Positions 1 to 64,000 of a stretch of 64,000 nucleotides of DNA are shown piece after piece (within the stretch, counting starts at the first letter, position 1; every line of letters begins with the position of its first letter). The notes beneath the pieces are model-generated. The model did no database searches, had not been told where the DNA came from, and saw only the letters and a program-made list of their open reading frames with translations. Location: NCBI GenBank assembly GCA_951406725.2, contig OX597820.1, positions 23,870,001-23,934,000 on the forward strand, read 5' to 3'. The DNA comes from Octopus vulgaris (taxonomy: Eukaryota). The translations under genes were made by a program, and so were the position numbers.

Positions 1-1225
1 ATATGTAACAGAACGATACAATTTGAAGGATATTTTGCTGCTATTTCTAGCATGTGAAATGACTATATAGGGGGTCCCTCAATAGCTAGGTTATATATAA
101 AGATGTAACAAACAGATGGGAATTATGACTTGATGTAAAACTTGAAAACAGAAATTAACTCTCTCTCTTCACGAAGTAAATTAAGAGTATCTTTTAGTCA
201 TTGTTGATCATAGGTTTCTACACCTGGAGAATCCCTCTTCGAGGTGCAAGCCTTTGCAATCACATGATTTCAGGTTAAGTTCCTATGTGCAGCACCACGA
301 GTAAGAAAATTTCTTTTGTAACACCAGACTGACCACTCATGGAACCTTGTGAGTGGATTTATCAGACAAAAACTGAAAGAAACCTGTCCTAGTCCTGTGC
401 TGAAGAAGACCCATACTCCACAGCAGAAGCGCTAAAGCTGCATCTCCTGGTGAAGAAGATTGGCTTGCAAGAGTTCTGTGCTGGTGCCATGTTAAGTGGT
501 TGGCATTAGGAAGGGCATCCAGCTATAGAAACCCGTGTGCAGACAATTCCCACACAGCCTCAGACTTAACACGGAGGCCTGCATCAAGTGCTTGGAGGAG
601 GTTGTGCTGCTCTGGGTCAAGAGGGTGGCTGCTGGAACATCCTATGTCTGGCAATAGGACTCTGCACCATACCTCACAATTGTCCTGTCAATAAATTGTC
701 TGTCTACCATAGAAACCAAACCAAATCAGACAGGAACCTGGTGCAGCTTTCTGGTTTGCCAGCTCTGGTCAAACTGTCCAGCCCATGCCAGCATAGAAAT
801 ATGAAAAATGGACATTAAAAGATGATGATGATATATATATATATATATATATATATATTGCAAACAATTTGCAGCTGCAAGTGCTAACAGTTGAAAGCTT
901 TAGTTGGTGCATGGCTATAGAAAAAGAAACTTGCTCATGATGCCATGCAGTGGGATTGAACCCACAGCTACATGATTGGGAAGCAAACTTCTTACCCACA
1001 CAGCCATGTGGGAAACTTTAGAGGATTGCTATGAAAGAAAGGAATAAACCAGAAGTAATTTAGCACAGTAAGTTTCATTCTTATTCAGACTTTCCAAACA
1101 GGAATGGAAACTGGGCCCAAAACTTCTAATTGATGGCAAAACTACTGTTCTGATACTGAATAAAATGGTCTGCTTATCTGATTTAAAAAAAAAAAAAAGG
1201 CAAGAATAACAACTTGATGACAAAC

Positions 1226-1422
1226 CTGTCTTCATCAGAAATAATAGAGATTTGGTTGATAAGTCTCTGCCAGAGTATTTCAGTTTTAACAATAGTAACC
1301 AATGACAAACGTGTGCCTGTTTTACTAGGTCGGCATTTGTCATAGCTGCAGTTTACAATGTCTCTTTCTAGTCTGGAAATTATTTGCAAGGAAGCATGGA
1401 GACTGCTGAGCTCAGCACATTG
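1226..1422 (-). CDS. FANCF: FANCF-like coding exon 4 (gene continues beyond the left edge)
   Basis: (CT)n TTTTCAG acceptor; QCAELSSLHASLQIISRLE...VKTEILWQRLINQISIISDED resembles FANCF KTQAELLLERL; probable AG|GTTTGT donor at 1225 (phase 2). Confidence 0.65.
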
Positions 1423-1477
1423 CTGAAAAGAGAGAGAGAGAGAGAAAAGTATAGGTTGTCTAGTAAGTCTAGTGTGT

Positions 1478-1780
1478 TATTACCTCCGCCTTAGCAAAGG
1501 CAGAGGTATTGTTTTCAGTTGTGTTTGTTTGTTTGTCAGTGGACAAAGTATCTCAAGAACTGCTGGGTGGATTCGAATGGAACTTTCAGGGATGTTTGGC
1601 CTTCTGACTGGCATGAACTGATTAGATTTTGGGATCAATCCAGTACCGGACAAGGATTCTGGATTATTTTCCCATTTTTTAAACTTAATTTTTGAGAGCA
1701 GTTGAATTATTTCAGATATTCTCATTTTAAAAATCATCTCTGGCTAATTGTTACGCGGATGCTGGTGTTGTCTTGTTTAG
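1478..1780 (+). mobile_element. Helentron-associated / DINE-1-like non-autonomous element
   Basis: Starts TTATTACCTCCGCC...GGCAGAGGT (subterminal inverted repeat), followed by a (GTTT)n/GTC microsatellite core and a GATC-rich hairpin region. Confidence 0.55.
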
Positions 1781-1887
1781 AATAATTTCAGCACAAACAC
1801 ATTGTAATTGTTTTTAAAAAGTAGTTAATGGCAAATTGGTAAAGCATCAGATGAAATACCTTGCTATTTGGTGACTGTCATTTATGT

Positions 1888-2100
1888 GGAAGTGCATAGT
1901 TTAGTGGTTAGGGTGTTGGACTCATGATTGTAAGATTATGGTTTTGATTCCTTGACTGAGCACATTGTTCCAGTCCACTCAGCAAGCAAAAATGAGTAAT
2001 TCTGTGATAGACTAGCATCCTGTCAGGGGTGGAATTTATATGCCATGAAACTGGGAAATGGGCCCTTATGAGTCGGCATGACCCGAGAAGGTAACTTTTT
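1888..2100 (+). mobile_element. tRNA-head CORE-type SINE (family B), diverged
   Basis: AGTGGTTAGGGTG A-box head, CCAGTCCACTCAGC core and GAAACTGGGAAA tail shared with the 61778 copies. Confidence 0.7.
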
Positions 2101-2354
2101 TTCTTACTGTCATTTATGGTCTGATTTCAAATCCTATCCAGATTGATTATACTTTACATCAGTGGCTAGCCACTGCTTTACACCCTCTAAAATAGATAAA
2201 ACTTAGATAATGTAGTTAGAGTTGGAGATAGTCTGGAAATAAGAAGGGATGGCCATGGCCAAGGTGTGTTTGAGAATAGGTTAACTCTTTAGTATTCAGA
2301 TTACTCTGTCACACATAATGCTCATTTATTAACATGGCTTTATGTTGTAGCTCT

Positions 2355-2508
2355 TTCGTTCAGAGTTCAAATTCCGCTGAGGTCAGTCAACTTTACCTTT
2401 CATCCTTTTGGGATCGATAAATTAAGTACCAGTTAATTACTGGAGTTGATGTAATTGACTATCCACCCCCCAAAAAAATTTCAGGCCTTGTGCCTATAAT
2501 AGAAAGGA
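2355..2508 (+). mobile_element. 5'-truncated SINE family A (tail type 2)
   Basis: GAGTTCAAATTCC B-box and body; flanked by 15-bp direct repeat TTATGTTGTAGCTCT (2340-2354, 2509-2523). Confidence 0.85.
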
Positions 2509-2556
2509 TTATGTTGTAGCTCTGAGATTTTGACAATGTGATTGTTTTCTGAATAA

Positions 2557-3096
2557 GGATCTTTACCTTTTGACGTACAGATTTAAAAAATAACTTTTTG
2601 TAACTAACCACTTTCAAACTTCAGACACTGGTAGAATGTGTCATATAAAATATGTTTTACTCTTAGCATTTTTGAGAAAAACTTATATTTACGAAGTTAT
2701 TTCACGTTAAAGTTCTTGTATTTCAGTAATTTCAACTAATCAATGACATGTATTCAGCTGAATAAAATTACTGCTGTTGTTTTGACAACAAGAACTTCCA
2801 GCGGTGTATTTTTCGTTTGTCACTGTTATTTATGACAACCCTAACCCTAAAACCTTAAAACCAGCACAAACAAATGAACAAAGTCATAAATAACAGTGAC
2901 AAACGAAAAATACACTGCTAAAATTTTCGAAATACGAGAACTTTAACGTGAAATAACTTTGTAAATATAAGTTTTTCTCAAAAATGCTAAGAGTAAAACA
3001 TGTTTTATATGACACATTCTACCAGTGTCCGAAGTTTGGAAGTGTTTAGTTACAAAAAATTATTTTTTAAATCTCTAGGTCGAAAGGTAAAGATCC
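2557..3096. mobile_element. Merlin-like MITE with long TIRs
   Basis: GGATCTTTACC...GGTAAAGATCC termini with about 165-bp inverted arms; 8-bp TSD CTGAATAA/CTGAATGA; central CCCTAACCCTAA. Confidence 0.8.
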
Positions 3097-3449
3097 CTGA
3101 ATGATATTGTAGGGAAGGTGTGAGAGGCTAGACCTGGCCAGTTTAAACATAAAACAGAATATTTGGGCTAGATATGGCTAGTTTGAATGCTAAAGGGTTA
3201 ACATGATTGCAGCAGTGCTGGTTCTACCCTTTCCCCTACTGTAGCTGATGTATATGATGAGGGCAATAACACCCGAAACAGTAGATTATCAGGTCAAATG
3301 AATAGCGGTATTTAGCTTTATCTCTTTATGTATCAAGTTCAAATTCCACTGAGGTCAACTCCTTTTGTTTTTCAGAGAAATTGAATGTAAATGCCCGTTT
3401 CTTGTTAGGCGAGCCAAACAATAATAAAAAGTTACTGCAAAACTCTTAC

Positions 3450-3536
3450 CTTGATGATAATTTCCTTTTCTCCCAGGGAAATTTGAATAAGTTCCTCAAA
3501 TAATTCCTCTGGAAGATGACAATTACAGAACAGCAA
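3450..3536 (-). CDS. FANCF: FANCF-like coding exon 3
   Basis: Strong polypyrimidine tract + TTTCAG acceptor and AAG|GTAAGA donor; 87 nt; LLFCNCHLPEELFEELIQISLGEKEIIIK corresponds to the FANCF LLxNxxL region. Confidence 0.75.
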
Positions 3537-4377
3537 CTGAAATGTGAAAAGAAAGAAAATAAGTGTAAGGCACTTCAGCATCATTGTTTTAACATCCACC
3601 ACTTTTCCATGCTTGCATGGGTTGGATGGAATTTGTTGAGGCAGATTTTCTACAGTTGGATGCCCTTCCTGTCACCGACACAAGACATGTTTCCACTGAA
3701 AATTGGAAATGAAACACTTTGCTTGCATGGTGACAATTGTTTACAACAATCATGTGATATGAAGGCAAGGACACAACAAAACGTAAAAACACACACTCCT
3801 CTCCTCCTTTAAACATCTGTTTTCCATGCTGGCATGGGTTGGACAGTTTGAGCAGGGCACAGGTTGGCATTAGGAAAGGCATCCAGCTGTAGAAACAAGT
3901 CAAATCAGACTGGAATCTGGTACAACTCCTCAGCTTAGGTAAAATTGTCTGATCCAACTCTTTCACTAATCCCTTCTTTCTCCAGTGTTTTCTGTCATAA
4001 TCCTCCATTCTCCCTTCTTACACACCATCCCTCATCCCTCAACAACACAGAAACATACCAACTAGCCTCCAAAAAATGTGTGTGTGTGAGAGAGAGAGAG
4101 AGCCTCTTCATAGTTATTTGACCAGCAATCAGTTCTCAAAATCACATCACACCATTTTAAAAAGGAAGGGCACATTAGACAATGAAGTCATTGATATAGA
4201 AAAAGGGAGCGCATTCACATCTTTGATCACAGGTCTGCTTGACCAGGGCTGATCCGGAATGAAACATTACCACCGCCGCCGCTGCCACCACCACCACCAC
4301 CACCGCCACCACTATCACCACAACCATCACCACCACTGCCACCATCAACACCACCACTACCACTTTAACATACTAAC

Positions 4378-4521
4378 TTGTCTTAGATTGTCAGTGGCTT
4401 TGTCCAGAAACTGAAGGTTAAGGTCTCCACATATCAAAGGGGATGACTGCACTGCATTCAGCTTTATGAGTTGTTGGTCGAATACTTCCTTATAAGGTTT
4501 TTTAATCACTTGTTTATAGAT
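4378..4521 (-). CDS. FANCF: FANCF-like coding exon 2
   Basis: TTTCAG acceptor and CAA|GTTAGT donor; 144 nt, phase 0/0; IYKQVIKKPYKEVFDQQLIKLNAVQSSPLICGDLNLQFLDKATDNLRQ is open and in frame with exon 1. Confidence 0.75.
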
Positions 4522-4611
4522 CTGAAATATATCAAGAAGGAAATTAAACATAAAGTGTGTATGTATATATTTCATGTTGAAGTGGTACATGGAACCAGAA
4601 TTTTCTGACTT

Positions 4612-4990
4612 GATCGGGGCATGAACACTGATAAGATTGACTGGCCCATCAGAAGAGTGCAGTCGGAGTGAGAGTATCCACTCCAAACCATTGTTGCTGA
4701 GTTCTGCTAACTTCAGCAGCACACTCTGTGGAGTAAATGCAGCACCTTGTGGACAAATTCTCAAAGGCCTGCCAGGAATTCAGCCTGACTATCAGTCTGA
4801 AAAAGACCAATGTACTGGGCCAAGGTGTCAACCACACCCTGCACCATCAACAACTACAAGCTGGAGATAGTCCATGAATTCACCTACTTTGGCTCTACCG
4901 CCTCTGATGACCTCTCCCTGGACCTTGAGATCAGTGGGTGAATTGGACGAGCATCCTCCTCATTTACAAGGCTCATAGAGCCTGGGAAAA
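4612..4990. mobile_element. RTE-clade LINE remnants in two orientations
   Basis: Minus 4612-4717 gives ILSLRLHSSDGPVNLISVHAP (APE endonuclease). Plus 4718-4990 gives QHLVDKFSKACQEFSLTISLKKT...HEFTYFGS...IGRASSSF (RT). Confidence 0.7.
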
Positions 4991-5360
4991 ATATGAATAA
5001 GCATATACTGATACATTAACAAGAAGACCTGTATTCCACCGCAGAAGTGTTAAGACCAATCCCTGTGTTGGTGTAAAACACTTGTGGTGGTGCCATGTAA
5101 AAGTGCCCACGGGGTGTCACATAAAAGCACCTGTACGGTGGCATGTAAAAGTGCATTTGCAGTGCCACGTTGAAAGCACCCAGCACAATATGAGTAGTTG
5201 GCATTAGGAAGGGCACCTAGCTGTAGAAACCATGCCAAATCAGACTGGAATCTGGTGCAGCTCTGATGAAACCATCCAACTCATGGACAATGGATGTTAA
5301 ATGAAGATGATGATTAACAGAGTAACAAAAAAAGCGGAGAGTTTTATATTGAAATATTAC

Positions 5361-5489
5361 CTCTTTGCAATAAGCTGCCCAGTGGAGAGCATTTTGTAAA
5401 GAATCCTTGTTCCAAGTTGCTACTTCCTCTGTGCTAGCTTGCTGTAAGATCTTGGTGAAGAAATATATATTTTTCAAAAATGTAGACAT
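5361..5489 (-). CDS. FANCF: FANCF-like (Fanconi anemia group F) first coding exon
   Basis: MSTFLKNIYFFTKILQQASTEEVATWNKDSLQNALHWAAYCKE resembles the FANCF N-terminus (human MESLLQHLDRFSELLAVSSTTYVSTWDPATVRRALQWARYL, recalled). T-tract+CAG acceptor at 5500-5498 just upstream of the ATG; GAG|GTAATA donor at 5360; phase 0. Confidence 0.8.
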
Positions 5490-5526
5490 AATTGAATCTG
5501 AAAAAAAAAAGACAAAAAACAGAATG

Positions 5527-5925
5527 GAGTGGCTGTGTGGTAAGTAGCTTGCTTACCAGCCACATGGCTCCGGGTTCAGTCCCACTGCGTGGCATCTTGG
5601 GCAAGTGTCTTCTACTATAGCCTCGGGCTGACCAAAGCCTTGTGAGTGGATATGGTAGACGGGAACTGAAAGAAGCCTGTCGTATATGTATATATATATG
5701 CATGTGTGTGTATATGTTTGTGTGTCTGTGTTTGTCCCCCTAACATTGCTTGACAACCAACGCTGGTGTGTTTATGTCCCCGTAACTTAGCAGTTTGGCA
5801 AAAAGAGACCAATAGAATAAGTACTAGGCTAAGAAAGAATAAGTCCTGGGGTCGATTTGCTCGACTAAAAAGGCTGTGCTCCACCATGGCCACAGTCAAA
5901 TGACTGAAACATGTAAAAGAATAAA
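5527..5925 (+). mobile_element. tRNA-derived SINE family C with internal microsatellite
   Basis: TGGCTGTGTGGTAAG A-box, GGTTCAGTCCC B-box, CTTGGGCAAGTG core, internal (TA/TG)n, tail CATGGCCxCAGTCAAATGACTGAAACAxGTAAAAG. Confidence 0.85.
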
Positions 5926-6164
5926 AGGGCAAATGAAAGAATTTACATACAGACATATTATGCCATCATTGTTGTCATTTGTTCCCAGTCATCAGCGAAA
6001 ACAGGTCTGGCTAAGATGAAATTGGAAACATGATGGTTGATGACAAAAAGCGCTATAGTAAATTTTCCTCAACTAATTCCATCTAACTCATGCAAGCATG
6101 GAAAAGGGGATGTTAAAATGACAACGACGATGGAGCATGAACACCTTCACTAATGAAGTAAATC

Positions 6165-6355
6165 ATCATCATCATCATCATCATCGTTTAACGTCCGCTT
6201 TCCATGCTAGCATGGGTTGGACGATTTGACTAAGGTCTGGCGAACCAGATGGCTGCACCAGGCTCCTGTCTTGATCTGGCAGAGTTTCTACAGCTGGATG
6301 GCCTTCCTAATGCCAACCACTCTGAGAGTGTAGTGGGTGCTTTTTATGTGCCACC
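6165..6355 (-). mobile_element. Retroposon 3' fragment ending in (GAT)n (family D)
   Basis: TGGCATTAGGAAGG...CCCATGCTAGCATGGAAAGCGGACGTTAAACGATGATG; related copies at about 500-830, 3590-3960 and 5190-5315. Confidence 0.65.
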
Positions 6356-6822
6356 GAATATTAATATAAAGTCATGTGGAGACAAACAACAACAAAACAC
6401 ACACATATGATGGACTCTAATACAACGGATTTCAGTCACAAGGCGTTAGTCAACCTTAGGTCATAGTAAGAAACTGTTGTTCAAGGTAGCTACATAGTAG
6501 GATCAAACCTGGAACTAGGTGGTTGTGAAGTGTACTACTTAACCACAGTCATACATGGATCTAGATGAACTCATAAAGATAGACGACAGAGAACAGAGAA
6601 AGATGTGTAGGACTTAATGCATTGCCCAGTTTAACTTCACCACTTTGGGTGCCTTTAGTGGATCCTATTCTTGTAAGCATGAGGCAGGGCTGTCTTAGCA
6701 GTTTTATAAGCCCAGGACAAATCAATGTATTGGGCACTGTACTCGTGAGGTCCTTGGGTAACTGTCCACCGCGACAATACCTTAAGGTGGCACTAGGATC
6801 AGGTCTGAGGATATCTAATTGT

Positions 6823-6987
6823 GGCGTAACTTCGGTATACGTACTGGAAGTACCGATTACATTTCAAGAAAGTGTTTTTTTTTAAATATATGGGGGTGGG
6901 TTACGGTTAGGAGTGGGAGAAAAGGGTTTCTGTCATCTTCAGAAATGTAAACAAATCCACTTCGGGTACGTATACCGAAGGATCGCC
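6823..6987. mobile_element. Merlin-like MITE (165 bp)
   Basis: TIRs GGCGTAACTTCGGTATACGTAC / GTACGTATACCGAAGGATCGCC; perfect 8-bp TSD CTAATTGT; internal GGGTTACGGTTAGG. Confidence 0.85.
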
Positions 6988-7959
6988 CTAATTGTTATAT
7001 TTCGGTATGGTCATTTTTCCCTCTTGCCAAATAAACACACGCACTATATATTCGTCCTGCATTATTTTTCTTGTTTTATCCTATGTTCATTGTCTGGAAA
7101 TCTTTTGTCACACATCTGTGACCTCTCAGCGACTCTTCCATCCACGTTTTTCCTGTTCTGTTTAGTCCATTCTGTCTCTCTAGGCTTATCTACGCATGCG
7201 TTTGTGTGTCTCTCTCTCTGTGTACGTGTGTCTATGTTGTTTTGTATGTGTGTGTATGGGTTTGCTTACTATATTATTTGTATCCGTGCCCTTCATATAA
7301 ATTTTTTTTCCCTACGAGCCTAATAGACTGTGTAAAGGGTCATGGACACTACTTTCTCTTGACTAAAAGTTATAATACAAACGAAACAAGGGTTGAAGTG
7401 TGAGACTAAAATGGAACATAGAAAGGCTATAAAAATACAAAGAAATGTGAGAGGTATCAAGTGTCTAAGATATGTAATGGAACAGACGACAATTGGTTTT
7501 AGTATTTCGTGCAAAATGTTGGGCTATGTTGTGTTGCATCCATCCCTGATGATTAAAGACATTTCAGCCCAAACCATCCCCACTTTTTTTTAGGTGCATA
7601 TAGGACTACATAGTTTAATATGTCATTTCCTTTTCCAAGACGGTAAAGTGTGATTTGAAGGAGATTGGACTACAATTTCTAGCAGATGGTGCGACCACAT
7701 AGAAACTCCGTCTTTGACTCATTCGAGGAATCTGATTTGAACAGTGCAAAGCGTAAACAAGAAATTATGTAAGTTTAAATGTTAGGACAATAAACAAATA
7801 GGGCATCGTTTATGTATGAATAAAATATTCCAAAAAATTGCTTAGTATGGCTAGTATAAATTTATAGAGTAATTACAAAATGAAATACCGTGAAGACATA
7901 AAGGTAAACAATCCGGTTTGAAATTTGCAATTCAGCGCCATACAACTGCACGGTGCCCA

Positions 7960-8030
7960 CCGAATATTTACCTCGTTAAAAAGAAGCCCGACTACAAGTT
8001 CGATTTCTTGCATAAATACCCTGATAGCTT
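7960..8030 (-). promoter_or_regulatory. Candidate non-coding first exon/promoter of the FANCF-like gene
   Basis: The ATG exon has a splice acceptor, so an upstream exon is needed. GAG|GTAAAT donor at 7971 lies in a CpG-containing non-repeat patch next to GACTACAAGTTC, which resembles the ZNF143/ACTACA promoter motif. Confidence 0.3.
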
Positions 8031-8783
8031 TTCTTTAAGAAAGAAAAAAAATTAATTATGCCAAATTCATTACTTCACTGGTTTTTTTAAATATTTATTT
8101 TATCAATCGTAAAGCCGACGGTAGACTGTCGTAACTGCGGATGTGTGCCCCACCGGATTTGTTTCTTTACAACTTTCTGAGAAATGCATATTTTTAAAAT
8201 AAATTTTCCAAAGATATATTTTGGATAGTGGAGATTAAAGGTTACATCGGAATTCGTGAAATTTTGTTTTCGGAGGAGTAGTAAAATGTTTCGGATCATT
8301 CACACACCTCGATTTGTTTCCTCATAACTTTCTGAAAACTGGATAAATTTTTTAAATAGAATTTTCTACAAATACGTTTCATATGGTGTAGATTACAATC
8401 ATGTCGGAATTTGATGTGGAAAAAATTTGGGGGTGGGACGGATAATTCACACACTTTGACTTTGTTTCCTCATGCGTTTTGATGACATGTGTGATTTACC
8501 CTCTGCCCATTGCATTTATTTTTTGTCACATAAAATTGCAATATAATCGCTATCTGCATCATTTGAAACGGAATTGTTGAACATTCTATTAAAAAAATTA
8601 TCTATTTTCCAGAAAGTTATGAGGAAATAAAGTCGGGTGGGGGCACACATATTTACTTATGCCAGGGGTTTTCAGAAAAGTTGTTCTACATAAGTCGGAA
8701 TTTCGTTTTTTCCCATCGGGATTTTTCTAATTTTCTTTTCTTTTTTTTTGTATCCCACATTGCAAAACAATGATGGGAAGTCT

Positions 8784-8786
<3 letters not shown>

Positions 8787-8833
<47 letters not shown>

Positions 8834-9045
8834 TATTATTATTATTTCTTTACTGCCCACAAGGGGCTACACATAGAGGGGACAAACAAGGACAGACAAA
8901 CGGATTAAGTCGATTATACCGACCCCAGTGCGTAACTGGTACTAATCGACCCCGAAAGGATGAAAGGCAAAGTCGACCTCGGCAGAATTTGAACTCAAAG
9001 CATAAAGCCAGAAGAAATGTTGCTAAGCGATAACGATTCTGCCAT
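8787..9045 (-). mobile_element. SINE family A (tail type 1) with (TAA)n at its 3' end
   Basis: Body GTCGACTTTGCCTTTCATCCTTTCGGGGTCGAT and tail GTCTGTCCTTGTTTGTCCCCTCT. Confidence 0.85.
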
Positions 9046-9589
9046 GTTCTCCAAACGTCTGCCCTTTTAACTCACTGAGCCTTCACGATAACAACAACCA
9101 TTATTTTTTCTTTCTGTTATTTGACGGCATTTTATTTTAGGCATACCCTCCCCGCCGACTTTGTTTCTTCATAACTTTCAGAAAAATGGATAGTTTTTAA
9201 TGAAATTTTCTGCAAATATGCTTCAGATGATGTAGATTCCGATTAAATTGGAATTTGTCATGAATTCGTTTTTTTTGGTGTTGGGAGAGGAGTTTCGGAA
9301 AATTCACACGATTCAGCTTTGCTTCCTTATAGCGTTCAGAAAAGTGAGTATCTACAAATGACTTTCAATGTGTAGATTACAATTATACTGGAATCATTTA
9401 ATACGAAAAAAAGAAAAAAAAAAAAAAGAAAGAAGTTTGTCGCACAAACATATATGCTGATACACATCACATATATCTATAAAATGAAACTTGAAATTTC
9501 GAAAAATATTGTGATGTGTGTCAGTATGTATGTGTGCGTGCCCACGGTTTTTTTTTTGCCCACATTAAATTCTGATATAATAGTGATTT

Positions 9590-9706
9590 ACACACTCTGA
9601 AAGATATTTGTTGAAGAAGACGGTGGATGAGTATATATAAATACATTGACACACTCTGAAAGATATTTGTAGAAGAAGACGGTGGATGAGTATATATATA
9701 CATTGA
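9590..9706 (+). repeat. Near-perfect tandem duplication, ~59-bp period
   Basis: ACACACTCTGAAAGATATTTG...GAAGAAGACGGTGGATGAGTATATATA...TACATTG twice. Confidence 0.85.
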
Positions 9707-11339
9707 CACATATCACATATATAATTACAAAATTAAACTTGAAATTTTGAAAAAGAAATATATATTGTGTGTCAGTATGTATGTGCGCGCACCCGCCAAT
9801 TTTTTTTCACATTAAATTCAAATGTAATCGTAACCTACACCATCTGAAAGGTATTTGCAGAAAGTTTCATTAAAATATACGCATTTTTCTGAGAGCTATG
9901 TGGGGTAACACAGTCGTCTTGTGTGAATTATCCAAACCTTTTTCCTACCCGAAATAATTTTACAACAAATTGAGATGTAATCGGAACCTACACCAATTTA
10001 TAGGAAATCATATTAAAATATATCCATTTTCCTGTTATGATGGAACAAAGACGGTGGGGTTGACTCACCTGTGCAGGTATGTCTATATTGAGAACCCACT
10101 GGAGTCAGCTTTAGTCTTTTATTGTTGTTGAATTTCTATATCTGACGCTTAGTAGGAATATCAAATTGACTCAGTATTTGACTAGTTACTTTATTTTACT
10201 GATTCTAGAAGCATGATCTCGGCGAAATTTGTACCCAAAATATAAAGCAACATAACTAAGTACTACAAATCCAATGCTGTGTCTGCCATTTCTAAGACTT
10301 GATGTAGTATTTTATCAATTCAGTATTGAACGAATGGTTTAATATTAATCAGCTATGTTATTTCAATTTCAATGAAATACTTTGTACCAAATCCCAAAGG
10401 AATAATGATCAGTTACAAAGTAACGCGTAAAAATGCAAAACAAAATCAGTGATGGGAAAAATTGTGGCAAATAAGAGTAGTCTCCCCTAGATCTAATTCA
10501 TCAGAAATAGTTATCTCCCTTAAAATTAACAGCGAGCCAATAAAGGAGTCTTAAAATGCTTGTTCGACTTGTTAGAAACAGCAATCAAATCCCCCTTAAA
10601 GAGAAACACAAAAAAAAAAAAAAAAAGAAAAAGAAGGAAAAACAGCAGCAATAGAAGCAGCAGTTGTAGTAGTCAGCATATGAACGGGAAGACGACAATA
10701 CAAACCGTTTCAATACCGACGAGACAGCGAGCCTATTGGAAATAGCAGCCAAATCATCCTTAAACCAGGCCCTATATTCTTGAGAAGTGAAGGACATATT
10801 TGTTAATGAAAACAAAGTCCTAGATATGTAATGTTCGAAAGAAGGATGAGGATGGTCATGGCTGGAACACATTTGATCAGAGATTTGTTCAATCGAACAA
10901 GAACGATAACAACTTCACCACCACCACAGCCACCACCACCACCACCACCACCACCACCACCATTGTCATGATAATCATGATCATTATTGTCATCATGGTC
11001 ATGATGATGAATTATTAATTTACTCAGCAAGAAGAACATCAAACCCGTCAAATTGATTGAACTTTGGCTGCCCGCAATGCAGCTTCCTTCTTCCAGATCA
11101 ATAAAAGATGTGCAACACTAGAGATGTTAAACACAATGGCCCATGGTAATGTTTAGTCTAGCCTTCGGTTCGGTTATATATAATTCAGAATGGTCAGTGA
11201 TGTGTTTGTTTATGAACAACATAAACAAATACAGGTGTTTTATTAAGCTAGGTATGATTTGGATCAATCTGTGACTGAAACAAGTTAATTATACAACATA
11301 AATTCTTGATTAATTAAAATCCTCACCACATATCTATTA

Positions 11340-11650
11340 TACTTTGTTTTTGTACCTGGTTTGCAAGATTCTTTATTTGAACTCGTGTGTTGAAGCAAAT
11401 TATGTTGTGGCTGGGGTAGAATCACATTGTCATACTGCCTTATTATTTAACACACTCACCAGTTCGATTTCCACTCATTTATTATTTATATATTTTTCTT
11501 CCAAAAATTTTGTTGTTTCTGCAACCTTATCAATTGATATTAAGGTTGCAAAAACAACGAACATTTTGGAAGTAAAGTATAGATAATAAATGAGTAGAAA
11601 TCGAACCGATGAGTATGCTAGATAGTAAGGCATTATGGCAATATGACTCC
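11340..11650. repeat. Inverted pair of a dispersed ~200-bp repeat (also at 20368-20550 and 24953-25135)
   Basis: AAGGTTGCAAGACGCAACGAAAATTTTAGG...GAATCTTGCAAACCAAATCC family; here head-to-head around 11530. Confidence 0.65.
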
Positions 11651-11704
11651 CCGATCTTATGGCTAAGATCAAGTTCTAATAACTACTTTTAACAGTTATA
11701 TATA

Positions 11705-12509
11705 TATATACCCTCTTTGGCCTTATGTAAGTACATATTCCTGTAAATTTGGTACGACTCTATACATTGTCTCTCTCTCCTACATTTCTCTGCCTTTCAC
11801 ACTTTGCACTCTACTTTGATCTGTCTCTTTCTCTCTCTCTCTACTTCTCCTTTTCTCTTTTCTTGCCTCTAATTCTTTAGTCTACTCTTCCCTCATCCTC
11901 TCACATTTCTCTGTCTCACTGATTCTGTCCCCAGCCAATCCTTGGTACGCACTCTTTCTTCTCCCCTCTTTAATTCCTTCTTTCTCTTCTCCCCCCTTTG
12001 TTGCCTTCGTCCCTCTTTTTCTCTCTCTCTTTGTTTCCTTTGCCCCCTTTCTTTTCTCTCTCTTCTCTCACGTGACCGCTGGTCAAACCAGTCTTTTGGC
12101 CTCCGACCACTGCCGTGAGAACATCGTTGTCTTCGTCTGCCGATAAAGGCATTTTTTCCAAAATACGCCAGCTAAACTAAGTTGTATTGTTTATTAGTCG
12201 TAAGACACCCGCTGTTTTTGTCTTGTTTTTACCATTATTGTTTTTTGTATTTTATATTCGTGTGGCATCGTCCGTTTTTCTGTCCCTGTTTCGTATACAT
12301 TCGATCCTTCTTCCAAGAAATCTAATGCTCGTAGCTTAGTTTTTCCTTGGGGCTGGCCGGATCGGAGCGATCTCAAGATTAATCAGCCGAAATTGCTAGG
12401 ATGATCCGGTTCTTGACTGAAGATTGAAGGCTTCGCGTGTCCCGTCAGCGTTTTTTGTATCGTCTTCTAAATGTTTTACGTTCTTGTCCCAGTTTGTATT
12501 TTTCTACAT

Positions 12510-12510
<1 letters not shown>
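11705..12510 (+). mobile_element. Penelope-like non-coding terminal-repeat remnant
   Basis: Bounded by (TA)n and (CA)n; degenerate hammerhead-like segments at about 12133-12206 (GTCT..GATAAAGG..CCAAAATACG..CGTAAGAC) and 12415-12445. Confidence 0.4.
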
Positions 12511-12574
<64 letters not shown>

Positions 12575-12898
12575 GTGAAGGCGCGTGGCTTAGTGGTTGG
12601 GGCATTCGGCTCACGATTGTAAGGTCGTGAGTTCAATTCCCGGCGTTGTATCCTTGTGCAAGACACTTTATTTCACGTTGCTCCAGTCCACTCAGCTGGC
12701 AAAAATGAGTTGTACCTGTATTTCAAAAGGCCGACCTTGTCACATTCTGCGTCACGCTGAATCTCCCCGAGAACTACGTTAAGGGTACGTTAAGCGTTTG
12801 TGTTGTGCTCAGCCACTTGCACGTTAATTTCACGAGCTAGCTGTTTCGTAGATCGTATCAGCTGGGACCCTCGTCGTCGTAACCGACGGAGTGCTCCT
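12575..12898 (+). mobile_element. tRNA(Arg)-head CORE-type SINE (family B)
   Basis: GGCGCGTGGCTTAGTGGTT...CTCACGAT...GAGTTCAATTCCC head and GCAAGACACTTTATTTCACGTTGCTCCAGTCCACTCAGCTG core. Confidence 0.85.
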
Positions 12899-12926
12899 TT
12901 ATACATACATACATACATACATACAC

Positions 12927-13007
<81 letters not shown>

Positions 13008-13135
13008 GTTCTGCTTAAAGAATGTACTGCAAATGCAATATTCTTACATATCTGACGTCTGTTTTCATTCCTCCACGTCACTCTGTATTTCATATCTTCT
13101 CTATAGTAACTATTACTCAAAAATTTTCTCGCACC

Positions 13136-13183
13136 GTCTCTGATAAAGGGATATATAAAATATTCCGGAAACAGCTGTAAGAC
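13136..13183 (+). ncRNA. Type I hammerhead ribozyme motif, one core mutation (Penelope-like)
   Basis: GTCT-CTGATAA-stem II(AGGGATAT..ATATTCC)-GAAAC-AGCT-GTA-AGAC; stem I GTCT/AGAC; palindromic loop III. Confidence 0.6.
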
Positions 13184-13254
13184 CTTCTCTTTATAAATGT
13201 TCTGAAAGCTATTCACAGCCTTGGATTTTTTTAATCTCATTCTGTTAATTTATA

Positions 13255-16200
13255 TATATGAGTCTCCCCCAGGATATCGTCTGACATGAATTCTACTAAC
13301 CCGCTATAGAAGTCCGCAGTGGAACTCCAGCCACCAGTACTGCCCGCCCGGGAGAATAGCGCAAGTGCCTGTCGGCACTCTAGCTGCCAATCACTCAGTC
13401 TGGGCCTCCGCTTGATTCAAGGACCTAACTCCCGAAGAGAGTTCAGTTGCGGTAAGAAAAATTTTACGAGCGGTGACCACACTTGCTCACAATTCACGTA
13501 GAGTCAGCGATGCTTAAACCGAAGCGCAAACTTGCGCATCTTCAGTCACGGCATCCCTATCCCACCTTTTAACGGCTTTTGGCAGCAGATAGAGCGCCTT
13601 ACAAGTGGTGCCCTTTTCTACAAAAAGCGGAAGAGGAGACGCTGCAACTTGCTCAACACGAATCGGGGCAAGGCACGACGGTCAGGCGGTAAGTGATAAC
13701 AAATGCTATGTACATCTGCGCCACCTCCTTTCTCCATAGCAGCAATAACGTCCTTCCAGACCAAATCTGGGTTAGGACAGTTACCTTGATTGTGATCTCA
13801 CTCCAATTCTTCTTTACCTGGAGATCCGGACCAAATCAGATCCCTAGCATCTTAACCGGACCTTCCGTCCAACGTCCCACGACGTTATTGGACGGTATCG
13901 ACTTGCCCGTCCAGGTGCTGAGTTGCAAGTCGGATGACTTATCTAGTCAATTTTTGTTTCTGCCACCACTTCGTATCTTCATATGGCGTTTTCTGTACAA
14001 GGTAGTTGCCCTTCATCCAACACGATGATGGTGGTGTTATCCGCGTACGCGGTCGCAGTTCTTCCACTACTTAGATCACGCGAAATGCCCCCTAAAGCCT
14101 CCAACCTTCGCAGTAATAGCTTAAGAGCCAACACATACAAAAGCAGAGACAGGAGCCATCCCTGGCAAACAGAGCACTTAATGTCGAACGGTTTCGAAAA
14201 GAAACCGTTCACCCGGATGATAGGCTCAATATTGCTGTACAAAGCAGCGATCCAGCCCCGAAAAGTCGGGTCCAGCCAGGGCGCCCTGAGAACCGCCGCC
14301 AGGTACCGATGGTCGACTCCATCGAATGCTTTAGACTGGTCTAAATGTACCAGTGCCCCACATTTGCCAGAAATTTTACCCACTCGCTCTAAGGTATAGC
14401 ATATGAGCTGGAGATTGTCATGTATCGTTCTGCCGGAGATGGCGCATGTTTGCGCCTCCCCAACAAGGCTGCCTACGACCCGCGCCAATCTCTTTGTTAG
14501 CACCGTGTTTAACAGAGTTATGGGCCTAAAGTTACTAATAATGTTCCCCTTCGGGTACTTTCTGATCAGCGACACCACTTCCTATTTTGTTGCCAGTTGG
14601 CATAGACGCTGGCCAGTAGGTGCCTGAACAAGTCTGGCATACTTTTGAAAAACTCATATTGCAGACCATCAAGTCCCGACGACTTTTCTCTAGGGCACTC
14701 GCACAGTACTTCCATGACTTCTTTAGCCGTGATCGGTCCTTCACAGCACTTATTCTCTCGTACCGAGAGACGCAGGCCACCAGACAGGAAGTCCCTCTCT
14801 CCTCCCGGACAACTCGGCAAAGTACTTGTAAAAGACCTCACACATCTCATCTTGTCCTTCGATCTAACACTCCTGTTCATCGACCAAAGATCCAATTGTG
14901 ACATTATTGCAATGCTGGGTCTCTACCGTACGGGCCCACCCGGCAACGTTAATTCCCTCGCGGTCTAATGCACGTATTTTAACCCGAATTCTACATCCTT
15001 TGTGTTTGGCTTTGAGGTGTCGACCCAAGGCCGATCTCGCTGTCAAAACTTGGGATGCAGAGTCCAACCTTAACGTCTCTTGTAAGTCCTTAACTAGATC
15101 CCTTTCTACTCTAGTCTTATCTGAAATTAGCTTCTGGCTAATCTAATCGACTCAAGTCGAATGGCTCTTTTGAGGGCAAACCACCACCTGTTATTCAACA
15201 CGGTGCCGGTTAATGCCCTCATGATTAACTCCTTAATCCGACTACGGTATGCCTTACATGACAAAATGGTTTTGCTTATTTTCCAGTAGCCAGATCCCTG
15301 TTTACTTACTCTATGTTCATCCTACACGTCACTAGCTTGTGATCCGTGTAGGAGACCAGAAAAAAACTGTGGACAATTAAAGCTAGACTTATCTCTAGTA
15401 CGAACTATTATTCTATCTAAATAAAACCTGAACGACCCGTTGCCATTATTCCAGGTCAATACTGGGACTCTCAGGTGATCAAGTCTATAACGATCTGCCA
15501 GCTGAAACCGTTTAAGTGGATCGGTAAGGCGTAAGTTTTTCTTCCTGTTAATTGAGCCAACACAATCCTGTCATGCATCCACGATAGCGTTAAAATCTCC
15601 TAACACCATGAGTGTCTTCGATGTCCGAAGAAAATTCTCTAGGTGTCGATAAAAATCAATATGTTTGTTTTTAAGACTCGGCGCATAAACGCCAATCAAC
15701 CTGAAGGCCTTATCTCTGTACTTCAAGTCGAGAACGACCAGCCCACTTTCTGGGCTTACAAGGATTGTACTTGTCTGCAGAGCCAAGCTTTTTCGGAGCA
15801 AGATTACTACCCCTCCTCGGCTCCCGGTTTTGCTAGGAGACATAATTTTCTAATAGTCATTCAGGAGAGCCGAGAAAGCCTGTAGTCTGTCCAGCTTTTT
15901 CTTTGTAGCAACCATCACATCTATGCTATGTGACCTGAGGTCGTTGCAGAAACAAGTCTGTTTCCACTTCGAACTCAGGCCACGCATATTAAAACATCCA
16001 AACGCAAAAAGAGGGTCAGGGACTTACCTGTTTTTAACAGGCGAAGGAACGATCACTCTTAGTGCTATAGAACTCCCCTCCTCCCTCTTCTTCTCTCTTT
16101 CCTTGTCGGTTTCCGGCATCTCACTTAATCTGTGGATTTCCCTCGGTCTTCTATCTTTAAGTTGACTGAATAGTTTCTCTTCTATGCGGGCGTAGTTTAC

Positions 16201-17808
16201 CTCTTTCAAAAGTGTTAATTGATGTTTGTTTACTATTTAGTGTATGTAACTACCTTTGACATCATACTTGATAAACACTGTTCTGTCTGCGGGGGTCGTG
16301 TGGGTAAAGGTGTGGGGTTTAAAGTTATTTTGGTGTGTGATACTGCGTTTTTTTGTTGGGGTTGTGGGTTGGGAGGGAGTTGGGGACACAATATTTCTCT
16401 TCCCCCGTTTCCGGAGGATGACTTGAAATTCCACATCCTGTTCGACGATCTCCATGTCGTCGCTAGGAGGGGGAATTTTTTCCGCATTCCCTGACACTGC
16501 ATTCGATTTTTCCTGCTTCTTTGTTGATTTTTCTTGTTCCTTCGCTGTTTTTTTTTCATTAGTTTTTACTGATCTTTTCTTCTTTTTCTTCTTAATTTCT
16601 TGACTGGGGGTGGGGTGGGGGCGTGCCCCATGTTTGAAGGGTCACATTCTGTGCGCATATGGCCCTTCTGTCCACACTTGAAACAGCATGGCTTCCTCCC
16701 CCCACTTGCACCATAAAGACAACGTCTTCTATTAGCATTCTATCCGGAATTTGTTCGAGATTCGCCGGTGCCGCCTGAATTAATATTTCTTTAGTCTGCC
16801 CTAGCCAATTTTTTTTTTTGGGGGGGGGAGGCAGAGGGGGGTAATCTGTAGCATGGAAATTTTATCTTTCCTTGAGTATTAGAGGGCATCCACCACCCAG
16901 TCGGCGTCAATTTTTCCGGTGGTACTTCTTGTATCTTGATCCGAGTCGTTCTGCGTCCCAATTATGAAGGCAGAAGTACCACCTCTTTTGTTTTTAGTGT
17001 AAGCACTGAGTGCTCCGTCGCTTTTTCCGCTGTCTGAAATCTAACCTCAATTGAGGCGAACTTCCTGCCTCGGGCCACATACGCCACATCCTTCCAAACT
17101 GGTTCGAGGCATTTCTCAGTTTTTTTCTTTTGGAACGTTAGCAATTTTTTTGCTCTCCGCATCATATGTTTTGTTTATGATGGATTTATTTTTGGTTTCT
17201 GTCGTAATATCACTTGGCGGGGACGATTCGAACATCGCTGTCGTCCAAGGACAACATGCCGTAGAACGTTTGATATTCCGAACGCGTTATCTCGAGACTT
17301 TCCTTGTAAATCGCAGTTGCCGCAGCAAAATTTTTCACACTATCATTCATTTGGTTACTTGCATTAATTTCTTCAAGAGTCATTCATTCTTTTATAATTT
17401 CCACGTTTAGATTTGCCATTTTTTCCGAAGAAAAAAAAAACACATGTTCTATAATTGAATTTTTCACAAAGGAGAAAAAGAAGAATTTTTAAAAATGAAT
17501 TTCTCACAAAGGAGAAAAAGATTTTTTTTTAAAAACTACTCGCGGATGAGAATTCAAACGTTCGTGTCCCTTCCCCAGAGGGTGAAGGATACAGTTTACA
17601 AAACAAAAAACTTTCAACAAGTTGCAATCAAAAAACAACGTTCAAATCTTTTCCCCGTAGGGGAAAGCATAGAATTTCAACAACGGCCTGCCAATCAGGT
17701 AACAACTTTCAACAAACAACAAACAGTAGCAATTCAACAATACTTTCATAAATCCAAATTCAAATAGTAACAGCACGGCACACTGCGATTGTCGACTCGA
17801 ACTAACAC
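13255..17808 (-). mobile_element. Degraded Tx1/L1-like LINE (ORF1 with zinc knuckle; ORF2 APE+RT), 3'-truncated
   Basis: ORF1 fragments include CFKCGQKGHMRTEC. EN motifs FNMRGL, IGVYAPS, VLGDFNAIVD. RT motifs NFRPITLLN, LDQSKAFDGVDH, SVCQGWLLS, AYADNTT. Many stops and frameshifts. Confidence 0.9.
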
Positions 17809-19708
17809 TTTTTCTCTAGCCACACAGGGCCAAACATAGAGGGGACAAACAAGGACAGACAATGTGGGGGAAAAATAGAAAAACGAATGAAAAAGGATGG
17901 AATTGAAAAATGAAAAATGAAATGAACGCCACTTGAGCTCACGACATGGCAGTTTCATTTACAACACATTAAATTGCTTTTTTTTCTGTTTTTCTTTTTG
18001 TCTGTTTTTCTTTTTTTCTCCTTCTAAAACATCATCTACACAGTCAAAATACTATGATAACAATTACAGTTCTATGTTGGATCCCATTATACGCAATTAC
18101 ATGCTCTTTTTTTCTTTTTCCTTTTTTTTGGTACACAATTACAAAATTCACTCATTACTGTGGTAATCACTGTTCAAGCTGAGTGAAAACTTCAAGGCTA
18201 CAACCATCTTTCGTTCCTATTATTTCTGGGTAAATTACGTTCAATTTTACCTTAGGCTGTAACGAGTTCAGGTCGACGTCTCTTCCCGTGTTGTAGACAA
18301 CTCTCTTGTACTTGTCTTTTAACTTGTGATAATTCTTCTTCAACATGAGGGAACATCTTACACCCGGGCGTAACCCCTCACAATCCTTCGTGTCCACCTC
18401 TATATCAGAGTTCACCATCTCAACTTCTTTTATCACTGAAACCTTTGCACTATTGTTTAAAACGATAAGGTACCTTTCTGTGGGTGGAGGATTGGGAATT
18501 TGTGGCTCTTGCATGATTGCATTATTTGTGTTCATGTCTGGTGGAGCTGGGAGAGGGCCAGTGTCTGCAGGGGGAGAGGGTTCGGTACTTGGAGTGGGAG
18601 GGGAGGGACGGGAATGGGTTGGGACACCTCCTCGCTGGTTTGCTGCTTTCCTCCTTTCCTCCGCCACCCGCCCACCTCTGTCCATTCTGCCGATCTTTCC
18701 TTTTGCACCCCCTGGTTCCTCTTTTCCATCCCTCTCAGTTCCCGATGTTATGACTGTGGGAGACGCGGTCTCCACTGGATCTTTTTTTGGTCCTTCTACG
18801 GGGGCAGGGGGAACACTTGGACCCCCCCATTACTTCCAACTATCCACAGTTGCAGCACCTCCGCCTCCTGCCCTCCACCACAACCCCAAGCCCCACCTCG
18901 TCTCCCACCGTTATGGTGTTGACCATTTCTTTCATGTCATCTTGGACAACCTGGATTATCATCTCCAGTGTCCGCCCAAGCCAGCTCCTCGCTGGTACCC
19001 TTGTCGCCTGTAGGATTGCAATCCCCTCCTCGAAGCCCATTAAAATTGCCGCCATTATCCAGCTTACGTCCACCTTCGGGGGTATTCCTTCCACCCTTAC
19101 CCTTGATGCACGTCTTCCCAGATAGAAAGGTAGAAGGACTACCTCGTCTCTCTTCATGGAAGTCGTGGAATGATACCTGGCTATCGCCTCGCTGGCAAAC
19201 CGCACTTCCACCGTCACGAACTTCGTCCCTCCGGCAAGGCAGGTAATGTCCCGCCAGATGGGTCTCAGTGCCCCCTCCATTTGTTCCCTTGCCATCATCT
19301 CCATTTTGTTGGGCTTATATGTTCTGTACGTGACACTTCCTTTCTTGATAAATCTTGTGTTGTCGCTGGGGGTGACGCCTTCACTTCGTGTCCCTGTCTC
19401 TTCAACACTTCTTTGCATTTTTGCATTTCCTCCCCGTTGATACAAATTTCCTCCTTCCTATCACCAGCCGCAGCTGCAAAGTCCATCTTCTTTTCCTCCG
19501 TTATTTTGTCAATCCTTTTCAGACCTCCTCTCAGGTCCTCCTCGGACTAGGTCATCGGGAACCAACCAAGACTCTCACAGTCCATCCTTGCTTTCACAGC
19601 ACTTTCCCCTTCAACCGAGAGAAAACGCAAACGGTACCGCCGCAAGGCAGCAAGAACAGAGTGTAGAAAAACACGAAACAAGAGAACAACGTTAATTCAA
19701 ACTAACAC
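17809..19708 (-). mobile_element. ORF1-only (HAL1-like) non-autonomous Tx1-type retrotransposon
   Basis: Disrupted ORF1 (about 19585-18167) is colinear with the neighbouring LINE ORF1 (EVRF..VVLLP.YLGRR..R, CxxCG knuckle, C-terminal VKLNVIYP vs IALRVIVP). It is followed by a ~350-nt U-rich 3' UTR and A-rich tail with no ORF2; AACTAACAC repeated at 17800 and 19700. Confidence 0.8.
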
Positions 19709-20003
19709 ACAAACTTCACCCCGACCGCTACTATTTATAATTGCTCGGTTCAGTCTATTTCTCGCAATAGGGGCGTCGTGACTCTCATCACAATACATAC
19801 ATACATACATACATACATGAGTATATCTAGACATGCAACTATATGCATGAGAATACATACATAAAACAAAATACACAAATCTGCACATATACATACAAAA
19901 ATACTCTGTTGATGTTGAAATACCAATGAAGGAGCCATGGATCTAGGTTAGAAACCGACCCTTTCTCTATTGGCAAGAAATCTTGAAATAAAACTGAATA
20001 ATG

Positions 20004-20045
<42 letters not shown>

Positions 20046-21316
20046 GTATGCAAAATTTAGGCTAGTTAAAGTATGTTTGTGACAAATTTCAACTGCTAAA
20101 AGGCAAATTCACTGCAATTACCGCAGAGAAAATATTTCACTTATGGTAAAAATGTGTAAAAACACCACATTTGTTCAGTGTTGCCATCTCTCAGGAATCC
20201 CAGACACCGATGTTTCAAGTTATTTGGCTCTTATCAATGAAATTTTGCCTCTCTTAGGTGTATCCCATTGATTAGTGCCAAGTAACTTGAAATATGCCTA
20301 AACACTGACATTTCGTTATGTGTCTGTCTGTTCAGACATATATATTCTGTTCAGAGTCAAAACTGTTGAAAAGGTTGCAAGACGCAACGAAAATTTTAGG
20401 AAAATAAAAATAAGAAAAAAGTGGAAATTTTACCGGTGAGTGTGTTAAATAATAAGGCACAAAAAGAAAATGACTCTCCCCAGACACAACAGAATATGCT
20501 TCAACACACGAACTCATATAAAGAATCTTGCAAACCAAATCCAAAAACGAAATATATATGTATATAATTTATATATATATATATACACACACGACGGGCA
20601 TCTTTCAGTTTATGTCTACCAAATCCACCTATAAGTATTTGGTATGCCTGGGGTTATAGTAGAAAACTCTTGCCCAAGGTGCCAAACAGTGAGATTGAAC
20701 CTGAAACCATATGGTTGAGAAACGAACTTAAAACAAAATCATACCTGTTCACAACACTTCTTTTTCTAGGGAAGATACAGTTGATTATATTGACTTAAAG
20801 AATGATAAATACATTTGATTTCAGTGGATGTGAACTGTATGTATCAAAGCACAGGAGGAAAAATATATCATCTTTATGCAAAAAATATCTTTATGCAAAA
20901 AAAACAAAAAACAAAAGCAAACAAACAAACAAACAAACCAGTATTTGCTTTTACAATTTCGGCTACAGTTCTGTGAAGTAGTAAATGTCAAGCCCATTCC
21001 TATTAATTTTGCAATAACACATGGCGACCACCGTTCTCCTACAACATACCCCGGAGACAGACCACATCACGATGACATTTTCAGACATCTGCTTATGATG
21101 TAGATTACGTTTTAGATATTAATCTCATATAATCTACCTTGGTTGTTACAGTGAGGTTGTTTTATCTCATTCTGTATGTCTTCTGTGCTATCAGGTATTT
21201 TGTTATTTTCTATTTTCGGATAGCAAAAACACTCCTCAACATGAGAGCTAAAATATCGGTCGTCATCTTCAAAATAGACTACTCTGGTTGTTTGCATAAG
21301 TGTCACGCTGAAGCTT

Positions 21317-21831
21317 GTGTTGTGACCTCCTTAGGTCATGAATGACTATGGCATTGCACCTAGAAAGTTACCCTACGAGGCACATGTCTGGGCAAGGTTG
21401 TTTATTGAAGACCAGCAGTCGCCCACGCATACCAGCTTCCCCTCTCCACGCCATCAGTGTTATCCAAGGGAAAGGCAAAGGCCGATACAGCTTGGTATCA
21501 GTGACGTCGCAGCTCATTTATTAACGTGCAAGTAGCTGAGCACTCCACAGACACGTGTACCCTTAAAGTAGTTTTCGGGGAGATTCAGCGTGACACAGAG
21601 TGTGACAAGGCTGGCCCTTTGAAATATAGATACAACAGAAACAGGAAGAAAGAATGAGAGAAAGTTGTGGTGAAAGAGTACAGCAGAGTTCGCAACCATC
21701 CCCTGCCAGAGCTTCGTGGAGATTTAGGTGTTTTCGCTCAATAAACACTCATAATGCCCGGTCTGGGATTCGAAACCGCGAACCCACGACCGCAAGTCCG
21801 CTGCCCTAACCACTGGGCCATTGCGCCTCCA
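21317..21831 (-). mobile_element. Composite SINE family B (long mosaic form)
   Basis: tRNA head at 21831-21760; 13-bp TSD CACGCTGAAGCTT (21304-21316, 21832-21844). Confidence 0.9.
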
Positions 21832-22404
21832 CACGCTGAAGCTTACTTACGAGATATCTATGCTCAATCTTCTGCTAATAATCAGAAGGTTTTCTTCGTA
21901 TGTTCTGTTGCTCTAGAAGCGTGCAACTTCCCAGGGCGTGTATCCTTGGTTATCATCCATCTCTCATATTGCTATTTAATTTATGTATACAGATTTGTTC
22001 CCTGAATGAACTTCGACACTTGTTGGTTAGTTAATGCTAACGAAAAGATATGATTAGACAAGCAAATGCTGTTTGAATCACTTTTAAACCTCTTCCGCCA
22101 TATTTTCGGTTTGAGAAAACGCATACTATCGATGTAGAAATTTATGGGAGTTTTTAAATAGTTTACAGGTTTTAATATCAACTGCTCGGATCTCATCTAG
22201 CGTCCAATCGACAGCCTAAGTATTGACAAGAGTACTGGAACAGTAAAAAAAAAATTGAAGGAGAGTTCTGAAGGCCAAATGGGTGTTATATTCTCTTGTT
22301 TTGCGTTCCGGGTTCCAAGTATTTGTCATAAAAGTCTTTCATGAATCCCTAGGTATTTGTAGCATTCCCCTTTAGATATCGAAGAAATAAGTAGTGGCTA
22401 GAGA

Positions 22405-22601
22405 TGTATGTATGTATGTATGTATGTATGTATGTATGTATGTATGTATGTATGTATGTATGTACCTGTCTGTCAGTCTATCCGTCTGTCCGTCCGCCCG
22501 TCTGTCTGTTTGTTTGTTCGTCTGTCTGTCCGTCCGTCCGTCCGTCCGTATGTCTGTCTATCCGTCCATCCGTCCTTCCGTCAATCTCTCTGTCTCTGTC
22601 A

Positions 22602-22691
<90 letters not shown>

Positions 22692-22765
22692 CTATCCACC
22701 TACTTACCAACCAACCGCCCAACCAGCCAACCAACCGCACAACCAACCAACCAACCAACCAACCT
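22405..22765. repeat. Compound tetranucleotide microsatellite
   Basis: (TATG)n, (TCTG/TCCG)n, (TC)n, (TATC)n, (CCAA)n. Confidence 0.95.
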
Positions 22766-23159
22766 TCTGCCTCGTTCTTATGTCTTCCCTGTCTCAAGCT
22801 CATCCTATATTGTTGTATCCGATATTATTTATGACATTTAACTCAAGCCAATCAACTTCAACAATACGAATTGTGTCCTGGTGTCATTCTGTCCTTTATC
22901 CGTTAATCCGATAGATATACTGCTGTAGAGAAACGTTTATCTCAGTAGATAACCGACGTCCCCCACCTTCTTCTGTGTCAATCGATATATTATTGTATGG
23001 AGTTGGAATTAATCTCTGTCGTAGAGACATAATTGATCTTATTAAGCTTGGAAAAGGCGGTGGCGTGTTTGGGTGTTTGAGTTCGGTTGGGTTTTAAGGG
23101 AAGGCTGGTGGTGGTGACCTAATGACCTAACTACACGATGTTGGTCAAGCACTAAACTT

Positions 23160-23194
<35 letters not shown>

Positions 23195-23365
23195 CACACA
23201 AGCACAAGCACACAGACATACAGACACACACACACACACGCGCGCATGCGTGCTGGGTGAGGATGGATGTGTGTGTATTTTTTATCTTCTACTTGCTTCA
23301 GTCATTTGACTGCGGCCATGGTGGGGCACCACCACAAAAGGTTTTAGTCAAACAAATCGATCCTC

Positions 23366-23429
<64 letters not shown>

Positions 23430-23449
23430 TAAATAAATAAGTAAATAAA

Positions 23450-23826
23450 TCTCTCTCTATATAAACGGCAGTTTGTCTGTGTGTGTTTCTGTGTGTCTGT
23501 TAGGTTGTACCTCACCCTGACCACGGCTTTCAACCGATTCTGATGAAACTTGACACACATAGCCCAATGTCATAATTCAAAACTAACGCAGCGAAAATTT
23601 TGAAAAGTTCCCCCAGTTCTGAAAAAATCGATAAATTCGACATGGGGTCGAGAATCAGAAACCCAAACCACAGACCGTCTAGGGGACGCAACTCCACCTT
23701 TTTTAACTCAAAAAATTTACCATCATTTTTTTTCCATTTTTTTGCTATTTTTTGGCTATAACTCTCTAAAAATGCTTTATAGTTATTTCCCTTACAAACC
23801 TGAGCAACGCCGGGCGATACTGCTAG
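23450..23826 (+). mobile_element. Non-autonomous Helitron
   Basis: A|TC 5' end, subterminal hairpin CCTGAGCAACGCCGGG, 3' CTAG|T, no TSD. Confidence 0.8.
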
Positions 23827-24059
23827 TAAATAAATAAATAAGTATATATATATACATACATATACATATATACATACAGAGGAGTCCATTGTAATCCATA
23901 GGCAAGAGAAGTGTAGCTGAAGTGTAGAAAGTCCAGTAGAAGTTGGTGGGTGATGAGAGAAGACAGGTAGAATCCGTAGAAGTTCGGGTGTGATGAGAGG
24001 AGACAGGATCAACTGGTGCTACCACGTGAGCATGTAATATATGGGGAAAATTCACAAAA

Positions 24060-24350
24060 AAAACAAAACAAAACAAAAGACGAAGACAAGTGGTGTAGAC
24101 AACAAATAGATGTATTAGTATAACGCTCGGGAAGGGAAAAAGTCTTTAACGTTTCGAGCCTACGCTCTTCCACAGGTCCGGCTTTCGCCATGATAGATCG
24201 CTAGCTACCACACATTCTTTATTTTCTCTCCTTGTTTCTTTCTGTGGAAGATTGTAGGCTCGAAACGTTAAAGACTTTTTCACTTCCCGAGTGATATACT
24301 AATACATCTGTTTGTTGTCTACATCACCTGTCTTCGTCTTTTTTTGTCTT
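24060..24350. mobile_element. Inverted pair of Penelope-like terminal fragments, each with a hammerhead-like motif
   Basis: ~100-bp inverted arms GACGAAGAC..CGAGCCTAC; CTGTGGAAGA..GCTCGAAACGTT on both strands; further copy at 50815-50920. Confidence 0.65.
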
Positions 24351-24362
24351 TTGCGACTCCGC

Positions 24363-24431
<69 letters not shown>

Positions 24432-24531
24432 ATTAAAAAAGGGAGGGAAAAAGACAAGAAAAAATCAACAACGCGAGGACGTAGTACATGCAATGTATTG
24501 AGACGCTCAGAGAAGGAAAGAAAGAGTGGTT

Positions 24532-24566
24532 GTTTTACGTTTCAAGCACAGATCTTCTTCAGAAAC
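24532..24566 (-). ncRNA. Minimal hammerhead-like motif
   Basis: GTTT-CTGAAGA-AGATCTGTGCTT-GAAA-C-GTA-AAAC; stem I GTTT/AAAC; weak stem II. Confidence 0.45.
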
Positions 24567-24879
24567 AGGAGAACAGGAGACAAAAGAAAAGTAAGGAGGA
24601 AAAAGTCCAAATATATAAATATATAAGATATATATATAAATATATATCGCCATACATATATATATATACGGCGGCCTTCTTTCAGTTTCCGCCTATAAAG
24701 TCCACCAAAGGCGTTGTCCAACGTGCCAGGTAGTGGACCTGAACCCGGAACCATGTGGATGGGAAGAAAGCTTCTTACCATACAACCACACCTGCCCCAA
24801 CATGACTGCAGCTTTCGAGCAGAAACTGTTTAAAGAGTTAAAGTGTGTGCGTGTGTGTGTATATGTATGTATGTATGCA

Positions 24880-24956
<77 letters not shown>

Positions 24957-25149
24957 AGGTTGCAAGACGCAACGAAAATTTTAGGAAAATAAAAATAAGG
25001 AATAAGTGGAAATTTTACCGGTGAGTGTGTTAAATTATAAGGCACAAAAAGAAAATGACTCTCCCCAGACACAACAGAATATGCTTCAATACACGAACTC
25101 ACATAAAGAATCTTGCAGACCAAATCCAAAAACGATATATATATATATA

Positions 25150-25508
25150 TATAAAAATTTAGATAAAACTTAGATATGTTTCGACCAAAGATTCGTCCAG
25201 GCCATGTCTAACTTAATAGCACCACCTGATAGGATTATTCGAATCCTGTTTAAGTAAAGTTTTGTTCAAGTAGTGAGTTCTTGTTGGGTGAGTTGTATCC
25301 AATTATGGGTGGTTTATCTGGTATTCTTTGAAGGAATCTATCCAGACTCCGTTTAAAGTTGATGGGATCCTTTTCCTCTTTGATCTCCCTCGGGACAATG
25401 TTAAATAGGGCAGGGCCTGTTGAGGAAAAGAAATTATGTTGCAGTGTACATGTATGTTGTGATCTTGAATTGGGCAGGGGACGTATGGCTCGTGGTCCCA
25501 GTCTTGTG
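25150..25508 (-). mobile_element. CR1-group LINE 3' fragment
   Basis: HNFFSSTGPALFNIVPREIK...FKRSLDRFLQRIPDKP...NSLLE, typical ORF2 C-terminus, followed by a short 3' UTR. Confidence 0.8.
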
Positions 25509-25969
25509 TATATATATATATATACACACACAAAGTATGGGGGTTTACTTCACAGGTGATCTAAACGATTAGGTACGCTAGGTAAGTGCTGTAATGGATT
25601 GCTGGGGCTACAAGATGATAGCCGAGACAATAGTTATGGAGCCATTGCAGATTTCCAATGCAGCGGATATATAATTGTTAAACAGGACGTCAGACATTAA
25701 GGCAAGGAAAACATCTCAAGTCATATGCTCTTTTATGTTAAACTGTCAGATATCTAAATTTGCCAAAATGCGTTTTTTTCAATATTTAGGTTTGCTTGCA
25801 ATAGCTGATTCTTTTGGTCAAACTATCGTAACTCCAGCTGCTTCAGATGCCAAGATATCAAAAATTGTCAAAGTGTAGTACAACAGTTTTGCTATGGAAT
25901 GGTGAAACTATTTTTTCGTTTTCTGAAAAAGCAACGTTTTGGACTTATGACACTTTGCATATTGGCAGC

Positions 25970-26011
25970 GATACATACATACATACATACATACATACAT
26001 ACATACATACA

Positions 26012-26044
<33 letters not shown>

Positions 26045-26102
26045 GTATGTGTACACACGCACATATGCATACATACATATCTATATATCTATATATATAC
26101 AT

Positions 26103-26146
<44 letters not shown>

Positions 26147-26560
26147 TTTATGCACACATATACTTATGCTCGTATACAACCACACCTACAAGCATATATA
26201 CATATAGCTAACATATAGTAGTTGGAAAAATATATACACCAGACTGATGATGTATACATTTAATGATCATAAGTTATGAATTCCCATTTTAACATTAACA
26301 TTAAACACTTTGGGGCCGTCTACACTCACCAACTTCATTTCATCCTGAAGGCGTCTATATTCACCAACTTTACTTCATCCTGAAGGTGAGAATACGAAAG
26401 TCTAAAAATGTTGAAGACGGATTCTGAAACTTTACCATTCCAGAAAACACTGCAAACAATTCATATCTGTTAAGATAGAATGAAACATAGTCATGTTTTC
26501 AATATAACCTGGATTAAAGAGAAGCAGTTCGGCATATATGTGAACACATTCAAAGATGTA

Positions 26561-26603
<43 letters not shown>

Positions 26604-26879
26604 GAGAGAAGAAGAGAGAGAAAGAGAGAGAAAAGAGAAAGAGATAGATAGATAGAGAGAGAAAGTGTGTGTGTCTGTGTGTGCGCATACAGACATATAT
26701 GGAGTGAGCGATTGGTTTGATATAAAGAACAGATAGCAACAGAAACAAAGTGGACATAGAAATTATATATATGTGTGAGTCTGTGTGTGTGTGTGTGTGT
26801 GTGTATGTGCGTGTGTATCTGTGTGTGTGTTCATATATATATTTGTGTGTGTATATATATAAATATATGTGTGTGTATG

Positions 26880-26945
<66 letters not shown>

Positions 26946-27155
26946 GACACGCATACACAGATAGAGATAGGTAGATAGATACATAGAGAGAGACAGGATA
27001 AAGATAGAGAGAGAGAGTGTGTGTGAGTAGGTAGATGGAAGTGGACATAGAAACTATATATACACGCATATATAGAAACATAGAAACATACACACACACA
27101 TATAATGTGTGAGTCTGTGTGTGTGTATATCTGTGTGCGTGTTCATATATGTGTG

Positions 27156-27218
<63 letters not shown>

Positions 27219-27281
27219 ATACATGTATGTGGTTATCTATTTGTCTATGTATGTATGTATGTATGTATGTATCTATCTATG

Positions 27282-27320
<39 letters not shown>

Positions 27321-27762
27321 ACACATACACACATATACAGAGATAGAGAGATAGAGATAGGTAGATAGATAAATAGAGTGACAGAGAGGGATAGATAGAT
27401 AAATAGATAGATAGAAAGAGAGAGAGAGAGAGAGAGAAGGAGAGAGAAGAGCAGAGAGATAGAAATAAGGAGTGGGGATTGACGGTCCATGGCACTGAAA
27501 TGTCCGTGAAATTAAAGAGGATTTGACGAAGGTATTAAACGTTAATATCCTGTCCGATAGTCTTTATTAAGTTGACCTCCCACTGGTGGTGGGATTATAC
27601 ACATACATACATACATGCATACATACATACATACATACATACATACATACATACATACATACATACATACATACATACATACATACATACATACACACAC
27701 ACACATATATACATACACATGTATACATAATGTATATATGTGTGTGTAAGTTTGATATAGTG

Positions 27763-27810
<48 letters not shown>

Positions 27811-27995
27811 AAACCGAACAAACACACCCAAGGTGTGTGTGTTATTAGTTCGTGGGTCGTGTGTATGTGTGTTCGATTTTGTTTATATACTTCGAGCTGC
27901 TTCTAATTAATATTGAATATGTGTGTGTATGTATGTATGTATGTATGTATGTATGTATGTATGTATGTATGTATGTATGTATGTATGTATGTATA
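25970..27995. repeat. Microsatellite-rich tract
   Basis: Alternating (TACA)n, (TA)n, (TG)n, (GA)n, (TAGA)n blocks. Confidence 0.95.
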
Positions 27996-28206
27996 TAATT
28001 AATAATATCAGGGTAATAAAGATTTTAGAAATTTTTACTACCAGTGGCCTAGCGTATAGAAAAATTAGTCAATAGACTATAAACTATTCATATAAAATAC
28101 AGTGTACATTTAGACACATTAAGAGGTTTCCATCAAAGGACTCCCTTACGCTAGAAAGAACAGCTAAAGTCCAAACCACTAATTAGGGATAAATTCTCGA
28201 AGGGAA

Positions 28207-28324
28207 TGAAAAATAAAAAACATTTACCATTTATTTCCTGGACCATGGTTTCTGACTTTTTTGCCCCCAAAAAGTCAGAAACCATGGCCCAGGAAATAGA
28301 TGGTAAATGTTTTTATTTTTCATA
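28207..28324. repeat. Near-perfect hairpin (~55-bp arms)
   Basis: CATTTACCATTTATTTCCTGGACCATGGTTTCTGACTTTTT-GCCCCC-AAAAAGTCAGAAACCATGGCCCAGGAAATAGATGGTAAATG. Confidence 0.85.
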
Positions 28325-28351
28325 GAAGCATGACCATAGAAGCATGTACAG

Positions 28352-28990
28352 CAGTGATTCTCAACCGGGGTCTATATAAGTTTTTGTTGTTAAAATTTAT
28401 GTGCAATAAATTGCTTAGATTTCTACAATACACAAAACTATTTAAACAAGTTTTTTTTCATTTATCTACTAATAATATTTAATTATCTTTTCTACTGGAA
28501 GCACGAGGTCTCAAATTTTGGGGATGGGATTAAGTCGATTACGTCGATCCAGTGCGTAACTGGTACTAATTTAATCGACCCCGAAAGGATGAAAGGCAAA
28601 GTCGACCCCAGTGGCATTTAAACTCAGAACGTGGCGGCGGACGAAATACCTATTTCTTTACTACCCACAAGGGGCTAAACATAGAGGGGACAAACAATGA
28701 AAGACAAAGGGATTAAATTGATTACATCGAAATCAGTGCATAACTGGTACTTAATTTATCGACCCCGAAAGGATGAAAGGCAAAGTCGACCTCGGCGGAA
28801 TTTGAACTCAGAACGTAGCGCTAGACGAAATGCCGCTAAGCATTTCGCCCGGCGTGCTAACGATTCTGCCAGCTTGCCGCCTTACTAATAATATTTAATT
28901 ATAAAAGTATAACAGGATTTTTGAAACCATTGAGTAAAATATGAATCAAAGGGGTCCATCGATAAAAAAAAAAATGGTTGAGAACCACTG
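28352..28990. mobile_element. hAT (Charlie-like) MITE with nested SINE dimer
   Basis: TIR CAGTGATTCTCAACC/GGTTGAGAACCACTG; 8-bp TSD ATGTACAG/ATGTGCAG. Confidence 0.85.
28487..28882 (-). mobile_element. SINE family A dimer (tail type 1 then tail type 2)
   Basis: 20-bp TSD TACTAATAATATTTAATTAT (28467-28486, 28883-28902). Confidence 0.9.
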
Positions 28991-29394
28991 ATGTGCAGTG
29001 TTGCTGTTATTTAGCCATAGGTCAATTCTGTTCAAGCACGCTTATGAGACAAAAAGCTTCCCAGCTGCTACTACCTCGTGCTTTTCCCCGGCTCAGTACA
29101 TTCATTTATAACCTTCATGGTACGTGCAGAAGCAAGGAAGGCAGAACCACTAAGTAAATACGCATCATCAAACCTTTGTTGGCGTAGAGAAACAGAATCA
29201 ATTAATGAATAAATGATTCATGGTTACCATCTGCATGAAAACGCAATAGTTAAGCTAGTTCTTACATATATAATGAGTGGGCAGACATCAAGAAACTAAT
29301 TAGAAATAATTATGCAATTAGATGAAAAGGAATTTATTTAGTTTTGAATTCATGGAGGTTTGCCGCAGATAAAATATCTAAACACATCATTAAT

Positions 29395-29697
29395 AGTTTG
29401 TTCCTACTCGAGCCATGCTTGGATCATTAGGGCCGGTTTCCCGGTTTCTTTGGCGTATAGCCTCCCCACCTGGACGGGACGTCGGTCCGTCGCAGGTGAG
29501 CTGCAAGATACAGGAGGAAAGAGTGAGAGAGAGTTGTGGCGAAAGAGTCAGCAGAAGTTCGCCATTACCTTCTGCCAGAGCCGTGTGTAGCTTAGGTGTT
29601 TCGCTCATAAACACACACTCCGCCCTGTTTGAGATTCGAACCCGCGATCCCTCGATCGCGAGTCCGCTGCTCTAACCACTAGGCCATGTGCCTCCAC
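29395..29697 (-). mobile_element. SINE family B variant
   Basis: tRNA head with GGGTTCGAATCTC B-box; flanked by CATCATTAATAGT-like repeats. Confidence 0.85.
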
Positions 29698-30121
29698 CAT
29701 CATCATCATTAATAGTACAGCGACAACATTGATTTTCAGGAATCCTTGGTCCCAAAGTCTTTCCAAATTATTTTTGTTTCGAACCAGAGGTAGTCACCTT
29801 GGTCAACAAACTTTAAATTAAGCAAATGTTGAATTTACTTAAATAACAGGTACATGTACAACAGTATAGATTAGTGTGAATTATTAAAGCTTCCAGACCA
29901 TCAGTGTCTGGAAAAAGGGATTTGTACTTGTAATCCAATAAAATAAATGGTTTATCACATCAGAACAGTTGTTACTTAGTAATGCAATTATCCTTCCACT
30001 CTGAAATGGTAAAGTGCCATTTGAGGGAGATTTGGTCTCTATCTCCAGCAGGTAAAGCTGATATTTTTGAAAGTATTGAAACGAACAAAATTCTCTTTTG
30101 TTCATCCAAATATGTCACATA

Positions 30122-30286
30122 GACGCAGGAGTGGCTGTGTGGTAAGTAGCTTGCTTACCAACCACATGGTTCCGGGTTCAGTCTCACTGCGTGGTGCTTT
30201 GGGCAAGTGTCTTCTACTATAGTTTCGGGCCGACCAAAGTCTTGTGAGTGGATTTGGTAGACGGAAACTGAAAGAAGCCTGTCGTA

Positions 30287-30356
<70 letters not shown>

Positions 30357-30536
30357 TGTTTGTCCCCCCACCCCCAACATCACTTGACAACCGATGCTGG
30401 TGTGTGTACGTTTCCGTAACTTAGCGGTTCGGCAAAAGAGACCGATAGAATAAGTACTAGGCTTACAAAGAATAAGTCCTGGGGTCGATTTGCTCGACTA
30501 AAAAAGGCGGTGCACCAGCATGGCCGCAGGCAAATG
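30122..30536 (+). mobile_element. SINE family C
   Basis: Near full-length match to 5527-5925. Confidence 0.85.
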
Positions 30537-31009
30537 TTTCACCATTCTGAAAGTAAGCAACAGTAATCGGAACAATGTGAATACATAAGTTTTACATTTG
30601 ACACAATAATCTGAACGCTAAAGGGTGAAGATAGAAACGAAAAAGAAAAAAAAACGAGAAAGAAAGAAACATCAATATAACACCATGTGCTTCAATTGGT
30701 CGCATACCACGAGGTTCATCGGAACTTACTATAGCAAGCCAAAATGCTCGAGGAATTACTACGAGCGATGGCGAGGCTGAGGCGTTAGAAAAGCCAAGCG
30801 CTTTCACGGGCAGCATGTGACATCTTGATGAGGAGAGCTGCCAACGATGACAAGAACTTAGCGGTTAGTGGCCCAACCCCTCAAAACGTTCCAAACGCCA
30901 CAGACTGAAAGCGATAGTCCAATAAAACCGAAACATTTCCTAGAGTTGTCTCCCGTTTTTGCCGAAAAGCGGAAAATTATTTTAGTCAATAATTGAAATT
31001 GGGATATCT

Positions 31010-31332
31010 TGAAGGCGCATGGCTCAGTGGTTAGAGCGTCGAGCTTACGATCGTGAGGTTTTGGGTTCGAATCCCGGACCGGGCTGTGTGTTGTGTTCTT
31101 GAGCAAGGCACTATATTTCACGTTGCTCCAGTTCACTCAGCTGTAGAAATGAGTTGCAACATCACAGGTGCCAAGCTGTATCGGCCTTTGCCTTTCCCTT
31201 GGATAACACTGGTGACGTGGATATGGGAGGCCGGTATGCATGGGCGACTCCTGGCCTTCCATAAACGACCTTGTGCCTGGAAGGGTAACTTTCTAGGTGC
31301 AATCCCATGGTTATTCATGACCGAAGGGGACC
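31010..31332 (+). mobile_element. SINE family B variant
   Basis: GGCGCATGGCTCAGTGGTTAGAGCG..TTACGAT..GGTTCGAATCCC tRNA-Arg-like head plus core. Confidence 0.85.
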
Positions 31333-33009
31333 TCAGCAGTTTATCTTCAACTCATAATCATTTATAGTTTGCTTTCTTTCAAATGATCGCCACATTAGAT
31401 ATATTAGAGCATAGGCTTGCATCTCCTTGATTTGTCCAGCTGTCACAATGGTCTGTATATTGTTTTAATATAGCTTTAAATTAAACGGCTTCTAATCGTG
31501 TTATGGCATCATAGATCACTATCGGAGAATTTAACAAACCAAATAATTTGATTTATCGCAGAAATCTAAATTGCTATGTCAGAAATATAATTTATAATTG
31601 TACCGTTGTTGTTGTTGTTGTTGTTGAAGCTGCCGTCACCGCCTTCGTTGTTGATATTGTTGTTGTTTTTGCTACTGCTTGTTGTCATCATCGTTGTTTA
31701 ACCACAGATCGGTCCTGGTTGAATAGATCTCTGATCAAAGGCGTTTCAGCCATGACCACCAAGTATTTGTATATCTAGGACTACATTGAGCAAGCAATCG
31801 TTTTCTTTTTTTTTGTTTTAAAACAGTAAGATGTGATTTGAAAGCATTTGACTGCTATTTCTTGTTGGTCAATATATTTACATGCTCAAATCATAGTAGT
31901 TTATACTTTACGAAGGAGGTCTTATAAAACCGAATTATGTCTGGAATTGTCTCCCCTACTTATCGTACTCTTAAATAGTCAAACTTACTACACACTGATT
32001 TTCTTCATGACTTTACATTTCTGAACCACATATCTTATGCTAAATAATTTCTGGATGCCTCCGAAAAGAAACGGGTTAAGGTTGAACTCTTTCTGACGAT
32101 AGTATTATAGTTCAGTTGCTGAAAATGTTTAATTTAAATTTTCAGTTATTTTTTTTCATTATTTTCATTATGGGAGTCGACTTTGTAACTGTCAAACCGA
32201 TGGTCTGACAGCAAACTTCAATACGACTCATGAAACAGAAGCCTGTTCATTGATTTATAAACAATTGCGTCTAAAAGCTGCTTTCATTGCCTTATGATTA
32301 CAAATTTCAATTCATTGCAGCTGTTTAGACAAAGGAAACAACGACGTTTATGAGTTTAGATAAGTTCGTATACCGTAGGGAAAAAAGGGAATCTGTTAAA
32401 GAAAATATCTGTCAACGTCACCCTCATTTTGAACTCGTAAAGTAAGAGAAACATCAATGGCGGTTTTATGTAAGATCTAAAACTGTTTATATTGTGAATC
32501 TTCTGCGCTGCAAATGATCTACACCAAAATTAATGGCGATTTGAAGTCTAATGGATTGCTGTTAGATTTCTTATAGACTGTACCAAATTTGATAGGAGTT
32601 TTAAGTCTGATAGCTACAGATAAGCTAGACTAAAATCGATGGTGATTTAAAATTTGATTGTTGGACGATAGAGTGCTGATAGCTTGTTGATTGACTTCAT
32701 CAAAATTGATGACAAGTCCGATGATCTGCAGATGACTGCTGTTGGGCTACTGTTAGATTGCTGAAGTCTTGTAAAATATGCTGTTTACGTACAGTTGATG
32801 AGAATGCATCACGCATTGCTGTTTTTCTGTAAGTAGGACATTCAGAATAGAGAATTTCTTTGTTAGATTTCTGGCTACTCAGGCAATTATTGAAACTAAT
32901 CTTCATGCGAAACTCAACAGAGTTAGTCTTTATATTGGGTTGTCAGATAAATTCGTTTATTGTCAGATTAAGTCGTTCGTTGTCAGATAAATATTTATTC
33001 TTTTTTCCT

Positions 33010-33430
33010 TCTTATTTCTTTACTACCCACAAGGGGCTAAACACAGAGAGGACAAACAAGGACAGACAAACGGATTAAGTCGATTACATCGACCCCAGTG
33101 CGTAACTGGTACTTAATTTATCGAACCCGAAAGGATGAAAGGCAAAGTCGACCTCGGCGGAATTTGAACTCAGAACGTAGCGGCGGACGAAATACCTATT
33201 TCTTTATTGCCCACAAGGGGCTAAACACAGAGGGGACAAACAAGGACAGACAAACGAATTAAGTCGATTACATCGACCCCAGTGCGTAACTGGTACTTAA
33301 TTTATCGACCCCGAAAGGATGAAAGGCAAAGTCGACCTCGGCGGAATTTGAACTCAGAACGTAGGGGGCAGACGAAATACAGCTACACATTTCGCCCGGC
33401 GTGCTAACGTTTCTGCCAGCTCGCCGCCTT
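33010..33430 (-). mobile_element. SINE family A head-to-tail dimer
   Basis: Two units; the second lacks the first ~45 nt of the head. Confidence 0.9.
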
Positions 33431-34062
33431 TCCACCTTCTTTTTATCTTCTTGGTAAGCTATGGTCATATGTCTGAAAAGTGATAAAATTTATTCAGATT
33501 TCAAATCCACTCACAAGGCTTTGGTCGGCCCGAGGCTATAGTAGAAGACACTTGGCCAAGGTGCCATGCAGTTGGAATGAACCCGGAACCACGTGGTTGA
33601 TAAGCAAGCTACTTACCACACAGCCACTCCTACGCCTATGTTTAAAATTATTATATGATGTTTCTTTAATATTGAGTTATATATAAATCTGTAGAAGCCT
33701 AGATTCTCTGTCAACTCATGATTCATACTTTCCATTATGCCATCAGTTATATGTAACGGGGTACCATTACTCTGCTTCGTCGCGAATGCAGTCTTACTAC
33801 CCGTCATGGCATAGCAGCCAATTACAGAGCAGACAGACCCAAGCTACGAAAATCTGCTCTTATCACCAATTAATAAGTTCAACTGACAGCTATACTTGGA
33901 GATCAGTTATGTTAGCATAACAATAATTTTTAACTAAGAATTTTCTGATACATTTATATTACTACTGTTAAAAGCTGTTCGACAATATTTCGAGAACGAC
34001 GAGAACTAAGATGGAGTTAGGGAGGGAGAAGCAGATCTTTTAGGGTGTGAACGCCTTTTCCC

Positions 34063-34486
34063 AATACCTATTTCTTTACTACCCACAAGGTGCTAAACAC
34101 AGAGAGGACAAACAAGGACAGACAAGCGGATTAAGTCTATTATATCGACCCCAGTGCGTAACTGGTACTTATTTAATCGACTCCGAAAGGATGAAAGGCA
34201 AAGTCCACCTCGGCAGAATTTGAACTCAGAACGTAGCGGCAGACGAGATACCTATTTCTTTACTACCCACAAGGGGCTAAACACAGAAGGGACAAACAAG
34301 AAGAGACAAAGGGATTAAGTCGATTATATCGACCCCAGTGCGTAACTGATATTTATTTTTATCGACCCCGAAAGGATGAAAGGCAAAGTCGACTTCGGCG
34401 GAATTTGAACTCAGAACGTAACGGCAGACGAAATACCGCTCAGCATTTCGCCCGGCGTGCTAACGTTTCTGCCAGCTCGCCGCCTT
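34063..34486 (-). mobile_element. SINE family A head-to-tail dimer
   Basis: Two units; CGCCTTTTTCC repeated at both ends. Confidence 0.9.
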
Positions 34487-35687
34487 TTTCCAAAACCAAC
34501 AAGGAAGAAGCTTGATATGGTAGATTGGTGTGAGTATCATACACCTTGTTGAAATCACTCTTCCACATGAGGATATAACTGATGCTGCCCAAGCTAGGAA
34601 ATACGTGCGTTATGTGATGCTACTGGAAGACTGGACTGTAAAGATGCTGGTTAGAGTGCAATACACTTTCCTGTAGAGGTTTTATTGGAACCAGACTTAG
34701 ATGATGACTGTTATTAATAGGCGTGAATCAGCGTCTACCTAACGCCATCTTGAAAGAAATCCTGCAATTGGATACGGCTGAAGAGAAATGATGAAACCTG
34801 GTTAGAGAAGTGATATACAGGTGTGAGGCAGGTAGGTACCTGTTTGCCTACATGTCAATTAAAATCTGCATGACTCCACAATTTGAATGATGTTGATGAT
34901 ACCAAAAATGGACTTAAGGTTGAAAACATGTCAGTCAATCCAGTAGACGGGGCCTCACATCTATGAGGATGGAGGTGGGGCACTGTGAACCGTCGAAAGA
35001 AAGGCCTTGAAATGTTGCCCACTCTCTCCTGATTACCCTTGAAACCGACTGTCATCCGGTATACGGAACTTTGGATTGACAGCACTTGCACAAACAAGCT
35101 GTTTGCAAATTTACTATTCTATATTTGTTTAATTGTTAGCTGTGCTTATTTAAGATTGAAAACACGTCAGTTCTACTTTTTAAAATTTGGCAAGATGGTG
35201 CTTTTCGTCGATCTCCAAAATCTTTGGCTTAGCAAATCCAAACACAAATCTTTTACGTTAGGAGTGATCTACAACTTCAAAAGACTTTGACTTAAAAGTT
35301 TTAACTTGTAAACAAGTCCATAATAAGGCATATAAGATCAAAAGTCACTCCTACACCATCAGTTACAAGCTGCAAGTATTTAAATAAATATGGCAACAGA
35401 GCTGTCTTAGTTTGCAACGAAATAGCTAGAAATAGCTAAAAGTGATGAAGGATTAGATAGTTAGAGTGGTAATTTCGGGTTAATGTAGTGCCAATCAAAC
35501 CTATTTATGAATCCAAATTGATGGCAGCATTACAAGGTCTGAGTCATTTCTGCGGCACATTATATTAGTGTATTAGTTCTACGAAGAGGCACGGGCTGCC
35601 AAGGAGAACGAAAGCAAGAATAGCATGACATATTTTTTTCAACAAACCTTTCTGTCGAAATACAACTGGGCTCTTTATATCATATAT

Positions 35688-35864
35688 GGACGCAGGCGTG
35701 GCTGTGTGGTGGAGAAGCTCACTTTGCAACCATGTGGTTTCGGGTTCTGTTACACTGTGCAGCAACTTGGGCAAGTTTTTTTCTTTTATGGCCCCGGGTC
35801 ATATGCCTTGTGAGTGAATTTGGTCGACAGAAACTGTGGAAGCCCGTCGTATGTGTGTGTGTCT

Positions 35865-35916
<52 letters not shown>

Positions 35917-35938
35917 CTCAATCTACCTACCTACCTAC

Positions 35939-36012
<74 letters not shown>

Positions 36013-36038
36013 GTCTGTCTGCCTGCCTGCCTGCCTGT

Positions 36039-36075
<37 letters not shown>

Positions 36076-36097
36076 TGTCTGTCTGTCTGTCTGCCTG

Positions 36098-36162
<65 letters not shown>

Positions 36163-36694
36163 ATCTATCTCGCTTCTTGTGGAAAGGATGCGTCCCGATG
36201 GTCAGGCGATCCATTTGCTGTCAACACCCGTTAAAAGGAGGGCTGGGCATGCCGTGGTTGATGATGCGCAGACACGCGCTGAGACTGCGACATCTCTGGC
36301 TCTATGTAGACGTGCAGTGTCCAACAATTTCCGACCTGTGGGCTTGTGTCGAACAACTGCTGTCACGTGTGGGACGAGTCGGTTTATCAGCTGAGTCTAT
36401 CGTTAATATTGTTACGCCTCCCTCCTTCAAACGGGAAGGAAGAGCTATTTTCATCATCCTTTCCATTGACCGAGGTTACTGTGGTCTTTTCCGTAGGCTT
36501 TTCTTTCCACGGGTAAATCTCACCTGTCCTCCCCTTTACACTTCATATTGACATTTACGATCCCTTTTGATCGAAACTCCCCCTTCCTTTTTTTTTTTTT
36601 TTTTTTAAATTTTTTTTTTAAACCTTCAAAAGAAAAGCTCTACCTTGTAATTTGTTCTATCTGTGTGCAGCCCTGTGTGGCTAATAAAGAAACA

Positions 36695-36768
<74 letters not shown>

Positions 36769-37205
36769 CATATAATAAAATAACAAACGATGTAACTAGA
36801 TATTTCTGGAACTGATTCCTTCTGACGATGAGCCTTTGCGCCTAAAATATAAAGGGTTTTATAAAACTTTCTGCATTGTAATTTTTTTAAATTTTTCTAC
36901 TTCTGTACTACAATGCTTCAAGCGAACTACACCGCTCTTATTTACACACCCATCCGCACACACACACACTCACGTGTTTGTGTGTGTGTGTGTTTGTATG
37001 TTTGTCTCTCACCACTGCTTAACGATCAGTGCTGGTTTGTTTACGTCTCCATAAATTAGCAGATCGACAAAAGAGACTGATAGAATAAGTACCGAACTTT
37101 AAAAAAATAAGCATTGTGGATAGATCTGCTCGACTACAATCCTTTGAAGGCGGTGCCCCAGTATGGCGGCAGTCCGGTCTCAGAAAGAAATGAAAGTGAA
37201 AGGTA
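35688..37205 (+). mobile_element. SINE family C split at its internal microsatellite
   Basis: 5' half at 35688-35850 and 3' half at about 36975-37205; expanded tetranucleotide repeats and a LINE fragment lie between. Confidence 0.7.
36171..36692 (+). mobile_element. Internally deleted Tx1/L1-like 3' fragment
   Basis: [28 protein letters not shown] joined to [10 protein letters not shown]; T-rich 3' UTR; tail GCCCTGTGTGGCTAATAAAGAAA; (TATC)n on both sides. Confidence 0.8.
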
Positions 37206-37669
37206 AAAGATGAAAAAAAAAAATTAGTCTTCGAATTTTTCAATTCATTAATATGCCAACTTCAGAAAAAGCTTATTGAATATCAAATTCAAGAACTTGA
37301 TAAAAAGAAAATAATCTTTGAAAGGAAGGATTTTTTAAAATCAATAAATTGTAAAGAATATATATACAATAATTAATATGCTGTACCTGCCAAAGATACG
37401 TCTCGCCAATGCATTGAAATAGAGAAATGAGCGTTATAAGAAAGCTGCAATTCATGCTAACAGTCGCCAACACCAGCAATTTGTGTGAAATCATGCTTTT
37501 TCTAAAAGAAAAATAAATTTAAACAAATGAAATTTTGTTATACCTCGGGAGGGCTATTATGCCAATAATAAACACATGCATTCGTTTTATTTCACTTCAT
37601 TTCTTTCAGTTGTCAATTGGTTAATTGGTTAAATAGTCAACTAATTGAAAATTAAAAAAAAATTAATAA

Positions 37670-38176
37670 ATGCGCCTTTTTTAATACCTAACCAGGCTCA
37701 TGGGCCCAATTTCCCGGTTTCAGTGGCGTATGTGTTCCCCAGCTGGACAGGATGCCAGTCCATCGCAGCTTTACTCATTTTTGCCAGCTGAGTGGACTGG
37801 AGCAACGTGAAATGAAGTGTTTTGCTCAAGAACACAACCTGTCGCCCGGTCCAGGAATCGAAACCACAATTTTACGATCATGATGCTGAAACCCTAACCA
37901 CTAAGCCACGCGCTTCCACAAATAAATGTGCCCTGTTTAAAACCTAGCCAGGCTCATGGGCCCGGTTTCCCGGTTTCAATGGCGTATGTGTTCCCCAGCT
38001 GGACAGGATGCCAGTCCATCGCAGCTTTACTCATTTTTGCCAGCTGAGTGGACTGGAGCAACGTGAAATGAAGTGTTTTGCTCAAGAACACAACGCGTCG
38101 CCCGGTCCAGGAATCGAAACCACAATTTTACGATCATGGTGCTGACACCCTAACCACTAAGCTACGCGCCTCCACA
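37670..38176 (-). mobile_element. SINE family B tandem dimer
   Basis: Two nearly identical ~250-bp units; AGT(C/T)AACTAATT flanks. Confidence 0.9.
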
Positions 38177-38890
38177 GTTAACTAATTTACAAATAAAAAA
38201 ATAAAGAAGTGAAACAGAACCAGTGCATGTGTTTATTATTAGCCTAATGAACCGCCCAAGGTACAACTGAATATGTTTCAACACATTAGTTCAAATTAAG
38301 AATCTTATAGACCAAATACGAAAAACTATAGATATTATTTACCTTTTATTCCTCTTGACGGTACATTCGCGAGAATAGTTTCTGTGGTTCTCAATCTTTC
38401 TTGGCAGCAACTCCCTACAAAACATCGATTTGTGGCGATCTTCCTTTCATCTTCTCGGTGAGCAGAGAAAGGGCAGGATATGCAGCTTAGTGTTAGAGAA
38501 GCAAGGATGAAATATCTAGCGCAGTTGCATCATTAAAAAACAACAACAGAAATGCGACGAAGCGCATAGTAACAAGCGATATATAACAACATCCGATATT
38601 CGCAATATAGCAAATGTATGTGTGTGTGTATATGTTAATCCAAAATAGAAACGAACACCATTCCTCCATGTGATCAGCTTGAAAAATTGTTAAGATATTT
38701 TCTTAACATGAAACCAATGGTAGCCTTAATACGCAAATAAAGAAATTTTATCCATCAATACGGTGTTGAGCACTCATTCTCATTGCTCGACATTTAAATG
38801 TATTTATATATGTATATATATGTGTGCGTGTCTGTGTGTCTGTGTGTGTGTAAATATAACGATATTGTTACATAAAACTAAAAATGTAGA

Positions 38891-39779
38891 CACAAGGTCT
38901 GATCAATGAGTATCCAGACTGCTGTCATAGAAACGAGGCTAAAATACGCAGAGTGAAGCCGCTTGGCACAGATTCACCTCGAACTCTGCTGTGCGTGTGC
39001 ACTAAGTTCTAACAGTCTAACTCACTTCTGCTGTTTACAGCAGTGCTTGGGAGGAAGGTGTGCAGCGTGTGATCGTCGCATTGACCATGGCAGAGAAAAT
39101 TGTCATGGCGATACCTACTCAGAGGGCTACGCAAAGTTGCAGAAAACGTACGGAGAGGAGTGTGTGAGCCGCACACAAGTATACGAGTGGTTCAGACGTT
39201 TCCAAGATGGCCGAAAAATGCCACTATTGCCGAACGTTCTGGGAGACCCGCAAACAGCAGAATTAAGAAAAACATCGCAGATGTGCATGGAGCTGTGAGG
39301 AGAAATCATCGAATTACCACCCGTGAGTTATCAGAGGATGTGCAGATACGTTATGGTTCAGTTCAGTCCATTATCACGGAAGATTTGGATATGAGATGCG
39401 TGTCTGCCAAGTTTGTGCCAAAACTGCTTTCAGCTGACCAAAAAGACACTTGGGTTTCAGTTGCACAAGATCACCTTGATTGTGTCAAGAATTATGAAAA
39501 CCTTTTGAAAACTTTGCGTAGGCCTCTGAGCAGGTATCACCAAGCTTTTGGCAAAACTTGATGCAGATTCTCTGCTCAGCTTTCTCTGCCATGGTCAATG
39601 CGACGATCACACCTTCCTTCTAAGCACTGCTGTTAACAGCGGAAGTGAGCTAGAACATTAAAACTTAGTGCGCATGCACAGCAAAGTTTAAGGTCAATCT
39701 GTGCCAAGCGGATCGACTCTGTGTGCTTTAGCTTTGTTAATACAGCAACAGTTCGGATACTTATTGATCAGACCACGTA
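38891..39779 (+). mobile_element. mariner deletion derivative with ~250-bp inverted arms
   Basis: TIR GGTCTGATCAAT(G/A)AGTATCC; transposase N-terminal HTH region (YGEECVSRTQVYEWFRRF, RSGRP, SAKFVPKLLS); no DDD domain. Confidence 0.9.
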
Positions 39780-40261
39780 TTGTATCTGTGTGCGTTTTCA
39801 CGTGTGAGCCCCGGTGTTCGTATCCTGTATATCCTTATGTGCAAACCTGTGTCCTCCTATATATATAAAAAAAAGAAAATATAAAATGGGGTGACTAGCC
39901 ATTTGATAAACAGACATCGATAAAATAAGAACAGAATTGAAATAAGTAATGGAGTTGATTTGATCAACTAAAAAAAAAAAAACCTTCAAGGCAATGCTCC
40001 TACATGGCCGCAAATCAATGGCTAAAGTCATTAAGAAAAATAAAAAAATATATGTGCACTCTGCATCTTTTGCTTCTTAGACTTGCTTTCACGAAATATT
40101 TTTATGCTATCGAAACAAATGAAAATGCCAGGAACACCAGATAATCATGGAGCCATTTTCAATTGAAGAATTTCAAACATGACATTTAAATATTTATTTA
40201 TTTAATTTTCCTTAATTAAATTCCTATACTTCTGTCGTTGCTAGCGCCGACAATGCTCTTG

Positions 40262-40280
40262 GTTATCATTATTATTATTA

Positions 40281-40363
<83 letters not shown>

Positions 40364-40554
40364 ATTATTATTATTAATATTATTATTATTATTATTATTA
40401 TTATTTTGTTACTTTTGTTGATATTGTTGTTCTCTTCCTCCCCTCTTCTTCTTCTTCTTCTTCTTCTTCTTCTTCTTCTTCTTCTTCGTCTTCTTCTTCT
40501 TCTTCTTCTTCATCTTCTTCTTCTTCTTCTTCTTCTTCTTCGTCTTCTTCTTCT

Positions 40555-40616
<62 letters not shown>

Positions 40617-40796
40617 TTCTTCGTCTTCTTCTTCTTCTTCTTCTTCTTCTTCTTCTTCTTCTTCTTCTTCTTCTTCTTCTTCTTCTTCTTCTTCTTCTTC
40701 TTCTTCTTCTTCTTCTTGTCGTTGACGTTGCTATTGTTAACGCAGCGCTCTCATTGATGCAGAGTTCTATCAGGCATGTTTTTCTTTTTCGTTCTT

Positions 40797-40840
<44 letters not shown>
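40262..40840. repeat. Compound trinucleotide array (TAT)n/(CTT)n/(CTA)n
   Basis: Direct reading; about 280 bp of (CTT)n. Confidence 0.95.
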
Positions 40841-41007
40841 TAGATTCTTTTCTTTTTTAAACCTCGTTTTTAGTTATTAGAACGTAAATGACTTTTGTGA
40901 AATTAACTCATAATTAAAAATAATATACCTCAGTTCTTTCGAATACAATATTTCCGATGGCAATCTTCATTGAATCCCACCGAACCTCCTGCAGAATTTC
41001 AGAATTA

Positions 41008-41241
41008 AGGCGGCGAGCTGGCAGAAACGTTAGCACGCCGGGAGAAATGCTCAGCAGTATTTCGTCTGCCGCTACGTTCTGAGTTCAAATTCCGCCGAGG
41101 TCGACTTTGTCTTTCATCTTTTCGGGGTCGATTAAATGAGTACCAGTTACGCACTGGGGTCGATATAATCGACTTAATCTGTTTGTCTGTCCTTGTTTGT
41201 CCCCTCTGTGTTTAGACCCTTGTGAGCAATAAAGAAATAAG
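41008..41241 (+). mobile_element. SINE family A, full-length monomer
   Basis: AGAATTTCAGAATT flanking duplication; complete head and tail type 1. Confidence 0.9.
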
Positions 41242-41399
41242 AATTTCAGAATTCTTACCTAACGCGCAAACATTTGAAGATAGGGTTCCCTTTTCTATTG
41301 TCTTTAGTGAATCACCCCCTGAAATTTTCTTTCCTCTAATCCTCAAACTTATCTTCTCATGTATTCTTCAGTTCTCTCTTGTCGCTTCTTCAAAACATG

Positions 41400-42780
41400 A
41401 CATACGCCTACGATTTTGGTTAGAACACAACTTTGCAGCTTCTTGAATGTTACATTTACTTCAACCTGTCATCCGGGTTAAACTACTACATGATATCTTA
41501 GGTACCTTTATAATTCTGTTGCAAATATTCGGGCCATTTTTGTAATTTCAGGAGCCTTTCTTCCCATCCTCCCTCCCACCAAAACCACAGGCCCGAGAGA
41601 AGATCTTGGGCACTGACTTCCTTCCTGACTATTGGATGAGAAAAATAGCTTATATCTGGACACGTTAAATACTCCCTCTCTATATATGTTACACTTGATA
41701 TTTCATCTCCAAGAGGATGCTTTTAACTTCCCTTCAAACTCCAAGCCAAGTCACCGATCGCTGTGACCGTCCCGTTGCTCACCTTATTTATTGCACTGCC
41801 AATAAGCCCAGAAAAATCTCTATACTTGAGTGAAGGCGACCGTTTCCTCAGAGGAACTCTCTGATATCTACAACATCACCAAAGCATTTTTCAAACACAT
41901 ATTTGAAAATATTTCAATACTCCAGACCACTCATTCGGATGCTTGGAGAAACTTCATTACCTGTTTTTTTCTTCTTCTTTCCACTTCGTGCCTAGGTGGC
42001 ACATGAGGCTTTCACCTTCTCACCTTCTGAGTATTTGAACTTCCTGAAATTTTTCAATGCCCAGCCTTCAAAACATTAAGGTAAGGTTGGTTTTCTGTTT
42101 CCTTTCTTTAAACAATCGCATTGCTGCCCGCGTTAACGAGATCCATTCGCTCGGGATTTGAAATCGGAGTTTCCTTCTTGTAGTGGATTTTATGGATCTC
42201 CAGCCTGACTCCTCTTAAAAGAGGATGTCGAGAACTAGTCTTGATATCGCACGGATCGTTGGCATCCGTGCCGCGCTAGTCACGATCGAAGCCTCACAAC
42301 CCGCAGGCATAAATAAAACCCCCTCATTCTCTGCCGAACACTCTTTCCGTTACATGTTTGCAGTTTAGCAGCCCTTATCGTCTTTTTCCTTCCCATCACT
42401 AGACTGAACTCTCCTTTCTTCGCTTTGCAAATTTGTAACATTCTTGTACATAATCTCCTACTTGTCATTCATTCTTGTGATCTTTACCCCCTAATTTCCT
42501 AGTATTTCAAATTTGGCAGTTTTCCAATTGATTATTTTTTTCCGCTTCGAACACTGTCCTTCTATCACAGGTCTTTCACATTATGACCTATTTTCTCCTT
42601 CCTTCCCTTCTTTCATCTTTAACTAATTTCTCTCTTTCCCCACCCCGCGTTTCTCCACACAGTTCTCTTTTTATATTCTCTCTTATTACTTAATCTATTT
42701 ATTCAGTGTCAACAGCAAACATTTTTTTATACCTTTTCTCCGATGAAGGATACGGCAAGAAACGTGTGATATTTCTTTTT
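41400..42780 (+). mobile_element. Highly degraded Penelope-like element
   Basis: Vestigial GIY-YIG-like LIYC..LY.E segment near 41780-41840 and CCGATGAAGG..GAAACGTGT hammerhead-like motif at about 42740. Confidence 0.35.
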
Positions 42781-42819
42781 CTCCACGTCAAACAATTTTT
42801 TGAAATATATTTCAATGAT

Positions 42820-42894
<75 letters not shown>

Positions 42895-42921
42895 CATATA
42901 TGTATATATATATGTGTGTGC

Positions 42922-42979
<58 letters not shown>

Positions 42980-42995
42980 GTGTATATATATGTGT

Positions 42996-43026
<31 letters not shown>

Positions 43027-43032
43027 GTATGT

Positions 43033-43066
<34 letters not shown>

Positions 43067-43863
43067 ATATGCACACACACACGCGTGCACATACAGACAT
43101 ATACACATACACACTCATGCACACACATATATATGTTTACATACATATATGCATATACATAAAAGACTAAAAAATAAGTCGATAGCTACACAGACGCACA
43201 TGTGTGTTTGTGTGTGTGTGTGTGTGTGCGTGCGCGCGTGCGCATATAAATAAATACACACACACGCACACGCACACGCACACGCACACAAAAATGCAGG
43301 TTTATCCGCAAAACATATCCGTTTAAATATTACATTAATTGACAGGCTTGATAAATGTGTATCAGTGACGTCAACATTTTCCTTGAATTCTTCAGCTTCT
43401 CTCATTGTATTCACTCCTTCATTCTCTATTTCTTTTCTTTTCCATTCTTCCACTTCTTGTTTTCAGTTAACGTTTATTTTCATTTCTTTATGATTAAGAA
43501 TATATATATATATAGAAAAAAAAAATTAACCAGCCACTTTCACGAAATGATTAATGTTTAATTAGATAGAAATATAATATAATCCGCGCCAAAAACTAAT
43601 CGCAATTAATATTTACATCAAAATGACACCCTCGCCCTCTCCACCAAAAAGAACAACAACAAAACTAAAGTAAGATGTGAAAAATCTATTTGCTGACATG
43701 TTTTTATCGTGCTGTTATATTAAAATAGAAAAATAGTTAAAGAAAAAATACATACATATACATGCTTAGTGTATGTGCATTCGGTGGATATATTTTCTCA
43801 TAAGTGTGAGTGCGTGCGCCTGTATGTGAGTTGTGTGTGTGTGTGTATATAGTATTATATATT

Positions 43864-43928
<65 letters not shown>

Positions 43929-44058
43929 TTATGTACAAATAATATTACACAATAAAGTGTATGTATGTATGATGTAATATTTGTGTATGAACATTTCTCT
44001 TTTTCTCTCTGTGTGTTTCTATCTATAGTATATGTCTGTGTATGTATGTATGTATGTA

Positions 44059-44097
<39 letters not shown>

Positions 44098-44100
<3 letters not shown>

Positions 44101-44308
44101 AGAGACTGCTGAAAAGTTCCTGGCTTTGGGTAGAAGAAAATACAGGAGGATCAGTTAATTATAATTTTATTCAACATATTCACCTCTCAGATTCATACAC
44201 TTATTGCAGTAGTCATTCAGTTTTCCTAAGCCCTGTAAGAGAACTCGGAAAGCTGGGCTTTCAACCAGGTCTTTCGCGATACCCTTAAAGCCAGGAACTT
44301 TTCAGCAT

Positions 44309-44316
<8 letters not shown>
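44098..44316. mobile_element. Tc1/mariner MITE
   Basis: TIR TGCTGAAAAGTTCCTGGCTTT / AAAGCCAGGAACTTTTCAGCA within TA repeats. Confidence 0.85.
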
Positions 44317-44357
<41 letters not shown>

Positions 44358-44625
44358 GTATGTATATTATATATATTTGCGCGTGTGTGTGTTCGTAACT
44401 TCTGTCTCTCATTAATCAAATATCCAACGAACACTGAAAATGAAGTACTTTACTGGTAAGCTACCAGGTGTGTACTATATAATCTATTATCTAATATATA
44501 TTACAATTAAGGCTATATCTTAGATACCTTTAATTGAAATTTTAATAATGATTAATACCTATAAGTTAGGTACGAATCTTGATACGATTAGTATTTTAGA
44601 AAACGATCTTTTCCTTATTTATATA

Positions 44626-44680
<55 letters not shown>

Positions 44681-45808
44681 ACATACATGTGTACATGTGT
44701 AGTATGCATATGTATGTACATATCTACGTGCATATACCTACAGACACATGCACATATGCTTATGTGAATAAGGTAGCGAACTGGCAGAGGTAATAACCCG
44801 TTGGATAGAATGATCTGTAGTGTTTGTTCCGATTCCTTGCGCTCTGAGTTCGAATCCAACCAAGTTAACTTTGCTTTTCATCGTTTCAGAGTCGATAAAC
44901 CACATCCCAATTCAAGGCAATGGATTTATGGAACAGTCAGATATCTTGCAGTATCTGTTACGGCTCTTTGCATTCTTTCATTAACGCCTGGGACGACACT
45001 TGGCCTTCCTTGGATATATCATTGGTGACGTGAAGGAAGGCGAGTTGCTTGCATTAGAAAGTTACTAGTTTTATTCCCCATTTAACTTTTCACCATCAAA
45101 AGTGCCAGCATTTATTGAATATCTCTGATCTGATTTTTGAAATGTCCACAGATTTATTGTAGTTGAAGAGGAAAAGGTTTTTCTCAGTTGTATACAATGG
45201 TTGATCTTTCTTTCGACTGATCAACGGTATTGCAGAGACAATATCTTAACCATTTCTGCTGTACTTGGGCTGCTTCTAGAGGTAAATGCTGAGCCCCAAG
45301 TGCACTTACTACTTTTGCATTCATGGAAACACCACGAAGGAAAGACAAGTCAGTACGTTTGTAGCATCCATGCTCATCTAAGAGAAGGTAACTTCATATA
45401 AATCCTGCATCTTTTTGACCATTAAGCTCGTGGCACTTGTTGCATCAAATCAGACCAGACTAGGCTAGTACGAATTAGAAAGACGGGAGAGTGGGAATGG
45501 TTCTGCACAAATATGCCCACTACAATAATAAACCCCTGCTGTTTTGTGGGGTAATTTACTAAGCACTAGAAATCTAAGGGAGTAGAGGACTAAAGAAAAT
45601 CAGGAGGCTGAGACCCCAGGGCTATATGTAAAACACAGTCTGTTTGACATTTGTCTATGGTTTACATCTTCGAGAATATTCTTTGTTTCATTGAAGGCGG
45701 TACTGCATTTTTTCAATATCTTGGCTGTAACGGCACTAGTAATTGTAGGGCGAGATGTTCATCACTTGAATGCTTTTGATCACTGACTAGCTCAAAGTCA
45801 ACACCAGT

Positions 45809-46022
45809 TTAACCCTTTAGCATTCAGATTAGTCGGTCAAATGTAATATTTATTTACAGTTATGAAATAATCCTGCATTATCTCGCAACTTCAAGACCTC
45901 GATGATGTGACAGCTTATTTTTTAGAATAAATTTGTAGGGTAAGTGTGAGACGCCTTATCTACACGGTTTGAACATAAAACAGCTAGAATGTTTGGGATC
46001 AGACATGGCCGGTTTAAATGCA
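45809..46022. mobile_element. piggyBac-type MITE (same family as 2281-3201)
   Basis: TTAACCCTTTAGCATTCAGATT start; internal similarity to 2281-3201. Confidence 0.65.
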
Positions 46023-46123
46023 ACGACAACATTTGCTGCAACAACAACAACAGAAGCGGCAGCAGCAACAACAACAACAACAACTTTATATAGTGCAATT
46101 GTTTGCTTTATTTGGCTAGCTAG

Positions 46124-46760
46124 AAGGCGGCGAGCTGGCAGAAGCGTAGCACGCCGGGCGAAATGCCTAGCGGTATTTCGTCTGCCGTTACGTTCTGTGT
46201 TCAAATTCCGCCGAGGTCGACTTTGCCTTTCATCCTTTCGGGGTCGATTAAATAAGTATCAGTTACGCACTGGGGTCGATGTAATCGACTTAATCCGTTT
46301 GTCTGTCCTTGTTTGTCCCCTCTGTGTTTAGCCCCTTGTGGGTAGTAAAGAAATAGGTATTTCAACTGTTTTTATACGTTCTGAGTTCAAATTCCGCCGG
46401 GGTCGACTTTGCCTTTCATCCTTTTGGGGTCGATAAATTAAGTACCAGTTGCATACTGGGGTCGATGTAATCGACTTAATCCTTTTGTCTGTCCTTATTT
46501 GTCTCCTCCATGTTTAGCCCCTTGTGGGCAATAAATAAATAAGAAACGTTAGCATACCGGGCGAAATGCTTGGCGGTATTCCGTCTTCCGCTAAGTTCTG
46601 AGTTCAAATTCCGTCGAGGTCGACTTTGCCTTTCATATTTTCGGGGTAGATAAATTAAGTATCAGTTACGCACTGGGGTCGATGTAATCGACTTAATCTC
46701 TTTGTTTGTCTTTGTTTGTCCTCTCTATATTTAGTCCCTTATGGGCAATAATGAAATAAG
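46124..46760 (+). mobile_element. SINE family A trimer
   Basis: Three head-to-tail units; AGAAGGCGG repeated at both ends. Confidence 0.9.
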
Positions 46761-47044
46761 AAGGCGGTTTAAAACTTGACAGACTAACCAGGTAGACACT
46801 TGGTATATGACCCTGTATGTTGTTTCCCAACCTGCAAGAACAAAAACAATAAGAGGAAGAAAAAAGAACAACAAACGTGTAGCTAAATCTCCGCCACACC
46901 ATACCCTACCGTTTTAGGTAAGGATACATTAGACGTTGTAGTCCTCTATGACACAAAACAGATGGGATGGACACACCTGGAATGTATTTGATGAAGTTTG
47001 CTGACTTAGGCTTGACCTGGGGTCAAAATAACACTAATAATAAC

Positions 47045-47450
47045 TAGGTAGGCGGAAAAAATTCAAATTAGTGAACGGTTTCGGGTTTAGTCCCACTGCA
47101 CGGCACCTTGGTTATAACCCCGATAGCCTAATGCCTTGTCAGTGAATTTGGTTGACGGAAACTGTGCAGAAGCCCATTATATATACATATATATACATGC
47201 ATATATATGTATATATGTGTGTGTCTTTGTGCCTGTGTTTGTCCCCCACTCACAGCTTGACAACCCGAGTTAGTTTGTTTTCATCCTCGTAACTTAGCGG
47301 TTCGGCAAAAGTGACCGATAGAGTAGGTACTAGTCTTTAAAATAAAGACAAGTACTGGGGTCGATTTGTTCAACTAAATGGCCTTCAAGGCAGTGCCCCC
47401 AGCATGGCCACAGTCCAATAACTGAAAGAAGCAAAAGATGAAAGATAAAA
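47045..47450 (+). mobile_element. SINE family C, diverged
   Basis: Core, internal microsatellite and CATGGCCACAGTC tail. Confidence 0.75.
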
Positions 47451-48832
47451 GATAAAAAGATAAAAGATAAAACGACAAGAGATAAGATGTCTGATTGAAA
47501 AATAACGAAACGAAACAAAACAAAAAGCATTTGATTTGATTATTCAATCTCTTGATATCTCAATAATTCTCTTTTGCCATTTTTATTGTCTGACAGAATT
47601 TACAATAAATAAATAAATAAATATGTAAGAAAGTAGAAAATAAAAACATCCTAAAACAAAACGAAATAAAAAATGAAGTGAAAGATCGTATTTAAAATCT
47701 AGAAAAGGAGGAAGACATATTTCTTTGTTGTTGCTTTTTTTTTTTTCCGGTTCTGGATTGTGGCCAACATGAAGTTTAATTTCCGTCCAATAAATGATTT
47801 GTTTCTTTTAAGATTGGAAACTTTCAAAGACAAATATTTATTCTATAAATGAATATTAATATAAACTATTGGTCACCGTTAGGCTAATTGGTTAAGTAAC
47901 TTAAGACAATACAACGAATAAGATTAATAACAGTTTCTGATTAAAGCACAAGGCCAGCATTTTTGAGAGGAAGGCGTTGAGTTGAGTTGAGTTGAGTCGA
48001 ACTCGATAAACAAAAACGCCTATGGTTTTTAATTTAGACACAGGGCCAACGATTTTGACTGAAGGGGGCAAGTTGGTCCCACCGACCCCCAGAATTAGAC
48101 CGGTACTTTTATTTTATTGACCACCGAAAAGATGAAAGGCAAAGTTGACTCCATCCAGATTTGAAGTCGGAATTCTTTTACTTGCTTTATTCATTTGACT
48201 GCGGCCATGCTGGAGCACCGCATTGAAGGGTTTTAGTCGAACAAATCGACACCAGGACTTATCTCTTAAGTCTAGTACTTATTCTATCGGTCTCTTTTTG
48301 CCGAACAGCTTGCTGCCTTATTTAAGGCATTAACAATGATAAGGCATAGGTATGTCAGAAAGAAGTTCGTTTCGCAGTTACATGGTTCAGGGTTTCGAAT
48401 CTACTGCATGATACTTTGAGAAAGCCTCTTATCCTGTCATCTCTTCGGTTACACTAATACTTTTTAAGTCGAATTGTTATAGACAGAAAACTGTAGGAAG
48501 CCTTTCATATAGTGCTCTAATCTTGACGATTTAATTTGTTGTGCTTTTGCAGACGTAGTGTATTCAATGCATCTTTCTACTTTTCAATGTTACAAGAATA
48601 TTGTATTGTTATAAACATGCTTGAAGATGTCTAATGGACTGACTGGAGTCTCTCACAAAATCTGAAATTTCTGTGACAGCGGTGGCAACCATATTTATTG
48701 TGAAAACATCTGATCCAATAATAACAAGTTATGTTCACCAAATTACTGATGTAATTATATATATTTCAATACTCCAGCAGAGACACCGCTCTTGTGCAGT
48801 TCGTCTACAAATAATTATAATAAGAATACAAA

Positions 48833-48890
<58 letters not shown>

Positions 48891-49070
48891 ACACACACAC
48901 ACGGGTGAATGGGCAAACGAAAGAAAAAGCCCTCAACGCATTCAGTAGGAGCTATATTTATTATTGTTTAAAACAGTTTGATTTGGTTTTTGGCTTCTGA
49001 CAGAAACCCGGCTTGTTCAGGCAAAACTTTTAAGTCGCATGGAGCTGAATCCAACTGCTTTTAAATAATG

Positions 49071-49140
<70 letters not shown>

Positions 49141-49399
49141 CAATATATATATATATATATCAGTAAAAGGTTTGTTATAGGCATGTATAAGATAAAATCT
49201 TATACAAAACACTACTAACAAGAGTTTGTCAAATATATGCCTATAAAAAACTTTTTACTTGTTATTTTCATATTTTAATTGCTTGCTTTAGCAGGCTATT
49301 ATTCTGATATGATGAATATTTATTAGAAATATATCTTTTTTGGACTCCCCAAAAAAGGAGAAAGAGCATCATTGGCTGCAACTGTTTGACCCCTACTTT

Positions 49400-49589
49400 A
49401 TATAAAAACTCATGCAGTCACTCTCTTAGTTTTTCAGCAATAAACCAAGGTCACGCAGTATGTGACATACCCCACTATCAACTTTTGTCGAAGGCCTTTG
49501 CAAAGCCAAGATATACCACATCCACATTTGAATGATTAGACTGTTGTTTCAGTACCCAGTGAAAATGCTGTAGTAGCTGTGTGAGGCAG

Positions 49590-49590
<1 letters not shown>
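49400..49590 (-). mobile_element. CR1-like RT fragment
   Basis: SCLTQLLQHF...NVDVVYLGFAKAFDK. Confidence 0.75.
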
Positions 49591-49628
<38 letters not shown>

Positions 49629-49634
49629 AACAAG

Positions 49635-49685
49635 GCGTACGACCCCGGGTTTCGTGAAAGTGTGTACTCATCAGCGAGGCCGAAA
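49635..49685 (-). ncRNA. Hammerhead motif, intact core but weak stem I
   Basis: CTGATGA-GT(acacactttc)AC-GAAA-CCCGGG-GTC; GUC triplet; palindromic helix III. Confidence 0.5.
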
Positions 49686-49825
49686 GAATTTAATAAACTT
49701 GCAAATATATTTTTTTCGGCTGAAAGTGACTAAGTTATCAAATCACGGCGTTGTTAGATTGAAATTTCTTACCTAGTTAAAGAACGCATCTGATTCTACA
49801 TCAAAGAGATACATACACGTTCATA

Positions 49826-50700
49826 TACAGGGTGCATAAGGTATTTGAGGGGTCACTTTGGGTCATTGCTGCATTTTTTGCTAAATCTGTATAATCTTTG
49901 TTTCAGAAATTAATAATGGCTGACCATCAGCTAACTCAAGAAATGAAGAAGTATGATGTTATTGTGGTTATAAAGGTTGAGCATAACAATTTAGAAATAT
50001 CTCGAGTTTTAAAAGTTGCCCGATCTTTCGTCTACAAAGTTTGTAAGGAGCTTGTATCAAAGCATAAAACGCACTCTAAACGCTCTGAAATCATCAGAAT
50101 ACCTGAATTTATCCAGCAAGTTCAATCCTACGACCATTGATTACAATCCCAGAAAGTCCATGAGGCCAATTGCAAAAGATCTCCATGTATCATAAAGAAC
50201 AGTCAGAAATGTTGCCTACTAAGACATCAGATATAAGTCTTATATTACGAGGAAAGGTCAGTTGACAGGTCAGTTTGTCAGAAAAAAAAAAATCACTACA
50301 TCAGATCTAAAAGACTCTTAAACAAACCGAAAAATCCAGCAGAAGATTTGATTTGGTTTTTCTCAAAGGAGAAAAACTTCGACCAAGATCAAAAAGTTAA
50401 CAGAAGAAATGACAGATGGTTATGTGCAGACCCTTCTGAAGTTCCAAGTGTTATGCATGCAAAATTTCCTGTAACTGCCATTTGTTTTAGGGGTTGTCAG
50501 CAACGAAGGACATGTGATGCCTCCTTACTTCTTTTCACATGGCCTTAGAGTTATCTCTTCCACCCACATTGAGGTCCTGGAAATAACTGTTAAGTCCTGA
50601 ATAGACAGTGTATGCAATGGAAGGTCATATGTGTTTCAGTAAGACTCTGCTCTACCACACAGGAATGGATGACTGAAAAATTTTATGATCACATAAGAAA
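49826..50700 (+). pseudogene. Tc1/mariner-superfamily (maT/DD37D-like) transposase relic
   Basis: TACAGGGTG start; NPRKSMR.IAKDL, WFFSKEKNF.Q..VNRRNDRW, EGHVMPPYFF, YVFQ*DSA.PH motifs with stops and frameshifts. Confidence 0.8.
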
Positions 50701-50878
50701 TAGTTGAATAACTGTAAACCTACTTTTGGGCCCCCCTATATATAGTTGGAATTTACAAAAAAAAAACAACCCAAAACAAAAAAAAGCAAAAACAAACAAG
50801 CAAACAAAACAAAAGACGAAGACAGGTGTGTAAACAACAAACAGATGTATTAGTTTAACGCTCGGGAAGTGAGAAAGT

Positions 50879-50914
50879 CTTTTACGTTTCGAGTCTACGC
50901 TCTTCAACAGAAAG
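50879..50914 (-). ncRNA. Minimal hammerhead-like variant
   Basis: CTTT-CTGTTGA-A-GAGCGTAGACTC-GAAA-C-GTA-AAAG. Confidence 0.4.
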
Positions 50915-50926
50915 GAACACAGAAAT

Positions 50927-51031
<105 letters not shown>

Positions 51032-51059
51032 TGCATATATATCTGTCTTTTACCCTTCA

Positions 51060-51234
51060 TCTTTTACTTCAGGCGACCATGCTGGGGCACTGCCTTGAAC
51101 AATTTGTTTTAGTGGATTGAATTGACCTCAGTACTTATCTTTTTGTTAATCCCGGTACTTATTCTATCGGTTTCTTTTGTCTAACCGCTAAGTTACGAGG
51201 ACGTAAACACACCAACACAAGCACAAAGACACAC

Positions 51235-51280
<46 letters not shown>

Positions 51281-51405
51281 GACAGGCATCTTTCCTTTTC
51301 CGTCTACCAAATCCATTCGCAAGGCTTTAGTTGGCCCGAGGCTATTGTAGAAGATACTTGCCCAAGGTGCCACGCAGTGGGAGTGAAACGGGAACCATTG
51401 GTTGG
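51060..51405 (-). mobile_element. SINE family C
   Basis: Reverse-complement match to family C. Confidence 0.8.
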
Positions 51406-51425
51406 GAAATATATACATACACTCA

Positions 51426-51464
<39 letters not shown>

Positions 51465-52469
51465 ACACACACACACACACACATAATCTGATGCGCTTCA
51501 TATTTCAGCCGCAGGGCTTTGCTGGCCTTGTGGTGATGTTAAGAAGACACTTAACCAAAGTTGGAACAGGCTGAGTTCGTGCACGAGACTCGGAACCTGC
51601 AACCACGTGATTGCTAAGAAAACACCCATTTAAAGCAACGCAACAAGGCCTTTGACGACTCACGCGCACACACACACACACGTAAGCACGCATATACACA
51701 TGGAAGCTCACACATATACCCGCACGAGCGCATGCGCACGGATATGTGCTTTTGTTGTTGTTGTTGTTGTCGTTGTTGATATTTAAGCATCAATTGACTT
51801 GAACATTGTTGTGCGTTGTTCCTTTCGTTCGTTTCTTTCATTCAAATCACGTCTAGTTCATTTGATAACGCAACACGTCATCAACGAAGGATCTTTCCTG
51901 TGCAGTTATGTCACTCTATAACCTCCTTCTCCTCCTCGTGACGACGACTACGGCGGCACACCCCCATCATCACCATCACCATCACCATCGTCAACACTAA
52001 CCACCACCACCACCACCACCACCACCGCCGCCACCATCCAACTCCTCCCCCAGTTTCCCGTCATCAATCAATTTCTTTCTGTAGTTTTTTCTTTTTAAAT
52101 TTTCATTATACACCCCCCCATATCCTCCGCACATCTACGTCATTGGCTAATTCTCCAACACTTCTTAACCCATATCCTCCTCATCCTCCTCCTCGCCGCC
52201 GCCGTCGCCGCCACCACCACCACCACCACCACCACCACCACCACCACCACCACCATCACCTTCGTCATCTTTTTCTGATGCGCAATTTCCCCAACTGTTG
52301 CTGTCATTCTCAATATTTCTTCCAATTTTTCATCATCACGATCATCACCATCATCATCACCATCTTCATCATTATCATCATCACATCATCGTCGTCGTCG
52401 TCATCATCAACATCCTCTTTCTCATTATCATCATCATCATCACTACCTTCTAATTATTAGCAGCTATTT

Positions 52470-52685
52470 TGAAGGAGGGGACGAGTCGATTACATCGACC
52501 CTCGGTGTTCAACTGGTACTTATTTTATCAACCTCGAACGGATGAAAGGCAAAGTCGACCTCGTTCAAATTCCGCCGATGTCAACTTTGCCTTTTATCCT
52601 TTCGGGGGGTCGATAAAATAAGTACCAGTCGAGTACTGGGAGTCGATGTAAATTTCACGCCTTGTGCCTATAATAAAAAGGATCA
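52470..52685. mobile_element. Two truncated SINE family A pieces in inverted orientation
   Basis: Minus piece 52470-52562 abuts plus piece 52563-52685 ending in tail type 2 + (ATC)n. Confidence 0.75.
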
Positions 52686-52699
52686 TCATCATCATCATC

Positions 52700-53930
52700 A
52701 TCTTTTTATCACAGGTTTTGTTGGAACTACCGGAGTCTTGCATGCGCAGCAGGCTTTCTACTTGCAGCCTACGGTGCCAGGCTATTCGTTCTTTTCAGCT
52801 ATCTGATACTTTCCTGATTATTCTGACCGTGCCAAGGAGGCAAACCTTTTGTAACAGTTCTACTAGGCACTCTATTCCAATTTCCTTTATATTTCTCTTG
52901 ATGCCTTCTGACACTGTTCTTATGGGCCCAACAGTAATTGGCACTATCTTTACCATTTTCGTTTTCCATAGCAGGGCCATTTCGTACTTAAGAGGGTTGT
53001 ATTTATCTATTTTTTTTGCCTTCCTTCTTAACTATTCGAGGGTCAAAGGGGCATGCAACATCAACTATATTGCACATGTGGTGCATCTTGTCGACCACCA
53101 CTAGGTTCAGTCTATGTTCCAACACCTGATATGTTTGGATTGGGAAATCCCAGAGGATTTTGCTAGTCTCCGACTCCGCTACTCTCTGCGGTTTGTGTTC
53201 ATACCACATCTTGCCTCTCTCTAGCCCCCACTTTTCGTACAGTTTCCAGTGTAGCACTTACGCTACCTGATCGTGTCGCCACAACTTGTAATGGTTTTGG
53301 GCAAGTCTAAGGCATTCGTTCGCGATATGGCCAATGGTTTCATCCACTCTATTACAGATGCGGCACAGCGGAGACACTTGCTCATTCCTAAGGTTGACCT
53401 TCCAGTTCGTGGCCAAAGCTTGGTCTTGCGTTGCCAGTATAGTGCTCTCAGTCTCTCTGTTTTAGTGTTCCTTTCTTCAGCCATTACCACCTGTGTTTTC
53501 CAGCAATTTCTGTTGTGGTTACATGAAATTGATTGTGTAGTCTCTTCTTGCGTAATTGTTCTTCATGTCCATTTTGTACTTCTTTTGTTTTCCCTTTTTT
53601 CTCTGCTTTCAATACTCCCTCGTTTCCAATTGACACTAGCAAGGTTTCCTTGCTTTGGGCTAAGTATCGTATTCCGCTCTCGAGTTCGATACGTACGCAG
53701 TCTTCCACACTTATCAGTCCTCTTCCTCTATTTGCTCTTTTCATGTATAGGCGATCAGTTCTGCACGTGGATGATGGGTTCCATGCATTGTTAGGAGCTT
53801 TCTTGACTCCCTTTATCCCATCTGCTTTATCTCCTCCTCTGTCCACTTCAGGATTCCAGCACCATATCGAACTACTGCGACTGCGCTCGAGTTTATTGCC
53901 GAAGGTCAAGTCTGTCTTAGATTTTCCTGT
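52700..53930 (-). mobile_element. 5'-truncated R4/Dong-clade (RLE) non-LTR retrotransposon
   Basis: AINSSAVAVVRYGAGILKW, DRLYMKRANRGRGLISVED, CRIC..ETIGHIANEC..RHD, KILWDFPIQT, IVDVACPFD, LQKVCLLGT; 3' end on a (GAT)n tract. Confidence 0.9.
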
Positions 53931-54189
53931 TTCTTTAACGTTAAGGAAACAAAGAGTTTCCCGGTTTGATCAATTTCTATCGTCGATTTATTCCCCGCTG
54001 TGTGGAATGGTAGTCCTCCAACCCCTCAGATATATTATGCAATGCAATAGTAAACGTAGGTACCGGTCGATTATTTTCAATGGGCTGGCCGAGCCGATTC
54101 ACCAATGTCAACACATTCTTCTATTTGTACCTCACCTTCTGATACAGTGGAAACGAAATCCGGTTGGCGCGTGCGTAAACCTTTACTCT

Positions 54190-54560
54190 TTACTCTTTTA
54201 CTTGTTTCAGTCATTTGACTGTGGCCATGCTGGAGCACTGCTTTTAGTCGAACAAATCGACCCCAGGACTTATACTTTGTAAGCCTAGTACTTATTCTAT
54301 TGGTGTCTTTTGCCGAACCGCTAAGTTATGGGGACTTAAACACACCAGCATCGGTTGTCAAGCGATGTTGGGGGGACAAACACAGACACAGATACACACA
54401 CATACATACATACATACATACATACACACACACACATATATATACACGACGGGCTTCTTTCAGTTTCCGTCTACCAAATCCACACGACCCGAGGCTATAG
54501 TAGAAGACACTTGCCCAAGGTGCCACGTAGTGGGACTGAACCCAGAGCCATGTGGTTGGT
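54190..54560 (-). mobile_element. SINE family C
   Basis: Reverse-complement match with internal microsatellite. Confidence 0.85.
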
Positions 54561-54679
54561 AGAGAGGTAGTGAGGGACTATGTAAAATAATATTTTAATG
54601 CATACTTATAATTAATTACATCTGTTATATACATTTACCTATTTGTTAACGAATATACATGTATTCATACATACATATA

Positions 54680-55349
<670 letters not shown>

Positions 55350-55365
55350 TGATAATTTTTGATCC

Positions 55366-55517
55366 TGGGTGAAATTGAACCTCAGTCAAGGCTGCTCAAT
55401 GCTACTGTTTACATACATCTTTACCCACAAGACAATTGAAACAACAATTGTCTTGTGGGTAAAGATGTATGTAAACAGCAGCATTGAGCAGCCGAGACTG
55501 AGGTTCAATTTCACCCA
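55366..55517. repeat. Long hairpin, 73-bp arms, 6-nt loop
   Basis: Arms 55366-55438 and 55445-55517 with three mismatches; ATATATGAATGATA direct repeats at 55341 and 55541. Confidence 0.9.
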
Positions 55518-55581
55518 AGGCTTGCAAATTTGGTAGTTCTATATATGAATGATATACATATATATGAATTATATATATATA

Positions 55582-55627
<46 letters not shown>

Positions 55628-55636
55628 CACACACAG

Positions 55637-55667
<31 letters not shown>

Positions 55668-56699
55668 CGCACACATATATATGTATATACACCAAGGGTT
55701 TAAAATGGTTCTTTGCTCGATACATGGATGACAGAATCAAGCCCGGACAAATCGAAGTTCCACAAGGAAGAGTAAATAGAAGCAATTTACACCATAATTG
55801 TTACATTGTAGCAATTAGTGGAAATTGTAGCGCCGTCATCAAAGGAAATCTTCCTCATTTCTTTTGCAAATAACTTCAAGAATCCTATTAAATCTTCAAT
55901 GAATTTCTACGAGTCGATGGGATTTCAATAGTGATTTTCATTTCTTCTTCTTCTTCTTCTTCTTCTTCTTCTTCTTCTTCTTCTTCTTCTTCTTCTTCTT
56001 CTTCTTCTTCTTCTTCTCCCCCCTCCTCCTCCTCCGCCGCCGCCGCCGCCACCACCACCACCACCACCTTCCTCCTCTTTCCTACTCCTCAGCTTCATCG
56101 TCACCGTTGTCGTAATTTCTTCTTTTGACAATCCTCGCTACCACCATCGTCGTCATTATTATCTTCTTTCTTCTCCTCCTCATCCTTCTTCGTCTTCGTT
56201 GTCGTTATCATCATCATCATCCTCATCATCACCATCAAACTTTCCCTATCAAGAGCCACCAAAATCCTAAAGCGAAGCAGAACACTTTTCAAGCGAAAAA
56301 CGACCATGTGGCTTGACAGAAATACAACAGAAAGGCAGGCAGCTTCGTAACAGCTTGGCTTGTTACTATGGAAACAGGCACCTCTATGTCTATGGCTTTC
56401 GATTGGATAAACCTACACAAATTTTGAAAATTTAAAAAGCTCTTTAATTATTGATTGATGGCGAAATGAATTTCATGTCAATGACTACCATACAAAACTA
56501 CACCAAAGGACCCGATATGAAATCAATTGGAATAAAAGTTATAGAAATTGAAAAGTAGCTGCCGAACAGCAAAGATCCGATCTCTGTTTTAATAGGTGAC
56601 TTGAGAATAATTTTTATATCGTGCTAACAAATACGTAAAACCCCAGGACTTATAATTATGTATAACATACGGAAAATATACTGATAGGCACTGCATACA

Positions 56700-57254
56700 T
56701 CTATTATTTAAAATCCGTTCTGTCTGTCTCTGTGTGTGTGTGTCTTCTAGGATCTCGGGCATCCACCATCCGATTGCGCTCAAATTTGATATGTAGATAC
56801 CAACGGTATCAGGGCGTGTATAAGTCTTGAAAAAATTTGAAAAATCGATTCCAGGTGAGAATGCGATCGATAAAGCCGTGGTTTCGTGCATTTGTACGTG
56901 CAAGTACATCAGCTATTGCGATCGACACTACGCGTACGCAAGAAAAATGCACGTGCTGTGTGCGCAAAAAATGCTGGCTGGCTTGAAATAATGCCACAAA
57001 ATGAAGTATGTTTAAGAAACCAAAAAAGTAAGATGCAAAAGAGATATTTCTTCAAACTTGGCATGAAGGAAGGAAAGACTATTTGGTTTCTCAAGAAGTT
57101 GTTTTTTGCCTTAACTTCGTTTAACAAAACCAAAAATTTTATTGAAATAATGGCATGCTTAATTATTTTTTAATTATGAAAAGAAAACACTGATTGCTTT
57201 TTATTCAGCAGATATGATTCAGCACCGTCCATTGGACGGGGGGCGTTTTGCTCG
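56700..57254 (+). mobile_element. Non-autonomous Helitron
   Basis: A|TC start followed by (GTCT)n; 3' hairpin CCGTCC-ATT-GGACGG then CTCG|T (CTAG variant). Confidence 0.7.
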
Positions 57255-57392
57255 TATTACATAGATTACTTCCAATACAATAGAAAATTCAAAGTTCTTG
57301 CAAAGCACTGCATGTACTCAAGGCACATGTAGCGGCGCTCGTTAATGCAGTGAAACACTGCACTGAAAAAGAGACTGCTGTTGCTGCTGCTG

Positions 57393-57437
<45 letters not shown>

Positions 57438-57988
57438 TTTTTTTATATAAAATGGGTAATCATTTTATAGGTATAAGGGAATGATAGAATATGTTTTTAT
57501 CATCAACCTTAAGTATATTAAGGATATAAAGCAATTTGACATCAATGACGTACGTTGAAGGAGAAAAAGAAAATGGAGGAAACGAAGAAGGGTTTAGGGT
57601 TAATGTAAGGTGAAGGAGAAAACAATAAAGAATAAGAATAAGGAAAAGAAGGAAAGAAGGATAAGTAGAAGGAATGGCGAACAGAAAACCGGAAAAAGAA
57701 GAAAAAGAAAAGAAGAAAGCTTAGAAGAAAAGTAAGAAGAAAAAAAAAAAAAAGAAACGGAATAGAAAAGAAATAGGAAGAAGTTTGAAAAAACAAACAA
57801 AAGTAACAAACAAAAGAAGGAGGGAAACAAAACAAGAAGAACAGAAAAAATTCTTCTAACAACACAAAAAGAAATAAAATTAAAATGTCGAGTTATTGTT
57901 CAAAAGACTTTAAAGACAAAATACATTCTATTGTCTTTTATAAACAGCTTTTAACAAATACCCACACGCACACACGCACATATACATA

Positions 57989-58021
<33 letters not shown>

Positions 58022-58065
58022 CACATATGCATGCATATACACACATACACATACGCACACACCCA

Positions 58066-58109
<44 letters not shown>

Positions 58110-58933
58110 ATATATATATATCGAAACGTTAAAGACTTGTTTTATATATATATATATACATACATACATACATACATACATACATACATTCATACAATCA
58201 CACGTATATATGCACACACACCAATTGAAATTCGAACCGTGTGAGAACAAACAAACGACATCACTTCTTTAGTCTTTTATTCTGGATGTCTTTCACATTA
58301 TAAACATATTCACCCGTGCAACTATTCTGTCGTTCACCTTCACTTCTAACACATTCATTCCTTTATTCCCTTATTTCCTTAATTCAATCTTCCTCTCGTT
58401 CTTGTTTTGTATTTTAAATTTCTATCGATTTGTGGAGATTTAAAAAAAAAAAAAGAAATTCTTCAATTCTCTTTTCGTTTCCTTCTTAGTATAATAGTCA
58501 ACTGTCATAGAATACACACTTACTTATCACTGCTTACACTTAACATTCTTTAATTCAGCCGGGATTAATAAGAAGAAAAACAAAAATACGGACAAATCCA
58601 CCACAAATCATCAGCTGCGTGAAAGGTAGCTTATTCGAAAATCCTATTTTTCGCCTCAAACATCGTATGGAAACTACGAGAGTCTCATAAAATACTCTTC
58701 CAACCAGCGTAAAAGCCTCTAAGTGGTTGCTTAACCTGCTAGAAATATCAGCTAAATATCGCTCAAATTACACGCTACTTACTATATTTCTGTTCAAATA
58801 CAGTCTTTGTTTCAATAAATTTCGCAAATAGTAAAGAATTTATCTTTTATCTTTTACTTGTTTCAATCATTAGACTGCGGCCATGCTGGAGCACGGCCTT
58901 CAAGAATATTTTAGTCAAACGAATCGAACCCAG

Positions 58934-59970
58934 AGATCTAGACTTTTTCATTCGCAAAATATGTATTTTTTTTAAAAAACAGTAAAAAATCTGAAAATCA
59001 GCTATAATAGTAAAGTTTTTCAGTCTAATTGATATGTTGTTGAGAAAAAATTGGAGGAAAAATTGTGTATTTTTAGCCAATAGCGAGACAGAAATTTTCT
59101 GCGTTAAGCGGAGCAGTGTCAACTTTAAGGTTGTACCCTATGAAATTTATAGTTTAGCGTCTGTGAAATGACCTATTCGTTGTAGGTTTCTAAATAAACA
59201 GAAATACCTAATAAAATCATGTTACTGTTTCTTTTGTCTCTTCATTGATTGTGTGTTTTTATTATTTAAAAAAAATTGTTATATTAATATATTTGTCTGC
59301 ATGTGTTTGCTTTATGCGTATTTCAGTATTATGTATACCTGTAATGTATTTGTGTACATCATTAATATATAAGTGCATGTGTCTCCAAAACTTCAAAGTT
59401 GAGTAACATTTTCATGTTTGGATTTGTAAACTACGATAAGAATAACACTTGTCAACAAAGAATTTGTCCCAAGAAAAAGAATACCTGTATCATATATGTT
59501 TTTGCATACAATTCAAAAATAAATTCAAATTATCTGTACTAAGTTCACATGTTCCATTCACTTTCATAATGCCAAGAAACTGTATAAACATCGCAAACAA
59601 CTTTTGCTATATATAAAAATATGTAAATATTAAGACAATCGACGAAAAATATCTATAATAAAATTCTAATTGATAAATATAGATTTTTATTCAAACAAAA
59701 CACGCAGGTGAAGTAAATCTCGTGGTGTGATGAATCAACACAGGCGGGGGAAACACAACGCAACGTGCGGTTGTCATAGTAACAAGCTGTTAATGCCTCG
59801 CTGTCTGTTGATTGGCTTAAATTACATATTTCCCAAATTTAATTCTAAATAACATCAGATTTTTTAATTTACGAGATAAAGTAATTGGTTGATCGTAACC
59901 AAAATTCAGAGTTGCACTGATAAACCAAAATTGAAAGCAATCTGAGCAAAATTAAAGTGGGACTAGATCT
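58934..59970. mobile_element. ~1-kb non-autonomous DNA transposon inserted in a family C SINE
   Basis: Termini AGATCTAG...CTAGATCT; 8-bp TSD GAACCCAG/GACCCCAG; SINE halves at 58845-58933 and 59971-60115. Confidence 0.75.
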
Positions 59971-60120
59971 GACCCCAGTACTTAAATTTAAAGAACTAAT
60001 ACTTATTCTAGCGGTCAGTTTTGGCGAACCGCTAAGTTACGGGGACCTGAACGCACCAACGCTAGTTGTCAAACGGTAGCTGGGGAGAGGATAAATACAG
60101 ATACAAAGACACACATGTTA

Positions 60121-60343
60121 CAGTAATCCCTCGACTATCGCGATAGTTGAAAATCCGCGAAGTAGAAACAGTACTGTATATTTATTATTATTATTATTTT
60201 TATAACTTGTATATATTTATTTTATTATAAATACATAAGAACACCACGGGGGAATCGACGCAAGCTTAAATAATAAACCGCGATAGGTGAGCCGCGATAG
60301 ATGAACTGCAATAAATGAACCGTGATATGGCAAGGGATTACAG
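60121..60343. mobile_element. pogo/Tigger-like MITE
   Basis: TA|CAGTAATCCCTCG ... CAAGGGATTACAG|TA. Confidence 0.8.
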
Positions 60344-60382
<39 letters not shown>

Positions 60383-60574
60383 TTATAAATAATAGATAAT
60401 TATAATAGAGGGTACACGAAGTATCAGCTTGCTAGAAATAAGAGTTAAAATTCTCAAATAAGCCACCAAACTCACTGAAAAATCATAGCAGACCAGCAGA
60501 AATCGGACAAATGAGCAAAGAAGAATTTGACACATTAAATCAACTGAAAGTTGTGGAATTAGGTAATTAGATAT

Positions 60575-60627
60575 ACCTGTATCATGATTTCGAATTCTGG
60601 ATTATTCCTCAATTCTCATCAGCAGGT
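60575..60627 (-). ncRNA. Type I hammerhead ribozyme, intact core
   Basis: ACCUG-CUGAUGA-GAAUU(gaggaauaauccag)AAUUC-GAAA-UCAUGA-UA-CAGGU; stem I 5 bp, stem II 5 bp plus inner GGA/UCC, palindromic helix III. Confidence 0.8.
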
Positions 60628-61034
60628 CTTACTAGATACCTAGGGTCAAAAACCTACTCGTCGTTCTGCATCCGTTAAGTGTTGAACAGATTTAAATACG
60701 ACAGGCTTCCTTCAGTTTCCGTCTACCAAATCCACTCACAAGGCCTGAGGTTATAGTAGAAGACATTTGCCCAAGGTACCACACAGTGGGAGTGAACATG
60801 GGACTATGAATGGTCTTCTTACCATACACCCACGCATGCTCCTAATTTAGTAAAATAACTTTGTCATACCAAGCTACTGTTCGGAACATAAATTCACTTG
60901 TTAGCTTTCATGGAAAGTTTTAATTTAAATCACTTTGAAATTAGAAGTTTATATAAAACCAGAAGCGGCCCGAGGCGGGTTGGTATCAAAAGAATTAAGT
61001 AAAAATTAAGGGTATATATGATACTCTCTTTTCC

Positions 61035-61240
61035 TTTTTCTCTTTTACTTGTTTCAGTCATTTGACTGTGGCCATGCTGGAGCACCGCCTTTAGTCGAGC
61101 AAATCGACCCCAGGACTTATTCTTTGGAAGCTTTGTATTTATTCTATCGGTCTCTTTTGCCGAACCGCTAGGTTACGGAGGACGTAAACACACCAGCATC
61201 GTTTGTCAAGCGATGTTGGGGGACAAACACAGACACACAA

Positions 61241-61275
<35 letters not shown>

Positions 61276-61440
61276 CAACGGGCTTCTTTAAGTTTCCGTC
61301 TACCAAATCCACTCACAAGGCTTTGGCCGGTCCGAGGCTATAGTAGAAGACACTTGCCCAAGGTGCCACGCAGTGTGACTGAACCCAGAACCATGTGGTT
61401 TGTAAGCAAGCTACTTACCACACAGTCACTCTTACGCCTA
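61035..61440 (-). mobile_element. SINE family C, full length
   Basis: Reverse-complement match to 30122-30536 including the tail. Confidence 0.9.
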
Positions 61441-61777
61441 TGATAAAGAAATTTTTGTCACACATTGCGTTAAAAATGAGAAAATGTTCCCAAATAGGAT
61501 ACCTTTTATCGCATGTCTGGTCGATGAAGACTGATATAGTGACAAATAACAAATACCACGCAAGGAATAAACTTGTTTTAATTTATATCTTACTATATCA
61601 GAAGAACTATAGCATTTTGGCAGTGACAAAGGCTTTTACAAAGACAAATTATTAAGTGCTACTTTAGCGTACAATTTACAGCAGTATTTGCGGTCTACGT
61701 TGTGAAATGACCGGATAAGGATTAGCTTTAGGGTTAGGTTTACAGTTAGGATTTAGGATTAGGGTTAAATTGCAGAA

Positions 61778-62280
61778 GTGGAGGCGCGTGGCTTAGTGGT
61801 TAGGGTGCCAGCATCATGATCGTAAGATTGTGGTTTCGATTCCTGAACCGGGCGACACGTTGTGTTCTTGAGCAAAACACTTCATTTCATGTTGCTCCAG
61901 TTCACTCAGCTAGCAAAAGTGAGTAATGCTATGATGGATTGGCGTCCTGTCCAGCTGGGGAACACGTACGCCATAGAAACCGGGAAACCGGGCCCATGAG
62001 CCTGGCTAGGCTTTATGGGCGCATTTGTGGAGGCGCGTGGCTTAGTGGTTAGGGTGTCAGCATCATGATCGTAAGATTGTGGTTTCGATTCCTGGACTGG
62101 GCGACGCGTCGTGTTCTTGAGCAAAACACTTCATTTCACGTTGCTTCAGTCCACTCAGCTGGCAAAAATGAGTAACGCTGCGATGGACTGGCGTCCCATC
62201 CAGCTGGGGAACACATACGCCATAGAAACCGGGAAACCGGGCCCATGAGCCTGGCTAGGCTTTAAAAGGGTGCATTTATT
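61778..62280 (+). mobile_element. SINE family B tandem dimer
   Basis: Two units like 37670-38176, inserted beside TTAGGG-like repeats; TTAAATTG(C/T)AG flanks. Confidence 0.9.
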
Positions 62281-63034
62281 ATTATTTTATTAAATTGTAG
62301 GTTAAAGTGTAAATGGATTGGTAGGCTACACGCTTTTAAAATTGTACCGATTATCTAGTGTATATTTTTGTATAGGAGTGAGGTAGGTAAATAGTAATAA
62401 TGGACATCAAGCCGGAAGGGTAAATGTCTGAGGGTGGGTGGGTCGGAATAGGAATAACTAACGTAGAGGATTATTTGTTGGTTGGAAGTATTTTAAAGTT
62501 GTTATTGTTTAACCCCAGATCAGCACTCAATACCAGAGCTGAAGACTTTCCTGAAAGAGGGAGACCTGTCTCGTCGAAAACAGTAGAGAAGTAGGGATCG
62601 AAACCGGACGTGGTTCCTCCTGATGATGTCTTTAGCCACTGGATCCTATAAAGTAGTTGTTGAGGTAATGAACCACGAAACGTGGTTGGAATTCCTCAGG
62701 GTGTGGTGGAGTGATCGACAGTCTATACATTGACACAACTTTTATTTTGTTGTCAAGCGGTCTTTTGCCACTTTTGTATCTGTCTTTTGACGACGGTTGT
62801 CACTCTGAGAGATATTGTAATATTCTGAAGTCGTCGACAGAATAGTTCTATCTAGCACTGTACGACTCCCAGTGATATAATTACTATATCAGCATAGATA
62901 CGACTATCAACACAATCTACACGTACTCTCGACCTTCTGACCTTCTCGACCTTCCACTGTCGACCGGTTACTGGTCTATTTATAATGGCTGGCTACTACC
63001 ACTTTTTACCGGGAGAGGCGTACAGTTTCACTAT

Positions 63035-63260
63035 ACAAACAGCAGTAATTTTATTCAGCTGAATACACGTCATTGATTGGTTGAAATTACCGAAATACGA
63101 CAACTTTAACACGAAATAACTTCATAATTATACATTTTTCTCAAAAACGCTAAGAGTAAAAGATGTTTTATATGACACATTCTACCAGTATACGAAGTTT
63201 GATAATGTTTAGTTACAAAAAAATTATTTCCTAAATCTGCCAGTCAAAAGGTAAAGATCC
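63035..63260. mobile_element. One arm of the Merlin-like MITE family seen at 2557-3096
   Basis: Ends AAAAGGTAAAGATCC; colinear with the 2557-2780 arm. Confidence 0.8.
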
Positions 63261-63577
63261 AAAAATATATATGCGAGTATGAGCGCGCATGGCCGTGTGG
63301 CACTCACGATCGCGACGTCGTGGTTTCAATTCGTGGACTGGACGGTGCGCTGTGTTCTTGAGCAATGCACTTCGTCTCATACTGCTCTGCGATCACTTAG
63401 ACACCTAACATGTGGTACACTGGGCACCTGACAACGTCGATTTAATGGAGGGAGTGAGAAAACATGCAGCGCATACATCTGATCTTTATAAACACATCAT
63501 TTATGCAGGTTGTTCTGCAAGAAATTGCAGAACCGTCCTTCCCGGACGTCGAGAGACTACCTCCCTCATATGCAAAT

Positions 63578-63980
63578 ATAATCCTTTCTATTATAGGCAC
63601 AAGGCCTGAAATTGGGGAAGGTGGATAGTCAATTACATCGACCCCAGTACTCAACTGGTACTTAATTTATCGACCCCGAAAGGATGAAAGGTAAAGTCGA
63701 CCTCGGAAGAATTTGAACGTAGCGGCAGACGAAATACCGCTAAGTATTACGCATGGCATGCTAACGATTCTTTCCTAATCTAGGCACAAAGCCCGAAATT
63801 TTTGGGGAGGGGGCCAGTCGATTAGATCGACCCCAGTACGCAACTGGTACTTAATTTATCGCCCACGAAAGGATGAAAGGCAAAGTCGACCTCGGCAGAA
63901 TTTGAACTCAGAACGTAAAGACAGACGAAATACGGCTACGCATTTCGCCCGGCATGCTAACGTTTCTGCCAGCTTGCCTT
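63578..63980 (-). mobile_element. SINE family A dimer (tail type 2)
   Basis: Two units; CTCATATGCA(A/G)ATATAAT flanking duplication. Confidence 0.85.
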
Positions 63981-64000
63981 CTCATATGCAGATATAATGG

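Follow-up and report, generated by a model that had tools for sequence, protein, structure and literature searches.

An ORF1-only retroelement copy beside an L1/Tx1-group LINE in Octopus vulgaris and its 3' tail shared with a SINE

Unit A and the neighbouring LINE

The window analysed here is the whole stretch of 64,000 nucleotides of the Octopus vulgaris contig OX597820.1, in which repeats abound and microsatellites are dense. It contains two retroelement units arranged head to tail on the minus strand, referred to as unit A and LINE B, with the following boundaries and flanking features:

17809..19708, minus strand: unit A, a bipartite ORF1-only retroelement copy with a 5' UTR, a broken ORF1, a 3' UTR and a LINE-type tail
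19691..19708, minus strand: first copy of an 18-nt boundary repeat, a conserved 5' end or a target-site duplication
17791..17808, minus strand: second copy of the boundary repeat, at the junction of A and B
17809..18166, minus strand: 3' UTR of A, 358 nt, in the order A-rich part, pyrimidine-rich part, tail
19731..19739, minus strand: TATA-like motif TATAAATAG, starting 31 nt upstream of the boundary repeat of A
13249..17808, minus strand: LINE B, a decayed L1/Tx1-group element with ORF1 at about 17419-16024 and ORF2 from about 16002

In the window, the motif GTGTTAGTT is present at two places and no others, 19708 and 17808 of the minus strand, which are the starts of A and B, and the tail of A, ending in ..GAGAAAAA, adjoins the second occurrence without a gap. 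This confirms the earlier note, which had described a tail joined precisely to the 5' end of a LINE with the same start. The nine nucleotides given there as the shared start are present as well, but belong to a longer repeat, in which 14 of 18 positions match (chance of about 0.002 over 300 positions) and all four mismatches are transitions. Past this repeat, the 5' UTRs of A and B are alike in nothing, as 227 of 300 shuffles score as high. Besides the 18-nt repeat, no target-site duplication was found around A. The motif TATAAATAG upstream of A sits in an 80-nt stretch following an (ATAC)n microsatellite, and no second example of such a TATA-like upstream stretch was found in the window. An interpretation of these 80 nt as part of an LTR family was dropped after comparison with the other TATAAATAG site at 62984, since 46 of 200 shuffles were as good. 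A search of Rfam with positions 17000-21000 gave six weak matches, all below the gathering score.

The ORF2 of LINE B, which comprises an APE endonuclease and a reverse transcriptase (RVT_1, E 9e-14), begins about 22 nt after the ORF1 stop. The 3' end of the element is lost, with the sequence stopping at about 13250, equivalent to position 952 of 1144 of the ORF2 profile. Relatives of this ORF2 carry the domains PF03372, PF00078 and PF13966; the closest solved protein to one of them (P0156) is human L1 ORF2p with E 9e-63, R2 being found with E 1e-27, and a search of metagenome contigs with another (P0223) found no relatives. In the window, the ORF2 profile matches only LINE B and a second LINE fragment, fragment C, at 36153-36470. 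It is silent over A, and none of the 107 ORF2 relatives matches A at E<=0.05. The ORF1 of A thus runs straight into a 3' UTR with no trace of endonuclease or reverse transcriptase, as had been noted before. Judged by the APE endonuclease, the reverse transcriptase, the C-terminal zinc domain and the nearness to L1, B and fragment C belong to the L1/Tx1 group. The tentative label Tx1 for B is derived from an ORF1 with RRM and zinc knuckle, the arrangement known as type I (PMC5203782), and from the listing of L1-Tx1 in octopus annotation. For O. vulgaris, 80 L1-Tx1 consensus families are listed (PMC13282606).

The coding part of A is composed as follows:

18167..19486, minus strand: ORF1 of A, from the ATG of MDFAAA at 19486 to the stop at 18169-18167
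18843..19349, minus strand: two RRM-fold domains of ORF1, from a structure model with pLDDT 88 and Foldseek
18800..18860, minus strand: degenerate zinc knuckle of ORF1, a CxxC followed by a stop, with no readable His
18233..18472, minus strand: C-terminal domain of ORF1, common to octopod ORF1 relatives, from a profile

A whole ORF1 homolog had been claimed for A, and its full extent is indeed recovered, with the FAAA block, two RRMs and the C-terminal domain, but the reading frame is interrupted three times, with shifts of frame near 19365-19345 and 18830-18800 and a stop at 18842-18840 within the knuckle. With two frameshifts and a stop, this copy of A is dead. A further in-frame ATG at 19585, upstream of the MDFAAA start, is separated from the rest of the frame by a stop at 19549. 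A profile built from 30 ORF1 relatives matched the N-terminal block at 19519-19361 (E 1e-4) and the core at 19418-18780 (E 1e-71). The modelled region 18843-19349 forms a tandem RRM with IMP3 RRM12 as the top Foldseek match (E 9e-5), and all seven matches at E<=0.001 are RRM-pair or multi-RRM proteins. The zinc knuckle claimed for A is retained as its CxxC, but has a stop inside and lacks a readable His; the zf-CCHC cut-off is passed by the relatives P0012 and P0016. At the C-terminus, a profile of eight relatives finds its best match of the window at 18472-18233 of A (E 3e-4), whereas on LINE B it meets the expected place at E 1.2 and rank 4, so that the motif said to be the same in both elements is weak in B. 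The model of this C-terminal domain reached a pLDDT of 62 and had no structure match at E<=0.001, and all scores of an Atlas search with the C-terminal piece were below 0.9. The Pfam domain Transposase_22 is absent from the two ORF1 pieces of A and from six relatives.

As proposed earlier, the protein of A is strongly diverged from the ORF1 of its neighbour, with 31 of 78 amino acids (40%) and 131 of 234 nucleotides identical in the first RRM. In a weakly resolved ORF1 tree (54 rows, 78 columns), consisting of A, B and those 52 of the best 150 relatives with at least 68 residues aligned, A falls apart from B. Because of this low identity and the separate positions in the tree, weak as it is, A is not a deletion copy of B. 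An exhaustive protein search with the ORF1 of A gave 319 matches at E<=0.001, of which the best 150 are at most 623 aa long, and the named relatives come from Octopus bimaculoides, O. sinensis, O. vulgaris and Argonauta hians. Word-index protein searches with the RRM piece (longer proteins only) and with the C-terminal piece yielded no match, and no relatives of this ORF1 were found in viral contigs.

A 3' tail common to unit A, a SINE and a second LINE fragment

The end of A connects it with two other kinds of sequence in the window:

17809..17862, minus strand: shared 3' tail of A, 35-42 of 47 nt identical to the SINE copies, with a 14-mer at 17830-17817 identical in fragment C
36153..36692, plus strand: fragment C, derived from the C-terminal part of ORF2 in a related LINE family and continuing through the 3' UTR into the shared tail
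41009..41239, plus strand: example of a SINE copy with the shared tail, with an A-box- and B-box-like head recognised by eye and a 14-nt direct repeat on both sides
46126..46758, plus strand: head-to-tail array of three units of the same SINE
33428-33013, 34484-34069, 28881-28651 and about 9020-8843, minus strand: further SINE copies

Unit A had been described as ending in an A-rich tail. An A-rich part is present, but the end itself is a specific 3' end common to the SINE and the second LINE fragment. The last 47 nt of A are matched at 10 other places of the window, all of them 3' ends of one SINE-like repeat, with 74-89% identity over the 47 nt. A profile made from the 10 SINE tails alone recovers A with E 1e-10 and fragment C with E 1e-6 as its only matches below E 1. 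Fragment C is 5'-truncated, has lost internal sequence twice within about 500 nt, is flanked by a (TATC)n microsatellite on both sides, and is about 63-66% identical to LINE B over the shared ORF2 piece. The pairwise UTR alignment of A and fragment C is modest, being reached by 5 of 300 shuffles. However, the 14-mer GCCCTGTGTGGCTA occurs only at the ends of these two elements, with two matches as opposed to 0.01 expected and none of 100 shuffles containing two. A hairpin is predicted in the tails of all five folded sequences, the energy not being significant (z -0.3 to -1.4). A 31-nt pattern of the tail had no match in viral, metagenome or prokaryote genome contigs.

The two parts of the tail relate A to its partners in different ways. 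In the upstream part, A agrees with the SINEs at 26-29 of 30 positions and with fragment C at 15 of 27, whereas in the terminal hairpin part it agrees with fragment C at 14 of 17 and with the 10 SINE copies at 9-13 of 17. This distribution bears on the reading of A as a chimera, in which the 5' half of a LINE, cut after ORF1, acquired its tail from a SINE remnant or by a template switch and never moved as a unit. Such an origin would agree with the greater overall closeness of the last 47 nt to the SINE than to fragment C (29 of 44 identical), with the sharp end of the SINE similarity at 17862, and with the abundance of the SINE, the most abundant sequence in the sequencing-run contigs aligned to the stretch. 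However, a chimera is made highly improbable by the hairpin of A being nearer to fragment C than to any SINE copy, by the loop of fragment C, which A carries exactly and which is absent from all 10 SINE copies, and by contigs from elsewhere that cover the UTR of A past the SINE-shared part, at 17879.

Near 63580-63980, this SINE head and body are combined with different tails, and the SINE tail is therefore a swappable module. ARAGORN found no tRNA gene in the SINE, and Rfam gave no hit for one SINE copy. The copy at 41009 is bordered by an A-rich duplication starting with AGAA. In the O. vulgaris assembly, SINEs account for 11.6% of the sequence (PMC13282606). Because the tail is common to the SINE and to the ORF2-bearing fragment C, we take A, on the evidence of these alignments, to be bipartite with a genuine LINE 3' end, and the LINE lineage of A is the likely source of the SINE tail. 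This three-way link is the best-supported new point of the analysis, and it makes this LINE lineage a candidate partner of an abundant octopus SINE.

Comparable tails have been described in bivalves, where SINEs share 35-61 nt with LINEs of the types CR1-Zenon, L2, Nimb and CR1 at 72-95% identity (PMC11481361), compared with 47 nt and 74-89% here. As with A and the SINE, a common 3' tail also joins ZmSINE2 to LINE1-1_ZM in maize and SINEX-3 to L1-1_CR in Chlamydomonas (PMC3747384). The tail-sharing partners of the L1 clade in a part of Table 1 of that paper come from plants and algae, with none from Tx1. Mammalian L1 is described as recognising poly(A) (PMC3747384), whereas A ends in a sequence-specific tail. 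The shared tail bears on the question of whether strict recognition of the 3' end is ancestral in the L1 group, a matter which the same paper leaves open.

Other copies and the origin of unit A

Contigs of four public sequencing runs were aligned to positions 13030-20000 at 80% likeness. The ORF1 of A is covered by at least 10 contig pieces from the four runs with 81-90% identity, and in run X1 many of the listed ORF1 sites are covered by 7-11 contigs. The B-like copies are 83-90% identical and thus similarly diverged, so that A and B could have been active together. None of the listed runs containing such sequence is recorded as RNA, and in run X11, which is RNA by guess, a piece of A ORF1 with 90% identity is present, which is no evidence of expression. 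At 15 ORF1 sites, among the 40 of 1,131 rows listed, most other contigs agree against A, including the site of the stop, and the differences are spread evenly over the codon positions (6/5/4, P 0.82). Unit A therefore stems from a multi-copy source and has since undergone neutral decay; the 15 differences represent decay, with no sign of selection on ORF1 after the loss of ORF2.

At position 17879, which lies in the UTR past the part common to the SINE, the summed contig depth, which is no copy number, was 423 in run X1 as opposed to 435-747 at the listed ORF1 sites, 76 as opposed to 24-76 in run X8, and 68 as opposed to 16-56 in run X9, so that A-type tails and A-type ORF1s seem to be of similar frequency in these three runs. 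For LINE B in run X1, the ORF2 bins, which also draw other families, reached 1,040-58,000 compared with 115-332 in most ORF1-side bins. A dip in depth at 17923-18155 was not used, as it overlies 17974-18133, which was skipped as a repeat. Joints at 80% likeness are often false; among the 12 of 73 contig joints listed, one contig of run X1 joins 17933 to 19330 and so links an A-type UTR to an A-type ORF1 in another copy. Together with the equal depth of UTR and ORF1, this contig is an indirect sign in favour of a short element. Among the contigs listed (12 of 97 rows in the second table), none crosses the ORF1 stop of A into the UTR. Record 4 of X1 and record 22 of X8 stop at 18175, while record 31 of X9 leaves the alignment at 18155 with 75 further letters and record 23 of X8 at 18241 with 312 further letters, and either of these extensions may be ORF2.

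Unit A is a real and unusual element. We consider it most probably, at roughly 0.55, to be a dead member of a non-autonomous family of the L1/Tx1 group that encoded ORF1 only and moved in trans by means of the shared tail. The ancestor of A would have lost its entire ORF2 once and then spread as a family, transcribed from the 5' UTR or from an upstream promoter. The RNA would be packaged by the element's own ORF1p, a role proposed for HeT-A, HAL1 and Ag-Sponge (PMC5786205), and the ORF2p of a helper would bind the 3' end of about 50 nt and start reverse transcription by priming at the target. By way of the tail taken from the LINE lineage of A, the SINE would employ this machinery as well. LINE B cannot be named as the helper, because its tail is lost and fragment C is only about 63-66% identical to it. 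As regards the independently evolving ORF1-only family mobilised in trans that the earlier note proposed, the anatomy and the separate lineage are borne out, while the trans-mobilised family itself is carried by the probability given above.

Alternatively, A may be the single fossil of an autonomous L1/Tx1-group family other than B, with its whole ORF2 removed in a single deletion event at the time of insertion or later, in which case other copies of this ORF1 would carry ORF2. This is possible, though less probable than an ORF1-only family. Internal deletions are frequent in the neighbouring fossils (two in fragment C, the lost 3' end in B), a second ORF1-UTR joint is absent among the listed contigs, several of which leave the alignment near the end of ORF1, and the listed private changes of A are neutral. 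Moreover, with 80 L1-Tx1 families in O. vulgaris, divergent autonomous neighbours are to be expected (PMC13282606). However, a random two-breakpoint deletion that takes all of ORF2 and spares both ORF1 and the tail would have a frequency of about 0.2-0.4% in a sketch with uniform breakpoints, an estimate that depends on our own assumptions and concerns a locus picked for looking special. The usual pattern of LINE copies is 5' truncation, and the A-type tails, which are not more numerous than the ORF1s in the three runs, depart from it. If A were a one-off deletion, the finding of the shared tail alone would remain.

A more far-reaching version of the ORF1-only family, which we regard as rather unlikely, would place three tiers on one 3' tail in octopods, namely autonomous LINEs, an old ORF1-only family under selection and a very abundant SINE. 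In this version, the ORF1-only family would dock at the shared 18-nt target or at the start of its helper, and the SINE tail would come from the ORF1-only lineage or its parent. If true, ORF1-only parasites would be known from a fourth LINE clade, and strict recognition of the 3' end from an animal LINE of the L1 group.

The junction of A and B and known non-autonomous LINEs

Two origins are conceivable for the 18-nt repeat. As a conserved terminus, it would mean that B landed in the A-rich tail of A or that the polymerase jumped templates; as a target duplication, it would mean that one host site received both elements or that A inserted at the start of B. Conserved 5' termini, combined with B landing in the A-rich tail of A or with a template jump from B to A RNA, have taken together about an even chance of explaining the joint. 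The A-rich AGAA duplication of the SINE at 41009 is more easily reconciled with such a landing in a tail than with a GTGTTAG target. It is less likely that the two elements inserted one after the other into one shared target and duplicated 18 nt of it. The TATA-like motif, which begins 31 nt upstream of the first repeat, would suit a promoter-like target in the host. For SINEU-3, which is moved by Tx1, tandem insertions with a duplication sandwiched between them are described (PMC4494074).

That A aimed at the 5' end of B is a doubtful explanation of the joint. The corresponding reading of the whole element, nested within that of an ORF1-only family, takes A as a member of a family that inserts specifically at the 5' end of its helper B and duplicates its first 18 nt, comparable to a HeT-A/TART-like array or a helper-aiming parasite, and is improbable. 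The repeat lies exactly where a target duplication would sit (14 of 18), the lack of any likeness of the two 5' UTRs past the repeat (227 of 300 shuffles) would be in accordance with it, and many Tx1 families are target-specific, some of them for other transposons, with tandem insertions that can sandwich a duplication (PMC4494074). On the other hand, there is a single junction, the tail-sharing SINE has an A-rich AGAA duplication that is unlike GTGTTAG, and the same picture would arise if both elements aimed at a third, host sequence or simply started alike. The suggestion that A targets the 5' end of its helper thus finds no direct support, given one junction, the lost tail of B and other routes to the same joint.

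Non-autonomous bipartite LINEs that retain ORF1 are named from the clades Jockey (HeT-A), L1 (HAL1) and CR1 (Ag-Sponge) in a 2018 paper (PMC5786205), and the features of this class, an ORF1 homologous to that of LINEs, no ORF2 and a LINE 3' end, are all found in A. HAL1, like A, is non-autonomous and encodes ORF1p only, and it arose repeatedly from L1-clade LINEs (PMC5753468, PMC5786205). However, HAL1 has a mammalian host and an ORF1 of the mammalian Transposase_22 type, with a coiled coil, one RRM and a CTD, whereas A has a cephalopod host and an ORF1 with two RRMs and a knuckle, and its joint of ORF1 and UTR is read in one copy only. By its type of ORF1, A lies outside the strict definition of HAL1. 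By analogy, A would work like HAL1, HeT-A and Ag-Sponge if the ORF1-only family holds. HeT-A and Ag-Sponge are likewise ORF1-present bipartite LINEs (PMC5786205), but belong to LINE clades other than that of A, and HeT-A occurs in head-to-tail arrays with TART and TAHRE (PMC5537684), whereas A has one junction with B and no telomeric array. In searches of the open full-text literature, no listing names an ORF1-only Tx1 element or a Tx1 tail partner of an octopus SINE, although Repbase, Dfam or the Zenodo library may hold the family of A. If the family is true, a mollusc example from the Tx1 group would represent the ORF1-only strategy arising again, beside Jockey, L1 and CR1, and a natural test of whether a retained ORF1p helps an RNA to capture the ORF2p of its helper.

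Within the Tx1 clade, a parallel in terms of mobilisation is offered by the crocodilian Tx1-Mar and SINEU, in which a Tx1-clade helper moves non-autonomous partners, as proposed for A (PMC4494074). SINEU is tied to Tx1 by a shared target, and the 3' end of SINEU-1 is described there as found in no LINE, whereas A and the octopus SINE are tied by the tail. Keno, Kibi and Koshi are target-specific Tx1 families (PMC4494074), while A and B are seen at one junction. Microsatellites are also among the targets of Tx1 elements (PMC4494074), and the position of fragment C within (TATC)n, in a window dense in microsatellites, may match this preference.

Repeats sharing the 3' tail of unit A

The 3' tail of unit A, the decayed ORF1-only retroelement copy of the L1/Tx1 group, is matched by that of fragment C, an ORF2 C-terminal piece of a related LINE family, and by that of an abundant SINE-like repeat.

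46126-46758 (+), SINE-like repeat
41009-41239 (+), SINE-like repeat
34484-34069 (-), SINE-like repeat
33428-33013 (-), SINE-like repeat
28881-28651 (-), SINE-like repeat
~9020-8843 (-), SINE-like repeat
63580-63980 (-), two units with the head and body of this SINE but other tails

Head-to-tail arrays are frequent for this SINE-like repeat, and four of the five array joints shown restart near one common internal position. The other tails at 63580-63980 suggest a second LINE partner for the SINE. Fragment C (36153-36692, +) is a 5'-truncated sequence of the L1/Tx1 group with two internal deletions; it is flanked by (TATC)n on either side, and this microsatellite is a possible target of its insertion, comparable to the targets of Kibi/Koshi.

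DNA upstream of unit A and A-to-G differences

19709-19790 (-), stretch of 80 nt with an (ATAC)n microsatellite on one side and unit A on the other
19790-20010, very high-copy repeat just upstream of unit A, with (CA)n at its end on the + strand

Candidate identities for the 80-nt stretch, which contains TATAAATAG 31 nt ahead of the boundary repeat at the start of unit A, are a host promoter, a piece of an LTR and a portion of the 5' end of some element. The adjacent repeat forms the second-highest depth bin in the comparison of sequencing-run contigs with 13030-20000. By eye, it contains a degenerate hammerhead-like stretch, for which a scan of 17000-21000 gave no Rfam match; such stretches are a feature of Penelope-type repeats.

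Of the eight listed sites at 18973-19026 where unit A and other copies differ, six are A-to-G when read along the sense strand of the element; the sites listed are a selected 40 of 1,131 rows. Across 13030-20000, the public sequencing run X1 showed 160 A-to-G places and 75 mirror-type ones, with P between 3e-5 and 5e-4 according to the baseline chosen. This excess may reflect RNA editing fixed at insertion or a transcription-linked mutation bias.

ORF1 relatives and other repeats

The ORF1 lineage is highly diverse, with 319 clusters at 50% identity in an exhaustive protein search. The octopod relatives P0003, P0031, P0045, P0012 and P0121, several of which seem full-length, have in common an uncharacterised C-terminal domain of ~80 aa, for which Pfam gives no match.

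Two open frames resemble, by eye, a Mariner-type transposase piece (39085-39561, +) and a non-LTR RT C-terminal piece (53484-53969, -); a Pfam search of both returned no hit at E<=0.5.

13030-13260, high-copy repeat truncating the ORF2 of the adjoining LINE B at ~13250
20366-20566 (+), dispersed 200-nt repeat
24952-25151 (+), dispersed 200-nt repeat
11338-11533 (-), dispersed 200-nt repeat

The depth over the high-copy repeat reached 148,012 in run X1, and the first two of the three dispersed copies share 96% identity.
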